Below are positions 1 to 64,000 of a stretch of 64,000 bases of DNA, in pieces. The notes beneath the pieces are model-generated. The model ran no database searches, was not told the origin of the DNA, and saw only the letters and a program-made list of their open reading frames with translations. Numbering within the stretch: the first letter of the stretch is position 1; each line of letters starts with the position of its first letter. This DNA is from Candidatus Pacearchaeota archaeon (GTDB taxonomy: Archaea > Nanobdellota > Nanobdellia > Pacearchaeales > GW2011-AR1), in the NCBI GenBank assembly GCA_016866995.1, contig VGKQ01000003.1, positions 118-64,117 on the forward strand, read 5' to 3'. A program made the position numbers and the translations under genes.

Positions 1-11
1 AGTTCATTTTT

Positions 12-344
12 CTAAATTGCTTTTGAATGTTCATCTATTTTTTTGAAGAAAATCTTTGGGATATAATCAATAATATTGAAGAATTTTATGCTGCCTATTG
101 CAATTGTAATTGCTGACAGGCCGAGAAGAGATGTTACAATAAGGTTTTGTGCATCATTAGTTATTATGCCTAAATTGAAGGCAAGCATTGTTAAAATCGA
201 GGCATGTACAAAAATTAGTCCGGTTAAGATTGTTTTAATACTTTGTTTTAATACTCTTGGCAGTTTAGATATAGTAAGATGCATATATATTATTGTTATA
301 AATCCAACAATTGCTGAAATTATTCCTGTTATTAGCTGCGCCAT
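12..344 (-). CDS. small integral membrane protein, function unknown
   Basis: 110-aa ORF with hydrophobic stretches consistent with about 3 TM helices. The overlapping + strand ORF 76-363 looks like an antisense shadow. Confidence 0.45.
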   Translation of the reverse strand: MAQLITGIISAIVGFITIIYMHLTISKLPRVLKQSIKTILTGLIFVHASILTMLAFNLGIITNDAQNLIVTSLLGLSAITIAIGSIKFFNIIDYIPKIFFKKIDEHSKAI

Positions 345-518
345 TTTTCCCTCTTTTTTATGAAATTAAATCTTTTGAGTTTATAAAGATAATTATGCTT
401 CGGCATTAGGCAGGATATTTTGATTTGACAAAGAAAAAAGCGAAAGGTTTATAAACTATTTAGTAGTAACATTTTCAATTAAACAAAAATATAAATACAA
501 GATTTAATTGTTACTAAT

Positions 519-1067
519 ATGATAAGACCAGGAGATATACCAATTGAAGAAAGAATTAATGAAGGGCAGTGTGACATATCCCATTTTTTTCCAGATAATC
601 CAGAAAGAGATTGCCATCTGGCAATTATGGGCTCACCGATGAGGGGGGCAGTTTATTTTAATTTAAAACAACCAAGAAGAGCAACACACCAGAGTACAAG
701 AAGAGACTTTGAATATGCACCAAGTGTAGAAACACCAGATTATGTTGTAAACGCAAGAATTTGCCTTGGAGATAGGGTTTGGAATTATCACACACCTACG
801 CAAAATGCTTCAGAAATCAGAAGAGTTTTTATTTTAAGAAACCAGGCACTAGAATTGGATATTGAGGAATCATTGATATGGATGTCTTGTCCTCAAGGGA
901 CATCAAGGCATGATGAAGCAAGAGTTCAATTGGAACAAGAAACTAGCGATGTTAATAATCAGGTAATTCTTCAGTTAATGTATGATAGAGTTCAGAAAGG
1001 ATTGCCTATGCTTGAGGTGAGTTCTAGAGTTCCTATACAAGAAGATAAATCTTTAGTATCTAGTTAA
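519..1067 (+). CDS. hypothetical protein, first gene of the AAA+/vWA operon
   Basis: 182-aa ORF on the same strand, ending a few nt before the AAA+ gene. No family recognised. Confidence 0.5.
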   Translation: MIRPGDIPIEERINEGQCDISHFFPDNPERDCHLAIMGSPMRGAVYFNLKQPRRATHQSTRRDFEYAPSVETPDYVVNARICLGDRVWNYHTPTQNASEIRRVFILRNQALELDIEESLIWMSCPQGTSRHDEARVQLEQETSDVNNQVILQLMYDRVQKGLPMLEVSSRVPIQEDKSLVSS

Positions 1068-1083
1068 ATAATTGTGTATTAAA

Positions 1084-1938
1084 ATGAATGGCGAAGGATA
1101 TGATTTAAGCAAGTATGTTGTTCAAAAGGAACCGTTTTATTTAGATATAGCCAGAGAAACGCAACTTTTTAAAGCTGCTTTTCAACAAAAACTTCCTGTT
1201 ATTTTGAAAGGTCCAACAGGATGCGGGAAGAGCAGGTTTATGGAAAGAATGGCTTGGGAAATAAACAGAGAACTTGCTGGACATGATTCTGGATTTCCTC
1301 TAGTGACTGTTCCGTGTCAAGAAGGTTTGACTGCAGACGATTTAATTGGAAGATATCTTATTGACGGAAAATGGATGGATGGTCCGGCGCTTGTTGCTGT
1401 GAGGCACGGAGGACTATTATATTTAGACGAAATTGTTGAAGCTAGAAGCGATACTACTGTTGTTATTCATCCCTTAACAGACCACAGAAGAATACTTCCA
1501 GTAGAGAAGCTCGGCAAAGTTTTTGAGGCTCCTGATAATTTTATGCTTGGGATGTCTTTTAATCCTGGATATCAGAGAAAAATAAAGGATTTAAAAATGA
1601 GCACAAAACAAAGGTTTGTAGCAATCAATTTTGATTATCCTCCTTCTGATACTGAAAGAGAAATTGTTGTGAAAGAGTCTGGCGTTGATGAGAAAACTGC
1701 AGGTGTTTTGGTTGAAATTGGGGGTAATTTTAGAAAAGCAAAAAAACAAGGCAAATTAGAAGAAGGAGCAAGTACAAGACTTTTGGTAAATGCAGCAAAA
1801 CTCATAACTGCGGGCGTAGAACCTTATAGAGCATGTGAAGTTGCTATACTTAATCCAATTACAGACGATGTTGATGTTCAAGAAGCCTTGAGGGGCGGAT
1901 TAGCTGATGTTATTAGAAACTACTTCCCCGGGAGATAA
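1084..1938 (+). CDS. CbbQ/NorQ/NirQ-family (MoxR-like) AAA+ ATPase
   Basis: Walker A LKGPTGCGKSRF and Walker B LLYLDEIVEA. Family-typical strings VTVPCQEGLTADDLIGRY, HPLTDHRRILP, SFNPGYQ and STKQRFVAINFDYP. ATG at 1084 preferred over the TTG at 1072 used by the ORF track. Confidence 0.85.
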   Translation: MNGEGYDLSKYVVQKEPFYLDIARETQLFKAAFQQKLPVILKGPTGCGKSRFMERMAWEINRELAGHDSGFPLVTVPCQEGLTADDLIGRYLIDGKWMDGPALVAVRHGGLLYLDEIVEARSDTTVVIHPLTDHRRILPVEKLGKVFEAPDNFMLGMSFNPGYQRKIKDLKMSTKQRFVAINFDYPPSDTEREIVVKESGVDEKTAGVLVEIGGNFRKAKKQGKLEEGASTRLLVNAAKLITAGVEPYRACEVAILNPITDDVDVQEALRGGLADVIRNYFPGR

Positions 1939-1958
1939 TTAAATTTGTTTTTTGAAGT

Positions 1959-3404
1959 ATGACTAAGTCTTTGGATACTCTTATAACGAGAATAGCTGGT
2001 TTTTACGCGGCTCGTCCAGATTTTACTCCAAAGAGAGCTAAAAGAGGAAGAACTATTGCTCAGAGATTTTCAAGAAGGTTTGCTCGTATCGCTCCTGAAG
2101 ATAGAGAGACTGCAAAAAAAATATTCTTGAGCTATATTTCAAAGGAGAGAGCTGAAAGAAAACCGAGTAAGGGTGTGAGAATAGAAAAACCCGCAAAAAA
2201 ATCTGATGAAAAAGTAAGAAGAGCAAGGACTGAAGAGGAACAATATGCAGAAAGAAGTTTCTATGATTTTTTTAAGAGTTATTTAGGATTTTATATTCAG
2301 GCATCTGAAGACAGGGAAAAATTAGGATTGTTCAATAGAGGTTTGTTGTATATCTTAGATGAAGTTTCAACAGATAGAACTGCAAGCAGTGTTTTGGCTA
2401 GATTTGGCAGTATATTAGAAATTCCTAATGATGCTATTTCTCTTTGGTTGCAGAGTTTGAGTCATCTTTCCAGGAGAGCTAAAGGAGGAGCCAGAACATA
2501 TGATGAAAAAATAGAGAGATACGCAGAAATTTCTACAAGACATCTTGTTGATTTTGAAGATTCTTATAGACACGTGCTTAGAGTTTTAGCTCAAGGTGAA
2601 CCTGTTTTTGGTGCTGAAGACTTTTTATTTAGATTTGCTGGAAATAAGAAGCGAGATGAAGCAGATGTTTTAGGGTGTTATAATACACTTAAAGAAGTTG
2701 ATTCAAGATTAAGGCCAGAAGTAGAGAGAGTCAGGGCGAAAGCTAGCAGAGTAAAAAATAATTCTGCTTTCTTGGCATCTGTTGACGAAAAAACTTACAG
2801 ATTAATCAAAGCAGGAAAAGGCAGAGAGTATCACCAATTAGCTACTTCTTTATTAAACCATCTTGTTGGTATGGCTTTTGGTCATAGAAGATTAGAGAGA
2901 GAACTTTCTTTATTAGAAGGAGTAGTTAATGCAAACCCAGAACTCATTGAAGATGTTTCTAGGAGACTTAAAACATTAGAATTTTCAGATTTGAATGTTC
3001 CTGCTTATCTTAAAGTTGTTACTCACTTGCAGGCGATGCAAGGCTTGACTCCTCAAGACAGAGAAAAATATATGGATATTTCAGTTGAATTATTCCAGGA
3101 TTATAATTATTGGAATAGGCAGTCAAATCCCCAGACAGTTAGAAGAAAGTGTCTTGGGGTGATTGATAAATTAAGTTCTTTGGAAGAAGATAAAAGAAAA
3201 ACTGCTCTTGATCTTGTTTATTCTTTAAAAGATAGAGTTAAAAGACACCCTAGATTAAGCCAACAACCTCCTCTTTATTTAGACAAAGCTATTGAAGTAA
3301 TAACTGAATCTGTTGCTGTTGATTCGTTCAAGGCTGTTGCATTTGTTAATCAAGTAATTAATTATCAGGATTCACCTAGAGGAGAAAAAGATGCAAAAGG
3401 TTAA
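1959..3404 (+). CDS. hypothetical helical protein inside the AAA+/vWA operon
   Basis: 481-aa ORF between the AAA+ and vWA genes. Its 3' end overlaps the next start by 14 nt. No family recognised. Confidence 0.55.
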   Translation: MTKSLDTLITRIAGFYAARPDFTPKRAKRGRTIAQRFSRRFARIAPEDRETAKKIFLSYISKERAERKPSKGVRIEKPAKKSDEKVRRARTEEEQYAERSFYDFFKSYLGFYIQASEDREKLGLFNRGLLYILDEVSTDRTASSVLARFGSILEIPNDAISLWLQSLSHLSRRAKGGARTYDEKIERYAEISTRHLVDFEDSYRHVLRVLAQGEPVFGAEDFLFRFAGNKKRDEADVLGCYNTLKEVDSRLRPEVERVRAKASRVKNNSAFLASVDEKTYRLIKAGKGREYHQLATSLLNHLVGMAFGHRRLERELSLLEGVVNANPELIEDVSRRLKTLEFSDLNVPAYLKVVTHLQAMQGLTPQDREKYMDISVELFQDYNYWNRQSNPQTVRRKCLGVIDKLSSLEEDKRKTALDLVYSLKDRVKRHPRLSQQPPLYLDKAIEVITESVAVDSFKAVAFVNQVINYQDSPRGEKDAKG

Positions 3405-5814
3405 AAAAGATAAAGATACTCCAAAAATTTCTTTGAAACCAGGAATTATTTGCAGTTATGCAAGTAAACTTTTGCCTTTTGTTCCTGATTTAGTTGGAAA
3501 AGTAAGTGCTGATGATTGGACACGGGCGCTGGATGTTGTTTATTTTAAGTATAAAGCAAATAAAACAGGGAGACATGATGTTAATAATTTTATAGATAGA
3601 CTTATGGGTTCTCTTAAGAGTATGCCCCCAAAAAGGATTCCTTATTGCTTAGGTGAATTAGAAAAGGTGAGAAGAGTAAGACTGGAGGATAGAAGAGATT
3701 CAGATTTAGAAGAAGTAATTCTTGATTCTGTTGAGAACAGGACAGGATTTTCAGAGCAAGAACTTTCACAGTTGCATAATGTTTTCTTAAACATGTATTC
3801 AGATGGTAACACTTGTTTTCCTTCAGCAATAGCTTTTTTTGATGAATTGGCTGAAGAAATGAGCAATGTGCCTGCTAAATTTAGAGGACAAGCAATTGAG
3901 TATGCTGGCAAGGTTGTATCCAAAGCTGTAGAAGAAGAAAGAGACCAGAGAGCCAGAGTAAGATTGCCATATGAACCTTTTGTTTATTTAAGACTAGCAA
4001 ACAAATTAGCTGTAAGTTATGCCCATGCAGCTAGAAAGAATATTCCTTCTTTAGGAGATGGATTTTCTGCTTGGATTGATAAAGCATTGAAAGAAAAATC
4101 TGCAAGAGAATTATTTGGTTATTTTGGAGATGAACACGATTATTTTGCAGCGGATTTAGAAGTTGCTGTTGGCGGATTAAGTTTTTCAAAAATAAACGAA
4201 AGACTTCTTACATATGTCCAGGCGCTTACAGGCAGGCATGTGAAAGTAAAAGATTCTGGCTCTCTTGAATTGAGATGTTCATTTGAAGGAGATACTTTTT
4301 TTCTTCCTAATGCAGTTAATGTTGCAGAAGATGAAGAAGGAAATTATAGTATTTACAAATCTCTGGCTTCTTATCAAGCAGGAGCATTTATGTTTGGAAC
4401 ATACAAGCCAGATTTAGAAAAGCTTGATGATGCAACTAGAATAAGAGTTGCAAATGGTTTGGGCGGATTTTTTGGGATATTTGAGAATCCTGATTTTGCA
4501 AGAGCCCTATTTGAGTTGCTTGAATTTACACGTATTGATTCAAGATTAGCTGATAAATTCCCAGGTCTTAGACAGGATTTAGATATTTTTAAAAAAACCC
4601 TTGTATCAAAGCCTCGTGAAAAAGGACAATTGATACTTGGAGGAATACTTGATTATGCATGCGGAGGAAAGCCAAAAAAATTAGAAGCACAAGTAACAGA
4701 AGCAGTTTCTTCATTGAGAAGCAAAGAAGCAGGTGTTGCTCAGACACTTAATGCAACAAATTTAATCTACACTATTTTGAGCAGGAGATTTAATTTAGCT
4801 AATCAAAGAGTTCCTGAAGATTTAATTGGTGTTGATTTAAAAGAAGTTATTGAAAAACTAGAAGAAGCTGAAAAAACATTTTTAGTTGCTAAGCCTTCTG
4901 CTGAAGAGCCTACAGGATACAGATTTAGATATGATGAGTGGGATTATGCTAAAAAGGAATATAAAAAAGGATTTGTGCAGGTTGTAGAAGTTCTGTATCC
5001 TTCTGCTGCTGATAATAGATATGTTGCAGAGGTTCTTCATAGTCATAGTAAAGTTATTCAAGCATTAAGAAGAGATTTTGAATCAATTGCCCCCCAAGAA
5101 TTTCAGAGAGTTAGAGGACAGGTTTCTGGAGATGTAGATTTTGATGCTTTAGTCAGGGCAAGAGCTGAGATGGCTGCTGGAGAAACCCCATCAGAAAAAG
5201 TTTATACTCGAAAGTTCAGAAATGATAGGTCTGTGACTTCTATGCTTGTATCAGATGGCAGCGGTTCATTAAGGTGGTTTATTGATACTGAAAATCCAAA
5301 TTTAAGGACAATAGACATTATCAAACAATCTTATATCTATTATGCAGAGGCATTAGGTATATTAGGAGATTCTTTTGCACTTGCAAATTTCTCAGGAGAG
5401 ACTGAAAAAAATGTTGAGTTTTATTTATTGAAAGATTTTGACCAGCCCTATGATTCTCCTGTTAGAATGGCAATTGGTTCTATAAAACCCTTAAAACAAA
5501 ATAGAGATGGTGCTGGTGTGCGACATGCTGCACATGTTCTTGCTGGGAGGCCTGAAAGAACAAAATTATTATTTTGTATGATGGAGGGGGTTCCCCATGA
5601 TTTTGGTTATGAAGGAAAGTATGCTGTTGAAGATACAAGAAAAGCACTAATTGAAGCTAAACATTTAGGATGTGTGCCTGTTGTTTTAGCTTTTGGACAT
5701 AAAATAGATGAAGGAGTAAGGTCTCTTTCAGAAAATGTTTTTTACAGAGAAGTCAGTGATTCTACTAGGCTTCCTTTGGTTGTTCCTGATTTGTATAGAA
5801 GAATGGCAATTTAG
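3391..5814 (+). CDS. CbbO/NorD-like protein with C-terminal von Willebrand factor A (vWA) domain
   Basis: 807 aa. The C-terminal ~200 aa has a MIDAS-like DxSxS (LVSDGSGS) and a vWA-like alternation of hydrophobic strands. Size and position next to a CbbQ/NorQ ATPase match Q/O or Q/D pairs. Confidence 0.7.
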   Translation: MQKVKKDKDTPKISLKPGIICSYASKLLPFVPDLVGKVSADDWTRALDVVYFKYKANKTGRHDVNNFIDRLMGSLKSMPPKRIPYCLGELEKVRRVRLEDRRDSDLEEVILDSVENRTGFSEQELSQLHNVFLNMYSDGNTCFPSAIAFFDELAEEMSNVPAKFRGQAIEYAGKVVSKAVEEERDQRARVRLPYEPFVYLRLANKLAVSYAHAARKNIPSLGDGFSAWIDKALKEKSARELFGYFGDEHDYFAADLEVAVGGLSFSKINERLLTYVQALTGRHVKVKDSGSLELRCSFEGDTFFLPNAVNVAEDEEGNYSIYKSLASYQAGAFMFGTYKPDLEKLDDATRIRVANGLGGFFGIFENPDFARALFELLEFTRIDSRLADKFPGLRQDLDIFKKTLVSKPREKGQLILGGILDYACGGKPKKLEAQVTEAVSSLRSKEAGVAQTLNATNLIYTILSRRFNLANQRVPEDLIGVDLKEVIEKLEEAEKTFLVAKPSAEEPTGYRFRYDEWDYAKKEYKKGFVQVVEVLYPSAADNRYVAEVLHSHSKVIQALRRDFESIAPQEFQRVRGQVSGDVDFDALVRARAEMAAGETPSEKVYTRKFRNDRSVTSMLVSDGSGSLRWFIDTENPNLRTIDIIKQSYIYYAEALGILGDSFALANFSGETEKNVEFYLLKDFDQPYDSPVRMAIGSIKPLKQNRDGAGVRHAAHVLAGRPERTKLLFCMMEGVPHDFGYEGKYAVEDTRKALIEAKHLGCVPVVLAFGHKIDEGVRSLSENVFYREVSDSTRLPLVVPDLYRRMAI

Positions 5815-5929
5815 ATTATTTTAATAATATGTACTGTTTTGTTGTATTGGCTTTTTCTTTTTTATTAAACTCTCTTGCTGTGGTGCTCTTCATCTAATTA
5901 TGGGCATCCTCAACTGCGGAGTTTGTAGA

Positions 5930-6000
5930 TGCGCCAGCCGGGAATTGAACCCGGTTCTAAAGCTTGGGAAGCTTTCATACTGCCGGTATACTACTAGCGC
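5930..6000 (-). tRNA. tRNA-Gly (anticodon CCC)
   Basis: Hand-folded cloverleaf on the minus strand. Acceptor GCGCTAG/CTGGCGC, anticodon stem AAAGC/GCTTT with loop TT-CCC-AA, T arm CCGGG-TTCAATT-CCCGG. 71 nt, CCA not encoded, no intron. Confidence 0.9.
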
Positions 6001-6109
6001 CTAAACTATCTTGAGATTAGAAATATTTAAATTCTATCCTTTCTTTCAGAGAAAGAAACAAAGCACGTCTATATTAATATAGAATAAAACTGAATTTACT
6101 TGTATAAAA

Positions 6110-6682
6110 ATGAAATGGAAAAGAGGACTTGGAATTATTTTAATTATAGCAAGCATCTTAATTTCGCTTTTTGACTTAACTTTGACTGGGGCTGTTGTGG
6201 GAGTTTCTGATGTTAATCTTGGCTTATTTTCTTTCGTGCTTTTTGTTGCTGGATTTATTTTATTAATAACAGAGACTATTGAAAGGAGAAAGCATGCAAG
6301 AGCTGAATTATCTGTCGAGCTTGGAGGAGTTACATATGAACCTCACGCTCTTGATAGAATGTCTAAGAGACATGTTTATCCTTCGATAGTTAGTGATGCA
6401 ATAAGAAATGGAGAGCACTATAGATTGACTCATGTTGTAAATTCTGATGAAACCAGGGGGGCGACAGATGCATATATCAGCAGAAACTGCGCAGATATTC
6501 TTTCTTCTGGCAGAGTTGGAGAGAGAATAATAAAAGTCGAGCCTGGCAGAAAAAGGGATTTCAAGAATTTACTTGTTTTGACTGATAAAGTAGGAGTTGT
6601 AAAAACTGTATATTTAAAAGAGGATTCAAGATTACACTCTTTTCTAGAAAGATATGTCAAGAGAAAAACAGCTGCTGCCTAG
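6110..6682 (+). CDS. membrane-anchored protein with DUF4258-like (RNase-toxin-like) C-terminal domain
   Basis: Two N-terminal TM helices. After them, YEPHALDRMSKRHVYPSIVSDAIRNGE resembles the H-A-x-x-R-M-x-x-R start of DUF4258. The domain call is from memory of the family pattern only. Confidence 0.4.
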   Translation: MKWKRGLGIILIIASILISLFDLTLTGAVVGVSDVNLGLFSFVLFVAGFILLITETIERRKHARAELSVELGGVTYEPHALDRMSKRHVYPSIVSDAIRNGEHYRLTHVVNSDETRGATDAYISRNCADILSSGRVGERIIKVEPGRKRDFKNLLVLTDKVGVVKTVYLKEDSRLHSFLERYVKRKTAAA

Positions 6683-7428
6683 CTTGCTTGTCTTATTCTT
6701 ACAAGAAAATTGTTTATTTTTTGAATATCTGGAGTTTCTGGCAGCCCTGATTTTTCTATTCCTGCAACCAGCCTGGCATCAAGATTTCTGATTAATTCAG
6801 CAAGTTTTTCTTGGTTTTCTGCTTGTGGTTTGCCTGTCTGCTTGGATTCTGCTATTTTTTTTGCTTCATCATAATCAAACATTGTGCTTAATTCTCTCAT
6901 ATCAAAAACAAGCCTTCCTGTTTCTGCAAGTGCTATCCCTGTTAGATAACCTCTGATAGTATGAAAATCTCTTTTTGTTGTTTCAATTGGCTTGTGCTGC
7001 TGGTTTCTTGAGAAATTAAGATAATAATTAATCAGTCTCCTGCTAACTCCTGCAGTATTAACAAGATTTTGTAAATTTTGATATTCATCTGAAGCAGATA
7101 TTAGTAGCGGGCTGTTTACCCATTCAAACCTGCTTCCGTTAGAGTGCGCAACAAGACTAAGAAAATGCCCAAGTTCATCAATTTCTAAATCAAGATTGCC
7201 TTTTCTCTGGCTTATTGTCGGCTCTTTTACTTTTTTTCTTAATCTCAGTAAATTTTCTGTTGGGGCAAGATAAACTCCTCTTACATCAATATCTGACTTT
7301 GCAGAAGGATAGCCAAAATAGTGGGAGCCGCAGACTGCGATGAAAAGCGGCTTGCCTTTTGCCGAGATTTTTCTATCTGCTTGATATTCATCCATTAATC
7401 TTTTTGCTTCTTCTGTTATATTTGTCAT
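6679..7428 (-). CDS. predicted nucleotidyltransferase (RlaP/PF10127-like)
   Basis: VCGSHYFGYPSAKSDIDVRGVY is a G-S ... D-x-D Pol-beta-type NTase signature. 249 aa. Confidence 0.6.
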   Translation of the reverse strand: MTNITEEAKRLMDEYQADRKISAKGKPLFIAVCGSHYFGYPSAKSDIDVRGVYLAPTENLLRLRKKVKEPTISQRKGNLDLEIDELGHFLSLVAHSNGSRFEWVNSPLLISASDEYQNLQNLVNTAGVSRRLINYYLNFSRNQQHKPIETTKRDFHTIRGYLTGIALAETGRLVFDMRELSTMFDYDEAKKIAESKQTGKPQAENQEKLAELIRNLDARLVAGIEKSGLPETPDIQKINNFLVRIRQAS

Positions 7429-7562
7429 TTTTCATCCTCGAGAAATTTATTTAGGGCAAACTCTATAACATGAGACTTGTTTCTGAACTTTCCGCTTTCA
7501 ACACACTCATCAAGTTTATCTATAGAATCTTCTTCTATGCTTATACTGATTTTCTGTTTCAT
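7425..7562 (-). CDS. ribbon-helix-helix (CopG-like) small protein
   Basis: 45-aa ORF absent from the track: MKQKISISIEEDSIDKLDECVESGKFRNKSHVIEFALNKFLEDEK. It has a beta-strand then two helices, as in RHH proteins. Its TGA overlaps the ATG of the downstream NTase (ATGA). Confidence 0.55.
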   Translation of the reverse strand: MKQKISISIEEDSIDKLDECVESGKFRNKSHVIEFALNKFLEDEK

Positions 7563-7667
7563 AGCAAGAAGTAGTAAAATTTGCCACTTTTAAATCTTTC
7601 TATATGTGACTATTTTAAAGTAACAATAAAATTTAAAAATAAATTAAAAAAAGAAAGAAGCGGAAAA

Positions 7668-8150
7668 TTATCCAACTAACACGCTTCTTTCTTCATCTTC
7701 TCTTGCTTTTCTTCTTGCAAGATTTCTTGAAACTTCCATTAATTCTGGATATAAATTTCTTGCAGTTGCTTCACTAAAACCTAAGCTCTGCATAACTCCA
7801 AGATAATCGTCTGCTGTTAATCTGCATCCTGCATTAACTCCAAAATACAAGTTAGTTTCTTTTGCTTGTCGAGTTTCCTCAATCAACCCATTAAGAATCT
7901 TGCCGTGTCTTGGATACTGTTCTGCAAACTGATCAATAGCTTGTCTCATTGTTCTTGCTTTCTCAGTTACATCATCTTGCTCGACTCGTGCATAAACTCT
8001 CTCCCCGTGAAATTCCTGTCTAGGCAACAAAATTGCCTGTGCAATTTTTGGTTTCTGCCTTTTCAGCTTTCCATCCATGCTTGAAATTGGTATGTGTATC
8101 CTGTCTGTAGCAATTAATTCTATTATTTGCCTTTCAAGTTGTTCTGTCAT
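7668..8150 (-). CDS. hypothetical protein
   Basis: 160-aa ORF that looks GC-richer than its neighbours. No family recognised. Confidence 0.5.
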   Translation of the reverse strand: MTEQLERQIIELIATDRIHIPISSMDGKLKRQKPKIAQAILLPRQEFHGERVYARVEQDDVTEKARTMRQAIDQFAEQYPRHGKILNGLIEETRQAKETNLYFGVNAGCRLTADDYLGVMQSLGFSEATARNLYPELMEVSRNLARRKAREDEERSVLVG

Positions 8151-8267
8151 TTTATCTCCTTGTTTAATTTAATTAATTTATTCAAGAGAAATCAGTAAAT
8201 TAATTTATGAGGTGATATTTGTCACCACAATAGAAAGATATAAAAATGCTGGAAAACTAGCAATAAT

Positions 8268-8969
8268 ATGAACCCACATGAATTGACAGGAGCAGGACTA
8301 ACTGAAAATGAGAGCAAAGTTTATCTTGCTCTTATTGAGCTTGGCCCAGCTTTAGCTGGAGGAATATCAAGAAAAACAGGAATGCACAGGAGAACAGTTT
8401 ACGATACTTGTGATATGCTGATTAAAAAAGGGCTTATTGGCTATATCCTAAAAAATAATCGCAGATTATTTCAAGCCTCAAATCCATCGAGAATACTTGA
8501 AATAATAAAAGAAAAAGAAAATTTACTTGAACCTCTAATTTCTGAATTAAACTTGAAATATGGAAAGACAAAAGAGAAAGAAGAAACAAATTTTTACAAG
8601 GGAAAAGAGGGATTAAAAACAGTTTTTGAAGAACAACTTCAAGCCAGAGAGATACTAATACTTGGTGCAAGCCCCAGAGCATATGAGATTTTGCAATTTT
8701 ATTTCAAGTGGTATGATAAAACTCGAAAAGAAAAGAGAATAAAAGCGAGAATAATTGCAAGCGATAGGAAAATCAAGAGAATTCCACTTGCAGAAATCAG
8801 ATACCTGCCTGAAAAATATTCCTCGCCTGTTTCTGTTAATATTTATCAGGACAAGGTTGCAATTATTTTATGGGCCTCAAGTCCGTATGCTATTGTAATA
8901 AAAAGTTCAGAAATTAGCAAAGGATACAGAAATTATTTTGAGTTAATGTGGAAGATGGCAAAGAAATAA
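8268..8969 (+). CDS. TrmB-family transcriptional regulator
   Basis: N-terminal wHTH LTENESKVYLALIELGPALAGGISRKTGMHRRTVYDTCDMLIKKGLI, typical of TrmB. Confidence 0.75.
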   Translation: MNPHELTGAGLTENESKVYLALIELGPALAGGISRKTGMHRRTVYDTCDMLIKKGLIGYILKNNRRLFQASNPSRILEIIKEKENLLEPLISELNLKYGKTKEKEETNFYKGKEGLKTVFEEQLQAREILILGASPRAYEILQFYFKWYDKTRKEKRIKARIIASDRKIKRIPLAEIRYLPEKYSSPVSVNIYQDKVAIILWASSPYAIVIKSSEISKGYRNYFELMWKMAKK

Positions 8970-9010
8970 GCTTAAAAATAATCAATTTCATTAATAATCA
9001 GGAGAAAAAC

Positions 9011-10816
9011 ATGACAAAGAAGAAAAAATTTTACATTACAACTGCAATTGATTATGTAAATGCAAGGCCTCATATTGGGCATGCATTTGAAAAAGTTTTA
9101 GCTGATGCTCTGTCCAAATGGCATAGATTAAGAGGAGAAAAAGTTTTCTTTTTGACAGGAGTTGATGAAAATGCCCAGAAAAATGTCGAGGCAGCTGAGA
9201 AAGCAGGAATTCCAATTAAGCAATTTGTTGACAAGAATACAGGATTTTTCATTGAACTTTGCAAAAAATTGAATATTTCTTATGATGATTTTATTAGAAC
9301 TAGTGCAAAAGAGCATGGAATTATTGTGCAGAAAATTGTCAGGAAAATTATTGATAACGGAGATATATACAAAGGAGAGTATAAGGGATTGTATTGCACT
9401 GGATGTGAGACATATTACACTGAAAAAGATTTGAAAGACGGGAAATGTCCGGAGCATAATAAAGAGCCTGAGGAGAGAACAGAAGAAGCTTATTTTTTCA
9501 GGTTATCAAAATATAAAAAACAATTATTAAAATTCATTCCAGAATATGTTGTTCCTGCTTCAAAAGCAAATGAAGTTATTTCGAGAATTAATGAAGAGTT
9601 GAATGATGTTTGTGTGAGCAGGAAGGGAGCTAAATGGGGGATTGATTTTCCTGCTGATAAAAACTACAAAATCTGGGTTTGGATTGATGCTTTGATAAAT
9701 TATGTTTCAGGGGCAGCGGGAAACTGGCCTGCTGATGTTCATGTGATTGGAAAGGGAATTAATTGGTTTCATTCTGTGATTTGGCCTGCAATTTTATTGT
9801 CTGCTGGATATAAACTTCCTAAGAAATTACTTGTGCATGGTTATCTTACACTTAGCGGAGGAAAAATTTCAAAATCACTTGGAAATGTTATTGATCCTCT
9901 TGAGCTTGTGGATAAGTATGGAGCCGAGGCTGTTAGATATTCTTTATTAAGATGTTCTGTATTTGAAGATTCTGACTACAGCGAAGAAATTTTAATTAAA
10001 AGGAATAATTCCGAACTTGCTGATAAATTAGGAAATTTAATTTTGAGAGTTTCAGCTTTGGCTGAGAAATTTGGAATCGAGAAAAATGAGAATAAACTTC
10101 TTGGGAAATTGAAACTTTCTAAGATAGAAAAATTAATTGAAAACTTCGAGCTTGACAAAGCACTCAATTTGATTTTTGAGTTTATTGATGTTTGTAATGA
10201 GTATGTACAGAGCAATAAGATTTGGGAGACTGGAGACAAGAAGAGATTATATGAGCTTTATGATTCAATCAAGGCAATTTCAATTTTACTTTATCCTTTT
10301 ATTCCTTCTAGTTGTGAAAAAATTGCAAAACAATTTAATTTTAAAATTAAATTTGATGAGATAGAAAAGCCATTAAAATTAAAAAAACTGAAAAAATCAG
10401 AAATCTTATTCAAGAAAATAGAAATAAAAGAAGAAAAAGTTAATAAAGCTGAGAATAATATAGAAGGAATAACAACAATGGCAGAAATAATCAAATTTGC
10501 TGAATGGGAAAAACTTGATTTGAGAGTAGCTCAAATCAAAAAAGTTGATGATATAGAGGGGGCTGACAAACTTTACAAGCTTGAGATTGATGTTGGCGAG
10601 TTAGGAAAAAGATTAATCTGTGCTGGTATTAAGAAATATTACAAGAAAGATGAATTGAAGGGAAAGAAAATAATAATTATAGCAAATTTAGAGCCAAGAA
10701 CAATGAAAGGAATTGAATCTTGTGGAATGCTTTTGGCTGCTGGCTCTCAGGAAAAAGATAAATGTGTTTTGCTCACTCCTGATTCTGATATTGAAAATGG
10801 AAGCAAGATAAGCTGA
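9011..10816 (+). CDS. metG: methionyl-tRNA synthetase with C-terminal tRNA-binding (EMAP/Trbp111-like) domain
   Basis: HIGH-type motif PHIGHAFE and KMSKS-type KISKSLGN. C-terminal DLRVAQIKKVDDIEGADKLYKLEIDVGE. ATG at 9011 after GGAG preferred over the track start at 8948. Confidence 0.9.
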   Translation: MTKKKKFYITTAIDYVNARPHIGHAFEKVLADALSKWHRLRGEKVFFLTGVDENAQKNVEAAEKAGIPIKQFVDKNTGFFIELCKKLNISYDDFIRTSAKEHGIIVQKIVRKIIDNGDIYKGEYKGLYCTGCETYYTEKDLKDGKCPEHNKEPEERTEEAYFFRLSKYKKQLLKFIPEYVVPASKANEVISRINEELNDVCVSRKGAKWGIDFPADKNYKIWVWIDALINYVSGAAGNWPADVHVIGKGINWFHSVIWPAILLSAGYKLPKKLLVHGYLTLSGGKISKSLGNVIDPLELVDKYGAEAVRYSLLRCSVFEDSDYSEEILIKRNNSELADKLGNLILRVSALAEKFGIEKNENKLLGKLKLSKIEKLIENFELDKALNLIFEFIDVCNEYVQSNKIWETGDKKRLYELYDSIKAISILLYPFIPSSCEKIAKQFNFKIKFDEIEKPLKLKKLKKSEILFKKIEIKEEKVNKAENNIEGITTMAEIIKFAEWEKLDLRVAQIKKVDDIEGADKLYKLEIDVGELGKRLICAGIKKYYKKDELKGKKIIIIANLEPRTMKGIESCGMLLAAGSQEKDKCVLLTPDSDIENGSKIS

Positions 10817-10883
10817 TTAGGAACCCATGTTCACTATTCACAATATTGAAAATATATAAAAACCATCTTTCAAGACTAGAAAT

Positions 10884-11336
10884 ATGGATAAGAAAGCTTT
10901 ATTAGAATTTCTTGAACGAGGAGCAAGATATTTTCCAGAAAAGTCAAGCCCGATTATGAAATGTTCTAAAGGAACAACAACTTGTTCCTTGAAGTTGGCT
11001 GCTGAAGTTCTAGAGTGTTCAGAGGTTTGGAATTATGCAGATTCTGATATGTATGATGATGTCGGTTCACGAGTTGCTCGGGTTAATAGAAGTGAATTTG
11101 AGAAATTTCTTGATGAGGCATTGCAACAAGATAGAGCAACCAAAACTTTTAGAGCATCTGTTCGAGAGGAGTACGGGACTCGAACTCCTGAGACAAGGCA
11201 GACATGGGACTCGAAAGATACAGGATTTTTAGATTCTGAGTGTAAATTTAATCTTGAGAAAGTTACTGCAAGCCATTATAGAGTTTCAGTTTCTTTCAGA
11301 AATTGTGGGATGCAGTTTGAATTTCAGGAAAAATAA
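10884..11336 (+). CDS. hypothetical protein
   Basis: 150-aa ORF, no family recognised. Confidence 0.5.
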   Translation: MDKKALLEFLERGARYFPEKSSPIMKCSKGTTTCSLKLAAEVLECSEVWNYADSDMYDDVGSRVARVNRSEFEKFLDEALQQDRATKTFRASVREEYGTRTPETRQTWDSKDTGFLDSECKFNLEKVTASHYRVSVSFRNCGMQFEFQEK

Positions 11337-11350
11337 GTTAAAATTGGAAA

Positions 11351-11422
11351 TGGGCCTGCAAGGAATTGAACCTTGGACCTCTTCTATGTGAAAGAAGCGT
11401 TCTACCACTGAACCACAAGCCC
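11351..11422 (-). tRNA. tRNA-Val (anticodon CAC)
   Basis: Hand-folded cloverleaf. Acceptor GGGCTTG/CAGGCCC, D arm GTTC-AGTGGTA-GAAC, anticodon stem CTTCT/AGAAG with loop TT-CAC-AT, T arm CAAGG-TTCAATT-CCTTG. 72 nt, no CCA. Confidence 0.9.
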
Positions 11423-11455
11423 GGTTAAATAATCAATTAATTGAGAATTATAAAT

Positions 11456-12220
11456 TTATCTCATGCCGAGTTTTCTCAGCATTTTTGAAAAAATGCTTTC
11501 TTTTTCAACATATGGCTTTCCTATCAGCTTGGCTGCAACTTCCCTGTATGCTCTAGACGCTTTTGATTTAGGATGAGTATGAACAACTGCATTTTTCATA
11601 ACATGAGATTTTCTCACTGATTTGTCTTCTGGAATTACTCCAAGAACAGGAACTTCAAGCATTTCTTTCAAATTTGAATAGGGCATATCCAACCCATCTT
11701 TCTTCACTCGCGTGACTATGACGCCTTTGACTTCTTTTCCCAGATTTTCAGCTATTTTAAGAGTCTTGAGGGCATCTGTCACAGAAGCAAGCTCTGGATT
11801 AGCAACAATAATAATCTCATCTCCTGCATCTATTGCTTTAACTGCCTCATCTCCCAAACCGGCTGATGAATCAAAAATAATATAATCTGCAATTTTTCTC
11901 AGCTTTTTGGCAACATCAACAAGCCTGTTAGGATTGACTTTTTCCATTTCCTTCACTGAAAGAGAACACGGAACTATCTTTGTTCCTGATTCGTGTTCGT
12001 AGACTGCTTCATTAATATCTGCTTTTCCCATTAAAACATGTGTCAAGGAAACAGGAACAATTGGAGCTCCAAGATAAACTCCGACATTTGGAGTTGTGAG
12101 ATTTGAGTCAACAAGAATAACATCTTCATTAAAAGAATTTATGGCTGCTGCAAGATTTATTGCTGTTGTTGTCTTTCCAACTCCGCCTTTTCCTGAAGTA
12201 ATGACAAATATCCTGCTCAT
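11456..12220 (-). CDS. minD: MinD/ParA-family P-loop ATPase
   Basis: Deviant Walker A SGKGGVGKTT near the N-terminus. Start moved to the ATG giving MSRIFVITSGKGG. Confidence 0.85.
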   Translation of the reverse strand: MSRIFVITSGKGGVGKTTTAINLAAAINSFNEDVILVDSNLTTPNVGVYLGAPIVPVSLTHVLMGKADINEAVYEHESGTKIVPCSLSVKEMEKVNPNRLVDVAKKLRKIADYIIFDSSAGLGDEAVKAIDAGDEIIIVANPELASVTDALKTLKIAENLGKEVKGVIVTRVKKDGLDMPYSNLKEMLEVPVLGVIPEDKSVRKSHVMKNAVVHTHPKSKASRAYREVAAKLIGKPYVEKESIFSKMLRKLGMR

Positions 12221-12250
12221 TTTCCCTCTTTTATATTTATTAAACAAATT

Positions 12251-12688
12251 TTATGAAAGAATTTGTTTAATTTGACTTATAAATCTTTCTAAAAGAGCAG
12301 AGTATTCTTTTAATTTATCCATATCAATATTTATCCATTCTCCTCTGTCAAGAACTTTTAGGGCGACATTTTTCCTGAATTCATTTTCTCGGATTTTTTC
12401 AAGATTGTCAATTCTCTTGAAAAACTCGTACAAGTCAATTGTTTCAATAATTTCCTTGTTTTTCTTGTATATTTGTCTTGCTGCATCTATTTTTTGCTTT
12501 GGGGCAGAAGGAATTGACTTGATTAGCTTTTTCTTTTTTGCCACCTCAAGAAGTCTTTCTATGCTGAAATCCATCATGCTTCTCCATCTTGCTATTAGGT
12601 TAAGAACTACATCACACGTTTTTGTGTACTTTAGGCTTACATAAAGAAGATGGTCCGCACTTATTTTTTCTTGTATAATTTTTTCCAT
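12251..12688 (-). CDS. hypothetical helical protein, paralog of 12755-13222
   Basis: 145 aa. Shares the N-terminal pattern ADH-x-x-Y-[VI]-[ST] and overall helical K/E-rich character with the upstream gene. Confidence 0.5.
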   Translation of the reverse strand: MEKIIQEKISADHLLYVSLKYTKTCDVVLNLIARWRSMMDFSIERLLEVAKKKKLIKSIPSAPKQKIDAARQIYKKNKEIIETIDLYEFFKRIDNLEKIRENEFRKNVALKVLDRGEWINIDMDKLKEYSALLERFISQIKQILS

Positions 12689-12754
12689 GTGGCTGGAAAC
12701 CTCTTTCGCTTTTTTGGGCGAAATTAACTAGTGCTTGAGAGTATAAATACCTTG

Positions 12755-13222
12755 CTATAATTGTTGCTTTATTTTTGAGCCTGCTTTTTTTATTAAATCC
12801 TTTGCTTCTATGATATAAACTTTTATTTTTTCTATTGTTATTGTGTAGCTTTTCATTCCATTTGCCATTATTACCACTTTATCATCTTTTACAAACTCAA
12901 ACGGGGATTTTTGGTGTTTTTCAGCTAATTGGATTATTTCTATAATTGTTTTCATTTGCTCTGGATTAATGTTGTAGCTTGAGGCAAGATGCTTGAATGT
13001 GAGAAAATTTTCCCTTGCATCCTTATAAAGCTGTATTCTTTTTTGCGAATATTCATATTGCAAAATCGCATTTATTATGCTTATTAATGAAGAGTTTAAC
13101 TCAGAAAGAATTTTGAGAAGAAGGCGTTTTTCTTTTACTAAAGGAAAGGTGATATATGCCATGTGGTCTGCAATTTGTATAGCTCTTGCTGCTGTTTCAA
13201 GACTTTCTTGATATTTTTCCAT
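12755..13222 (-). CDS. hypothetical helical protein, paralog of 12251-12688
   Basis: 155 aa. See the paralog entry. Confidence 0.5.
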   Translation of the reverse strand: MEKYQESLETAARAIQIADHMAYITFPLVKEKRLLLKILSELNSSLISIINAILQYEYSQKRIQLYKDARENFLTFKHLASSYNINPEQMKTIIEIIQLAEKHQKSPFEFVKDDKVVIMANGMKSYTITIEKIKVYIIEAKDLIKKAGSKIKQQL

Positions 13223-13320
13223 AAGAAATCAAGGCTGTTGAAATTAATATATCTTTCCTATCTAAAATATATATTTTTTACTGTCATAATATTTAAATAT
13301 AAAAACATATACTTAATTTT

Positions 13321-15807
13321 ATGAATTCCCAGACAAGATGCTTGTTCATGGGGGTGATTTTTTTAATTATTATGTTTTATGTTTCATTTGTTTCTGCACT
13401 AAGCATTTCTCCTATTATAAGAAATTTAACTATTTCTCCTATTGTGAAAAATATAACTCATGTTAATTTTTCTCAAGAAGATTTTCTTACAGGAAGTTTT
13501 ATTCCCGGAAATAATGTTAATACTAATGAAACTTTGGCTAGGGAAAATTCAGAATTAAATCTTGTTCATGGTCTTGCTACTGTTGCTTTAAGTTCTGAAG
13601 GGGAAACATGCATCTCTTGGAGCGGAAGTTATTCCTATGCAGAACTCTGCTACTCAGATATATTTTCTTCTGAGCAAGGAAATTATGTTGATTTAAGATG
13701 TGAGGAAGGAGATTTATATATAAATCCAGTACCTGCGTTTAGTGTACCTGGGGCAAGATGCTATGATGAATACGGGCAATTAAGTTTATGTCTTTGCAAC
13801 AATAATGGCTGTTCTGGCACACAGGTTTCTGGAACTTACAGATATTATTTTCCAAGTTCAAAAATTAAAACAATAGCTGCTCTCTGCTATGATAAACATA
13901 ATTTAGGTTATGGATATGATTGGGCTTACAGAGCTAAGGTATATTCAACTGGCTCTAAAATATCATTAGAACCGGATTATTATAATCTTGCCCAATATGA
14001 GCCGGGAGAAGAAGAGCCAAAACAAGTAAATTATAGCCAGGTTTTCCCGCCAAAATTCAATTGTACAATCCAGCTAGGAAATTATAATAATAAATATTTC
14101 TTTTTACAAGACCTGACCAGAAATCTTGGATTAAAATTCAAATTAACTAGATATGGAAGCACTTCTGAAGAAATTTACAGTGAAAATGTTCAATGTGCTG
14201 GGGAGTGTACTGTTTATCTTCCAGATGATGCTGCTGAAAAGATATTACCAAACGATTGGGTTACATGCACAGCAGACTATGCAGAGAATGACAATCTTTG
14301 TGGTTCTGCTGATAGGATAGTGCCTGGTTTCGACATGTTTCTTGCAGATTTTCATATTTTTAATGTAATCCCTTTTGATACTTACACTAATATTGGCATT
14401 GTTCCAACACTTATTCAGGGCAAGCCATTTATTGCAAGAATATTTCCAAGTTTTTCTTCTGATGTTATAAACTATATGGATAAACCCGTGGATATAACTT
14501 TAAAATTGAATAGTGGAGATTTTAAAATTACAAAGCCATATATAATTGGGAATAAGTATAATAATAAAGATTTTTACAGAAACAATTTACTGGCTGAATT
14601 AAACTCTGGAGCTGAGTCCAGCGGTAAAAAAGTAAATGAACTCACTTCTGAACTGAAAAAAATAAAAAAGGGCGGGGAAAGCCTGAACATTTTTTCAAGT
14701 GAAGTTGCTAGGGTGGCTGCCAGTGAGAAGATAGTAGACAGAGAAATTATCATTAATCCTGAAAATAAGATATCTGAAAGCAATAAGGATAATAATAAAG
14801 ATTTTGGGTATGTTCAGACAAATTCTGGGTCAAAAGAACTGTATCTTAGTTATTATGATGTGGTTGTCAAAAATTCCAAAGGAGAGACTCTGCCTTCAGA
14901 TTCCAGCTATAAAGATTCTGATGGAGGGGTTATTTCCATAATAACCAGTTATAAGCTTCTTAAAGGAAATCAAAATTTTGAGTTGGGTGTCGAGTTTTTG
15001 AAAAAGATTTTTCCTCTGCCAAAGGAAATGATTAATTTCAAGGGACCAAATAAAATAGAAAGAGTTTATGAATTTAATAAAACCAAATTAAATCCTCCTG
15101 GTTTTTTGTCTAGTTTAGACCAGCAAACTATTAATAATATGCATCAGGAAGCATATAATGAGATAGAACAGATTAGAAGACAAATTGTAGCAGATTTGGC
15201 TCAGGAGGCAGCACAAGGGGATAGAAATTTCAGGAGATATGTTGTTGTTGGTTTAGTTGATCCTACAATTTTGGGATATTTTAAACCCGGAAGCAGTTCA
15301 TTAAGTTTTGTAGCTGGAATGGCTTTTGTTAATGAAAAGGTTATTTTGATAAGCTACTCAGGTGATCCTTCTGTTCTTGCACATGAATTAGGGCATATAG
15401 AAGGGCTTTATCTTCAAGGAAATGAACTTTACAGAACTTATCCTCCATTTGGAGATATAGCAGATGATGGGTGGTGTCTTGAACAAAATTTAGAAATTGG
15501 AAAGAGTTGCATTTTTGGAGGGCCTAAAATAAATATCTGGACTGATAAAAATTACCAGAATACATACTCTGAAACAAAGGATATTTATGAAGGTTCTTTA
15601 TCTTTAAGCAATATTAATTTTGGGCAGAGATATTTTGATATCATGGGCTCTGCTTCAGCAGGTGAGCAGACTTGGGAGAAGATTCTTGTTAAAAGATTTG
15701 AAAAAGAGTATTCTGACTGGAGACCTGTTGATAAAAGCAATGAATGGATTCAACTTTATCAAACTTATAATAAATTATATGGGGCATACGTTATAACTCA
15801 GACTTGA
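13321..15807 (+). CDS. large secreted protein with HExxH zinc-metalloprotease motif
   Basis: N-terminal hydrophobic signal/anchor, many Cys and N-x-S/T sequons, and LAHELGHIEG near the C-terminus. Confidence 0.6.
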   Translation: MNSQTRCLFMGVIFLIIMFYVSFVSALSISPIIRNLTISPIVKNITHVNFSQEDFLTGSFIPGNNVNTNETLARENSELNLVHGLATVALSSEGETCISWSGSYSYAELCYSDIFSSEQGNYVDLRCEEGDLYINPVPAFSVPGARCYDEYGQLSLCLCNNNGCSGTQVSGTYRYYFPSSKIKTIAALCYDKHNLGYGYDWAYRAKVYSTGSKISLEPDYYNLAQYEPGEEEPKQVNYSQVFPPKFNCTIQLGNYNNKYFFLQDLTRNLGLKFKLTRYGSTSEEIYSENVQCAGECTVYLPDDAAEKILPNDWVTCTADYAENDNLCGSADRIVPGFDMFLADFHIFNVIPFDTYTNIGIVPTLIQGKPFIARIFPSFSSDVINYMDKPVDITLKLNSGDFKITKPYIIGNKYNNKDFYRNNLLAELNSGAESSGKKVNELTSELKKIKKGGESLNIFSSEVARVAASEKIVDREIIINPENKISESNKDNNKDFGYVQTNSGSKELYLSYYDVVVKNSKGETLPSDSSYKDSDGGVISIITSYKLLKGNQNFELGVEFLKKIFPLPKEMINFKGPNKIERVYEFNKTKLNPPGFLSSLDQQTINNMHQEAYNEIEQIRRQIVADLAQEAAQGDRNFRRYVVVGLVDPTILGYFKPGSSSLSFVAGMAFVNEKVILISYSGDPSVLAHELGHIEGLYLQGNELYRTYPPFGDIADDGWCLEQNLEIGKSCIFGGPKINIWTDKNYQNTYSETKDIYEGSLSLSNINFGQRYFDIMGSASAGEQTWEKILVKRFEKEYSDWRPVDKSNEWIQLYQTYNKLYGAYVITQT

Positions 15808-16574
15808 AAATGGATAGAAGAAATTTCATAAAAAAAGGACTGGCAGCTGGAATACTTTATGCTTTATCTTCATTTGGAGGCTCGGATAATTTTGCTCAGC
15901 CGGCTGTTAACCAAGTTTCTCCAGCCCAGACTGAAAAGAAAGAAGAAAGAGTTATTATAAAGTATGCTGGAGAGAAAAAAGTTAAGAGTGTTCAAGATCC
16001 TGCAGAAATAAGGATAAGCAAGCGGGGAGAGCTTGAGAAATCAGTTGAAAAGAAAGGCGGAAGAGACAGCTTAGAAAGAGCAACTGGATATAAACTTATG
16101 CTGCCTCTTGACTCATTTCAGGATTACCTTCTTGGAAGATTTCACAATGAAGGCAGCCAGGGAGATTTATGGATTTATGGAGAAAAACCAGTTAGATTAA
16201 CCTCAAGCGAAGATGTAAGAGAATTTGCTTGCATTGTTCCCGGAGAGAAAGATAATTTTAGTGTTTATTGGATGGAAGATAGTTCTGGGCCAGCTTTAAG
16301 CAATCCTGACAATCACAAACAAGTTTATTGCGAGAGTTTTAAAATAAAAGAGGGTAAACCAGAGAGAACTGGAAGAAAAGTATATGTTCTTCCTGAAAGT
16401 ATGAAAGGCTGTGATATTGCTTATGATTCTGGGAGAAAGGAGCTTGTTCTTTATTTGGGAAGTGATGGAAATACAGGAGTGTATGTTGTTCCATTATCTG
16501 AACTCTCAAAAGAGAATCCAAAAATGTATCAGCCTATACAAACAGCAGAAGAAAATACAGGAGTGAAAAAATGA
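15804..16574 (+). CDS. Tat-signal exported protein, function unknown
   Basis: The N-terminus MKMDRRNFIKKGLAAG matches the twin-arginine motif. Start overlaps the upstream stop by 4 nt. Confidence 0.6.
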   Translation: MKMDRRNFIKKGLAAGILYALSSFGGSDNFAQPAVNQVSPAQTEKKEERVIIKYAGEKKVKSVQDPAEIRISKRGELEKSVEKKGGRDSLERATGYKLMLPLDSFQDYLLGRFHNEGSQGDLWIYGEKPVRLTSSEDVREFACIVPGEKDNFSVYWMEDSSGPALSNPDNHKQVYCESFKIKEGKPERTGRKVYVLPESMKGCDIAYDSGRKELVLYLGSDGNTGVYVVPLSELSKENPKMYQPIQTAEENTGVKK

Positions 16575-18787
16575 AGCTTGTGATATTTGTTTTATTAATT
16601 TTATTTATGACAGGATTGGTCTCTGCTGCAGAGAATATCTATCATTTTTCAGGATTTGTAAATCAGGGTGAGATTTCTAATTTAAATATTAATTATATTG
16701 GAGAGCATGATGAGAGTATTCAGGAATCTTATTTATATTATGCTGATTTTTTTGATTCTTCCGAGGCAGTTTTAAAATCATTTAACTTTGAAGTATATAA
16801 TTTCCCGTATTCTGAAGTACAAAGATTTAATTTTTATGCTGATGTCCCTCTGGATACAAGAAAGATTGTATTTTATAATCAGGGTTTGATTGTTAAGGAG
16901 GTTTTTATTTCTGATAATCCTCCCCAGGCAGATAATATTCGCGTTAATAACTTGGGAAATAATTCTTATAATGTTTCGTGGGAAGCTTCTGACACTGACA
17001 GTAATTTTCTTTCGTTTAGATTGTTTATAAGCAATGGGACAGGAAATGAAGTGCTGAGTGAAAGAATAAATCAAACTTCTTATTTATTTGACACAAGCTT
17101 TCTGAAGAGCGGAGATTACAAAATAATTGTTGAAGCATTTGACGGCTTTAATTTTGCTGAGTATGAATCTTATAGTTTTTTTGTTTCTGACAAAAAACCT
17201 GTTGCCAAGATTTATGGCTTGATTAATGGTTCTGTTTTTATAGCAGGAGAAGATATTTTTGCTGGAGGATACTGCTTTGATTCAGAGGGGGTATGTTCTG
17301 TTTTATGGAAGCTTAATTCTCAGGAAGCAGGAAATGAAAGCGAGATTGTTCTTGAGAACTTATCTTTAGGAAGCTATCTTCTTGAGTTAGAAGCTCAAGA
17401 TGATGATAAGAATCTTGTTCGAGATAGCGTGAATTTTTTGGTAGATAGTATATCAGAACCAGATGTTTCAGTTGAAAATATTTATATTTTTGGAGATAGG
17501 AAAATGAATCAAACTCATTATATTATTTCAGGATTTTTTAATATAAGGAATAATGCTTTTTGCAATATTTCTGTTTATGATAATGAAAGTTTAATTTACG
17601 AGGAAGAAGCAGAAATTCCTGCAAACAGCTATTATGGGGTTTATGCTCAATGGCTTCCTCAGCAACTTAATAATACAATCAGGATTGGGGCAAGGTGCAT
17701 GAATGAGAGCAGTATTGAGAATAATAATAAAATTATAAGCTTTCAAATTGAAGACCCTTTCAAGGCAGAGATAAATGATTGTATGAGCCTGAATGAAAGC
17801 AAAAAGACTTACTTCTTGAATTCAAGCATAGTTAATAATACTGCCAGGAGCAATTGTATAAATATTGCTGCTGAAAATATAACTCTCGACTGCCAGGGGA
17901 ATATGATTTCAAGCAGCAGCATTAGTGTAGGAATTTACTCTAATAAACGAGGGACAAGCATAAAAAATTGCAGTATAAGCCTTAACTTAAGCTATTCAAC
18001 TGGAATTAAATTAGAAAGAGCAGATAATTCTAAGATTTTTGGTAATATTTTAAAGAGTCGGGGCTATGGACTATATTTAGCCTATACTTCAAATTCAACA
18101 ATCGAGAATAATACTATAAATTATGGCAGTAATGGCATATATGTATATTCAGGGGCAGGTAATATTCTTCTGGGAAATAATTTAACCAATAATAGAGATA
18201 GAGGAATCTGGATTTACTTTAGTCCAAATAGCCTGCTTGCAAATAATATGGTTGCTAATTCTTCATACGGAATCTGGAATTATAATAGCCGAAATAGTTC
18301 AATAATAAACAACACCGCAAGCAAATCTATATATGGAATCTGGAATTATTTTAGTCCAAATAATATAATTATAAATAATTTAGCAAATAATAATAAAAAT
18401 TCAGGAATCTGGAATTATTACAGCCCCAATAGCTTAATTGCAAATAATCTAGCAAAAAACAATACATATGGAATCTGGAATTATTTTAGTCAAAACAGCT
18501 CAATAATAAACAACACCGCAAGCAATTCTATATATGGAATCTGGAATTATTTTAGTCAAAACAGCTCAATAATAAACAACACCGCAAGCAATTCTATATA
18601 TGGAATTTATTTCTTTGATTTTTATACTAATTCTATAAATAATGTTTCCAATAACATTGCCTGCAATAATACTTATAGAGATATATATTGTTATTATTCA
18701 AATATAACCGGAACAGGGAACAGGTTTGGGAGAGGAAAAGTTTATTGCTCTTCTCTAATTTACCCATTTAATTATAATTATTGTTAA
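16571..18787 (+). CDS. secreted surface protein with C-terminal right-handed beta-helix (NosD/PbH1-like) repeats
   Basis: Signal peptide MKLVIFVLLILFMTGLVSA. About ten 22-aa repeats of the type N-x-x-YGIWNYFS-x-N-S-x-I-x-NN. Start overlaps the upstream stop. Confidence 0.65.
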   Translation: MKLVIFVLLILFMTGLVSAAENIYHFSGFVNQGEISNLNINYIGEHDESIQESYLYYADFFDSSEAVLKSFNFEVYNFPYSEVQRFNFYADVPLDTRKIVFYNQGLIVKEVFISDNPPQADNIRVNNLGNNSYNVSWEASDTDSNFLSFRLFISNGTGNEVLSERINQTSYLFDTSFLKSGDYKIIVEAFDGFNFAEYESYSFFVSDKKPVAKIYGLINGSVFIAGEDIFAGGYCFDSEGVCSVLWKLNSQEAGNESEIVLENLSLGSYLLELEAQDDDKNLVRDSVNFLVDSISEPDVSVENIYIFGDRKMNQTHYIISGFFNIRNNAFCNISVYDNESLIYEEEAEIPANSYYGVYAQWLPQQLNNTIRIGARCMNESSIENNNKIISFQIEDPFKAEINDCMSLNESKKTYFLNSSIVNNTARSNCINIAAENITLDCQGNMISSSSISVGIYSNKRGTSIKNCSISLNLSYSTGIKLERADNSKIFGNILKSRGYGLYLAYTSNSTIENNTINYGSNGIYVYSGAGNILLGNNLTNNRDRGIWIYFSPNSLLANNMVANSSYGIWNYNSRNSSIINNTASKSIYGIWNYFSPNNIIINNLANNNKNSGIWNYYSPNSLIANNLAKNNTYGIWNYFSQNSSIINNTASNSIYGIWNYFSQNSSIINNTASNSIYGIYFFDFYTNSINNVSNNIACNNTYRDIYCYYSNITGTGNRFGRGKVYCSSLIYPFNYNYC
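18467..18598 (+). repeat. perfect 2 x 66-bp tandem duplication inside the beta-helix gene
   Basis: tatggaatctggaattattttagtcaaaacagctcaataataaacaacaccgcaagcaattctata occurs twice back to back (18467-18532 and 18533-18598). This equals two identical 22-aa repeat units. Confidence 0.9.
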
Positions 18788-18936
18788 CTTAATGAAAGAA
18801 TAGCTTCTGCCAAATCACCATTTGCTTTTTTTAATGCTTCTTCTGCTTCTTTTCTTGAACTTGATGTTTTTTCCATAACTTGTTTTATATCTTTGACTAT
18901 AATAATCTTTATAATATCTTAGAAACAACTGATTTT

Positions 18937-19302
18937 ATGATTGGAGATTATGGTAAGGCAGCGGAAATAGTTGAAATGATTCAAGGAAGAGTGAACACAA
19001 GTGCTCTTGAGGAAATTAAATTATCTTTAAGTTCTGGTACTAACATGACACGACTACGGAGACTATTTACAACAGAGCTTCCAAGGGGTATTTTTTATAG
19101 TTATACCACCAAATCTGGGGAAAGCAGAAGAGGCGAGTGGATTGAATGTGAATCTCTTCTTGGTCCATTATCTGTTAATGCATGGGAAAGGGCAACAAGA
19201 GTTGCAAGATTAGTTGCATTACATTATGCCTCAGAAAGAGTTTGGGTATTGCTAGAGAATATACCTTCTCCTGTTGCTGAGTATCTTGAACCTAGAAAAT
19301 AA
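18937..19302 (+). CDS. hypothetical protein
   Basis: ORF 18880-19302. The ATG giving MIGDYGKAAE is preferred. No family recognised. Confidence 0.45.
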   Translation: MIGDYGKAAEIVEMIQGRVNTSALEEIKLSLSSGTNMTRLRRLFTTELPRGIFYSYTTKSGESRRGEWIECESLLGPLSVNAWERATRVARLVALHYASERVWVLLENIPSPVAEYLEPRK

Positions 19303-19304
19303 AC

Positions 19305-19634
19305 TCAGCTTAAATCAAGAATTGTCTGAGCAATATCTCCATTATTTTCTTTTAATTTTTGAATTATCTTGTTTTTGTCTTTTATGCCTGTTTTTTCCTG
19401 TATCATTTTTATGTCATCTTCTTTTATTTTTTCTTCTCTGCTTTCTTCTTTTATATCTCCTGAAATCTGAAATTGCTCCTGTCCCTGCATATTTACTTTT
19501 ATTATGCTTGGGTTTTCTATTATTATGTTTTTTTCTTCTTGCTCAATTATAACTCTTTCTGCTGGAATATTTTCCTGCTTTATTCCCATCTGCTTCATCA
19601 TGCTTTGTATTTTCTTTGGGTCTAGGTTGAACAT
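19305..19634 (-). CDS. nac: nascent polypeptide-associated complex protein (archaeal NAC) with C-terminal UBA
   Basis: MFNLDPKKIQSMMKQMGIKQENIPAERVII ... NAC domain, and C-terminal UBA-like IIQKLKENNGDIAQTILDL. Confidence 0.85.
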   Translation of the reverse strand: MFNLDPKKIQSMMKQMGIKQENIPAERVIIEQEEKNIIIENPSIIKVNMQGQEQFQISGDIKEESREEKIKEDDIKMIQEKTGIKDKNKIIQKLKENNGDIAQTILDLS

Positions 19635-19843
19635 ATTTTTCCAAGTTTTGATTGGTTTAAATATTTTCTGTTATTAATGCTTATTCTACCATGAGAATGC
19701 TTAAATTGTTTTTAAGATTAATGATTTGTATTAATAATATATCAAAGAATAAGCTAAGTACTGTTATTAATTTATAAAAATTTATTATTATAATTTACTT
19801 GTTTAATTATTTGCAACAATATTAAGATTAAGTTGTAAGTTAA

Positions 19844-20257
19844 TTAAGAGTAAACTGCTTTGGGCATTTGTCTGCAACCCATTCTTCTAAGAAGATAATT
19901 TATATTAGTATTGTTTTCTTCATTAAATCCTCTATCATAAGAAAATTGAGTTAATCTTTGAGCTAATTCTCTTAGGTTAGGCACTAGTTTCTTAGCAAGA
20001 GCTTCAATTGCTCTTTCATAATCTCTTTTTTGCATCATTCTACTTGCTGGCGCATCTGCATCCATGTGTTTTATGTTAATACCTGCCTCAAAACTTGCTT
20101 TCATCATTAAAGCAACTAATCTCTTTGATTTTGTATCAAGAGGAGTATTTCTTACTTTATCTGATAAATCTTCTTTTTTGTCTGCGCTAAAAAATGAGAT
20201 ATATGACATAAAAGTGTCTGGGATTTGGGGTTTATAAGGATTATTGTGATTATTCAA
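19844..20257 (-). CDS. hypothetical protein
   Basis: 137-aa ORF, no family recognised. Confidence 0.45.
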   Translation of the reverse strand: MNNHNNPYKPQIPDTFMSYISFFSADKKEDLSDKVRNTPLDTKSKRLVALMMKASFEAGINIKHMDADAPASRMMQKRDYERAIEALAKKLVPNLRELAQRLTQFSYDRGFNEENNTNINYLLRRMGCRQMPKAVYS

Positions 20258-20299
20258 GCAGTAACTTTAACAGGGAAAAAGATATTCAGAATTAAACAA

Positions 20300-20473
20300 T
20301 CAGCCTGTTGCAACGGGCCAGAAGATTTTAAGTGTAATAACAAAAATTATAATTAGAATTATGAATATAATTATATGGGTGGGCTTGAATTTTATCCTGC
20401 TGTCATATTCTTCATTATATCTCATCAGCCCGCCAAAACCCGCGGGCATGTTTATTCCTGTGTCTTTTGCCAT
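20300..20473 (-). CDS. secG: preprotein translocase subunit Sec61beta (archaeal SecG)
   Basis: 57-aa ORF below the track cutoff: MAKDTGINMPAGFGGLMRYNEEYDSRIKFKPTHIIIFIILIIIFVITLKIFWPVATG. It has the conserved G-G-L-M-R-Y motif followed by a single C-terminal TM helix. Confidence 0.75.
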   Translation of the reverse strand: MAKDTGINMPAGFGGLMRYNEEYDSRIKFKPTHIIIFIILIIIFVITLKIFWPVATG

Positions 20474-20480
20474 GATTTTC

Positions 20481-21059
20481 TTAATTAATTTGCTTATTTA
20501 AATTTTGTGATGACTCTATTTTGCATTTATCAATTAATTCTTGTGTTATCTCATGAAGCTCATCAACTTCATCTAATATCTCATTATGAACTGATGAAGG
20601 ATGATAATACAAATGCGTAATTATCCCATAATCTTTTGCCTTTTTTATTGCTGGAATAAAATCAGAATCCCCTGCTATTATTATTGCATGCTGAATTTGA
20701 TTTTCATAAGACATTGTTGCAATATCAAGAGACATAAGAACATCAATCATTTTTTGCTTGAATTGATTTCCTATTATCTGCAATTTACCAAGCTTTATTT
20801 CAAACCTGGGCAATCTCTTTAGCTTCGAGAGAAATTTTTGCACTCTTGCTTTCCTCTCTATGTCTTTTGGATTATTATTTTTAACAATTGGAAGGCATGT
20901 ATAAACATAAGTTCTTAATCTATTCAATTTTAAATCAGAGCAAATATTATCGCATAGTTTGAGATAATCAATCGTGGGATTATTAAATTGAGTTTTTGTT
21001 ATCTCTCCAAGATATCCTCTATCTATAAAAATTGCGCATTTTTCAGAAACATCACTCAT
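20481..21059 (-). CDS. NYN/LabA-like (PIN-related) domain protein, copy 1
   Basis: CAIFIDRGYL at the N-terminus and IIIAGDSDFIPAIKKAKDYG, the acidic signature of NYN/LabA nucleases. Confidence 0.7.
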   Translation of the reverse strand: MSDVSEKCAIFIDRGYLGEITKTQFNNPTIDYLKLCDNICSDLKLNRLRTYVYTCLPIVKNNNPKDIERKARVQKFLSKLKRLPRFEIKLGKLQIIGNQFKQKMIDVLMSLDIATMSYENQIQHAIIIAGDSDFIPAIKKAKDYGIITHLYYHPSSVHNEILDEVDELHEITQELIDKCKIESSQNLNKQIN

Positions 21060-21070
21060 TTTAAAAAGTT

Positions 21071-21100
21071 CCCGTTGTTCGGCTTGCGCTGATCAACGGG
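21071..21100 (-). promoter_or_regulatory. GC-rich palindrome/hairpin between a TATA-like box and the NYN copy 1 start
   Basis: cccgttgttcggc-ttgc-gctgatcaacggg. By hand this pairs as a 13-position stem with 1 mismatch and 1 G-T pair. It ends 11 nt upstream of the ATG. Confidence 0.5.
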
Positions 21101-21143
21101 GAATATAGTGAATATATTAAAATAAAGAAGTATTTAAGCTTTC

Positions 21144-21764
21144 CTATATTATCTCTTCTTGTCTTAATTTCTCTATCTGCTTTTTCCTTGTTTTATGTAT
21201 TCTTCCAAATCTCACGAGAATATAATTAAGTCTTCTCCAATAAATTTTTGGGAATAATTTTTGCAAATCTGCTTCTATTTTATGCGGGTTTTTATTTTTT
21301 GTCCATTTTAGAATTTGGGATAAGAATGCGAGATGAGTATCTACACCTATTGCAGGATGATTGTGAACTGCAAGAAAAACATTTGCTGTTTTTCTTCCTA
21401 CTCCGGGCAACTCGAGAAGTTTGTCAATATTATGGGGAATTTTGCCTCTGTATTTATTTTTTATTATTTTTGCTGTTTTTATTATGTTTTTTGATTTTGT
21501 CTTGTGGTAATTAACTTGATGAATAATTTTTCTTACATCTTTTAGCTTGGCTTTTACTAACTTGTTTAATGTTGGATATTTCTTGTACAAATTGCGAGAT
21601 ACTTGTATTGTTGTCTCATCTTTTGTCTGTGCTGAGAGAATTGTTGAGATTAAAACCTGCCATTCTTCTGTCCAGTCTGCTGCCAATAACATTGATTTAT
21701 CTGTGAGTTTTTCTATTGCTTTTAATTGTTTTATGGCTTTTCTTGTTTTTTGTTTCTGGTTCAT
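21144..21764 (-). CDS. nth: HhH-GPD DNA glycosylase (endonuclease III-like, no C-terminal Cys cluster visible)
   Basis: Helix-hairpin-helix LLELPGVGRKTANVFL followed by GVDTH. The C-terminus lacks the 4-Cys FeS loop. Confidence 0.7.
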   Translation of the reverse strand: MNQKQKTRKAIKQLKAIEKLTDKSMLLAADWTEEWQVLISTILSAQTKDETTIQVSRNLYKKYPTLNKLVKAKLKDVRKIIHQVNYHKTKSKNIIKTAKIIKNKYRGKIPHNIDKLLELPGVGRKTANVFLAVHNHPAIGVDTHLAFLSQILKWTKNKNPHKIEADLQKLFPKIYWRRLNYILVRFGRIHKTRKKQIEKLRQEEII

Positions 21765-22246
21765 CCTACTTCCTCAATTATTGCTTTAATTAAGGAGATA
21801 AATTCACGGGCATTGCTTAATGATTCTTGAGCATAAGGAAGATTGGCATTTGCATTTATATCATAAGTAAATCTCCCTCTTTTGCTTTTTTCTCCATAGA
21901 ATATTTTCAGCAAATAGTCTGCTTTTTCTGTTTCCTTGTCGTAAATTTCCAGAAGCTGTTTGCTTAAAATTCCAGAATCAACAAATTTCTTGAATTCTAG
22001 ATATGTTTTCTTATGCTCTTCTGGAGGGAAAGTTTCTATATATTTAAGAAGAAGATATGCTTTTGCTGTATAAAAAATTGAGTAATAGCATTGGGAGATT
22101 ACATTATTAAAGAATGTTCTTTCTGTTGGCAGTTTGAGAATTTTTTTAATCTCGTTGCTTGTTGAGATTTCAAAATTTGTTTTTGCAAGCAAGAGTTCAT
22201 TTTCTGCCCTTTCTAAATAAGACTTAATTCTGAAATCCATTTTCAA
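21761..22246 (-). CDS. HEPN domain protein
   Basis: Helical 161-aa protein with the SQCYYSIFYTAKAYLL ... EEHKKTY and KRGRFTYD pattern of PF05168-type HEPN. It overlaps both neighbours. Confidence 0.6.
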   Translation of the reverse strand: MKMDFRIKSYLERAENELLLAKTNFEISTSNEIKKILKLPTERTFFNNVISQCYYSIFYTAKAYLLLKYIETFPPEEHKKTYLEFKKFVDSGILSKQLLEIYDKETEKADYLLKIFYGEKSKRGRFTYDINANANLPYAQESLSNAREFISLIKAIIEEVG

Positions 22247-22832
22247 CTGCCTCTTTTAAAATTTCATAGTAGACATAAGCGTTTTTCAAAATTATATGAT
22301 TCTTGAATATTTCTTTTCCGTAATTTTCTTTTTTTTCAAGAAGCATTTCAAGAACATCCTTGTTGTTGAACACGAAGAGATGAACTTTTGGATGGAAGGT
22401 TAGAGTGAGATTTTCAATCAGCCTTTGAATTTCAATTGCTTTTTCAGTGTTTGGAATAACTATTATCAAGTCTAAATCAGAGGATTTTGTCTGTTTTGCT
22501 TTTGCATAACTTCCTGCAACTAAAATTAGATATTGGGAAATTTCTTTAATCTCCATTAGCTTGTTAAAATTCGGAAGATTTGAGTTTATTGCTTCCTGCT
22601 CGTCAATTAAAGAAAGATAGAGGATTGATTCCCTTGACAAAATGAGAGAGATGAGGTTTGTATTTCCAAGCTTTTCAATTTTCAGAATTTTTCTTTTTTC
22701 AAGCTTTTTGACTGATTCATACATTCTCTGATAAGATTTTTTAAGTTTTTTGGCTAGCTGGAGAATGCTAATTTTAAGAAAAATATTTCTTCTAAATAAA
22801 TTCAATATCTCGGTTTGGTTTTTTGTCAGCAT
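22224..22832 (-). CDS. minimal nucleotidyltransferase (MNT) with N-terminal wHTH
   Basis: LVAGSYAKAKQTKSSDLDLIIV is a G-S-x(n)-D-x-D signature. It lies upstream of and overlaps the HEPN gene. Confidence 0.65.
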   Translation of the reverse strand: MLTKNQTEILNLFRRNIFLKISILQLAKKLKKSYQRMYESVKKLEKRKILKIEKLGNTNLISLILSRESILYLSLIDEQEAINSNLPNFNKLMEIKEISQYLILVAGSYAKAKQTKSSDLDLIIVIPNTEKAIEIQRLIENLTLTFHPKVHLFVFNNKDVLEMLLEKKENYGKEIFKNHIILKNAYVYYEILKEAVENGFQN

Positions 22833-22980
22833 TTTATATTATCTCGTTAGTGAGATAATATTATCTCTATTTTGAGATATTTAAGGTTTTCGGTTTTTGT
22901 GGCTTTTATTTTTTAACTGGGAGATTGCGAGTTTTGATGTTTGTTTTAAGCTCATGAATTAAAAAAGAAAAATAAATATA

Positions 22981-24051
22981 TTAATCTTGCTTTCTTAACT
23001 TCCTTAATCTATCATGCCATTTTCTAATAATTTTTTCTGTTGCTTCCCAGCCAATACAAGCATCTGTTACTGAAACTCCATATTTAAGATTTTTTCTATC
23101 TTCTTCTGTTTCTGGGAATTTTTGTTTTCCTTCTTTTAAATTTGATTCAAGCATTATACCCATTATATCATCATTTCCAGAAAGAATTTGCTCAAGAACA
23201 TTATTAGAAACTTCTTCTTGTTTTTTATAATCTTTGCAAGAATTTCCATGGCTGCAATCAATAATAATGTTTTTTGGAATTTCTCTTGGTATTAATTTCA
23301 AGGCTTCTGTAACTTTTTCTTGTGTATAATTTGGAGTTCCATTTCCTCCTCTTAAAATTAGATGAGAGTATGGATTACTTTTTGTAACAATTTTGCTGGC
23401 TATTCCTTCTAAATTTATGCCGGGAAATACATTAGGGTTTCTTGCCACTTTTATTGCGCTAATTGCTGTTTGAATATCTCCCGCAGTTGTATTTTTAATT
23501 CCAACAGGCATTGATAATCCAGAAGCCATTTTTCTGTGATATTGAGCTTCAACTGTTCTTGCCCCTATTGCTGCCCAGCAAATAAAATCAGCTATGTATT
23601 GAGGAAAATCCAAGCTTACAAATTCTGCTGAAGTTGGAATTCCTATGTTTAAAACATCAAATAAGAATTTTCTTGATGTTTTTATTCCTTTTTCTATGTC
23701 ACAAGAATTATCTAAATCAGGGTCAATTATTAATCCGCCCCAACCAAACTCTGTTCTGGGTTTTTCTACATAAGTTCTCATAACTAAAAAAAGATTGTCT
23801 TTTGTTTCATCTGCTAATTTTCTTAATCTTGAAGCATATTCTAATCCTGCGTTTGTATCATGAATTGAGCAGGGTCCTGCTATAATTATTTTTCTTCTAT
23901 CTTTTCTATCTAAAATATCTTTTATGCTCTCTCTTGCTCTGATTAAGATTTCTCTGCTAAAATATTGATGGGGAATTTCTCCTATCATTTTTTTTGGTGA
24001 TGGAAGTTCAAAATATCTTTCAATATTTTCATCATAAATTTTTGCTGTCAT
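22981..24051 (-). CDS. aroG: 3-deoxy-7-phosphoheptulonate (DAHP) synthase, type I-alpha (AroG/F/H-like)
   Basis: Colinear with E. coli AroG as recalled: IIAGPCSIHD, EKPRTEFGWGGLIIDP, WAAIGARTVEAQYHRKMASGLSMPVGIKN, ILRGG, IIDCSHGNS. Confidence 0.85.
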   Translation of the reverse strand: MTAKIYDENIERYFELPSPKKMIGEIPHQYFSREILIRARESIKDILDRKDRRKIIIAGPCSIHDTNAGLEYASRLRKLADETKDNLFLVMRTYVEKPRTEFGWGGLIIDPDLDNSCDIEKGIKTSRKFLFDVLNIGIPTSAEFVSLDFPQYIADFICWAAIGARTVEAQYHRKMASGLSMPVGIKNTTAGDIQTAISAIKVARNPNVFPGINLEGIASKIVTKSNPYSHLILRGGNGTPNYTQEKVTEALKLIPREIPKNIIIDCSHGNSCKDYKKQEEVSNNVLEQILSGNDDIMGIMLESNLKEGKQKFPETEEDRKNLKYGVSVTDACIGWEATEKIIRKWHDRLRKLRKQD

Positions 24052-24392
24052 TTTTCATTGGGTAGGATAGGCTGCCTTAACTCTGCATCATATATCACAA
24101 CACCTTTAACAAATCTGCAATCTTTTATTTCGTCATAGAACTTTTCTTTTATATGCACTCTTAAATGAAGCAAGCCCTTAGTTGTAACTAATTCGGGTCT
24201 TAGATACCCAATTACATCATATAAATTTCCGCCTGCCCATTCCCAGTCAAGGTTTCTCTGATAAATATTTCCTGTTACTTTATCAGCAACTATTAATTGA
24301 AACTCACTTTTAGCCAGAGAGTTTACTCTATGAACTAAGCCAAGCTCGCCTGCTGATATTTCAATTTCTTTTCCTTCTAATGTTATTTTCAT
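24048..24392 (-). CDS. hypothetical protein translationally coupled to DAHP synthase
   Basis: Stop overlaps the aroG-like ATG. Start moved to the ATG giving MKITLEGKEIE. The N-terminal 31 aa of the track ORF look like AT-rich promoter sequence. Confidence 0.45.
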   Translation of the reverse strand: MKITLEGKEIEISAGELGLVHRVNSLAKSEFQLIVADKVTGNIYQRNLDWEWAGGNLYDVIGYLRPELVTTKGLLHLRVHIKEKFYDEIKDCRFVKGVVIYDAELRQPILPNEK

Positions 24393-24496
24393 TGTGAAAC
24401 TTAAAAGATGCTCACCTATATATTTATTATTGAATATTATACGAATAATAAGCAAAAAGTTTATAAATAGTTGAATATTATACAAAATATACTAAA

Positions 24497-24949
24497 ATGA
24501 AAGATATACAGCCAAAACTGATAAATTTGTTCAAGGAAGGATACTGCACTCCACAGATAGCAAGAATTGCAAAGAAGATTAAGGAGCCAAGCACAACAAT
24601 TCACTATAACATAAAAAAATTAGAGCAGGAAGGAAAAATTAAGACATACAAGGCTGTTTTTGACTATAAAAAAATTAATGAGGGGCATTGCACGTATATT
24701 TTTGTCAATCTAAGCAAGAAAAATTATGCAGAACCTGAAAAAATTGCTTCTGAAATTGCGAAAGACGAGAGAGTTGAGAGCATTGATGTTGTTACTGGAG
24801 ACTATGAATTGCTTATTAAATTAAGAACAAAAGATATTGATGAATATTATTCATTAATTAAAGAGTGGATAAAGAAATATGATTTTGAGAAAACAATTTC
24901 AACTACTTCATTAAAACAAATTAAATCAGAATTTGTTAATTTAGATTAA
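24497..24949 (+). CDS. Lrp/AsnC-family transcriptional regulator
   Basis: N-terminal HTH plus a C-terminal RAM-like domain (VESIDVVTGDYELLIKL). Confidence 0.7.
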   Translation: MKDIQPKLINLFKEGYCTPQIARIAKKIKEPSTTIHYNIKKLEQEGKIKTYKAVFDYKKINEGHCTYIFVNLSKKNYAEPEKIASEIAKDERVESIDVVTGDYELLIKLRTKDIDEYYSLIKEWIKKYDFEKTISTTSLKQIKSEFVNLD

Positions 24950-24979
24950 ATTTAAAAAGCAAAAACGCAAAAGAAAAAC

Positions 24980-27373
24980 ATGGCAGAACAAAAAGAAGAG
25001 AAGAAAGAACAGCAAAATGATGAATATAATTTTCATGAAGCAGAGCCCAGAATTCTCAAATTCTGGGAAAAAGAGAAAATCTATAAGTTTGACAGGGAAA
25101 AAGCCAAGAAAAAGGGAAAGATATATGCAATAGATACTCCTCCACCAACTGTTTCTGGGAAGATGCACATCGGACATGCATGTTCGTATTCTCAGCAGGA
25201 TTTTATTGCCAGATATCATAGGATGAAAGGAAACTCGGTTTTCTATCCATTTGGAACAGATGATAATGGACTGCCGACTGAGAGATTAGTTGAAAAATCT
25301 TACAAGATTAAAGCTAAAGATATGTCACGAGAAGAATTTATTAAATTATGCACTGATTTTTTGAAAAAAGAACTTCCAAAATTTATACAGGACTGGAAAA
25401 ATATAGGAATAAGCTGCGACTATGATATTTATTATTCAACTATTAATGAGCATTCAAGAAAAATTTCGCAGTGGAGTTTTTTAGACTTGTATAAGAAAGG
25501 GAGAGCTGAGAGAAGAGATGCGCCTGCAATGTGGTGTCCTGAATGTCAGACAGGTGTTTCGCAGGTAGAGATTAAGGATAAGGAACTTGAATCTGAATTT
25601 ATTTATCTTAAATTTTTTGTTGATAACAAGGAACTTGAAATTGCAACAACACGCCCGGAATTGCTGCCAGCTTGTGTTGCTGTTTTTTATCATCCTGGTG
25701 ACAAAAGATTTTCTAAATTAAAAAATAAGAAAGCAAAAGTTCCATTGTTTAATTTTTCTGTTCCGATTTTAGAGGATATCAGAGCAGACATGGAAAAAGG
25801 CACTGGCATTGTAATGTGCTGCACTTTTGGAGACCAGGTTGATATGGAGTGGCAGAAAGCTCACAACCTTGAAATTAAAGAGGCAATTTCAAGAGATGGG
25901 AAGATGACTGGCTTGGCTGGAAAGTATGCTGAAATTGGGATTAAAGAAGCGAGAAAAAAAATAATTTGTGATTTGGAAAAAGAAAATTTGATTGTTAAGA
26001 GAGAAAAGATAAAGCATTTTGTTAATGTGCACGAGAGATGCGACACTGAGATTGAATTTGTGAAGAGCAGGCAGTGGTTTATTCGCTATCTTGATTTGAG
26101 AGAGAAAATGCTGGAATGGGGCTCAAGTTTAAATTGGCATCCTTGTCATATGAAGCATAGGTATGGTAATTGGGTTAGGGGATTGCAGTGGGACTGGCTG
26201 ATTTCAAACCAGAGGCATTTTGGTGTTCCATTTCCTGTCTGGTATTGCAAAAAATGTTCTAAACTAATATTGGCAGATGAAAAAGATTTGCCTGTAAATC
26301 CATTGAAAGACAAGCCAAGAAAAAAATGTTCATGCGGTTCTGAAGAATTTATTCCAGAAAAAGATATTCTGAATACATGGTTCACAAGTTCCATGACGCC
26401 GCAGCTTTCAACATGGCTTGTTCCTGAGCTTAAGAATAAGTTATTTCCGATGTCTCTTCGCCCGCAGGCTCATGAGATTATTACATTCTGGCTTTTTAAC
26501 ACTGTTTTCAAGAGCAATATTCATTTTAACAAAAATCCGTGGAAAGATGTTATTATTTCTGGATTTGTGACATTAGAAGGAGAAAAAATGGCAAAATCAA
26601 AGGGAAATGTTATTGAACCACAACCTGTTCTTGAAAAATATGGTGCAGATGCTTTAAGATACTGGGCTTCTTCAAGCAAGCTTGGAGAGGATATGGATTA
26701 TCAGGAGAAAGAGCTTGTTGCAGGAAAAAAGTTTGTTACAAAAATCTGGAATGCTGCAAAATTCATTTCACAAAATCTTGATAACAAGAAACCAAAGAAA
26801 CTTGAAGAGACAGACAGATTATTCCTGGCAAGGTTAAACAAAACAATTGAACAAGCAACAGAAAGTTTTGAAAATTATGAATACTCAAGAGCCAGGCAAG
26901 AAACAATTGATTTTTTCTGGCATGTTTTCTGCGATAATTATCTTGAGATTGTGAAAAATAGAGTTTACCAAGGAACTCGGGAAGAAAAAGAGAGTGCATT
27001 TTTTACACTTTATTATTCTCTTCTTTCTGTATTAAAGATGACGGCTCCTTTTACTCCTTTTATCACAGAGGAAATTTATCAGAAATATTTCAAGAAATAT
27101 GAGAAAGATAAAAGCATACACTTGTCTTCCTGGGCTGAGAAAATGAAGATAAAAGAAAACAAGAATGATTCTGAAATTCTTGAGAATTTAATTTCTGTTC
27201 TTGGAAATGTGAGAATGGCAAAGAGCAGGGCTCAGAAATCAATGAAAGCTGAGATAATTTTAACTCTGGAGAAAGAGAAATTTGACAAATTAAAAAATTT
27301 GCTTTGGGATTTTAAATCTGTAGTTAATGCTCGCGAGATTAAGATTGGAAAATTTGATGTGAAGTTTATCTAA
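24980..27373 (+). CDS. valS: valyl-tRNA synthetase
   Basis: IDTPPPTVSGKMHIGHA (HIGH) and KMAKSKGN (KMSKS). Class Ia editing-type architecture, 797 aa. Confidence 0.85.
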   Translation: MAEQKEEKKEQQNDEYNFHEAEPRILKFWEKEKIYKFDREKAKKKGKIYAIDTPPPTVSGKMHIGHACSYSQQDFIARYHRMKGNSVFYPFGTDDNGLPTERLVEKSYKIKAKDMSREEFIKLCTDFLKKELPKFIQDWKNIGISCDYDIYYSTINEHSRKISQWSFLDLYKKGRAERRDAPAMWCPECQTGVSQVEIKDKELESEFIYLKFFVDNKELEIATTRPELLPACVAVFYHPGDKRFSKLKNKKAKVPLFNFSVPILEDIRADMEKGTGIVMCCTFGDQVDMEWQKAHNLEIKEAISRDGKMTGLAGKYAEIGIKEARKKIICDLEKENLIVKREKIKHFVNVHERCDTEIEFVKSRQWFIRYLDLREKMLEWGSSLNWHPCHMKHRYGNWVRGLQWDWLISNQRHFGVPFPVWYCKKCSKLILADEKDLPVNPLKDKPRKKCSCGSEEFIPEKDILNTWFTSSMTPQLSTWLVPELKNKLFPMSLRPQAHEIITFWLFNTVFKSNIHFNKNPWKDVIISGFVTLEGEKMAKSKGNVIEPQPVLEKYGADALRYWASSSKLGEDMDYQEKELVAGKKFVTKIWNAAKFISQNLDNKKPKKLEETDRLFLARLNKTIEQATESFENYEYSRARQETIDFFWHVFCDNYLEIVKNRVYQGTREEKESAFFTLYYSLLSVLKMTAPFTPFITEEIYQKYFKKYEKDKSIHLSSWAEKMKIKENKNDSEILENLISVLGNVRMAKSRAQKSMKAEIILTLEKEKFDKLKNLLWDFKSVVNAREIKIGKFDVKFI

Positions 27374-27377
27374 ATTC

Positions 27378-27842
27378 TTATAATCTTATTATTGGCTTGT
27401 ATAGAACATCTTCTGCCATTCTTCTTGCTCTTATGCTTATTTTTCCTTTTCCTGAATTTCTTTGCGCATCTGCCTGGTAACACGGCTTTCTTGTGCCATC
27501 ATGTTTTGATTTTATCTTGAAATCAGATATTCTCATTTGTTGATATTTTTCTATTTCTTCTTTCATTCTGTTAAAATACCATAAGCCGCATTCTAAAGTT
27601 AGAGAAGCTGGAATCCCTAAAACTAATCTTCCATATTTTGGGCTTGATTCGTGATGAGGCCAGGGTAATCCAATTAAGTATAATTTTTTCTTTCCATCAT
27701 GTTTTGCAAGATACTCAAGAACTTGCTTATGAGCTCCTGAGAATAATTCTGGCTTAGCTATTTTAAGAAGAAATTCATCCAAGGAAATCATGCATTCAGC
27801 ACAGTCAAGAACATGTTCTCTTGCTGCTTTTATTCTTTCCAA
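27378..27842 (-). CDS. hypothetical protein
   Basis: 154-aa ORF, no family recognised. Confidence 0.45.
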   Translation of the reverse strand: MERIKAAREHVLDCAECMISLDEFLLKIAKPELFSGAHKQVLEYLAKHDGKKKLYLIGLPWPHHESSPKYGRLVLGIPASLTLECGLWYFNRMKEEIEKYQQMRISDFKIKSKHDGTRKPCYQADAQRNSGKGKISIRARRMAEDVLYKPIIRL

Positions 27843-28339
27843 TTCATTTAATTTATGAATATATTCTGCTTAATTTTGAGTTTCTGGAATAGCTAAGTCT
27901 CTTTCCTCAAGGTTTATGTGTCTGCGCGGCATTTTACAATTTGCTATTTCTTAATTTACATTTTGAATTGTGAAATGTCATTGGCATTTTCTCTCTTTTT
28001 TTATTTAGAATTATAATCCTCTTTCTAATTGAGCTTGTGTTTTGAAACTTGATAAAATAGAAGAGATATGTTCAAGCCCTAATCTTTTTAGTTCGCTAGC
28101 TACATATTCTCTGCTTCTTGTTTCATGCAGTTCTCTTCCATTTGTTACATTTCTGCTTATATCCCAATCATATTTTGGTATCATTTTTTGATAAAATTCC
28201 AGAAATCCTACTCAAATTGGCTGGATTCTTTTTATTTTCTATAATTCTGCTTGTTTTGATGGTTTAAAAAGCTTTTGATTTTTTATTCGTTTTTTTAGAA
28301 AACGAAAGATTTAAATATTCGTTTTTTTATAATACTAAT

Positions 28340-29593
28340 ATGAATATACAAGAATTAAATCACTGGTGGACTGAAAATATGGTTAAAGAAGAATTTGTTC
28401 CGAAAACCTACAGAGAGTTGTTTGCCTCACTAAAAGAAGATTTTGGAAGAAAACAGATTCAGATTTTGATAGGATTAAGGAGAACAGGAAAGTCAACAAT
28501 TATATTCCAAATTATTGATAGATTAATAAAAGAAAATATTCCTCCATCAAATATTATTTATTGTAGTTTTGACGAGCCTGAACTGCAGAATAAAAGCTTT
28601 GATGACATTTTAAAGGATTTTTCAGGAATAATGAACATTAATTATAAGAAAGAGAAAATATACTTATTTATTGATGAAGTGCAAAAATCAAAGAATTGGG
28701 CAGATAATATCAAGCTGATTTATGATAACTTGAAAAATATAAAAATATTCTTATCTGGCTCAGCATCTTTGAATATCCTTTCTGACGCAAAAAAAAGCCT
28801 TGCTGGAAGAAGCATTTATTACGAGCTGAAGCCTCTTAATTTTAAAGAGTTTCTTAGCATTAAAGGAGTTAAAGTAGACATATCTAAGTTATTATTATAT
28901 AAAGAGGTTTTGGAAAAAGAATTTAAGGATTTTATTTTCAGGCCATTTCCTGAGTTAGTTAATGAGAAAGATATTAATTTTATCAAGAATTATATAAGAA
29001 GCGCGGTTATTGAGCCAATTATTTTAAAAGATATTCCAAAAGAGTTTAATGAAGCAGATATTTTGCTTCTTGAGAGAATTGTTGAGATATTTTTATCAAA
29101 TCCCGGGCAGTATCTAAATATGGATGGGCTTGCAAAAGATTTGAAAAGAACAAAGGCAACACTTTACAAGGCATTATTCTATCTTGAGTTTTCATTTATT
29201 ATAAGAAGAATTTTAAATTTCAGGCCTTCAATGAAGATTGCTTCAAGGAAGATGTCTAGAATCTATGCTTATCATCCATGCCTGTGCCTTCCATTTAATA
29301 TTTCTCAGGAGAAATATTCAGAAAATCTTGTTTTTTCTGAAATTGAAACAAAATTCTACTGGAGAGACAAGGAAAAAGAAATAGATTTTCTAAAAGATTT
29401 TAAGCCTGTTGAAGTTAAATATAAATCTCAAATTGAAAAACAAGACACTAAATGGATTGATTATTTTCTGGAGAAATATGGAAAAAAACTTAGTATAAAC
29501 CAGGCATATGTTATAACAAAAGATTTAGAAGAAAAAAGGGAAAATATTAAATTAATACCTTTATGGAAATTCTGCCTCTTTGGATTAAAGTAA
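28340..29593 (+). CDS. AAA-superfamily ATPase with DUF4143-like C-terminus
   Basis: Walker A GLRRTGKST and Walker B YLFIDEVQ. Length and layout are typical of the PF13173/DUF4143 family. Confidence 0.65.
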   Translation: MNIQELNHWWTENMVKEEFVPKTYRELFASLKEDFGRKQIQILIGLRRTGKSTIIFQIIDRLIKENIPPSNIIYCSFDEPELQNKSFDDILKDFSGIMNINYKKEKIYLFIDEVQKSKNWADNIKLIYDNLKNIKIFLSGSASLNILSDAKKSLAGRSIYYELKPLNFKEFLSIKGVKVDISKLLLYKEVLEKEFKDFIFRPFPELVNEKDINFIKNYIRSAVIEPIILKDIPKEFNEADILLLERIVEIFLSNPGQYLNMDGLAKDLKRTKATLYKALFYLEFSFIIRRILNFRPSMKIASRKMSRIYAYHPCLCLPFNISQEKYSENLVFSEIETKFYWRDKEKEIDFLKDFKPVEVKYKSQIEKQDTKWIDYFLEKYGKKLSINQAYVITKDLEEKRENIKLIPLWKFCLFGLK

Positions 29594-29608
29594 TTATTTT
29601 TTGAGTTT

Positions 29609-30607
29609 TCAGAACAAGTTTTTCGGAAAATAAACATACTTATATTCTTCATAAGCTATTAAATTTTCATAGTGATTGATTTCTTTTGGAAATAAAGCTC
29701 TAAGCTTGAGAAGGGTTTCCTGCAGTTCATTTATATCCTTGACAAGAAGATAAATTAAAACATTGAATCTTCCTATTGTTTTTACTGCCCATAATGTATT
29801 TTTGTCAGAAGTGAGAAAATCCTTCAGGATTTTCTCTTTTTTCTTATCAAGCGCAGAAATATTCAATAATATTGTATAAAGATTATAGTCAAGAGAAGTG
29901 TAATTTATTACAGGAATGAATTTTATTATTGTGCTTGAATTAATCATATTTTTAATCCTGTAGGCAACAGCATCTGCTGATAATTTTACTTTTCCTCCAA
30001 TTTCATACAAAGGAAGCTGGGCATTTTCCCCTATTATCTTTAAAATTTCTATGTCTTTTTTATCTATATTAGTTTCCCTTTTTTCAATTTTTCTTTCAAT
30101 TTTGAAATCTGAAAAATTCGGAGGGAATGTTTCTGCTGCATAGGTTTTTGTTATTGTTAAAATTTCGTAATCATGCATGTATCCAAAGCAGTCAGAGATT
30201 ATTTTTGTTATAAGACTATCAAGCTCTTCTATATTTTTAGCAATTAAAGCAATTTCAAAATCAAAGTTTCCAGAGAATTTTATAATTGCTCGGATATTTG
30301 GGTATTTCTCAAGCTTTTTTATTATTTTTTGCTCTATTTCTTGAGATGGATTATTTAGCTTGAGGAAAAGGTGATAATTATTATATCCAAATTTGGAAAT
30401 ATCAACCATTGTTCTGTATCCCTGTATTAATCCATCTTTCTCGTAATTTTTTATCCTATAATTAACTGCATCACGAGAAAGTGCAACTTGTTTTGCTAGT
30501 TTTGTTAAGGGTATTCGGGCATTTTGGGAAAGAAGAGCAAGAATTTTTCTGTCTTTTGCATCAGTTTTTACTTTTTTAGTCTCTTTAGTTTGCTGTAGGT
30601 ATCTCAT
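29609..30607 (-). CDS. tandem Lrp/AsnC-like regulator (two HTH-RAM units)
   Basis: Two copies of the D-x-x-D-x-x-IL-x-x-L-x-x-NA-R HTH pattern (DAKDRKILALLSQNARIPL and DKKDIEILKIIGENAQLPL). Confidence 0.6.
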   Translation of the reverse strand: MRYLQQTKETKKVKTDAKDRKILALLSQNARIPLTKLAKQVALSRDAVNYRIKNYEKDGLIQGYRTMVDISKFGYNNYHLFLKLNNPSQEIEQKIIKKLEKYPNIRAIIKFSGNFDFEIALIAKNIEELDSLITKIISDCFGYMHDYEILTITKTYAAETFPPNFSDFKIERKIEKRETNIDKKDIEILKIIGENAQLPLYEIGGKVKLSADAVAYRIKNMINSSTIIKFIPVINYTSLDYNLYTILLNISALDKKKEKILKDFLTSDKNTLWAVKTIGRFNVLIYLLVKDINELQETLLKLRALFPKEINHYENLIAYEEYKYVYFPKNLF

Positions 30608-30731
30608 TTTCTTTCATTGTGATAAGCCTAAATTAGTTTATAAATATTTCGGAAAATACGTATTTTTTGTTAAAATATTTCTTATATTTCTGAATACTAT
30701 AGATATTGTCCAGATTGGACGGAGAAAGAAA

Positions 30732-31349
30732 ATGGAAACACAATTTGTTGTTGATGAAGAAAACAAAGAAGCAGAGGATTACAGAGCAAGTTATGCACGA
30801 AGAATAGAGCAAGCAGCCTATGTTGCCTGGAGGCTTTCTTCAAAACTTCCTTATCATAATTTTAGGCATGCTGTTGATGTTTATTCTGCTGCAAATGTTC
30901 TCGCGCATATGGAAAATGTTTCTGGGGAGGACAGATTCCTGTTAAAAACTGCATCATTATTTCATGATGTTTTGTTTCAGCCAGGCTATGCTTATAATGA
31001 GGAACTAAGTGCAAAATGGGCTGGAAAATGCCTGCCTCATTTAGGATATTCTCCTAAACAAGTTGAGAAAGTAAAAAAATTAGTTCTTGCAACAAAATTG
31101 CCAACCCACCCAGAAAATTTACTTGAAAGAATAATGTGTGATGCTGATTTGGATAATCTTGGAAGAGATGACTTTTTTGACAGGGGAGAAGCATTAAGAC
31201 AGGAATGTGGATGGGCTTTAAACAACGGATTTTATGAAAATCAGAAAAAGTTTTTGCAATTTCATCAATACTACACTCAATCAGCAAGAAATTTAAGAGA
31301 TGAAGGCAAGAGAAGAAACCTTGAAGAGCTTGAAAGGAGATTAAAATGA
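30732..31349 (+). CDS. HD-domain phosphohydrolase
   Basis: H...HD...D pattern: FRHAVDV, SLFHDV, CDADLDNLG. Confidence 0.65.
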   Translation: METQFVVDEENKEAEDYRASYARRIEQAAYVAWRLSSKLPYHNFRHAVDVYSAANVLAHMENVSGEDRFLLKTASLFHDVLFQPGYAYNEELSAKWAGKCLPHLGYSPKQVEKVKKLVLATKLPTHPENLLERIMCDADLDNLGRDDFFDRGEALRQECGWALNNGFYENQKKFLQFHQYYTQSARNLRDEGKRRNLEELERRLK

Positions 31350-32407
31350 TTGTTGCGGGTTGGTCATTTACAAATGCCTGCAATCTCAGATGCAAACACT
31401 GCTATAATGCTTCTGGCATGAGAAGGGAAGATGAATTAACATTTGAAGAAAGCTTAAGGGTTGCAGATAAATTAAAAAAAGCCAGAGTCGCTGCTGTAAA
31501 TTTTGGAGGAGGAGAGTGTGCCCTTCGTCCTGATTTTATTGATTTATGCAAGTATCTTCATAAAATTGGGATTAAAATTTCTTATACTACAAATGGAACA
31601 ACTTTTAATCTGATTAAAGATAATCTTGATTTGTTTAGTGATATTGGAGTGAGTATTGATTTTGCTGACAAAAAGAAGCATGATGAATTCCGCGGAGTTA
31701 ATGGAGTTTATGACAACGCAATTGAAACTATAAAGGAACTTGTTAAAGCTGGAGTTGATACAGAAATTATTACTTGTCTAACTAAACTAAACTGTTCTGA
31801 TGAAGAGTTAGAAAAGCTGTATAATTTAGCAAGAAAATTAAAAGTTAATTATTGGAGGCTTAACAGGTTCAGAGCAAATGGAAGAGGGATAGAAAACAAA
31901 ATTAATTTAGAATTATCAAATGAAGAATTAAGAAAAGCTTATGAATTTCTTAGCAGATATGTGAAAGGAAATGTTTCTGAGCCAATTTTCAGAGCCGTAT
32001 TTGGAGGGAATTATTATATTCCTGGAGATCCATCTGGAAATACTGCTTTTAGGATCCAGGTTAATGGAGAAGTTTCTCCTTCTGTTTTTCTTTCTGAGTC
32101 TGGAGGGAATATAAAAAATAAAAGTGTTGAGAAAATTTTTGATTCCAGTATTTTTAGAAAAATAAGAAACAGAAAGCCAAGAGGAAAATGCAAGCATTGT
32201 CCTGCTTATTTTCATTGTAAGGGAGGAGATGCTGGTGCTTCTTATCTGCAATATGGGCATTTTGACGGCCCTGATCCACTTTGTTGGATTAATCCCAAAA
32301 AAGCAAAAAAAGCCACCAAAACACAGCCAAAAAACTGGAATGTGCACGAATTTTATTTGTGTACCCTATACGTTCCAATAAACAATTGGGGGAAAAATGG
32401 AAAATAA
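31346..32407 (+). CDS. radical SAM enzyme with SPASM/twitch-like C-terminal Cys cluster (1 of 2)
   Basis: CNLRCKHC is a CxxxCxxC motif near the N-terminus. GGGE motif present. C-terminal CKHCPAYFHCKGG ... CW. Start overlaps the HD gene stop (ATGA). Confidence 0.75.
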   Translation: MIVAGWSFTNACNLRCKHCYNASGMRREDELTFEESLRVADKLKKARVAAVNFGGGECALRPDFIDLCKYLHKIGIKISYTTNGTTFNLIKDNLDLFSDIGVSIDFADKKKHDEFRGVNGVYDNAIETIKELVKAGVDTEIITCLTKLNCSDEELEKLYNLARKLKVNYWRLNRFRANGRGIENKINLELSNEELRKAYEFLSRYVKGNVSEPIFRAVFGGNYYIPGDPSGNTAFRIQVNGEVSPSVFLSESGGNIKNKSVEKIFDSSIFRKIRNRKPRGKCKHCPAYFHCKGGDAGASYLQYGHFDGPDPLCWINPKKAKKATKTQPKNWNVHEFYLCTLYVPINNWGKNGK

Positions 32408-33404
32408 AATTATACTCCCAAAACTTGATTTAAATGTAACTAATAGATGCAATTTTCGATGCGTGCATTGTGCTTTTGATTCTGGAATTGTCAGCATGGG
32501 GGAGTTAACTCTTGGTGAATTGGAAAAAATTTTGAGTGATACAAGAAAGCTTGGTGGGAGAAGAATTGACATTACAGGTGGAGAGCCATTGTTAAGAGGA
32601 GATGTTGAAGATATTATTTCCATAGCAAAAAAACTTGGGTATAAAGTAGAGCTTGTAACTAATGCCTCGCTTTTGACTGAAGAAAAACTCAGCAAATTTA
32701 GGGGATTAGGATTAGATGGGATTGCAATAAGTTTGGACGGAGCAAGTGCTGAAACTTACAACAGAATAAGAAGAAGAGACAAGAAAACATTTGCGAAAGT
32801 GCTTGAAAATATACAAAAATCAGTTGAACTTGGTTTTTATACAAAAGTAAATACTGTGATATTTGACTTTAATCTTGAGGAAATTCCAAAAATTGTAGAA
32901 TTGTGTTTGAAACTAGGAGTTCAGGAAAATGGTATTTATTATTTTACCCCTATTGGAAGAGGAAATAGAAGCACTGAACTTGCCATAGAGCCTCTAAAAT
33001 GGCTGAAATTTATAAGAGAAAGACTGATGAAGTACACAAATTCTGGGATGAAAATCTCTCTTGAGGTTCCATTAATAGAAAGAAAATATTGGAATCGTGG
33101 ATTGGGATGCATTGCAAATACCGAGAAAAATCATCTACAGATACTTCCGGATGGGAATGTTTATCCGTGTGCAATTCTTGCTTCTTACAATAAGCCTGTT
33201 GCAAACCTGAAGCAATGTTCTGTTAAAAATATCTGGAATAATAAAAAACTCTGGAGAGATTATTGGAAAGATATTTCCAGGGTTTTTCCGTGTAAGTCCT
33301 GTGTTGATTTCAAGTCTGCTTTTAGTATGAAAAATTATGATTTTAGAAAATACAGATTTGTATGCCCTTTGAGAAAGTTTAAACTTGAGGAGTTGGAAAA
33401 ATGA
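32397..33404 (+). CDS. radical SAM enzyme with SPASM-like C-terminal Cys cluster (2 of 2)
   Basis: CNFRCVHC motif and ITGGEPLL. C-terminal GC ... YPC ... PCKSC ... VCP. Overlaps the upstream gene by 11 nt. Confidence 0.75.
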   Translation: MENKIILPKLDLNVTNRCNFRCVHCAFDSGIVSMGELTLGELEKILSDTRKLGGRRIDITGGEPLLRGDVEDIISIAKKLGYKVELVTNASLLTEEKLSKFRGLGLDGIAISLDGASAETYNRIRRRDKKTFAKVLENIQKSVELGFYTKVNTVIFDFNLEEIPKIVELCLKLGVQENGIYYFTPIGRGNRSTELAIEPLKWLKFIRERLMKYTNSGMKISLEVPLIERKYWNRGLGCIANTEKNHLQILPDGNVYPCAILASYNKPVANLKQCSVKNIWNNKKLWRDYWKDISRVFPCKSCVDFKSAFSMKNYDFRKYRFVCPLRKFKLEELEK

Positions 33405-33970
33405 GAGGTTTATTTGTTGTTTGTGAGGGGCTTGATGCGAGCGGAAAAACAACTACAATTAAGAAAGCTCTGGAATTATTGGGAAATGAATTTTTATACA
33501 GCAAGGGGCTGAAAACAGGAACAATTGCAGGCAAGTTATCAAGTTTATTTCCCTCAACTTTCACACTTTTGCTTGAAATTATATACCATGACTGGTTTTT
33601 TGTAAGAAAGAATCTTAAAAATGGAAAAACCATATTACAAGATAGATGGCATTACACTGTTCTTTCTCATAATCCTAAGAACTGGAAGGATGAATTACTT
33701 GAAAGGTTGTGTGTTCCTTATATTTCCGAGCCAGATATCTATGTTTATTTTAAAGTGTCTGATGAAAAAAGGCTTGAAAGGCTTGCTGCAAGGGAAAATG
33801 CAAAGGAGCATGAGTTTTTGATTAATGATTCTGAAAGAAGAAAAGAAATGGAAGAGAGATTTTTTAGGAAATACAGAGATTTTCCTGGAGAAAAACATAT
33901 CATTGATACTTCAAATCTCTCAGTAGAAGAATGTGCTGAGAGATTATATAAGATAGTTAGCAGAAAATAG
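33401..33970 (+). CDS. thymidylate-kinase-like P-loop nucleotide kinase
   Basis: FVVCEGLDASGKTT P-loop in Tmk-type context, and a DRWHYT region matching the DR-x motif position. Start overlaps the upstream stop. Confidence 0.6.
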   Translation: MRGLFVVCEGLDASGKTTTIKKALELLGNEFLYSKGLKTGTIAGKLSSLFPSTFTLLLEIIYHDWFFVRKNLKNGKTILQDRWHYTVLSHNPKNWKDELLERLCVPYISEPDIYVYFKVSDEKRLERLAARENAKEHEFLINDSERRKEMEERFFRKYRDFPGEKHIIDTSNLSVEECAERLYKIVSRK

Positions 33971-34019
33971 ATTTTGAATTTTCAATTAGTTTTTTAAACT
34001 CTGTATATCTAATAAAAAC

Positions 34020-35501
34020 ATGATAACAAATGATGAACTTGACGAGCTTCTTGAGAAGCTTGGGAAAATCAGGGGCAGGCATACTGAACTTGTAACTGTG
34101 CTGATTCCAGCTGGAGCTAATATCTACACAATTGCAGACCAGATTGCAGCAGAACAATCAACAGCAGACAATATCAAGTCAAAAACAGTGAGAAAAAACG
34201 TAATGGACGCACTGGAGATGATTTCCCGTGAGTTGAAGAAATACAAAAAAACCCCTGATAATGGCATGGCAATTTTCTGCGGTAATGTTTCTGAAAAAGA
34301 AGGGCAGAATGACATTCAGCTTTGGATTATTGAGCCCCCCCAACCCCTTAAAACAAGATTATACAGATGCGACCAGGTTTTTGTTATTTCTCCATTGCAG
34401 GAAATGAGGGAAGTGCAGGAAGTTTATGGCTTGCTTGTAATGGACAGGAGAGAGGCAACAATTGGATTGCTTGAAGGAAAGAATATTAAAGTTATAAGAA
34501 AAATGTCTTCTGGTGTTCCTGGAAAAATTCGGGCAGGAGGGCAATGTCTATCTCCTGATACTTTAATAGAAACAAAAAATGGAAATATAAAAATAAAAGA
34601 CGTTAAAATAGGCGATGAGATTAAATCCTTAAACATAGAAAACAATAAAATTATATTTTCCAAATGCCTAAATAAATGGACAAAAAATAAAAGCGAATAT
34701 CTTCAAATAATAACTAAAAATAACTCAATTATCTCTTCAGCAGAACATTTATTTTTTTTATGGGATAATAATAGTTTAATTGAAGTTCAAGCTGATTGGA
34801 TTAAGAAGAATGCTATATTGTTAAATAATAATTTAGAAGCTGAAAAAGTAAAAAAGATTATCAACAAGAAGCAGGAAATAGAATTAATAGATATCGAAAC
34901 AGAAGCTGAAAATTTCTTTGCTAATGGAATTCTTGTGCATAATTCATCGCAGAGATTCGAGAGGATTACAGAAGGATTGGCAAAAGAATTTTTTAAACGT
35001 GTGGCAGACAGCATGAAGGAAATTTTTTTTGACATGCCAAAATTAAAAGGAATACTTGTTGGAGGACCCATTCCGACAAAAGAGGAATTTCTGCAGAAAG
35101 GAGAGCTTGTGACAAAACTGAAAGACATGGTTATTGGAATAAAAAATCTTGGAAATACAGACGAGTCTGGACTTGAGGAATTAGTTGAATTAAGCCATGA
35201 TATTCTTTCTCAGCAAGAAATTATCAAGGAGAAAAAAATTCTTGAGAAATTTTTTGAAACATTAGGAAAAAATCCTGACAAGGCAGTTTACAAGATTGAT
35301 GATGTAAAAAAAGCCCTAAAGTATGGGGCTGTTTCTCTCTTGATTTTAAGCAAGAAGCTTGACAAGAAAACCGCAAGAGAACTAAGAAATGAGGCTGAAA
35401 ATATCTCATCTGAGGTTGAAATGATTTCCACAGAGACAGAAGAAGGAGAGCAGTTCTGGAATTTGGGAGGAATTGGAGCTTTGTTGAGGTTTAAAGTTTA
35501 A
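34020..35501 (+). CDS. prf1: peptide chain release factor aRF1, interrupted by a mini-intein
   Basis: NIKS motif (ADNIKSKT). The GGQ motif is followed immediately by the intein. Extein resumes SSQRFERITE. C-terminal domain present. Confidence 0.9.
   Translation: MITNDELDELLEKLGKIRGRHTELVTVLIPAGANIYTIADQIAAEQSTADNIKSKTVRKNVMDALEMISRELKKYKKTPDNGMAIFCGNVSEKEGQNDIQLWIIEPPQPLKTRLYRCDQVFVISPLQEMREVQEVYGLLVMDRREATIGLLEGKNIKVIRKMSSGVPGKIRAGGQCLSPDTLIETKNGNIKIKDVKIGDEIKSLNIENNKIIFSKCLNKWTKNKSEYLQIITKNNSIISSAEHLFFLWDNNSLIEVQADWIKKNAILLNNNLEAEKVKKIINKKQEIELIDIETEAENFFANGILVHNSSQRFERITEGLAKEFFKRVADSMKEIFFDMPKLKGILVGGPIPTKEEFLQKGELVTKLKDMVIGIKNLGNTDESGLEELVELSHDILSQQEIIKEKKILEKFFETLGKNPDKAVYKIDDVKKALKYGAVSLLILSKKLDKKTARELRNEAENISSEVEMISTETEEGEQFWNLGGIGALLRFKV
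34545..34943 (+). mobile_element. 133-aa mini-intein (no homing endonuclease domain) inserted directly after GGQ of aRF1
   Basis: Starts with Cys (CLSPDTLIETKNG, block A). Has an SAEH block-B-like T-x-x-H. Ends with GILVHN followed by the +1 Ser. The in-frame insertion splits RAGGQ|SSQRFERI. Confidence 0.85.
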
Positions 35502-35517
35502 ATTTTTTGTTAATAGT

Positions 35518-35829
35518 TTAGGCTCTTAGTATAACTTCTATTTTTGGCTCTTTGCCAAAAAACTTTCTTGCTTTTCTTGCAGCATCAATAAATCTTTGAA
35601 AAATGTGAGGCAGGGACACTGCCATTTTTTGCTGTTCATATCTGTCTTCATATAAATTCTTTCCATCATAAGCTTCTTGCTTCAATATTCTGATTGTATC
35701 TGTATGCATAACTGATGTTCTTGAGTCTGCCGCCACCCCAACCAGTTTATAAAGAAATCTATCTTCAATATACAAACCAAATTCAATTTCAGGAGTTTTT
35801 GGCATATCTGGCATGAATAATGCAATCAT
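35518..35829 (-). CDS. hypothetical protein
   Basis: 103-aa ORF, no family recognised. Confidence 0.45.
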   Translation of the reverse strand: MIALFMPDMPKTPEIEFGLYIEDRFLYKLVGVAADSRTSVMHTDTIRILKQEAYDGKNLYEDRYEQQKMAVSLPHIFQRFIDAARKARKFFGKEPKIEVILRA

Positions 35830-35893
35830 TTAGTATTTAAATTAATTATTGTTTTATAATAACATATTTAAATAAGTTAATTTTAGGCTCAAG

Positions 35894-36508
35894 ATGGGAG
35901 AAAAAAGCATTTTTGACATTATGGAAAATATAGAACAAGAAAAAAAGGAGAAAAATCCAAGCGAGAAAGCAGCGAAAGAAATGAAAGTATCAAGAGAAAC
36001 TATCTTTGAAATAGACTCTGCCCGCGAAACAGAAAATCTCAAGAAAATTGAGGCTGCTTTTTTCATTGCAGGAAGATGGCTTTCTATGCAGGATTTGATT
36101 ACTCTAACTGATTTAAATCCCATACTTCTCAGGCAACTTATTGAAAAATTAAAAGAAAGCTATGGAGAAGATTCTGGCATTCAGATTATTGAGAAAGATA
36201 ATGCATGGAAAATGGATGTCAAGCCGGATTATGTTAATATGATTAACAAGCTGGCTACTGGCTCAAGTGAATTCACAAAAGCAGAACAGGAAACTCTGGC
36301 TGTCATTGCTTACAAACAGCCTGTAAAGCAGAGTGTTATTGTCAAAATCCGCGGGAATAAGGCTTACGAGCATGTTAAAAATTTTATTTCTCTTGGACTT
36401 GTTAAAGCCAAGAGAGCAGGACATACTCTTGAGCTTGAGTTGTCAGAGGAATTTCACGATTATTTTCATATAGGACAAGAAAACATAGCAGATAATAAAC
36501 CACAATAA
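35894..36508 (+). CDS. scpB: segregation and condensation protein B
   Basis: IEAAFFIAGRWLSMQDL ... AEQETLAVIAYKQPVKQSVIVKIRG ... wHTH repeats typical of ScpB. Confidence 0.75.
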   Translation: MGEKSIFDIMENIEQEKKEKNPSEKAAKEMKVSRETIFEIDSARETENLKKIEAAFFIAGRWLSMQDLITLTDLNPILLRQLIEKLKESYGEDSGIQIIEKDNAWKMDVKPDYVNMINKLATGSSEFTKAEQETLAVIAYKQPVKQSVIVKIRGNKAYEHVKNFISLGLVKAKRAGHTLELELSEEFHDYFHIGQENIADNKPQ

Positions 36509-36549
36509 TGCTTATATAACAATATTCTTTTGCAAAATAATAAAAGAAA

Positions 36550-37803
36550 ATGAAAATACTTCCAATTATTTATCTTGCATATATGTTTATAGCATTGTAC
36601 ATGTTTTTCTTCTTTCTTCTTCTTTACCTCAGAAACAGGAAACACTTGTTTGAGTACCCAAAAACAAAAAAAATTTATTCTTTAAGCATAATTATTCCGT
36701 GCTATAATGAAGAAAAAGGAATTAGAGGAACAATAGAATCTGTTCTTAAGACAGATTATCGCGGATTGAAAAAAGTCATTGTTGTGGATGACTGCTCAAC
36801 AGATAATTCTTTTCAGATTATAAGGGAAATTGCGAAGAAAAATAAAAAGGTTATTGCTGTTCAGACTCCAAAAAATACAGGAAATGCAGCAGGAGCCAAG
36901 AATTATGGAATAAAATTTGCAAATACAGAGTTAATAGGATTTAGTGATGCTGATTCTTTTATTCAAAGAGACGCAATTTCAAAAATGACAGGGTTTTTTG
37001 ATGATAAAGAAACCGGGGCTGTAACCTGCGCGGTTCTTGTCAAGGAAACAGACAATTTTATAAGAAAATTGCAGGCATTTGAATATTCAATGATTGCATG
37101 GACTAGAAAGTTGCTGGAATATATTGAAGGAATTTGGGCAACTCCCGGGCCCCTGGCAATATACAGAGCCAGCATAATCAGGAAGATAGGAGGATATGAT
37201 TCCAAAAATTTAACAGAAGATATTGAGATTGTCTGGAGGATTGTCAAAAATGGCTGGAAAGTTAAAATGTGCCTTGCTGCAAGAGTTTACAGCACTGCGC
37301 CTAAAAAATTTTCTTACTGGTTTAAGCAGAGAGTCAGATGGGATGTTGGCGGATTGCAGTGCATTAACAAGTATAAATCATTATTTATGAAAAAAGGCAT
37401 GTTAGGATTTTTTATTATTCCTTTTTTTACACTTTCTCTTATGCTTGGATTAATTGGAATGGGGGTATTTTTTTATGTAGCAGGAACAAATATTATCCAG
37501 AATTTTTTATTTGTTGATTACACAGCCAGAGCAGGAACGCATCTTCTTGCACTTGAAGAAATAAATCTTACTCCAACAATCCTGAATTTTTTTGGCATAG
37601 TGTTGTTTTTGCTTGGATTGTTTTTTACTCTGGCAGGATTGGGGGTAATGGGCGAGAAAAGAGGAGGGATAAGAAATATTTTTAACCTGCTGTTTTATAT
37701 GATAATTTATCTTACAGTATATCCTTCAATAATGATTTTTGCAATAGGAAAAATACTTAAATACAGAATTCAGGGGAAAAGAATAGGGTGGCTGACAAAA
37801 TGA
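36550..37803 (+). CDS. membrane-embedded family-2 glycosyltransferase of the processive type (NodC/chitin- or cellulose-synthase-like)
   Basis: IIIPCYNEE, VVDDCSTDNS, DADS, TEDIE and the Q-x-x-R-W motif (KQRVRWDVG), flanked by multiple TM helices. Confidence 0.75.
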   Translation: MKILPIIYLAYMFIALYMFFFFLLLYLRNRKHLFEYPKTKKIYSLSIIIPCYNEEKGIRGTIESVLKTDYRGLKKVIVVDDCSTDNSFQIIREIAKKNKKVIAVQTPKNTGNAAGAKNYGIKFANTELIGFSDADSFIQRDAISKMTGFFDDKETGAVTCAVLVKETDNFIRKLQAFEYSMIAWTRKLLEYIEGIWATPGPLAIYRASIIRKIGGYDSKNLTEDIEIVWRIVKNGWKVKMCLAARVYSTAPKKFSYWFKQRVRWDVGGLQCINKYKSLFMKKGMLGFFIIPFFTLSLMLGLIGMGVFFYVAGTNIIQNFLFVDYTARAGTHLLALEEINLTPTILNFFGIVLFLLGLFFTLAGLGVMGEKRGGIRNIFNLLFYMIIYLTVYPSIMIFAIGKILKYRIQGKRIGWLTK

Positions 37804-38477
37804 ACAAGAAAAGATTATTTGAATCTCAGAAACATGTATTTTGGACTGCCTTAATTTTGAGCATATTTGTTTTTGCGGGCGGGATATTTCTTGGATTCCT
37901 GCTTGAAAATTACAGGACAGGCAAGCTGGATGTTGTTCTTGCTCAGTCTGAACTTGATTTGCTTGATGTAAAAATTCAGAATGATTTGTATTCTTTTTCT
38001 GATATTAACTGTTCAAATGTTATACAAGAAAATATAAATTTTGCAGACAGAATTTATGAAGAAGCCAAGATGCTTGACAAATATGAGCAGGCTTCAAGAC
38101 TTTCAGGCACTATTATACTCCAGCATAAAAAATATGACTTGTTGAGAACTTTGTTTTGGATAAATGCCATCAAGCTGAAGCAAAGATGCAATGCTTCTTA
38201 TCATAATGTTGTTTATATTTATGATTATAATAACCCAAGGCTTGATATTAAGGCAAAACAGATAGTTTTTTCAAGAATTCTCTCTGAGATTAAGCAGGAA
38301 AAAGGGAAAAGCGTTATGCTTATTCCCATTGCAGGAGATAATAATATATATTCTGTTAATATTCTGATGAATTCTTTCAATATTTCAGAACAAGAACTGC
38401 CTGTAATATTAATTGACGAGAAAATCAAAATAAAAGAAGTAGAAAACAAGGAAGAAATAAAAAAATTTCTTGATTAA
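37800..38477 (+). CDS. single-pass membrane protein coupled to the GT2 gene
   Basis: The ATG overlaps the GT2 stop (ATGA). One N-terminal TM helix. No family recognised. Confidence 0.5.
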   Translation: MNKKRLFESQKHVFWTALILSIFVFAGGIFLGFLLENYRTGKLDVVLAQSELDLLDVKIQNDLYSFSDINCSNVIQENINFADRIYEEAKMLDKYEQASRLSGTIILQHKKYDLLRTLFWINAIKLKQRCNASYHNVVYIYDYNNPRLDIKAKQIVFSRILSEIKQEKGKSVMLIPIAGDNNIYSVNILMNSFNISEQELPVILIDEKIKIKEVENKEEIKKFLD

Positions 38478-38541
38478 TTTAATATTATATTTGAGTATAG
38501 AAATTAATATAAATAACTAAAATAGCAAAGATAGGATAAAA

Positions 38542-39435
38542 ATGGAAATCTGCTCGAGGTGCTTAAGAAGTGAAAAAGAAGTCAAATTGCTTGATGCAGT
38601 CAGCGGCAACGACATAATCAAGATTTGCGAGGAGTGCAGCTTTCTAGAAAATATCCCAATAATAAGAAAGCCAACAAGCTTTCAGCTGAAAGCTGCTGAA
38701 AAACCATATACTGTCTATGAGAGGCTGGCAAGAATGTCCGGAGTTAAAAGAGAAAAAAATCAGCAAAGGCAGCAGTTTCATGAAGCCAAGCCCTCTTTAA
38801 CATTAGATAATATTAGAAAGCCAAAGGATTATTCTCAGATTTTACAGGGAAAGTTTGATGAGGCAAGAAAGGCAAACATTCCCATTGACTTGATAGATAA
38901 TTTTAATTGGCATATCAAAATGGCGAGGAGAAACTCCAAGATTTCTCTAATTCAGCTTGCCATGAAAATAGGAGAGGATGAATCTGTTTTAAGGAGAATT
39001 GAAGACGGATTTGTTCCTGATGATGCTTCAAGGATAATAGGGAAAATTGAGCAGTTTTTTGGATTAAGATTAAAAAAATCCAGCATTGAAGCAGAAAAAA
39101 CAAGCATTGAAAAAGCAAGGCAGCCCGCGAGGATTCTCAGCTTCAAGCCAGAAAGCATGAAAAATTTAACAATTTCTGATTTGAGAATAATGAAGCAGGA
39201 AAAAGAAAAAATTGAAGAAGAAGAAAGGGACAAGGAAATGGCAGAAAAAATAATTTGGAGAGGAAAAAGCAAGAAAGAGAGAGAAGAAGAAAGGAAAATA
39301 ATAGAAGCAGAACAAAAAGCAGAACAGGAAAGTCCTGAAGAAAAAAAATCGAGAAAATCATTTTGGGATATATTCAAGAAAAATACAGAAAGTGATGAAG
39401 ATAAGGAAATTGATTTGAAAAATGATGAAGAATAA
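38542..39435 (+). CDS. zinc-ribbon plus XRE-type HTH protein with K/E-rich tail (MBF1-like layout)
   Basis: CSRC ... CEEC zinc ribbon, then the HTH segment ISLIQLAMKIGEDESVLRRIEDG, then a low-complexity E/K tail. Confidence 0.45.
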   Translation: MEICSRCLRSEKEVKLLDAVSGNDIIKICEECSFLENIPIIRKPTSFQLKAAEKPYTVYERLARMSGVKREKNQQRQQFHEAKPSLTLDNIRKPKDYSQILQGKFDEARKANIPIDLIDNFNWHIKMARRNSKISLIQLAMKIGEDESVLRRIEDGFVPDDASRIIGKIEQFFGLRLKKSSIEAEKTSIEKARQPARILSFKPESMKNLTISDLRIMKQEKEKIEEEERDKEMAEKIIWRGKSKKEREEERKIIEAEQKAEQESPEEKKSRKSFWDIFKKNTESDEDKEIDLKNDEE

Positions 39436-39473
39436 ACAACAAGCTTTTTAAACTGCTTTTTTCTCACTAATTT

Positions 39474-39743
39474 ATGAAAGTTGAATATATTAAGGATGAA
39501 AAGAATGAAGCCGAGATAGAAATTGATAATTTGACAATTGCTGAATTATTGAGAGCTTATCTTGCCAAAGATGAAAATGTTAGTTTTGTAGCATGGAAAA
39601 AAGAGCATCCAAGCAAGAATCCTGTTCTAAAAATAAAGACTAAAGGAAAAACAGTAAGAAAAGCTGTTTCTGATGCAATTTCTGAAATAGAAAAAGAAGC
39701 TGACAAGCTTGTTGCTGAATTTAAGACCTCAAAAATTAAGTAA
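39474..39743 (+). CDS. rpoL: DNA-directed RNA polymerase subunit L (Rpo11)
   Basis: 89 aa. EIEIDNLTIAELLRAYL ... VSFVAWKKEHPSKNPVLKIKT matches the Rpo11/RpoL pattern. Confidence 0.8.
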   Translation: MKVEYIKDEKNEAEIEIDNLTIAELLRAYLAKDENVSFVAWKKEHPSKNPVLKIKTKGKTVRKAVSDAISEIEKEADKLVAEFKTSKIK

Positions 39744-40000
39744 TTTTTGATGGCATTCAGAAATCTAAAGATTTCTGATGAAGCTAAATAAAATTTAATT
39801 TATATCTATTGGTATCTGCAATAATAAAGTTATATTAATTTAGTTATAATATTTTGTTGATATAAATAATGCATAATGTGACATTTAATACTTAATTTAT
39901 ATTAATTAATTCTATCTTGCTATTTAGCTAATTTTACAATTTATATGCTGATTAAGGTTAATTTTGAAATATTTATAAAGTATATTTGGTGTTGTTTATT

Positions 40001-41041
40001 ATGAAAATATTATTTGGGGTGTTTGACTGGGGGCAGGGGCATGCTACTCGAGACTTGCCTCTTATTTCTGAACTTGTGAAGAAAAATGAAGTTGATATTA
40101 TTTCTACTGGAAGGGCTCTTGCAATTCTCAAAAATAGATTTGGGAAAAAATGCAGATATTTTGATGTTCCTTCTGTTTATCCTCCATATCCAAAATCAAG
40201 CCTTTTTGTTTTGAAATTTTCAGTTTCTATTCCCAGAATGCTTTCTGACTTGAAGAAAGCAAGAAAGATATCTGAAAAAATAATTGCTTCTGGCTATGAT
40301 ATAATTATATCTGACTGCAGGTATGATGTTTATGACAAGAAAGAGAATTCATTTTTAATAAATCACCAGTTAAAATTCAAGTCTCCTGCATTTGAATTTG
40401 TTGCTGAAAATTTTCTTGCTTCTGTTATGAGCAAGTATGGGGCTGTTATTGTTCCTGATTTTCCTGGCAGAGAACTTACAGGAGAATTAAGCATGAATCC
40501 GAGGTTTAATGGAATAGTTGAATATCCTGGAATTCTGTCTCAGCTGAAAAAAAGAAACTTGAAAAAGGATATTGATTATTTTTTCTCAATATCTGGGCCA
40601 GAGCCGCAGAGGACAATTTTCGAGGAGAAAATTCTCGGGCAGATTGAAAATTTGAGTGGAAAAATTGTTGTTGCAGGAGGAAATCCTGATGCGACAAAAA
40701 AACAGGAAAGAAAAAACATAAAATTTTTCAGCTTTCTTGATTCAAAAAAGCAGGAGGAAATGATGAACAGAGCAAAGTTTATTGTAACCCGCTCTGGATA
40801 TACTACTATTTTAGAGCTTTCAGAACTTGAAAAGAAAAACGTGCTTCTTGTGCCAACTCCCGGAATGACAGAACAGGAGTATATTGCTGATTTGTATGAA
40901 AAAAAGAAATTCTGGCACCATGTTCACCAAGATAAATTAAACTTGGAAAAAGATATACAAGATGCAAGAGGATTTTCAGGATTCAAGCCAAGATGGAAGA
41001 CAAAAGAATCTATAAAAAAGATTTTGAAAATTATTTTTTAG
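40001..41041 (+). CDS. GT-B fold glycosyltransferase (MGT/MurG-like)
   Basis: N-terminal GQGHATR and a C-terminal SGYTT ... E motif region. ATG at 40001 preferred. Confidence 0.55.
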   Translation: MKILFGVFDWGQGHATRDLPLISELVKKNEVDIISTGRALAILKNRFGKKCRYFDVPSVYPPYPKSSLFVLKFSVSIPRMLSDLKKARKISEKIIASGYDIIISDCRYDVYDKKENSFLINHQLKFKSPAFEFVAENFLASVMSKYGAVIVPDFPGRELTGELSMNPRFNGIVEYPGILSQLKKRNLKKDIDYFFSISGPEPQRTIFEEKILGQIENLSGKIVVAGGNPDATKKQERKNIKFFSFLDSKKQEEMMNRAKFIVTRSGYTTILELSELEKKNVLLVPTPGMTEQEYIADLYEKKKFWHHVHQDKLNLEKDIQDARGFSGFKPRWKTKESIKKILKIIF

Positions 41042-41702
41042 TATTTTCCAATTCTTTTCCGTTGAATATTCTATTTCCTATCTTATAAATTCCATAAGTT
41101 ATAAAGAAAGCTGCAAGAACATCAATTGAATAATGCTGGTGAAGCAAGAGGACAGTTATTCCCGTTATTATTGATGCAACAAGAAACAAGAAACTTAAAG
41201 ATTTATTTTCTTTTCTGAATATTAAATAGCCAAGAAAAGGAAGCCCCGTGTGCCCTGAGAAAAACAAGTCATTTTGAAAATAAAAACTTTTTATGAGCCA
41301 TGGAAAATTAATAATTATAGCGTCTGCTGGAGTTTTTAAATGAGTCATAATTATAAAAATTGCCCGTATGAAAACCCATAAACTAATTAATCCAAGAAAA
41401 TAGTGTATTTTTTTAGGATTGAAAATAAATGGATAGACATATAAAAAAGTTGTTATTATTGTAAATACCCAGACATAAATAAATATCAAGACAGAACTGT
41501 CAATAGCAGGAACGTGGCTGAGAATCAAGTCAGGAACTTCTATAACTTCTGCATCTGTTGTTGTATATGAGCCCGCTAAATAATAAATAAAAGAAGTAAT
41601 AACAATAAAAAACAAAGCAAGAAGTATCTTATTTCTATGTTCTATGATTTCATCTTTCCACTCTTTCAATCTTTTTCTAAATTTTGTCATTTTATTATTC
41701 AT
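41031..41702 (-). CDS. PAP2_C / sphingomyelin-synthase-like membrane lipid phosphotransferase
   Basis: Six TM helices with SGHTG and HYSIDV motifs, matching the S-G-H-T and H-Y-x-x-D-V motifs of the SMS/PAP2_C family. Confidence 0.55.
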   Translation of the reverse strand: MNNKMTKFRKRLKEWKDEIIEHRNKILLALFFIVITSFIYYLAGSYTTTDAEVIEVPDLILSHVPAIDSSVLIFIYVWVFTIITTFLYVYPFIFNPKKIHYFLGLISLWVFIRAIFIIMTHLKTPADAIIINFPWLIKSFYFQNDLFFSGHTGLPFLGYLIFRKENKSLSFLFLVASIITGITVLLLHQHYSIDVLAAFFITYGIYKIGNRIFNGKELENTKK

Positions 41703-41871
41703 ATCTTTGCAGGTTTAAAAATGTTCATTTTTGATAATTAATAAATAATCTATATAATTAACCCAATTTTGTAATTTATTATTATTTAATTTTTTGAATA
41801 GTTTTATGATAATGTTTTTAGAAAAGAGACAAAATAGGTAAATATAAAAAAGCAGAAGCTTTTATTGAAAA

Positions 41872-42414
41872 ATGGTTGGAGAATACTCGCAGGAAGAGGG
41901 AGCAAGATTGTTAAAATTAGCGAGAGACAGCATAAATGAGGAATTTTCTGGAGAAAAAGTTAAATTTCCAGAAGGAAAGAAATTTATGCAGGCGAGAGGG
42001 GTTTTTGTTACTTTAACTAAAAATAGTGAATTAAGAGGATGTGTTGGGTTTCCGTATCCAATTAAGTCTGTTTCAGAGGCTGCTTATGAAGCTGCCAAAT
42101 CATCTGCTTTTTCTGATTTCAGATTTTTAAAACTTGATAAATCTGAATTAGAGAAGATAAAAATTGAGATTTCTATACTTTCTATGCCTCAGGAGACAAA
42201 ACCAGAAGATATCAAGATTGGAAGAGATGGATTGATGTGCAGTTATGTTGGGTATTCTGGCTTGCTTCTTCCGCAGGTTGCTGTTGAGTGGAAAATGTCA
42301 AGACTTGAATTTTTAGAGGCAGTGTGCCAGAAAGCAGGATTGCCTAAAGACAGCTGGCAGAAAAAGGGGTTTTCCCTGAAAAGATTTTCTTGCCAGATAT
42401 TTAAGGAGCAGTAA
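41872..42414 (+). CDS. AMMECR1 domain protein
   Basis: RGVFVTL ... LRGCVGF signature. Confidence 0.8.
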   Translation: MVGEYSQEEGARLLKLARDSINEEFSGEKVKFPEGKKFMQARGVFVTLTKNSELRGCVGFPYPIKSVSEAAYEAAKSSAFSDFRFLKLDKSELEKIKIEISILSMPQETKPEDIKIGRDGLMCSYVGYSGLLLPQVAVEWKMSRLEFLEAVCQKAGLPKDSWQKKGFSLKRFSCQIFKEQ

Positions 42415-43009
42415 AATTATTTCTTTAATCTAAATTAGCCGAGCATAACCTTAAATTAGTTAATTAAAATTTTGTGGGTTTTTATTCAATATTTTATGTT
42501 TTTGGCTTTTTGAAAAGATTTAAAAATGCTGAATTTGTATATTTTTTTATGAGTGGAAATCCAGCCACAAGACAAGCAGATGTTGCTTTTAGGGAACAAG
42601 TAATAAAATATACTCTTGGAGATACAGCAAGCATATGTCCTATTTATCTTTCTTTTGAAGCAGGCAGAAAAGTTCCAAATCAATGCAGAAGTTGTAATGG
42701 GACAAGAGAAACCTGCCAAACTTTTCAGTTATACTTGGATGTGAGAAGAACTGTTCAATAAATTAACTTAATTTTTATCAAATATTTTTTAATTTAATTC
42801 TCTAATTGTTATTAATCATTATTCTACAGCTTGATGCAGAAAAAGCCAAGGAAAAATCCACTATTATCACAAGAATTATATAAATTAAAGCTTGTTGTGT
42901 GGAGACATACTTATTTGTTATTTATTTAATTCTGGAAAATTATCACAATAATCCTTATTAATCTCTTTCTCTTTAAAAGAGAAACAAAATAGGTTTATAT
43001 AAATATAAA

Positions 43010-43753
43010 ATGGAAATAGAGAAAGAAAGGAAGATATCAGCTGGAAGCTATGATTTGAACAGGTTTTTGTATGGGGGATATGAGAAAGACATTATTACAA
43101 CTATTTATGGAGCAGCTGGGACAGGAAAAACTAATTTTTGTTTGCTCACAAGTGTCTCTCTTGCCAAGAAAAACAAGAAAGTCATGTTTATTGATACAGA
43201 GGGGGGTTTTAGTGTTGAAAGAGTTAAACAATTATCTGGAGAAGAATATGAAAAAGTTTTAGGAAATATAATCTTGCTGAAGCCAGTGAGCTTTGATGAG
43301 CAGGAAGAGGCTTTTTCAAAATTGCTGAGAGAAATCAAGAAAGATGAGATTGGATTAATTGTTGTTGATGGCATGACTATGTTGTATAGATTAGAATTAG
43401 CAGAGGCAATAAAAGAGAAAAGTGAGAGCAGGATTAGAGAAATTAATTCTAAACTTGCAAAACAATTAAGAACTCTTGCAGAAATTGCAAGAACAAGAAA
43501 TATTCCTGTTATTGTAACTAATCAGGTTTATTCTGAATTTTTAAGCGAGGAAGATTTTAAAGCAGGAAAGCAGAGAGAAATTCATATGGTTGGAGGAGAC
43601 TTGTTAAAATACTGGAGCAAATGTCTTCTCGAGTTAAAAAATGAGAAAGGAAAAAGAAAATTAATTTTGAGAAAACACCGCTCGCTTCCTGAAAAATCTC
43701 TTGAATTTGAGATAATTAGTTCTGGAGTGAGAAAGAGGGGCTGGTTAGCTTAA
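43010..43753 (+). CDS. radB: RadB (RecA-superfamily) recombination protein
   Basis: Walker A GAAGTGKTNF, Walker B LIVVDG, short archaeal RadB length. Confidence 0.8.
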   Translation: MEIEKERKISAGSYDLNRFLYGGYEKDIITTIYGAAGTGKTNFCLLTSVSLAKKNKKVMFIDTEGGFSVERVKQLSGEEYEKVLGNIILLKPVSFDEQEEAFSKLLREIKKDEIGLIVVDGMTMLYRLELAEAIKEKSESRIREINSKLAKQLRTLAEIARTRNIPVIVTNQVYSEFLSEEDFKAGKQREIHMVGGDLLKYWSKCLLELKNEKGKRKLILRKHRSLPEKSLEFEIISSGVRKRGWLA

Positions 43754-45184
43754 TTGAGAAGTATGTTCTAGAGCCGCAGCTTTTATATCTGTTGCCTGAT
43801 AAATTCCTCTGCCGACAATAGCATGCCAGGAATTTCCTGCTACTTTTGCTGCATCTTCAATCTTTCCTCCTTGGGCAACAAAGCCTGGAGCATAGAAAAT
43901 TGGAGTGACACCTTCTGCTTCTATTACTTCTTTAATTTGTTTTATAATTTCTGGCTTATTTCCTGGAACAACAAAATTATTTACTCCTTCCTGTGCCGCA
44001 ATTCTATATATTTCAAGAGCACCCTCGTCTGTTATAAATCCGCCCTCGCTTACAGCATATGCAGGATGAGTCATTCTTCCACCCACAATAACCTTTAATC
44101 CTTTATCAATGGCATGATAAATCCATGCTCTTTCTGTTTCTGGACCAGATTGGGGGAAGAAAATAACTGCATCAACACCTGCTTCTTTACAAACTTCTGC
44201 AAAATTTTTTCCTGTATCAGGAATATCTGTCCCTGCTTTTTGATGATCATATATTATTGGCTTTTTAGTATATTTTCTAGCAGTTTCAACAATTTTTCCT
44301 AGTCCGTATTTTAGACTTAACTGAAAACCTATTTTATACCCTCCAATTTCTTTTATTTTTGCAGTTTCTTTTACTATTTTTTCAAATTCTTCTATTGTTG
44401 GAACATCACATGCCGGAATAATACTTCTTTCTGTTTCAATAATCTTTTGCTCTGTTTTTCTTAACATCTTTTTCACGCTTTTAGTCCCGTAGGTTCTTAG
44501 ATAATTCATCATTCTCTCAATATCTTCCTTTTTTATCTCTCCGTTTGGAGTTTTTAGTGGTATATTTTCTATTAGAAAATCTAAAACATCAAGGGCATTT
44601 ACAATAGAAACAACCCGTGTTCCGGTTTTTGCTTCGTATTCTTCTATTGCACTTTTTCCATCCACTCCAACCTCTTGCCTGTCAACAGCAATTGCCAGTA
44701 GAGGAAGATTAAAATCACCAATACTTTGCAAAACCTCTCTTGCCTGATATTTTGCATCTCCTGCTGTGAAAACATCATCTAGTTGTATAACAGACTGATT
44801 GTTTTTAGGAGCCATTCCAACAACTAAAGCTTTAATTCTTTCTGCCTGGCTTAAATTTGTTGCCTCTCCATATTCTTTAGCAACTTTTCTTGTGAAAAAC
44901 CAGCCAGTATTCTTCCCTTTTTTTGCCATTGCTATTGCAGTCGCAACTGCAAGTGCGTTTCCTTTTTCAGGAATGCCATATAACAAATCAAAACTGACAC
45001 CAGAATTTAATATTGAGTCTGCATAAAATTCTCCCAATACCTTTGTTGATTCGCCTTCATTAAAATCCCCTACATTAACAAACCACGGAGAAATCCTCTT
45101 GCTTTTTAAAGAAAAATCCCCTCCTATTTTTAATGCTCCAGTTTTAAGCAAAAACATAATAAATTCTTTTTTGTATTGTTGCAT
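43745..45184 (-). CDS. pyrE-pyrF: bifunctional orotate phosphoribosyltransferase / OMP decarboxylase (PyrE-PyrF fusion)
   Basis: The N-terminal half has OPRT features (FSLKSKRISPWFVN, PRPP loop VIQLDDVFTAGD). The C-terminal half has OMPDC features (CDV ..., YDHQKAGTDIPDT, VGRGIY). Confidence 0.8.
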   Translation of the reverse strand: MQQYKKEFIMFLLKTGALKIGGDFSLKSKRISPWFVNVGDFNEGESTKVLGEFYADSILNSGVSFDLLYGIPEKGNALAVATAIAMAKKGKNTGWFFTRKVAKEYGEATNLSQAERIKALVVGMAPKNNQSVIQLDDVFTAGDAKYQAREVLQSIGDFNLPLLAIAVDRQEVGVDGKSAIEEYEAKTGTRVVSIVNALDVLDFLIENIPLKTPNGEIKKEDIERMMNYLRTYGTKSVKKMLRKTEQKIIETERSIIPACDVPTIEEFEKIVKETAKIKEIGGYKIGFQLSLKYGLGKIVETARKYTKKPIIYDHQKAGTDIPDTGKNFAEVCKEAGVDAVIFFPQSGPETERAWIYHAIDKGLKVIVGGRMTHPAYAVSEGGFITDEGALEIYRIAAQEGVNNFVVPGNKPEIIKQIKEVIEAEGVTPIFYAPGFVAQGGKIEDAAKVAGNSWHAIVGRGIYQATDIKAAALEHTSQLS

Positions 45185-45294
45185 TGTCTTTCGTGAACTA
45201 AGAAGTATTTAAACCTTTTTTATAAAAATTCATCAAAGAAGAGTAATAAAATTTTTCAAGATAATTTTAAATAATCTTGTTTTAATCTTAAAAT

Positions 45295-46359
45295 ATGTAT
45301 TTTGATATGCATGTTCATGACAGGGGAGGCAAGGAAGCTTACAAGGGAGAGGATGAGCAACATGCTCTCATTGTTGCAGAAAAAGCTGGCGTGGATGGGA
45401 TTGTAGTTATGCCCAATCTTAATCCGCCTGTAACAACCCGAGAGCTGGTTGAGGAAAAACTTGCCAGAGCAGATAAAGTAGGTTCAAAAGTTTTTTATGG
45501 AGTTTATATTGGATTGACTTCTGATTTGAAACAGATTGATGAAGCAATAAAAGTTTGCAGAGATTTATTTCCAAGAGTGCCTGGAATGAAAATATATCTG
45601 GGGAGATCAGTAAGTGATTTGGCTGTAACAACTGAGAGTAAACAGAGAAGGGTTTTTGGCCGTTTAGGTTACGGAAATTACAAAGGAGTATTAATTGTTC
45701 ATGCAGAAGAAGAATTGCTTTTAAGGCCGGATTTATGGGACCCTGAAAATCCTATTAGTCATTGCAGAGCCAGACCTCCAGAAGCTGAGCTTGAATCAAT
45801 TAAAAAAGCAGTTTTATATGCTCTTGAGAGTGAATTTATAGGATGGCTTCATATTACACATGTTTCAACACCAGAAGCTGTTAAATATATTAATTCTATC
45901 AAGAGAAATTTGCTAAGAACAGAGCATTGTGCGTTTAGAGGAATTTCGTGTGATGCTACACCCCACCATTTATTTATGTATGATGAAATGATGAATTTGC
46001 CTGGGGGAATTGTGCTTAAGGTAAATCCTGCTTTAAGAACTATAGAGCAGCAACAGGGTTTATTGCAGTGTTTGAAAGATGGAATGATTGATTGTATTGC
46101 AACAGATAGTGCTCCACACAGCTTGCAGGAGAAATTGCAGCCCCCGTATTTGTCTGGGTATCCAGGATTAGACAAGTGGCCACGAATAGTTAGAAAATTG
46201 AGAGAACAAGAATTATCACAGGAGCTTATAGATAATTTAACATTTAATAATCCTGTTGGAATTCTTGGATTAGGAGGTTGTGTTAAGAAAACCGAGAATC
46301 CAGGAGATTTAAATTTGAATGAGTATACTTATGGAAATGAATTCTGGGCAAGAATATAG
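45295..46359 (+). CDS. pyrC: dihydroorotase-like amidohydrolase
   Basis: DMHVH metal site at the N-terminus and CIATDSAPH near the C-terminus. Confidence 0.7.
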   Translation: MYFDMHVHDRGGKEAYKGEDEQHALIVAEKAGVDGIVVMPNLNPPVTTRELVEEKLARADKVGSKVFYGVYIGLTSDLKQIDEAIKVCRDLFPRVPGMKIYLGRSVSDLAVTTESKQRRVFGRLGYGNYKGVLIVHAEEELLLRPDLWDPENPISHCRARPPEAELESIKKAVLYALESEFIGWLHITHVSTPEAVKYINSIKRNLLRTEHCAFRGISCDATPHHLFMYDEMMNLPGGIVLKVNPALRTIEQQQGLLQCLKDGMIDCIATDSAPHSLQEKLQPPYLSGYPGLDKWPRIVRKLREQELSQELIDNLTFNNPVGILGLGGCVKKTENPGDLNLNEYTYGNEFWARI

Positions 46360-46389
46360 TCCAATAAAAATAAATTTTAAACTGTTAAA

Positions 46390-48006
46390 ATGATAGAAAA
46401 AAAGCAAATTGGAGCAAAAATAGTATGGCCTTTTACAATTCCTTCCGGAATTATTACGACTCAGGTTTCTTGCATAAATAAGATTGCCAAAGAAATAGAA
46501 GAGATAGGAATATTAACAACTAAAAGTATTGGACCAGAAAAAAGGGAAGGAAATAAAGAACCTATTTTAACACAATATATGCCTGGATGTTTTCTGAATG
46601 CAGTTGGATTAACTAACCCCGGGGCAGAGGAATTTGCAAAACATCTTTCTTCTATTAAGATGCCAGAAGATAAATTTTTGCTTGTATCCATTTTTGGCAA
46701 AAATGCAGATGAATTTGTTTTTGTTGCCAAAAAATTAGAGAATTTTGTTGATGGATTTGAATTAAATCTCTCGTGTCCGCATGCAAAAGGATATGGTATG
46801 CAACTTGGGCAAGACCCAGAAGTAGTTGAGCAAATTACAAGAGCTGTTATAATTGCGACAAAAAAACCTGTTTTTGCTAAATTAACTCCAAATGTAAGTA
46901 ATATTGGAGACATTGCCCGTGCTGCAATTAAAGCTGGAGCTTTAGGATTGGTTGCTATTAATACAGTAGGTCCGGGATGTCATATTATAGACGGAAATCC
47001 GGTTTTAACAAATAAGAATGGGGGAGTTTCTGGAAAGTGCATAATGCCGATAGGTGTTAAAGTTGTTAAGGAAATCAGGGATGCTGTCGGTCCTGAGCCC
47101 ATAATAATTGGAATGGGTGGAATTTCGACAGCGAGAGATATTGAAGCTTATGAAAAAGCAGGAGCTAATTTCTTTGGAATTGGCAGCTCGTTGGCTGGAA
47201 TGAAAGATATTGAAATTAAAAATTATTTCTCTGCGCTTGTTTCTGACTTAAATACAAGAAGAAATAATGCAGCAGCATTGCTTAAGGATGTTGATATGAA
47301 CTATAAAAAAGTTAAAGTTACTGGTAAACTTGAGCAGTGTTCTGATTTTAAATTAATTAAAACAGAGGAGAAAATTGAAGCTTCTCCAGGGCAGTTTGTT
47401 TTTGCTTGGATTCCTGGAGTTGGAGAAAAGCCATTTTCTGTAATGGATGATGATCCTTTAATTTTAGGAGTTTTAGAGAGGGGGCAATTCACTCGAGCAA
47501 TTAATTCTTTGAAAGCAGGAGATAGTTTTTACATTAGGGGGCCGTATGGAAAACCAATTTTTATCCGGGATAATAGTGCTATTGTTTTAATTGGCGGAGG
47601 CTGCGGAGTCGCAGGATTGTTTTTGCTTGCCAAAAAATTCTCAAGCACAAATAAAATAATTATTCTTCTTGGAGCCAAAGATAAAAAGCATCTTTTTCAT
47701 TTAGATGAATTTAGAAAATATGGAAAAGTTTATGTTGCAACTGAAGATGGAAGTTCAGGAGAGAAAGGGTTAGTTACAGATTTATTAAAGAAAATTGTAC
47801 TTGAACCAAATAGTTATTTTTTTAATTGCGGGCCGAGGGCAATGATTGATGCTGTTCTGCCTTTGGAGCTTGCTATTTCTCCGCCAGACAGGGTTTATTC
47901 ATCTGCAGATTATATGACTTCATGCGGAGTTGGAATTTGCGGAAAGTGTGCAGATGAAAGAGGAAGAAGAACCTGTGTTGAAGGGCCTTTTATGGTTGCT
48001 TGCTAA
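46390..48006 (+). CDS. pyrD-pyrK: dihydroorotate dehydrogenase 1B catalytic subunit fused to the PyrK electron-transfer subunit
   Basis: The N-terminal ~300 aa is PyrD-like (NAVGLTNPG, LNLSCPH, GGVSG). The C-terminal ~235 aa is a PyrK-like FNR fold ending with the 2Fe-2S motif CGVGICGKC ... C. Confidence 0.8.
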   Translation: MIEKKQIGAKIVWPFTIPSGIITTQVSCINKIAKEIEEIGILTTKSIGPEKREGNKEPILTQYMPGCFLNAVGLTNPGAEEFAKHLSSIKMPEDKFLLVSIFGKNADEFVFVAKKLENFVDGFELNLSCPHAKGYGMQLGQDPEVVEQITRAVIIATKKPVFAKLTPNVSNIGDIARAAIKAGALGLVAINTVGPGCHIIDGNPVLTNKNGGVSGKCIMPIGVKVVKEIRDAVGPEPIIIGMGGISTARDIEAYEKAGANFFGIGSSLAGMKDIEIKNYFSALVSDLNTRRNNAAALLKDVDMNYKKVKVTGKLEQCSDFKLIKTEEKIEASPGQFVFAWIPGVGEKPFSVMDDDPLILGVLERGQFTRAINSLKAGDSFYIRGPYGKPIFIRDNSAIVLIGGGCGVAGLFLLAKKFSSTNKIIILLGAKDKKHLFHLDEFRKYGKVYVATEDGSSGEKGLVTDLLKKIVLEPNSYFFNCGPRAMIDAVLPLELAISPPDRVYSSADYMTSCGVGICGKCADERGRRTCVEGPFMVAC

Positions 48007-48059
48007 TTGTTATTTTAGAGTATAATTTAATTTAAAAATACTAAAAAACTTAAAAAAAT

Positions 48060-49067
48060 ATGGGAAAACCATATATTGCAATTGCGGGTTTGCCTGGAAA
48101 AATGGCAACTGTTTTTGCTGAAACTATGCTTCTAAAGCATTTAGATGATTTTATTGTGTTTGCTCAATCACTGACAGGAGAGAGCCAGCCAAGAGAAATA
48201 TCTCTTGGAAGAAATTTTAGTTTTTACTTAGTTCCTCCTGAAAAACATGAAGAGCATTTGAAAGGAATGACTGGAAATGAAACTTACAAGCCAGTTATTG
48301 CAGTTGATTTTACCCAGCCAGATGCTGTAAATAGAAATGCTGAATTATACTGCAAATATGGAATTCCGTTTGTAATGGGAACAACTGGAGGAGACAGGAA
48401 AGCTCTCGAGCAGGCTGTTATTGATTCTGGAAATATTGCTGTAATTGCTCCTAATATGGCTCTTCCTATTGTTGCTCTTCAGGCTTTTATGGATGATTTT
48501 TCAAGAAGGTATAAAGGAGAATTTAAGGGCTATGAACTTAGTGTAAGAGAAAGCCATCAAGCAGGAAAAAAAGATACAAGCGGGACTGCAAAAGCAATGA
48601 TTTCTTATTTTCAGAGAATGGGGATTGTGTTTGCTCCTGAGCAAATAGAAATGATTAGAAATCAAGAAGAACAGAGGGCAATGGGTGTTCCAGAAGAACA
48701 TTTAGGAGGACACGGCTGGCATACTTATACTTTAACTACTCCTGAAAGAGCAACCATATTTCCCTTTGCTACATTAAGAAGTACATTTAGAGATTTCTTA
48801 GAGGGCAAGGTTTTTGCAGATTATTCTGATGTCTCTGGTCCTCCTTACTGGAAGAGAGTATCACCAGATGGAAATGTTGTTGTAGGAATACAAGATCTTG
48901 GAGATAAGGCTGTTGAACTATTTCACAACATTAACGGCAGACAGGTTTATGCTGATGGAGGAATTCAATTAGTTGGATTTTTAGCAAGAAGAATTGAAGC
49001 AGGAGAGAGGGGAAAAGTTTACACTGCTGTTGATGCTCTAAGGGAAATGGAGGTAAGTAAATCCTAG
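48060..49067 (+). CDS. dapB: 4-hydroxy-tetrahydrodipicolinate reductase, long form
   Basis: AVDFTQPDAV, MGTTG and ESHQAGKKDTSGTAKA, corresponding to the E-x-H-H-x-x-K-x-D-x-P-S-G-T-A region of DapB. Confidence 0.7.
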   Translation: MGKPYIAIAGLPGKMATVFAETMLLKHLDDFIVFAQSLTGESQPREISLGRNFSFYLVPPEKHEEHLKGMTGNETYKPVIAVDFTQPDAVNRNAELYCKYGIPFVMGTTGGDRKALEQAVIDSGNIAVIAPNMALPIVALQAFMDDFSRRYKGEFKGYELSVRESHQAGKKDTSGTAKAMISYFQRMGIVFAPEQIEMIRNQEEQRAMGVPEEHLGGHGWHTYTLTTPERATIFPFATLRSTFRDFLEGKVFADYSDVSGPPYWKRVSPDGNVVVGIQDLGDKAVELFHNINGRQVYADGGIQLVGFLARRIEAGERGKVYTAVDALREMEVSKS

Positions 49068-49071
49068 AAAA

Positions 49072-50088
49072 ATGCCAGAACCAAGGAAACTGAAGACGAA
49101 GATAGCAATTGTAGGATGGGGAAATGTTGGGAGAGGGGTTTATCAGGCTATACAGAAAAATCCTGACATGGAATTAATAGGAATAATCTCCAGGACTCCT
49201 AAACGAGTTAATGATGAATTTGGAAATAAACCTGATGCCCCATTAATCTATGCTTTAGGAACAGTTGACGATAATTTATGGAAAAGAATGGAAGCGGATG
49301 TTGCTGTATTATGCGGGGGAAGCGCGACTGACTTGCCTGAACAAGGTCCGTATTTTGCACAGTTTTTTAACACAGTTGATAGTTTTGACACTCACGCAAA
49401 AATTCCAGAGTATTTTGATAAAATGAATAGAGTGGCTAAAGGGAATAATCATGTTGCGGTTATATCTGCTGGATGGGATCCTGGAATATTTTCAGTTGAG
49501 AGAGTTTTAGGAAATGCTTTTCTTCCTGGCTCAAGAGCTTACACTTTCTGGGGAAGAGGAGTCAGCCAGGGACATTCTGATGCATTAAGAAGAGTTCCAG
49601 GAGTGTTGGACGCAATTCAGTACACTGTTCCTGTTCAAGAGGCTTTGAGTTCAGTAAGAAGTGGAGTTAATCCTGAGCTAACAACAAGGCAGAAACATAT
49701 GAGAGAGTGCTTTGTTGCTTTAAAACCCAGAGCAAATCCAGATGAAGTTAGAAAGGCAATTGTTACAATGCCAAATTATTTTGCAGATTATAATACTAGT
49801 GTTGTGTTTGAGACTCCTGAGCAGGTAGCTAAGAGAAAAAAGGAGATGCCTCATGCTGGATTTGTGCTTACATCTGGAAAAACTGGAAATGGAAATAAAG
49901 CGGTTGTAGAATATTCTAATACTTGGAAGAGTAATCCTGAAGCAACTGGAAGTATTTTAGTTGCTTGTGCGAGAGCGTGTCATAGACTTTCTCTTGAGGG
50001 CAGGGCAGGAGCATTTACAATGCTTGATATTCCTCCTGCAATGCTTTCTCCGCTTTCTCAGGAAGAACTTTTAAGAAGTTGGATGTAA
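49072..50088 (+). CDS. ddh: meso-diaminopimelate D-dehydrogenase
   Basis: Colinear with Corynebacterium Ddh as recalled: IAIVGWGNVGRGV, GSATDLPEQ, SAGWDPGIFS, FWGRGVSQGHSDALRRVPGV. Confidence 0.85.
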   Translation: MPEPRKLKTKIAIVGWGNVGRGVYQAIQKNPDMELIGIISRTPKRVNDEFGNKPDAPLIYALGTVDDNLWKRMEADVAVLCGGSATDLPEQGPYFAQFFNTVDSFDTHAKIPEYFDKMNRVAKGNNHVAVISAGWDPGIFSVERVLGNAFLPGSRAYTFWGRGVSQGHSDALRRVPGVLDAIQYTVPVQEALSSVRSGVNPELTTRQKHMRECFVALKPRANPDEVRKAIVTMPNYFADYNTSVVFETPEQVAKRKKEMPHAGFVLTSGKTGNGNKAVVEYSNTWKSNPEATGSILVACARACHRLSLEGRAGAFTMLDIPPAMLSPLSQEELLRSWM

Positions 50089-50089
50089 A

Positions 50090-51379
50090 ATGGCGAGTAA
50101 AACAAAACCTGAACCATTAAGTCCGGTTGTGTCTCCTGATGAAGTGAGAGAAATTGCGAATAGGTTTGGAACTCCTGTTTATGTTTATTCTCAGAGAATT
50201 CTTGAACAACAAGCAGATAGTGCACTTGCTTTTCCGAATGCATACGGATTGACAGTGAGATATGCTATGAAAGCAAATCCGAATATGAATATTGCCAGGC
50301 TTTTTCGTAAAAGAGGAATATTGTTAGATGTTTCTTCTGGATTTGAAGCTGAGAGAGCGCGTATGAAAGCTGAAATTCCGTACGAAGATATGCTAATGAC
50401 AAGCCAGGAAATTCCAGAAAATCTTTTTGGATTAGTTGAATTTGGGCTTGACTATAATGCATGTTCTCAACATCAGCTTGAGAACTTTGGCATCTTTTTC
50501 CCAGGCAAAGAGGTTTCTGTTAGAATTAACCCAGGAGCGGGAAGTGGAGGAACAAACAGAACTAATACTGGTGGAGAGAGTGCGAGTTTTGGAATCTGGC
50601 ATGAGCAACTTGATGATGTTTTTAGATTAGCTAGAAAGTATGAGTTAAATGTAAAAAGAGTGCATACTCATATTGGTTCGGGCTCTGACCCTGCTGTCTG
50701 GCAGAGAGTTGCCGGCATGTCTCTTGATATTGTTGCAAGATTCCTGGAACAAGGGCATGATGTTAGAACTCTTAATCTTGGCGGGGGATATAAAGTTGCA
50801 AGAATGAGTTATGAAAAGGCAACTGATTTGCAGGAATGTGGAAAACCTGTTAAAGAAGCATTTAAAGAATTTGCAAGAGACAAAGGAGTTAAGCTCGGGC
50901 TTGAGATTGAGCCCGGAACTTTTCTTGTTGCAAATGCCGGATGTATTATTGCGAAAGTGATAGACTTGAAAAGAACTGCAAAATATAAATTTTTAATTAC
51001 TGACACTGGAATGCCTGAAGTAACTAGGCCGAGTTTATATGGAGCACAGCATCCGATTGCAGTTGTTCATAGAAGTCCCAGTGATGGAGAAAGAGAACCA
51101 GAGAGAGTTATTGTTTCTGGGCATTGCTGCGAATCAGGAGATATTTTAACTCCTGCTCCCGGAGATTCTGAAAAATTGAAACCAAGATGGGTGGAAGGAA
51201 TGAGCAGAGGAGATTTTGTTGTTATTGGAGGAACAGGAGCGTATTGTGCTGGAATGTCTACTATTAATTATAACTCTTATCCACAATCTCCAGAGGTTCT
51301 GATTACTGGAAGAGGAATTGAATTGATAAGAAAAAGGCAGACACTAGAGCAGATGACTCGGAATGAACTGGTTATTTAA
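50090..51379 (+). CDS. lysA: diaminopimelate decarboxylase
   Basis: Fold-III PLP decarboxylase pattern (YAMKANPN, HTHIGSG, GGGY, CESGD). Confidence 0.85.
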   Translation: MASKTKPEPLSPVVSPDEVREIANRFGTPVYVYSQRILEQQADSALAFPNAYGLTVRYAMKANPNMNIARLFRKRGILLDVSSGFEAERARMKAEIPYEDMLMTSQEIPENLFGLVEFGLDYNACSQHQLENFGIFFPGKEVSVRINPGAGSGGTNRTNTGGESASFGIWHEQLDDVFRLARKYELNVKRVHTHIGSGSDPAVWQRVAGMSLDIVARFLEQGHDVRTLNLGGGYKVARMSYEKATDLQECGKPVKEAFKEFARDKGVKLGLEIEPGTFLVANAGCIIAKVIDLKRTAKYKFLITDTGMPEVTRPSLYGAQHPIAVVHRSPSDGEREPERVIVSGHCCESGDILTPAPGDSEKLKPRWVEGMSRGDFVVIGGTGAYCAGMSTINYNSYPQSPEVLITGRGIELIRKRQTLEQMTRNELVI

Positions 51380-53649
51380 CTTCCTTGATTTTCTTCCTTT
51401 TTCTTCTGATACTCTAGTCTTGTTGGGCAATCCGGATTGAAGCAGAATTTCCAGGGTTTTCTTGATTTTTTTATTGACAATAATAACGGGAACTGGCATT
51501 CTGGGCAGAATTCCTGCTTTCCTTCTTTATCTTTGCTTGGCTTAATCAGAGCATTCGGAGGCAAACTAAATGTGGTTTTGCATTCAGGATAGCCTGAACA
51601 TGCAACAAAATATCTTCTCGAGTTTCTGTTAAATAGAATTCTCAGCTTACTTTTTTTGCACAGAGGGCATATAATTAATTCATTTTCTTTCCTTTCTTCT
51701 TCTCTTAAGTCATTTCCTGCTTTTACAAGCTCTTCACCTATTTTCTTCTCATGCTTCTTAAAATCTTCTGAAATTTTGATTATTGAGTTTTTCGCGTCTT
51801 TTATTATTTTTTCCTGCTTTTCCTTCAAATTTTTCTTTGCCTGCTCGATAAGCTCCATTTCCTTCTCAAAATTTCTTGTTAATTTTTCATCAATTATAAT
51901 TGGAGAGTGCTTCTTCAAGCTTGAAATTAAAGAGATGCCGAGAGGTGTTGCTTTTATTGACTGTTCTTTTATATATCCTCTTGTGTATAATGTTTCAACT
52001 ATGCTCGCCCGTGTTGCTTTTGTTCCGAGATTTCTTTTTGCAAGCTCTGAAACCAGAGATGCAGGAGAGTATCTTCTTTGGGGCTGTGTCATTTTTTCCT
52101 CTATTCTTGAATCTTCTATAATTCTTTTTCCATTTATGTCTGGCAACTCTTTTTCATCAAGCTTTATCTTATAAACTTCCATCCATGCTTTCTTTTTTAT
52201 TTCCAATCCTCTTGCAATAAACCTGTAATTTTCGTATAATGCTGTTATTATCTTGTTTTCAACTTCTGCATCCTCACAGAAGCAGGCGAGAAATCTTCTT
52301 ACAATCAAATCATAAATTTTTTTGTCTTCTCCTGCCAAGCTTGAGAATTCTCCTGTTGGATAAATTGAAGGATGAGCAGGGTCTGACTTGCTTCCTTCTA
52401 CTGCTTTTTCTCGTGAACATAATTTTGTATCATAAACTTTTCCAAGTTTCTTGATAATTGCTTTTGGATTTATAGATTCTGGAATTTTCTGGCTTGATGT
52501 TCTAGGATAACTTATCAAGCCAGCAAGATAGAGATTTTGAGCTATTTGAAGTGTTCTTCCCGGGTTTATTGAGAAAAATTTGTATGCTTCTGTCTGCAAA
52601 CTAGTTAAGTCAAAAGGGGCAGGGGGCTTTATTTTTTGAAGAGATTTTTCTGTTTTTAACTCTGATGTTTTCCCTTTTAGATTTTTGAATGGAATTAATT
52701 CAGATTTTTTTGTTATATCTTTATTATACTTGAGTTCGATGCCATCAATTATAATATAAACCTGCCAGTAGGGAGATGGCTTGAAATTTGATATCTGAAG
52801 CTCTTTTTCTACAATTATATTTAAAGCAGGGCCTTGAACTCTGCCTATACTTAAAATTTTAAAGCTTCCTGCAAGTTTTATTGCTTCCATTAAGGCTCTG
52901 GATAGATTTATGCCGTAAAACCAGTCTAAATAATGTCTTGTCTCTCCTGCTATTCCCTGCCCCCAGTTTAAAGTTGGAGAAATATTCTTATATGCTTCTT
53001 CTAATTCTGGCTTTGTCAAACTTGAGAATTTCATTCTTTTAGCATCTTGCTGTTTTGCAATAAACTTAATAATATTCAATCCGATAACTTCTCCTTCTAT
53101 GTCATAATCTGTCGCCACAATATAATCAGAAGCATTCTTGCACAATTTCACAAGAAGAGAATAATATTTTTTTGCCCATAAGTTTTTTTTGAATTCTGCT
53201 TTCCACTCAATATTGAAAACAGGCCAGCCTTTTTCACCTTTTTTTGCTGTAAGTCCCAGCAAGTGCCCAACTGCACAGGCTACAATTATTTTTTTATTTT
53301 CTCGCTCAAATTCGTAATAAGGGGCTCCCTGTTCTGAGTATTTTCTTGCATTTCCAAGAGAGCTTGCAATTTTTAATGCTGCTTGTGGCTTTTCTGTTAT
53401 AATTAATGTGTATCCTCTGCTTATTTTTCTTTTGCTTTCTTTTTTCTCTATTTTTTCTGTTTCTTCGCTTATGTTTCGTGTTTTAAGCCTGCCAATTTTT
53501 GTTTTTTTCCCTTGCTCTATTTTTATTATATTTTTTTCCTCTGGCTGCTTTACTGGAACTTCCACAACCTGCTTGACATTTGCAGGATTAAAGGGAATAT
53601 ATGCTTCCCTTTCTTTTTCCTGTTTTTCAATTTCTTTTTTTCTGCTCAT
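51376..53649 (-). CDS. topA: DNA topoisomerase I (type IA) with K/E-rich N-terminal extension and C-terminal zinc ribbons
   Basis: Toprim LIITEKP and DYDIEGE. Active-site ISYPRTSSQ. C-terminal CPLC ... C-x-GYPEC and CPEC ... C motifs. Confidence 0.9.
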   Translation of the reverse strand: MSRKKEIEKQEKEREAYIPFNPANVKQVVEVPVKQPEEKNIIKIEQGKKTKIGRLKTRNISEETEKIEKKESKRKISRGYTLIITEKPQAALKIASSLGNARKYSEQGAPYYEFERENKKIIVACAVGHLLGLTAKKGEKGWPVFNIEWKAEFKKNLWAKKYYSLLVKLCKNASDYIVATDYDIEGEVIGLNIIKFIAKQQDAKRMKFSSLTKPELEEAYKNISPTLNWGQGIAGETRHYLDWFYGINLSRALMEAIKLAGSFKILSIGRVQGPALNIIVEKELQISNFKPSPYWQVYIIIDGIELKYNKDITKKSELIPFKNLKGKTSELKTEKSLQKIKPPAPFDLTSLQTEAYKFFSINPGRTLQIAQNLYLAGLISYPRTSSQKIPESINPKAIIKKLGKVYDTKLCSREKAVEGSKSDPAHPSIYPTGEFSSLAGEDKKIYDLIVRRFLACFCEDAEVENKIITALYENYRFIARGLEIKKKAWMEVYKIKLDEKELPDINGKRIIEDSRIEEKMTQPQRRYSPASLVSELAKRNLGTKATRASIVETLYTRGYIKEQSIKATPLGISLISSLKKHSPIIIDEKLTRNFEKEMELIEQAKKNLKEKQEKIIKDAKNSIIKISEDFKKHEKKIGEELVKAGNDLREEERKENELIICPLCKKSKLRILFNRNSRRYFVACSGYPECKTTFSLPPNALIKPSKDKEGKQEFCPECQFPLLLSIKKSRKPWKFCFNPDCPTRLEYQKKKEENQGS

Positions 53650-53660
53650 GTTTTTTATTT

Positions 53661-54497
53661 TTATTTTAGCTTTTTCAGCTCTTGAATTCTTTTTCTCGCA
53701 TCAATTGATTGCGAGAAAAGCTTCCAGAAAATTCTGGATAGCCATTCTGTCCAGTCCTTATCTTTGATTGTATAGAATATAAAAATCTTTTTATCAAGCT
53801 CGTGAAGCTTTCCTGTCGGCTCTTTTATCTCTTTTATCCTAAAAAGCTTGTTGTCAAAGATAAATGCCCTAATTGGATGCTCTCTATGTCTGATTTCTAT
53901 ACATTCTCTTCCATATTTGAAATTTAATGAAAGAACACGCTCTATATTATTTATTCCTGCAAGGTCTATTCTGCATAATATCTTTATTGTAACCCCTTTT
54001 TTCACAAGATCCTCTAGAATTTTGAATACATCAATTGTTTTATTTTTTAGATTTATAAAAGAAAGATTTCCAGAAAGAATTGTAAGCTGTTTCTCTGTTT
54101 TTTTAAATAATTCTCCCAGTTCCTTAAGATTGTCTCCTGATTCATCAATCGCTTTTTCTACTATTGCTTTTTTGTTTTTATCTTGAACATGCTGGAATAT
54201 GTCAAATGCTGAAAAGTCTTCTTTTTTCCTTGCTCTTAGTATTTCTTGTTCAAGCTGCTCTTGGAATACTGAACTTGAGGCTTTTTCTATACTGCTCCAG
54301 AAAACTATTTTTAATGCTCCTCTTGTTCCTTCTCTGAATACTCGGGTTGACAATGTTCCAAAATTCTTTTCTATATCTTGTATATATCTGTCTGCTGTTC
54401 TCCAGTTTTTTCCTGTATGTTCTGCTATTTCCTGTATGCTTCTCGGCTTCAGGTAGACAAAATCTTCTATTTTCTTTGTTATGGCACTATCTAACAT
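53661..54497 (-). CDS. wHTH regulator with TrmB-C/PLD-like C-terminal domain
   Basis: N-terminal wHTH (RSIQEIAEHTGKNWRTADRYIQDIE). The C-terminal beta-rich domain resembles the TrmB sensor half. Confidence 0.45.
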   Translation of the reverse strand: MLDSAITKKIEDFVYLKPRSIQEIAEHTGKNWRTADRYIQDIEKNFGTLSTRVFREGTRGALKIVFWSSIEKASSSVFQEQLEQEILRARKKEDFSAFDIFQHVQDKNKKAIVEKAIDESGDNLKELGELFKKTEKQLTILSGNLSFINLKNKTIDVFKILEDLVKKGVTIKILCRIDLAGINNIERVLSLNFKYGRECIEIRHREHPIRAFIFDNKLFRIKEIKEPTGKLHELDKKIFIFYTIKDKDWTEWLSRIFWKLFSQSIDARKRIQELKKLK

Positions 54498-54594
54498 GAT
54501 AGATAATAGATCTTAGGGTATAAAAGCTTTATGCAACACTGCAGACAATTTATGTACAAAAATATGTATATAGTTTGCATGTCTATGATTTGAT

Positions 54595-55227
54595 ATGGAA
54601 AATAAAATAATTTTAATTGGAGGAGTTCCGGGAACAGGGAAAAGCACATTAGCAACTGAATTAGCAAAAAGTTTTGGAATAGAGCATGTAATTCATACAG
54701 ACATAATAAGAGATGTTATGAGGAGTTATGAAGATAAAACTAAAAATCCTCTTTTATTTGATGTTTCCCACAAGTGCTGGAAATATTTTGGAGAATTAAA
54801 TAATTGTAATGTTATTAAAGGATTTTTTGAACATACTTTTTTGATGAAAAGCATAATAAAGAAATTAATATTTAATAATATAAAGGCAGGAACAAGTGCA
54901 GTCATAGAAGGAGTTCATATAACACCATTTCTCGCTCTTGAAATTCCCAAAAATATACCTATTTTTATTCTTTCTATAAACAATAAAAATGAGCATTTTA
55001 AGATGTTTGATAATAAGAATAATAGAAGAACAATCAAAAATGAGGAATGGTATGAAAATTACAATAATATTTCTTTAATCCAAGATAAAATCTCTTTATT
55101 GGCTGAAAAATTATCCCCAAATTTTAATGTACATTTAATAGAGAATAAGTCTTTTGATAAAACTCTTGATGAAATAAATTTTATATTAAAAAATGGAAGA
55201 CTTGAGAGAATGCGACTATGTTGTTGA
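54595..55227 (+). CDS. 2-phosphoglycerate-kinase-like P-loop kinase
   Basis: ILIGGVPGTGKSTLATELAKSFGIEHVIHTDIIRDVMR matches the 2PGK family N-terminus. Confidence 0.6.
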   Translation: MENKIILIGGVPGTGKSTLATELAKSFGIEHVIHTDIIRDVMRSYEDKTKNPLLFDVSHKCWKYFGELNNCNVIKGFFEHTFLMKSIIKKLIFNNIKAGTSAVIEGVHITPFLALEIPKNIPIFILSINNKNEHFKMFDNKNNRRTIKNEEWYENYNNISLIQDKISLLAEKLSPNFNVHLIENKSFDKTLDEINFILKNGRLERMRLCC

Positions 55228-56065
55228 TAAAAATTACAGAATTTATATTGTAAGAGGATATAAAAACAAAAATAAAATTTTAGCTAATTTAGTATTTGAG
55301 CCCTCTAGTAAAGGAAGATATAATATTTTATTCAAAAAAAATTATCAGAAAGTAATAGATAATAATATTATGCCCTGTTTTTTAAAAAGAAAGAACATCA
55401 AATTTATTTTCAAGCCAAATAAGGAATTCTCTAAAATTTATAATAAGATAAAAGAAAGCAAATGGGAAGAGATTGCTGATTTTATTATGCGTCTTGGCGT
55501 CAAAAAAGATGATATTGGAATATTTGGCTCTGCATTGCTTGGTTTTGACATAGAAAAAGATGTTGATTTTGTAGTTTATGGAATTAAAAATTATAATAAA
55601 ATTAAAAATAATATTAAAAAATTAAAAAATAAGCTTGTGATTGGGAATATAAACAAAAATCATATATCTTATCAAATAAAAAAACATGGAAGTAAATTTT
55701 CAAAAAAGAACAGTTTTAGCTTGATGCTGAGAAATAAATGGGCATCTATGCAGATAAACAAGAAAATTCTTAGCACAATACGGTTTGTTTATGATAAAAA
55801 CGAAGTTCCTGAAGATATTCAGATTAAAAAAGGCAAAAAAATAATTATTTCTGGCAAAACATTTGGCTGCTGGAGGACTAACTTTAGCCCAAGAATTTTT
55901 AAGATAATAACAAGCAAAAGAGAATACAGAGTTTTAACTTATTTTTGGATATATCAGTCTTGTGTCAGAGACGGGCAGAAAGTAAGGATAAAGGGCGAGC
56001 TTAATAAAAAGAATAATACAATTTATTTGTCTAAATTTCAGCACTGGATTAAAATTTTAAAATGA
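55193..56065 (+). CDS. Pol-beta-superfamily nucleotidyltransferase with C-terminal OB-like region
   Basis: GIFGSALLGFDIEKDVDFVV is a G-S-x(n)-D-x-D signature. The rest is not recognised. Confidence 0.4.
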   Translation: MEDLRECDYVVDKNYRIYIVRGYKNKNKILANLVFEPSSKGRYNILFKKNYQKVIDNNIMPCFLKRKNIKFIFKPNKEFSKIYNKIKESKWEEIADFIMRLGVKKDDIGIFGSALLGFDIEKDVDFVVYGIKNYNKIKNNIKKLKNKLVIGNINKNHISYQIKKHGSKFSKKNSFSLMLRNKWASMQINKKILSTIRFVYDKNEVPEDIQIKKGKKIIISGKTFGCWRTNFSPRIFKIITSKREYRVLTYFWIYQSCVRDGQKVRIKGELNKKNNTIYLSKFQHWIKILK

Positions 56066-56670
56066 AGTATGATTCCAAAAATGCAGAGAGAATATATAAT
56101 AAATATTGCAAAAAATATGAAAAAAGAACAATAAAATATGCAAAAAAATTCTTATCTTTTGATATTAATTTGTTTCTTGGGAATTTGCCTGGGAAAAATA
56201 TACTTGATTTAGGAAGTGGGCCCGGGAGAGACAGCTTATTATTTAAAAAAAGAGGATTTAATCCACTTTGCCTTGATATTTCGGAAGGAATGCTTAATCT
56301 ATGCAAAAATAAAGGATTAAAAACAATAAAAATGAATTTTGAGAATATAGATTTAAATAAGAATTTTGATGGGATTTGGTCTTATACTTCTTTAACTACA
56401 ATTCCTAAAAAATTAGCAGAACAAGTTATAAGAAAGGTGTATTCTTTGTTAAATGATAATGGGATATTTTACTTAGGAATTATAGAGGGAAATTTTGAAG
56501 GCTGGAAAGAGCCTGATAAAAAATATAAGCTGAAAAGATTTGTGTCAAGATATAATTTTAATGAGATTTTGAATATGTGCAAAAATTTTGAATTATTATA
56601 TTTCAAAAAAATATCTAATAAAGAAACAGGTAGAAATACTTATCTTAATTTTATGTTTAGGAAAATCTAA
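56062..56670 (+). CDS. class I SAM-dependent methyltransferase
   Basis: Motif I ILDLGSGPGRD. Overlaps the upstream stop. Confidence 0.7.
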   Translation: MKYDSKNAERIYNKYCKKYEKRTIKYAKKFLSFDINLFLGNLPGKNILDLGSGPGRDSLLFKKRGFNPLCLDISEGMLNLCKNKGLKTIKMNFENIDLNKNFDGIWSYTSLTTIPKKLAEQVIRKVYSLLNDNGIFYLGIIEGNFEGWKEPDKKYKLKRFVSRYNFNEILNMCKNFELLYFKKISNKETGRNTYLNFMFRKI

Positions 56671-56700
56671 ATTTCAATAATCCTGCCTTTTCTTAATGAT

Positions 56701-57222
56701 TTATCTGTGAATTCTGTCTTCTTCTTGGGATTCACTTGGAATCATAAGATCTTTAGGATAATTATCAGGATAGCCATCTACTGTTTTTATAAGATTATTA
56801 TCCTTATCATAAATTTTAGTTTCAGAACTTGCTTTTCCATCTCTGTCATTATCTCTCATTCTTAAAACAAATTTTCCAATATATACTCCTGCTCTAAATA
56901 ATTCAATAGTCTGCTCTCCTTCTTTAATGCCTGGCTTCCACTGGGTTTTTTTATAAAATCCCTTTGCCCTGTATTCTACTCTATTTATGGAATTTTTATC
57001 AACTACTCCCTGTGCTTCAAATCTCTGGACAAATTCTCCCTTTTCATTATAAAAAGTAGTCTTTCCAATAACTTCTCTTTTATCATTAATAAACTTATAT
57101 TCTTTTCCAGGAATAACTATCTTTGTTCCTGGAGCTAATCTTTCGAGTATAGTTTGACATCCGCAAGTTATTCCGGTAGCTAGAACTATAGCAACTAATC
57201 CTGCTCTTAGCAATTTTTTCAT
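56701..57222 (-). CDS. putative lipoprotein / exported protein
   Basis: Signal peptide followed by Cys residues (LATGITCGC). Confidence 0.5.
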   Translation of the reverse strand: MKKLLRAGLVAIVLATGITCGCQTILERLAPGTKIVIPGKEYKFINDKREVIGKTTFYNEKGEFVQRFEAQGVVDKNSINRVEYRAKGFYKKTQWKPGIKEGEQTIELFRAGVYIGKFVLRMRDNDRDGKASSETKIYDKDNNLIKTVDGYPDNYPKDLMIPSESQEEDRIHR

Positions 57223-57311
57223 ATTTTTATAATAAATTTATTATTCTTAAATATTTATATACTAAGATAACATACTAAAATGTTGTTTTAGATTTCTATT
57301 ACCCCTCTTAA

Positions 57312-57330
57312 TCTCCCCTTAGAGGGGAGA
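57312..57330 (-). terminator. perfect 8-bp hairpin 26 nt downstream of the metallophosphoesterase gene
   Basis: tctcccct-tag-aggggaga. No obvious oligo-T run follows, so the terminator role is uncertain. Confidence 0.3.
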
Positions 57331-57355
57331 ATTATAGGAATAATCTATGATTATT

Positions 57356-57991
57356 CTAGATTTCTATGATTTTTCCCTTTCTTCCAACATTTATTATTCT
57401 GGTTTTTCCTATTTTTTCCTCAATTCCTTCAAGTTCATGAATATGCCCTGAAATGAACAAGTCGGGCTGGAATTTTTCTATTGCTTTTCTTATTCCGCTT
57501 GAACCTGGGAAGCCAGAAAGCTCAGAGCGAGTTCCTTCTGCATGCATATGTGTTACTAAAATTTTCTTTTCGAGATTTTTTATTTTTTCAAAATTCTTTT
57601 TTAACTGCTCAAATGCTTCTTTTTCATTTAATTGCAGAGTGCCTGGATTTCCCAAGCCAAAAATTCCTATGTTTCCATACTTGGCATGATATTCATGCAG
57701 ATTTTTTATTCCATACATTCTTGATAAAAAATCTGCTGTGTCTGGGGAGTCCCAGTTTCCTGGCACAAAGAGAACTTTTTCCTTTCTGCTTGTGAATGGC
57801 TTGATTAAATTTTCTGTTTCTATTAATCCAACTATATCTCCTGTTAATATAACCAAATCTACTTTTTCCCTTTCTGCTTTTTTTGCAAGTTCGAGAGCAA
57901 GTTTCGTATCTCCATGTATGTCTCCTGCTGCGAGAATTTTGAATTTCTTCTCTTGTTTTTCTTCTTTCTTTGTTTTTTTTGATTCTATCAT
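57356..57991 (-). CDS. calcineurin-like metallophosphoesterase
   Basis: GDIHGD, GDIVG, GNWD and GHIH motifs. Confidence 0.8.
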   Translation of the reverse strand: MIESKKTKKEEKQEKKFKILAAGDIHGDTKLALELAKKAEREKVDLVILTGDIVGLIETENLIKPFTSRKEKVLFVPGNWDSPDTADFLSRMYGIKNLHEYHAKYGNIGIFGLGNPGTLQLNEKEAFEQLKKNFEKIKNLEKKILVTHMHAEGTRSELSGFPGSSGIRKAIEKFQPDLFISGHIHELEGIEEKIGKTRIINVGRKGKIIEI

Positions 57992-58173
57992 ATTCTTATT
58001 AGTTTATTATTGTTTAAAAATGTTCTTTATTAACTCGCTATTTAAGATTTAATTGTTTATTATTAATAATTGTTTCTTGGATTTATTTTTACACTTTACT
58101 TTTAGAAAATATAGAAGAAATAAGAGAAAAACGAAAGTTTTATAAGGATAATCAGTATATAATAATTATATAC

Positions 58174-58202
58174 GCTCACCATTGCTTATGCAATGGGTGA
58201 GC
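58174..58202 (+). promoter_or_regulatory. perfect 12-bp-stem palindrome/hairpin just upstream of NYN copy 2
   Basis: gctcaccattgc-ttat-gcaatgggtgagc. It ends 7 nt before the ATG at 58210 and sits just downstream of the AT-rich TATA-like run 58155-58171. Confidence 0.55.
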
Positions 58203-58209
58203 ACCTAAA

Positions 58210-58809
58210 ATGAAGGTTTCTGTATTTATAGACGGAAATAATTTTTATCATGGTTTGAGATATATTTATGGCAAAGAAGCAAGATTAAAAATGTTTGATT
58301 ATAAGGGGTTTATAGATTATCTCTTAAAAGACAGAGAGGTTTCAGAAATTTTTTATTATAATGCTGAGCTTGACAAATCAAAAAATCAAGAAAAATTTAA
58401 AAGTCAGAAAGAATTTTTTAATAATCTAAAGAAAATACCCAAATTTAATTTAATATTATGCAAGTTATTAAAAAGAAAAATAAAAGGAACAAACAAATTT
58501 TATTATGTCCTTAAAGAGGATGATATACATATGGCTGTTGATATAGTAGAAGGAGCTTGCGAAGATAATTTTGATGTTGCTATTCTTGTATCAGGAGATG
58601 GTGATTTTGTTCCTGCTGTGAGGGCTGTTCAGAAGAGAAGCAAGATTGTGGAAAATATTTATTTCAAAAAAAGCTCATCCAGAAACTTAAAACAACATTG
58701 CAACAAATCTTTAGAGCTAACAAAAGAAATTTTAGACAATTTTTCCAGTCATTATCAAAAAACAAACCCGTTAGGGCTTATTAGCAGAAAATCTAATGAT
58801 TTTCGCTAA
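58210..58809 (+). CDS. NYN/LabA-like (PIN-related) domain protein, copy 2
   Basis: VSVFIDGNNFYH and AILVSGDGDFVPAVRAVQ signatures. The stop codon lies inside the first dif-like site. Confidence 0.7.
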   Translation: MKVSVFIDGNNFYHGLRYIYGKEARLKMFDYKGFIDYLLKDREVSEIFYYNAELDKSKNQEKFKSQKEFFNNLKKIPKFNLILCKLLKRKIKGTNKFYYVLKEDDIHMAVDIVEGACEDNFDVAILVSGDGDFVPAVRAVQKRSKIVENIYFKKSSSRNLKQHCNKSLELTKEILDNFSSHYQKTNPLGLISRKSNDFR

Positions 58810-58827
58810 AAGTCTGTTATATTCAAT
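58800..58827 (+). repeat. dif-like site J0 (array boundary, degenerate left arm overlapping the NYN stop codon)
   Basis: TTTTCGCTAAA-AGTCTG-TTATATTCAAT. The right arm is identical to J3, J5 and J10. Confidence 0.45.
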
Positions 58828-58982
58828 TCTGGGTTTGCCTTACAGGCACGCTTCGCTACCGAAAATTCTAATGTTGTTATCTTCGTTAAAATCATAAAGA
58901 AAACTCTCACAAAATTGCTACGCAACTTTGCCTAACAAAATTTTAACGAAATTGTTGAAAAAAACCTCCACCAAAAGCACAC
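58827..58982 (+). repeat. left arm of the segmented inverted repeat bracketing ORF 59022-59426
   Basis: Blocks ttctgggtttgcc, ccgaaaattc, gttgttat, ttgttgaaaaa and aaaagcac(ac) are each the reverse complement of a block in 59427-59489. The left arm carries extra inserted segments. Confidence 0.8.
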
Positions 58983-58992
58983 AAACGATAGA

Positions 58993-59000
58993 TTTAAATA
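58993..59000 (+). promoter_or_regulatory. TATA box of module ORF 59022-59426
   Basis: tttaaata is centred about 26 nt upstream of the ATG, the spacing expected for a leaderless archaeal mRNA. Confidence 0.5.
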
Positions 59001-59021
59001 ATTCTTAATTTAAATAAATAT

Positions 59022-59426
59022 ATGATGCCAAAAAATAACAAACCAGATGGTGTTTCAAATGCTTTAATCCTACTTTGGATAAGTCTTGGAGTAGGAGTTC
59101 TAAACAGCATAATTAATTTTTCAAATTCTGTTGATTTGGCACAAGGATATGGTTCTGGATTTGTTATTTTTGTAACTCTTTTCACATTGGTGTTTATGGC
59201 TTTCTTTATCTATATGATAGGGCAAGGAAAGAATTGGGCAAGAATCACTTTTTTGGTTCTATTCATAATTGGAATTCCTTTTTCCGTATTGCCTGCAATA
59301 GTCTTGCTTGTAACAAACCCAATCTCTGCAATGTTTTCAGCAGGCATAACTATATTGCAATTAATCGCACTAATTTTCTTATTCCAAAAAAGTTCTTCTG
59401 ATTGGTTTCATTCTATGAAAAAATAG
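59022..59426 (+). CDS. small membrane protein (module J0-J1)
   Basis: 134 aa, about 4 hydrophobic helices, own TATA box. Confidence 0.6.
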   Translation: MMPKNNKPDGVSNALILLWISLGVGVLNSIINFSNSVDLAQGYGSGFVIFVTLFTLVFMAFFIYMIGQGKNWARITFLVLFIIGIPFSVLPAIVLLVTNPISAMFSAGITILQLIALIFLFQKSSSDWFHSMKK

Positions 59427-59489
59427 TGTGCTTTCCAAAAATAATTTTTCAACAACTACAATAACAACGAATTTTCGGCAAACCCAGAA
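59427..59489 (+). repeat. right arm of the segmented inverted repeat bracketing ORF 59022-59426
   Basis: gtgtgcttt, tttttcaacaa, ataacaac, gaattttcgg and (gg)caaacccagaa. About 51 matched nt in five colinear blocks. Confidence 0.8.
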
Positions 59490-59491
59490 CT

Positions 59492-59530
59492 CGAGATTTT
59501 TCCCTTCGGGAACATTGCATTAAAATCTCG
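59492..59530 (+). other. module-terminal stem-loop preceding J1
   Basis: cgagatttt ... aaaatctcg (9 bp) enclosing the inner hairpin ttccc-ttc-gggaa. It ends 14 nt before the J1 left arm. Confidence 0.6.
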
Positions 59531-59544
59531 TCCTCATTTCATTC

Positions 59545-59572
59545 GGAGAAACTAACAGGGCTTATACGCGAT
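59545..59572 (+). repeat. dif-like site J1
   Basis: GGAGAAACTAA-CAGGGC-TTATACGCGAT. Confidence 0.55.
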
Positions 59573-59723
59573 AGCTCTTCTGAAGAAGACTACCTCTGCG
59601 GGGAAATTTATATTATCATCAGCAAGAATTTTTTAAAGTTAGCCCCTTGACCACGCAACAAGTTGCTCTCGCTTCATTATAAATCCATTTCATTCCTTTA
59701 TACATTCAGCTCGGGGGACTTAA
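59562..59723 (+). repeat. noncoding module R-div (diverged relative of module R) between J1 and J2
   Basis: About 160 bp with no ORF. It shares with R the 3' end ATTCAGCTCG..GGGA.T.TAA and an internal AGCCCC..ACCAC...TTGCTC.CGC block. Confidence 0.5.
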
Positions 59724-59740
59724 CACTAATTAGTTTCAAT
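59713..59740 (+). repeat. dif-like site J2
   Basis: GGGGGACTTAA-CACTAA-TTAGTTTCAAT. Confidence 0.55.
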
Positions 59741-59806
59741 AAGCGGGCGAGCTAAAAGTTAGTCAAAATTTTCAATTTTGAAGAAATAAATAAAATAGGG
59801 CAAGTC

Positions 59807-60049
59807 TTACTTCTTTTGTCTGTTGATTAATTCAGGTTCGCCAAAATTTCCATTACCATCATTTTTTGCAACAAATGTATCATAATCAGCAAAATCCCAA
59901 TGAGATTCACCATAATTTCCTGCGACAACTTCTTGTTTTTTATCATTATTCAAATCAACATAAGCATTATAATTTCTTGGTTGGTTGTCGCAACCAGCTA
60001 AAGCTAAAACCAATGCTCCAATTCCCAGTGCTTTTCTCATAAATCTCAT
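59807..60049 (-). CDS. small lipoprotein with FG-GAP-like motif (module J2-J3)
   Basis: Lipobox LALAGC. DLNNDKKQEVV and NDGNGNFG resemble FG-GAP/VCBS repeat cores. Confidence 0.6.
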   Translation of the reverse strand: MRFMRKALGIGALVLALAGCDNQPRNYNAYVDLNNDKKQEVVAGNYGESHWDFADYDTFVAKNDGNGNFGEPELINRQKK

Positions 60050-60071
60050 AGTTGATTGTAATTGACTTATC

Positions 60072-60079
60072 TTTATAAA
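60072..60079 (-). promoter_or_regulatory. TATA box of module ORF 59807-60049
   Basis: tttataaa is centred about 26 nt upstream of the minus-strand ATG at 60049. Confidence 0.5.
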
Positions 60080-60136
60080 TCTTTTGGTTAATTTACTACT
60101 TTATAGTTAATATTGATAACGCCGAATTCTGAACTC

Positions 60137-60153
60137 AAAATCCTTCGGATTTT
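60137..60153 (+). other. module-terminal hairpin preceding J3
   Basis: aaaatcc-ttc-ggatttt, a perfect 7-bp stem ending 2 nt before the J3 left arm. An outer bulged pairing CGCCGAA (60120-60126) with TTCGG-gt-CG reaches into the arm. Confidence 0.6.
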
Positions 60154-60155
60154 TC

Positions 60156-60183
60156 GGGTCGGATAACACAGCTTATATTCAAT
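60156..60183 (+). repeat. dif-like site J3
   Basis: GGGTCGGATAA-CACAGC-TTATATTCAAT. Confidence 0.65.
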
Positions 60184-60323
60184 TTCTTCACAATATTCTT
60201 TGTTCAGAAACTTTGGGCTCGATATACTAATCCCAAGAAACCACCAAAGCCCCACCACCCTTAATTGCTCGCCCAACCTTCCAGAGGAATTATTAACATA
60301 ATTCAGCTCGTCAGGGAATATAA
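60173..60323 (+). repeat. noncoding module R copy 1 (J3 to J4)
   Basis: 151 bp. Identical to copy 2 except for one C in a C-run (tcccaag versus tccccaag). Starts TTATATTC and ends GAATATAA (8-bp terminal inverted repeat). Confidence 0.9.
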
Positions 60324-60340
60324 CAGCGATTATGCACAAT
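60313..60340 (+). repeat. dif-like site J4
   Basis: AGGGAATATAA-CAGCGA-TTATGCACAAT. Confidence 0.65.
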
Positions 60341-60434
60341 AAATTTTTGGGCTCGGGCAGAATATAGTCTCGCAAATTTTCAATTTGCTTGTTATTTAGA
60401 ATAAGGGGCTTTGGCTAAAAGAAAAAAACTCTGC

Positions 60435-60884
60435 TTATCGTCTTCCGAAGCTTAATTCTCTAGTCCTTTCTGCATATGCTTTTCCATCGTTATGATCCTC
60501 CCCTATTCTTAATCTTCCGTTCTCATCGCGATTTGGAAAGAAATGAGGATTATAAAATGGATGAACAAGTTCATTATCATAAAGAACACTTCCATCTTTT
60601 GCATGAATAGACATGATTGCATCGGGTAATCCCAAAAATGGAATTCCAGTTGTACTTTTCATAATTTTTCTTCCTTGAAAAATATCCATATCTTGTATTT
60701 CTTCAGGAACTCTTTCTAAATGGGTTACAACCACATTAGAGTAGGGCGTTACTTCTTTTAATTTTCCCCTAATACATTTTCGTTTATTAAATTGATTAAC
60801 AAAAATAACACTTACAAATTCTCCAAGATGTTCAGGAAGTCTTTCCATTGCTTCAATTCTTTCAGCTTGATTCATCATTTTCAT
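60435..60884 (-). CDS. hypothetical protein (module J4-J5)
   Basis: 149-aa ORF, no family recognised. Confidence 0.55.
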   Translation of the reverse strand: MKMMNQAERIEAMERLPEHLGEFVSVIFVNQFNKRKCIRGKLKEVTPYSNVVVTHLERVPEEIQDMDIFQGRKIMKSTTGIPFLGLPDAIMSIHAKDGSVLYDNELVHPFYNPHFFPNRDENGRLRIGEDHNDGKAYAERTRELSFGRR

Positions 60885-61038
60885 TTACCTTATAAATAGA
60901 ATAAACAGCCCCTATTTAAACCTTTCGATTTTAACTACTTAGAAAAGACAACATAAAAGCCAAAGCCCCTAAAAACGAGCCCTCGCCCAAAAATTTACTT
61001 TCTCAGAAAACTTCGTTTTCTTCGAACTTTTTCACTCT

Positions 61039-61083
61039 GAAATTTCCAGCCTCTTTTCGCTTTCGCTCAAAGGGGGAAATTTC
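61039..61083 (+). other. module-terminal stem-loop preceding J5
   Basis: gaaatttcc ... ggaaatttc (9 bp), ending 7 nt before the J5 left arm. Confidence 0.55.
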
Positions 61084-61090
61084 GAGGAAA

Positions 61091-61118
61091 AAGGAAACTA
61101 ACACCAATTATATTCAAT
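61091..61118 (+). repeat. dif-like site J5
   Basis: AAGGAAACTAA-CACCAA-TTATATTCAAT. Confidence 0.65.
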
Positions 61119-61259
61119 TTCTTCACAATATTCTTTGTTCAGAAACTTTGGGCTCGATATACTAATCCCCAAGAAACCACCAAAGCCCCACCACCCTTAA
61201 TTGCTCGCCCAACCTTCCAGAGGAATTATTAACATAATTCAGCTCGTCAGGGAATATAA
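61108..61259 (+). repeat. noncoding module R copy 2 (J5 to J6)
   Basis: 152 bp. See copy 1. Confidence 0.9.
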
Positions 61260-61276
61260 CACCAATTAGCCAAAAT
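61249..61276 (+). repeat. dif-like site J6
   Basis: AGGGAATATAA-CACCAA-TTAGCCAAAAT. Confidence 0.6.
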
Positions 61277-61330
61277 TTTTTCCTGCTGGAAAAAACTCGA
61301 GTGAAATTAATCAATTGACCGCCCCCGCCC

Positions 61331-61343
61331 GATGGACAAGCGC
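61331..61343 (+). repeat. left copy of the 13-bp perfect inverted repeat bracketing ORF 61422-61868
   Basis: gatggacaagcgc, preceded by ccccgccc and followed by TAAC. Confidence 0.85.
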
Positions 61344-61363
61344 TAACGATAATTATTTAAAGC
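61336..61363 (+). repeat. possible dif-like site J6a (weak arms, overlaps the TATA region of the downstream ORF)
   Basis: ACAAGCGCTAA-CGATAA-TTATTTAAAGC. Confidence 0.35.
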
Positions 61364-61421
61364 ATACTTCCTTACAGATTCTAACCGAAAGGGCGAAAGA
61401 GTTCTGTGATAAAATTTGAAA

Positions 61422-61868
61422 ATGGACAATACAATTCAACCAGAATTAAGCAGATTTGCTAAATTTGTAGTTGGCGCCGTAGGTTCTGCCGTTGTTGCAC
61501 TTTGCACCTATCTTCCGATAATGAGCTTTACTGAAAAATATAATTCTTCATATCCTGAAATACAATCTAAGCTAAATTCTTGGGTGCAAAGTTCTCCAAG
61601 AAATGAAGTACAAGAAAGAAAAGATAGATTGCGCCAACTTGAAAGACAAGTTTTAGAAAAGGCTCAAATGTTTGATGGAAAACTGGGTCTGTCTTTCGAA
61701 GACCAAGCAAATCTGGCTAGAGAGTTGGGATATAAGGGAACTCTTTCGCAAGGAAGAAGATTCTATTTTGGGCAAGATATAAGAGGATTTCCAGAATCTC
61801 AACTTATTATTGGAAATGAATCTTTAGAAGTTAGTGAAGAAACTGCCCAAAATTACTTGAAAAAATAA
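61422..61868 (+). CDS. hypothetical protein with one N-terminal TM helix (module J6-J7)
   Basis: 148 aa from the ATG at 61422 (the track uses the TTG at 61416). The stop TAA lies inside an ATAAC half-site. Confidence 0.55.
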   Translation: MDNTIQPELSRFAKFVVGAVGSAVVALCTYLPIMSFTEKYNSSYPEIQSKLNSWVQSSPRNEVQERKDRLRQLERQVLEKAQMFDGKLGLSFEDQANLARELGYKGTLSQGRRFYFGQDIRGFPESQLIIGNESLEVSEETAQNYLKK

Positions 61869-61869
61869 C

Positions 61870-61882
61870 GCGCTTGTCCATC
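61870..61882 (+). repeat. right copy of the 13-bp perfect inverted repeat bracketing ORF 61422-61868
   Basis: gcgcttgtccatc, preceded by ATAAC and followed by ccccgccc-TAAC. Confidence 0.85.
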
Positions 61883-61911
61883 CCCCGCCCTAACAATAGT
61901 CTAATTTTACT

Positions 61912-61985
61912 CGCCCTATCAGGAGTATTCGCCTCAGCTCTGAAAAAGCTCCACTTTTTGCGGGTCGCTCACGAGGATAGGGTCG
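61912..61985 (+). other. module-terminal stem-loop whose 3' strand runs into the J7 left arm
   Basis: cgcCCTATC ... GATAGGGtcg, 9 positions with one mismatch. An inner aaaaag-ctcca-cttttt hairpin is present. Confidence 0.5.
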
Positions 61986-62007
61986 GATAACACCAATTAT
62001 GTCTAAT
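61980..62007 (+). repeat. dif-like site J7 (best match to bacterial dif)
   Basis: GGGTCGGATAA-CACCAA-TTATGTCTAAT versus E. coli dif GGTGCGCATAA-TGTATA-TTATGTTAAAT. 17 of 22 arm positions are identical by hand count. Confidence 0.7.
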
Positions 62008-62088
62008 TGTTCGAAGGCACTAAACTTAGAAATTAAAAGAGAGTTAAAGATGGCACTTCAATGCCCCCGACCACCTACCCTCAAATTC

Positions 62089-62361
62089 TCAATTCTTGTA
62101 AATCTTATCGTGATGATCAAAATCCGAGAAAAAGATAAAATTATTCATTTTGTCAAATTTGAATACAAGAACAAAATGCCCAACATGAGCTCTCTTAAAT
62201 TCTTTCATGTCATATCTTAAATTTTTATAATGCTCGATGTCAGGGCTATTTAAGACTTCATTCATCTTATTAAGAAGATTTTCGTAAAGTTGCTTGTCTT
62301 TTTTCTCAAGTTTAGCAAGAATTCTATCAAACTCTTTACTAGTCTTATATTGCCTCGGCAT
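62089..62361 (-). CDS. relE: RelE/ParE-family toxin (module J7-J8)
   Basis: 90 aa. The KLEKKDKQLYENLLNKMNEVL ... KNLRYDMKEFKRAHVGHFVLVFKFD ... FDHHDKIY pattern is typical of RelE/StbE toxins. Confidence 0.7.
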   Translation of the reverse strand: MPRQYKTSKEFDRILAKLEKKDKQLYENLLNKMNEVLNSPDIEHYKNLRYDMKEFKRAHVGHFVLVFKFDKMNNFIFFSDFDHHDKIYKN

Positions 62362-62362
62362 T

Positions 62363-62608
62363 TTACCTCTTTTCTATCTTCTTTCTTAATTGTTTGATAG
62401 AATTAAGGGTTTCGCCATAACCTTCTTCTTCAATTTTTCTTAATTTTTCTAAGTATTCAGGCCTTAATTCAGGTTCTATAATATTTGCTCCACATTCTAT
62501 AACAATTTTGGCAATAGCTTCACTTTTAGTCTTTAGATTATATCTAGCTTTAACTATATTCAAAATTTGATTAGCTTCATTAGGAATTTCAATCATTGCT
62601 TGAACCAT
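62363..62608 (-). CDS. putative antitoxin (DUF2683-like) of the RelE module
   Basis: 81 aa, ending 1 nt before the toxin start. The N-terminus IEIPNEANQILNIVKARYNLKTKSEAIAKIV resembles archaeal RelE-partner antitoxins. Confidence 0.55.
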   Translation of the reverse strand: MVQAMIEIPNEANQILNIVKARYNLKTKSEAIAKIVIECGANIIEPELRPEYLEKLRKIEEEGYGETLNSIKQLRKKIEKR

Positions 62609-62820
62609 TTTTACGATTTTATATATTTAGTATAAATATCTTATATATATGAAGTATATAAACCTTTCGTTTTTGAAAAAATTTACAAACAGCCAACCAA
62701 AATTTCTTCTTTTTCAAAAAAAGAAGCAAAAACCGCGCGCGTGCCCCAAAACGAAAACTATACTGCCGACGACTTTTGATTTTTTGCCTTCGCCGAACGT
62801 TGCGCTCTCGCCTTTGGCTC

Positions 62821-62848
62821 GGGGCGTATAACACAGCTTATAAGAAAT
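62821..62848 (+). repeat. dif-like site J8
   Basis: GGGGCGTATAA-CACAGC-TTATAAGAAAT. Confidence 0.65.
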
Positions 62849-62853
62849 ATTAC

Positions 62854-63201
62854 TCACGATTTTTGGGCTTTATTAAAACCTGGGACACCATAGAAATTAA
62901 CAGTATAAAGTCTGACAGATTTTGTGCCTAAAACACGCTGGTCTTCAAAGTTTCCAGGATACCCAAAATCTACTCTCATTAATCCTGCTTTTTCATCTTT
63001 AAGAACTAGAAAATATTCCAAGCCATTTGCTTCCGCAAGCATTCTCGCATCATCAATAACTCCTTGACTTTCTCGCCTAACATAAGTCTTTGTCAAAGCT
63101 AAACATACACTAGCAAGATTAAATGGTTTATTATCTGGTCCAACTATTGTTCCATTGCGTCCTTGAGTAAGCTGTTGCACCATGTTTTGAAGAAGTAACA
63201 T
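62854..63201 (-). CDS. hypothetical protein (module J8-J9)
   Basis: 115-aa ORF. A TATA-like tttaaaaata lies very close to the first ATG, so the internal ATG at 63183 (MVQQL) may be the real start. Confidence 0.5.
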   Translation of the reverse strand: MLLLQNMVQQLTQGRNGTIVGPDNKPFNLASVCLALTKTYVRRESQGVIDDARMLAEANGLEYFLVLKDEKAGLMRVDFGYPGNFEDQRVLGTKSVRLYTVNFYGVPGFNKAQKS

Positions 63202-63362
63202 AATATTTTTAAATCTTTTCTATTTGTGACTACCCTTGAGTTTTAATTGTAATTTTTAATAGCCCAAAAATCGTTCCGTCATAACTCAAAAAATTTATTG
63301 TCTCGTGGCGTTCCGCTCCACTCCACTACTCAACATAAATTTTTTGGTTTTTTCTGCGAAAA

Positions 63363-63390
63363 AACGAATATAACACCAATTATAATCAAT
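63363..63390 (+). repeat. dif-like site J9
   Basis: AACGAATATAA-CACCAA-TTATAATCAAT. Confidence 0.65.
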
Positions 63391-63529
63391 TTCTTCACAA
63401 TATTCTTTGTTCAGAAACTTTGGGCTCAATATACTAATCCCCAAGAAACCACCAAAGCCCCACCACCCTTAATTGCTCGCCCAACCTTCCAGAGGAATTA
63501 TTAACATAATTGGAAGTCAGGGAATATAA
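63380..63529 (+). repeat. noncoding module R copy 3 (J9 to J10)
   Basis: 150 bp. Differs from copies 1 and 2 at ttataatc versus ttatattc, gctcaat versus gctcgat, and a replaced patch cataattggaagtcaggg versus cataattcagctcgtcaggg. Confidence 0.9.
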
Positions 63530-63546
63530 CAGGCGTTATATTCAAT
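63519..63546 (+). repeat. dif-like site J10 (internally palindromic)
   Basis: AGGGAATATAA-CAGGCG-TTATATTCAAT. GAATATAAC-AGGC-GTTATATTC is a perfect 9-bp inverted repeat. Confidence 0.7.
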
Positions 63547-63583
63547 TTGCCCTACGGCGACTTAGAAGTAGAAAAATTGGGCT

Positions 63584-64000
63584 TTATTTACTAAAATATT
63601 GCAATATCATACTTGTTAAACCATACGCTGCTGCTCCAGATGCAAGTACTAAACCGGTTGTTAGCAATAGATGTTCTTTTAATAGAAATCTGTGGTGGAG
63701 CATAATTTCATCAGCAGCCTCCCCCATTTCAGAATCCACTCTTCCAGCGCATACATCATTTAAATATCTACGACCTTGTGGGCCTGATTTTAGAATTTTC
63801 CTTATTCTGTCCTTCGTATCAGGACAATTATTAAGTGCATATAGGGCCCAATCCAAAAATCTAAAAAATAAATTACTTGCATCGCCTGACCCTCTATCAT
63901 TATATATGCTCAACAACCTTGAAGCTGCAACAGAAGGCAATTTTCTTGCATCCTCATGAAGTATAGATTCAAAAAATGCTTCAACCTCGTCAATTGATGG
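63584..64000 (-). CDS. hypothetical protein with C-terminal TM helix, 5' end outside the window (module after J10)
   Basis: The frame stays open from the TTG at 63940 to the window edge (PSIDEVEAFFESILHEDARK ...), so the gene is truncated by the window. Confidence 0.5.
   Translation of the reverse strand, partial: PSIDEVEAFFESILHEDARKLPSVAASRLLSIYNDRGSGDASNLFFRFLDWALYALNNCPDTKDRIRKILKSGPQGRRYLNDVCAGRVDSEMGEAADEIMLHHRFLLKEHLLLTTGLVLASGAAAYGLTSMILQYFSK

What the first reader, a model, noticed from the sequence alone, without database searches (positions are those of the whole stretch)
61322..61894. Second gene-in-a-hairpin module: 13-bp perfect inverted repeat with TAAC at both inner edges, as if the ORF was inserted into a hairpin loop
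Seen directly:
- ccccgccc-GATGGACAAGCGC-TAAC (61322-61347) precedes the promoter and ORF 61422-61868.
- The ORF stop lies in ATAAC-GCGCTTGTCCATC-ccccgccc-TAAC (61865-61894).
- Deleting everything between the two TAAC motifs would leave a perfect hairpin GATGGACAAGCGC-TAAC-GCGCTTGTCCATC flanked by direct ccccgccc repeats.
- The left TAAC is the core of the weak dif-like site J6a (CTAA-CGATAA-TTAT).
- The right one is a left-half-only site (ATAA-CGCGCT, with no TTAT arm).
- The sequence that begins the insert (AACGATAATTATTTAAAG) resembles the one upstream of the other + strand module ORF (AACGATAGATTTAAATA, 58984-59000).

Inference: ORF-plus-promoter units may be mobilised as sub-modules that land at TAAC inside palindromes. 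Alternatively the palindrome is part of the recombination substrate.
Basis: partly seen in the sequence, partly recalled or inferred. Interest (0 to 1): 0.6.

Follow-up and report, generated by a model that had tools for sequence, protein, structure and literature searches.

The report
Hairpin-framed archaeal gene cassette
The 13-bp inverted repeat is real; it is the inner part of a conserved, base-pair-maintained "hairpin frame" that encloses swappable genes in integron-like cassette arrays of tiny DPANN archaea, while the TAAC motifs are only a promoter element and a stop codon.

Summary
The repeat is there: GATGGACAAGCGC at 61331-61343 and its complement at 61870-61882, each abutted on the outside by ccccgccc. 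It is not chance.

It is not a stand-alone hairpin. It is the inner block of a roughly 47-nt segmented inverted repeat (outer arms 61298-61317 and 61894-61913). This repeat frames the promoter plus ORF of one cassette lying between two strong dif-like sites (61250, 61981).

The same frame, CCCCRCCC-GAWGG-private arm ... private arm-CCWTC-CCCCRCCC, occurs in at least 17 of 401 related Nanoarchaeota genomes.
- Nine complete copies enclose eight unrelated cargoes in either orientation.
- Their arms covary strongly: 92% of cells paired against 64% when shuffled.

- The C-rich 8-mers differ between the two sides in 7 of 9 frames, so they are not a target duplication.
- The TAACs are not conserved. 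The left one belongs to a BRE/TATA promoter and the right one is the stop codon plus C.
- "J6a" scores like a random TAAC.

No empty allele was found.

Best reading: the two arms are halves of an attC-like hairpin around the dif-like crossover site. This is an undescribed Xer-type analogue of integron cassettes. The mechanism is inferred, not shown.

The parts
61250..61276 (+). dif-like site J6 (GGGAATATAA-CACCAA-TTAGCCAAAAT), left boundary of the cassette
   Evidence: Matrix score 29.9. It is one of 12 same-oriented sites in the array.
61277..61294 (.). small local hairpin TTTTTCCtgctGGAAAAA directly after the site
   Evidence: The same hairpin follows the site in G211 (L040 3047-3064).
61298..61317 (.). 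outer left arm of the frame, CGAGTGAAATTAATCAATTG
   Evidence: Pairs with 61894-61913 at 16 of 20 positions. Homologous frames carry different but internally complementary outer arms.
   Evidence: CCCCRCCC is conserved at this position in 18 frames.
61331..61343 (.). inner left arm. GATGG (61331-61335) is the conserved frame part and ACAAGCGC (61336-61343) is the variable part.
61345..61362 (+). BRE/TATA-type promoter AACGATAATTATTTAAAG, which contains the left TAAC
   Evidence: CGATAATTATTTAAAG is identical in G149. AACGATAAC/T-TT recurs after the left arm in G288 and G338, with shorter or variant forms in G304 and G374b. CGAAAGGTTTAAATA-type boxes precede the minus-strand cassette genes.
61422..61868 (+). 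cargo ORF of 148 aa with an N-terminal hydrophobic helix and unknown function
   Evidence: It has 35 distant homologues. The G149 homologue has 85 aa.
61870..61882 (.). inner right arm GCGCTTGTCCATC, starting 1 nt after the stop codon
61883..61890 (+). right C-rich motif CCCCGCCC
   Evidence: Conserved as CCCC[G/A/T]CCC after CCWTC in eight of nine frames; G065 has the shorter CCCTCCC.
61894..61913 (.). outer right arm CAATAGTCTAATTTTACTCG
61910..61980 (+). accessory region starting with ACTC and lying in front of the next site
   Evidence: The right arm is followed directly by ACTC, ACTT or, one base later, CTCT in most cassettes. This region is 80-97% identical to accessory regions in G149, G072 and G211.
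61981..62007 (+). dif-like site J7 (GGTCGGATAA-CACCAA-TTATGTCTAAT), right boundary of the cassette
   Evidence: Matrix score 26.8.

Best explanation
**What is shown**
- The 13-bp repeat is the innermost block of a roughly 47-nt segmented inverted repeat, here called a frame.
- The frame encloses the promoter plus ORF of one cassette. That cassette lies between two directly oriented XerA/dif-type sites in a 12-site array of a Nanoarchaeota (DPANN) genome.
- The frame layout is: site, outer arm, C-rich CCCCRCCC, GAWGG, variable arm, [cargo], variable arm, CCWTC, CCCCRCCC, outer arm, ACTC accessory region, next site.
- This layout is conserved across many genera. Its arms are kept complementary by covariation, and unrelated cargoes occupy it in either orientation.

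**What is inferred**
- The two arms are the halves of one hairpin-forming attachment region, analogous to an integron attC.
- In an excised cassette circle, or in single-stranded DNA, the arms would pair and clamp a loop of about 80-115 nt. That loop holds the accessory region and the dif-like crossover site.
- The C-rich 8-mers would form a conserved unpaired bubble.
- Recombination at the dif-like site, presumably by one of the two XerA paralogues, would split the hairpin, so that in the array its halves flank the gene.

**The TAACs**
- They are incidental. The left one belongs to the BRE-like AACGATAA promoter element. The right one is the stop codon TAA plus C.
For: **Array and generality**
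- The dif-like sites were mapped.
- In 31 cassettes from 9 arrays in 8 genomes, the best left-versus-right inverted repeat scores a median of 26 against 19 for cross-cassette pairs. 68% exceed the null 95th percentile.

**Fixed geometry, independent of gene strand**
- The left arm starts 0-25 nt after the site in many cassettes (exactly 0 in eight).
- The outermost right arm commonly ends about 46-65 nt, in some cassettes about 80-100 nt, before the next site, and ACTC follows it.

**Folding (DNA parameters)**
- The joined circle junction of this cassette folds at -38.7 kcal/mol, z = -5.6. The two real genomic junctions give z = -1.0 and -0.6.
- Over 31 cassettes, own junctions average -35.8 against -26.9 kcal/mol for cross junctions, p = 1.8e-7.

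**Frame family**
- CCCCRCCCGAWGG occurs in 17 of 401 family genomes; the reversed-pattern control gives 5 hits.
- Nine complete frames hold 8 unrelated cargoes of 312-1529 bp, 6 on the plus and 3 on the minus strand.
- G339 and G288 share the same inner arms but hold unrelated genes.
- In the inner stem, 92.3% of cells pair against 64.4% when shuffled (0 of 500 shuffles reach it). 9 of 13 pairs change on both sides. Slid controls give 36-46%.

**Homologous cassette in G149**
- It keeps the whole layout with compensatory changes: GATGGA/TCCATC becomes GAAGGA/TCCTTC, and the outer arms become a perfect 14/14.

**A second frame family, around ORF 59022-59426**
- It shows the same behaviour in 5 instances.

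**Recombinases**
- Both tyrosine recombinases pass the NCBIfam XerA equivalog.
- A Xer-type gene lies within about 1 kb of the first site of the array in this genome's second array and in four relatives.
Against: - No circle junction, excision product or array polymorphism was seen.
- Xer recombinases normally act on duplex sites and need no hairpin.
- In the model the stem only clamps the site; it does not form it.
- This array has no recombinase gene on its own contig.
- The arms reach right up to the promoter and the stop codon, which recombination alone does not require.
- In G149 and G211, framed units lie next to other genes without an intact dif-like site between them.
- Earlier reports of this scan that made the same mechanistic claim on other genomes were later marked doubtful.
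Confidence: 0.55

Rival explanations
1. Cargo insertion into a pre-existing hairpin. Empty cassettes carry a hairpin, and promoter-plus-ORF units are captured at its apex by an unknown loop-targeting or break-repair mechanism. The arms would then be older than the gene. This can coexist with the main explanation as its cassette-genesis step.
For: - The same frame holds unrelated cargo, with homology ending exactly at the inner arm edges. G339 and G288 share the arms CAGTGC/GCACTG but hold different genes.
- The second frame family holds inserts of 345-1588 bp.
- A gene-less hairpin, TTTTTCCtgctGGAAAAA, sits right after J6.
- Removing the unit would leave a module of about 171 bp, in the size class of the array's gene-less modules of 156-168 bp.
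Against: - No empty frame of this family was found (the smallest insert is 312 bp).
- TAAC is not conserved at the junctions.
- No consistent junction signature exists. Among the inverted-repeat pairs lying close to the sites, no flanking direct repeat exceeds 3 bp in any other cassette.
- The innermost arm bases differ between most frames, so they are not simply inherited from one hairpin.
Confidence: 0.2
2. A non-autonomous transposon (MITE or mobile insertion cassette) with 13-bp terminal inverted repeats and an 8-bp target duplication. The equivalent form is a nested site-specific integration through a loxP-like 13-8-13 site whose core is ccccgccc.
For: - The sequence signature in this genome is exactly terminal inverted repeat plus duplication.
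- The joined ends would read 13-8-13.
- The genome has one rve and one DDE_Tnp_1 transposase.
Against: - The inverted repeat continues beyond the supposed duplication on both sides.
- The two C-rich 8-mers differ from each other in 7 of 9 homologous frames, and the motif is conserved across genera.
- There is no second copy of the 13-mer in the genome.
- Neither transposase has related ends.
- The same frame carries 8 different cargoes.
Confidence: 0.05
3. A transcription-level element. The arms would act as insulators or terminators, as an operator pair, or as a 5'/3' pairing of a read-through RNA that is then processed.
For: - One arm always abuts the stop codon and the other lies just upstream of the BRE/TATA box.
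- Some arms contain T5 runs, for example AAATTTTTGGGC.
Against: - The upstream arm lies outside the cargo's own transcript.
- Arm sequences differ between cassettes, so no single regulator can read them.
- The geometry is fixed relative to the dif-like sites, not to the gene's direction.
- The 13-bp arm here has no T run.
Confidence: 0.08

Closest known systems
Integron gene cassettes with attC sites (including the archaeal integrons of Ghaly et al. 2022, PMC9668308)
   Same: - Arrays of mostly single-gene, often toxin-antitoxin or unknown-function cassettes lie between same-oriented recombination sites.
- A tyrosine recombinase gene often lies beside the array.
- The recombination element is an imperfect palindrome whose structure is conserved by covariation more than its sequence.
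- The same site family is attached to unrelated genes.
- In integron arrays the gene is also bracketed by a split repeat (TTRRRY ... RYYYAAC).
   Different: - The recombinases are XerA-type and lack the IntI-specific domain.
- The crossover site is dif-like (ATAA-N6-TTAT) and sits inside the palindrome, not at its end, so large arms end up on both sides of the gene.
- Cargo lies in either orientation and carries its own promoter.
- A conserved C-rich bubble is present.
Archaeal XerA/dif chromosome-dimer resolution (Cortez et al. 2010, PMC2958812)
   Same: - The sites have two inverted arms and a 6-bp spacer, with the ATAA/TTAT inner core.
- The enzymes are XerA equivalogs.
- That paper also notes inverted repeats flanking Thermococcales dif.
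   Different: - Here there are 12 and 7 tandem sites rather than one.
- The sites separate accessory genes, and there are two XerA paralogues.
pdif modules of Acinetobacter plasmids, and integrative elements that exploit Xer (for example CTX phage, whose folded single-stranded attP is used by XerCD). This comparison rests on my own knowledge.
   Same: - Small gene modules are bounded by Xer-type sites.
- There is a precedent for Xer acting on a hairpin folded from single-stranded DNA.
   Different: - pdif sites alternate in orientation, whereas here all sites point the same way.
- In CTX the hairpin itself forms the Xer site, whereas here the hairpin would only enclose it.
MITEs and mobile insertion cassettes; loxP/FRT 13-8-13 sites
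   Same: Locally the element shows 13-bp perfect inverted ends abutted by an 8-bp direct repeat.
   Different: - The repeat extends past the 8-mers.
- The 8-mers are a conserved motif, not a duplication.
- The element is single-copy, and no matching transposase exists.

Membership tests
Integron (IntI/attC) | Integrase with the IntI-specific additional domain | tested here: not met
   Both recombinases (269 and 278 aa) score 210.7 and 209.3 bits against TIGR02249, whose cut-off is 265. Each match comes in two stretches. Both pass the XerA_Arch equivalog, at 236.6 and 267.7 bits against a cut-off of 220.
Integron (IntI/attC) | attC site with R''(RYYYAAC)/R'(GTTRRRY) boxes and crossover at the end of the hairpin | tested here: not met
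   The conserved core is ATAAC-N5-TTAT between arms of 10-11 nt. The arms lie on both sides of it. No attC covariance model was available.
Integron (IntI/attC) | Tandem cassettes between same-oriented sites, with site structure conserved by covariation | tested here: met
Integron (IntI/attC) | The recombination substrate is a folded single strand | not testable with these tools
   Only folding predictions are available.
Xer/dif | XerA-family recombinase | tested here: met
   The best solved relative is P. abyssi XerA, 4a8e, E = 4.6e-49.
Xer/dif | Site of two inverted arms with a 6-bp spacer and an ATAA/TTAT core | tested here: met
   The core TAACAGCGATTA occurs in 70 of 201 family genomes.
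Xer/dif | A single site per chromosome, used for dimer resolution | tested here: not met
   There are 12 sites on C3 and 7 on C4.
pdif modules | Flanking sites in alternating (inverted) orientation | tested here: not met
   All sites are on the same strand.
DDE transposon / MITE / mobile insertion cassette | Identical target duplication flanking the terminal inverted repeats | tested here: not met
   The 8-mers agree in only 2 of 9 frames, and the inverted repeat continues outside them.
DDE transposon / MITE / mobile insertion cassette | Several copies, and a transposase with matching ends | tested here: not met
   The genome is 85.6% complete.
IS200/IS605 (hairpin-guided insertion at a tetranucleotide) | Y1 (HUH) transposase | tested here: not met
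   PF01797 is absent from the genome.

The most novel reading that the evidence does not exclude
- DPANN archaea (Nanoarchaeota) would carry a gene-capture platform built on XerA/dif instead of IntI/attC.
- Each cassette would have a long hairpin-forming attachment region. It consists of a covarying stem, a conserved C-rich/C-rich internal bubble and a GAWGG/CCWTC clamp.
- The region would be read as folded DNA and split by crossover at an internal dif-like site.
- The apex of the same hairpin would be the point where new promoter-plus-gene units are exchanged, in either orientation.
- That would expose the cassette-genesis step that is still unknown for integrons.
Probability: 0.35. Interest if true: 0.85.

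Novelty: new variant of a known kind. Interest (0 to 1): 0.64.

Why it matters
- How integron cassettes are made, that is, how a gene acquires its attC, is an old open question.
- Here the conserved recombination hairpin and the variable cargo have sharp, comparable boundaries in many genomes. Unrelated genes sit in either orientation inside one frame, so the joining step can be studied by comparison.
- It would also show that the housekeeping Xer/dif machinery has been turned into an integron-like platform in archaea with very small genomes. That is a possible main route of gene gain for them.
- For annotation, the result warns against reading these paired repeats as transposon ends or terminators.

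Tried and rejected
- **Other copies of the 13-mer.** In the genome there are only chance one-mismatch hits inside coding repeats.
- **Empty alleles.** One pattern covering both the single-ccccgccc and the empty-hairpin form found nothing in metagenome contigs.
- **Strain variation.** All contigs carrying the ORF are identical to the window.
- **Known RNA families.** None lies in three arrays.
- **Transposon reading.** Rejected, as set out under the rival explanations.
- **J6a as a real cassette boundary.** I considered this because G149 has an upstream cassette ending just before the homologous region. I dropped it because the matrix score is at background and the outer arms fit J6/J7 as the boundaries.
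- **G-quadruplex or i-motif reading of the C-rich pair.** Pure speculation, and not pursued.
- **More homologues of the cargo with the frame.** Only G149 and its duplicate metagenome contig turned up.
- **Literature.** Four searches found no description of such arrays. The held supplements of Ghaly et al. do not contain the core motifs.

Full report
**1. The observation**

Reading the window and the repeat finder (pair I16) confirm the following.
- A perfect 13-bp inverted repeat: GATGGACAAGCGC at 61331-61343 and GCGCTTGTCCATC at 61870-61882.
- Each arm is abutted on its outer side by ccccgccc (61323-61330 and 61883-61890).
- TAAC lies at 61344-61347, 61866-61869 and 61891-61894.
- The enclosed ORF is 61422-61868 (148 aa; an alternative TTG start lies at 61416).

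Everything else is exact.

With 32.6% GC, a 13-mer of this composition plus an adjacent all-G/C 8-mer repeat is expected about 3e-6 times in the 1.06-Mb genome (my own calculation). A cruder count of inverted repeats of at least 11 bp with flanking direct repeats of at least 5 bp gives 13 real cases against 3-5 in shuffles.

**2. Context**

The genome is a 1.06-Mb, 70-contig, 85.6%-complete assembly. The closest cassette homologue comes from a record titled "Nanoarchaeota archaeon". Identical contigs come from JGI metagenome samples.

From 58801 to the contig end there are 12 sites, all on the + strand, of the form 10-nt arm, 6-nt spacer starting with CA, 11-nt arm, for example GGGAATATAA-CAGGCG-TTATATTCAAT. 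An identical longer contig, L010, carries the region beyond the contig end. The ATAA-N6-TTAT core is the Xer/dif hallmark (PMC2958812 for archaea; the site sequences themselves are from my own knowledge).

The sites separate several kinds of unit:
- single small genes;
- a ParE/DUF2683 pair;
- three copies of a gene-less module of about 130 nt between sites.

A second array of 7 sites lies on contig C4, starting about 1 kb from a tyrosine recombinase gene and ending at ftsY.

Both recombinases of the genome pass the NCBIfam XerA equivalog and fail the integron-integrase cut-off. The best solved relative is P. abyssi XerA.

The core TAACAGCGATTA occurs in 70 of 201 genomes of the family, with almost no hits for the reversed control. 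Same-oriented arrays are present in eight further loci I fetched, several beside a Xer-type gene.

**3. The bracket is a rule, not a peculiarity of this ORF**

Comparison of left and right cassette ends:
- I took 31 cassettes of at least 330 bp from 9 arrays.
- The best inverted repeat between the left and right ends scores a median of 26, against 19 for left and right ends taken from different cassettes.
- 68% exceed the null 95th percentile.
- A reversed-but-not-complemented control gives 19.

Geometry:
- The left arm starts 0-25 nt after the 27-nt site in many cassettes, and exactly 0 in eight cassettes.
- The outermost right arm commonly ends about 46-65 nt, in some cassettes about 80-100 nt, before the next site.
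- The right arm is followed directly by ACTC, ACTT or, one base later, CTCT.
- This holds whichever strand carries the gene.

Folding with DNA parameters:
- Joining each cassette's right end to its own left end, as in an excised circle, gives a mean of -35.8 kcal/mol.
- Foreign combinations give -26.9 kcal/mol (Mann-Whitney p = 1.8e-7).
- For this cassette the circle junction gives -38.7 kcal/mol, z = -5.6. The two real genomic junctions give z = -1.0 and -0.6.

**4. Anatomy of this cassette**

The inverted repeat does not stop at the ccccgccc.
- CGAGTGAAATTAATCAATTG (61298-61317) pairs with CAATAGTCTAATTTTACTCG (61894-61913) at 16 of 20 positions.
- The arms are therefore about 47 nt long.
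- The two C-rich 8-mers form a same-sense, unpairable bubble between an outer and an inner stem.
- The cassette boundaries are J6 (61250) and J7 (61981).

**5. Relatives of this frame**

A DNA search of 401 family genomes found one homologous cassette, in G149 (loci L038 and L044; an identical metagenome contig is L043). Its gene is an 85-aa version of the ORF, 46% identical over the N-terminal 79 residues in the MAFFT alignment. Both flanks are homologous, and the layout is kept with coordinated changes:
- the inner arms change from GATGGA/TCCATC to GAAGGA/TCCTTC;
- the outer arms are replaced by a perfect GATTTAGATTTTAG/CTAAAATCTAAATC;
- the C-rich motif changes from CCCCGCCC to CCCCACCC on both sides;
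- none of the three TAACs is kept (TAGGCG, TAAG and TACC in their places).

G211 has the same outer arms, the same C-rich motifs and GAAGG/CCTTC. Its cargo is an unrelated 129-aa gene on the opposite strand, with its own perfect 14-bp inner arms.

The motif CCCCRCCCGAWGG occurs at 18 places in 17 of 401 genomes, against 5 hits for the reversed control. Nine frames are complete.
- They hold eight unrelated cargoes of 312-1529 bp, six on the + strand and three on the - strand.
- G339 and G288 share the inner arms CAGTGC/GCACTG but carry unrelated genes.
- Homology ends exactly at the inner arm edges.

On an ungapped alignment of the 13 inner pairs:
- 92.3% of cells pair, against 64.4% in shuffles (0 of 500 shuffles reach the observed value);
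- 9 of 13 pairs change on both sides;
- the covariation score is 0.716 against 0.16;
- slid controls pair at 36-46%;
- the W of GAWGG always matches the W of CCWTC.

The variable base of the two C-rich 8-mers agrees only in G000 and G149 and differs in the other seven frames. The pair is therefore a conserved frame motif, not a target duplication or an identity core.

The other "gene in a hairpin" of this window, around ORF 59022-59426, belongs to a second frame family. It has five instances in four genomes, inserts of 345-1588 bp, and compensatory changes such as TTGTTG/CAACAA to TTTTTG/CAAAAA.

**6. The TAACs and "J6a"**

- The sequence after the left arm, AACGATAATTATTTAAAG, is a BRE/TATA-type promoter.
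- CGATAATTATTTAAAG is identical in G149.
- AACGATAAC/T-TT follows the left arm in G288 and G338, with shorter or variant forms in G304 and G374b.
- CGAAAGGTTTAAATA-like boxes precede the minus-strand cassette genes.
- This also explains the resemblance to 58984-59000.
- The right inner TAAC is the stop codon plus C. Other frames have TAAG, TAATC or TAAAC at that position.
- On the site matrix, J6a scores -21.5, which is the mean of random TAACs.

**7. The cargo**

The ORF has no Pfam family above threshold. A word-based search found no near relative. A full HMMER scan found 35 distant relatives of similar size. The four I looked up lie in ordinary contexts, one between rrp4 and rrp41 of the exosome operon, with no cassette or frame context in the gene maps; the one whose flanks I read (L045) carries no bracketing repeat. 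The repeat therefore belongs to the cassette, not to the gene family.

**8. Interpretation**

Shown:
- a conserved frame, maintained by base pairing, at fixed positions relative to dif-like sites, and enclosing interchangeable cargo.

Inferred:
- the arms are halves of an attC-like hairpin that closes around the accessory region and the dif-like site in an excised or single-stranded cassette;
- crossover at the internal site splits the hairpin.

Why pairing between the arms is the constraint:
- Arm sequences differ between cassettes, so a sequence-specific protein cannot be what keeps them complementary.
- The loop on the site side has a nearly constant size (about 80-115 nt). The loop on the gene side varies fivefold.

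Against the model:
- no mobility was observed;
- Xer normally needs no hairpin;
- earlier reports of this scan with the same model on other genomes were later marked doubtful.

The transposon reading fails on four counts:
- the repeat continues beyond the supposed duplication;
- the 8-mers are discordant in the relatives;
- the element is single-copy;
- no matching transposase exists.

Insertion of cargo at the hairpin apex remains possible as the way such cassettes are made. It does not happen at TAAC.

I found no description of such arrays in four literature searches.

Noticed in passing
G000 contig C4, locus L014 2299-9986: A second array of 7 same-oriented dif-like sites (L014 4048-8713) lies between a divergently placed XerA-type recombinase gene (2299-3108, minus strand) and ftsY. 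Its cassettes show the same bracketing repeats, for example TAAATTTTTGGGCGA / TCGCCCAAAAATTTA around gene 4211-4576.
   Followed up: partly
window 58801-64000 and arrays in L014, L017, L026, L020, L025, L022, L016: The non-coding parts of the arrays are C-rich on the strand that carries the sites. GC skew is -0.17 overall and -0.37 in gene-less modules, whatever the gene orientation. CCACCC/CCGCCC-type tracts recur.
   Followed up: partly
about 50-100 nt left of most sites, e.g. window 59490-59545 and 64360-64423; L014 4640-4698: A conserved accessory region starts with ACTC(T)GCGG. It contains a stem-loop with a TTCG-type loop and a (G/A)TTGCA(C/T)T or CTTGCAGG motif. The same 8-mer often recurs just right of the site, followed by CCCAAATTT. 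No Rfam family matches.
   Followed up: partly
window 58827-59489; L016 8780-9300 and 10216-10789; L019 513-2280; L025 5799-6650: A second conserved frame family (AACGAAATTGTTGAAAAA ... TTTTTCAACAACTACAATAACAACGAATTTTCGG) encloses inserts of 345-1588 bp (different lengths; one checked gene differs) in four genomes, with compensatory changes in three stem blocks.
   Followed up: yes
window 61396-61436: The 5' leader just upstream of the ORF start (gaaagagttctgtgataaaatttgaaaATG) gives 85-100% identical short BLAST matches in dozens of family genomes (query positions about 106-164). It may be a shared leader or ribosome-binding module of cassette genes.
   Followed up: no
L044 (G149) 1220-2226: Two units, each with its own bracketing repeats, lie in tandem between two sites. 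Only a truncated accessory stub (ACTCTTCGCTC) lies between them. This suggests fusion of two cassettes by loss of a site.
   Followed up: partly
L047 / L048 1501-1980: A distant homologue (159 aa) of the cassette ORF lies between rrp4 and rrp41 in an archaeal exosome operon. This hints at where the cargo family came from.
   Followed up: no
family genomes: Many matches to the dif core TAACAGCGATTA lie within the first 60 nt of contigs. These arrays therefore often break assemblies and are probably under-represented in MAGs.
   Followed up: no
window 18188-18655: A tandem repeat of about 201 nt (3 copies, 66-77% identical) lies inside the long ORF 16571-18787.
   Followed up: no
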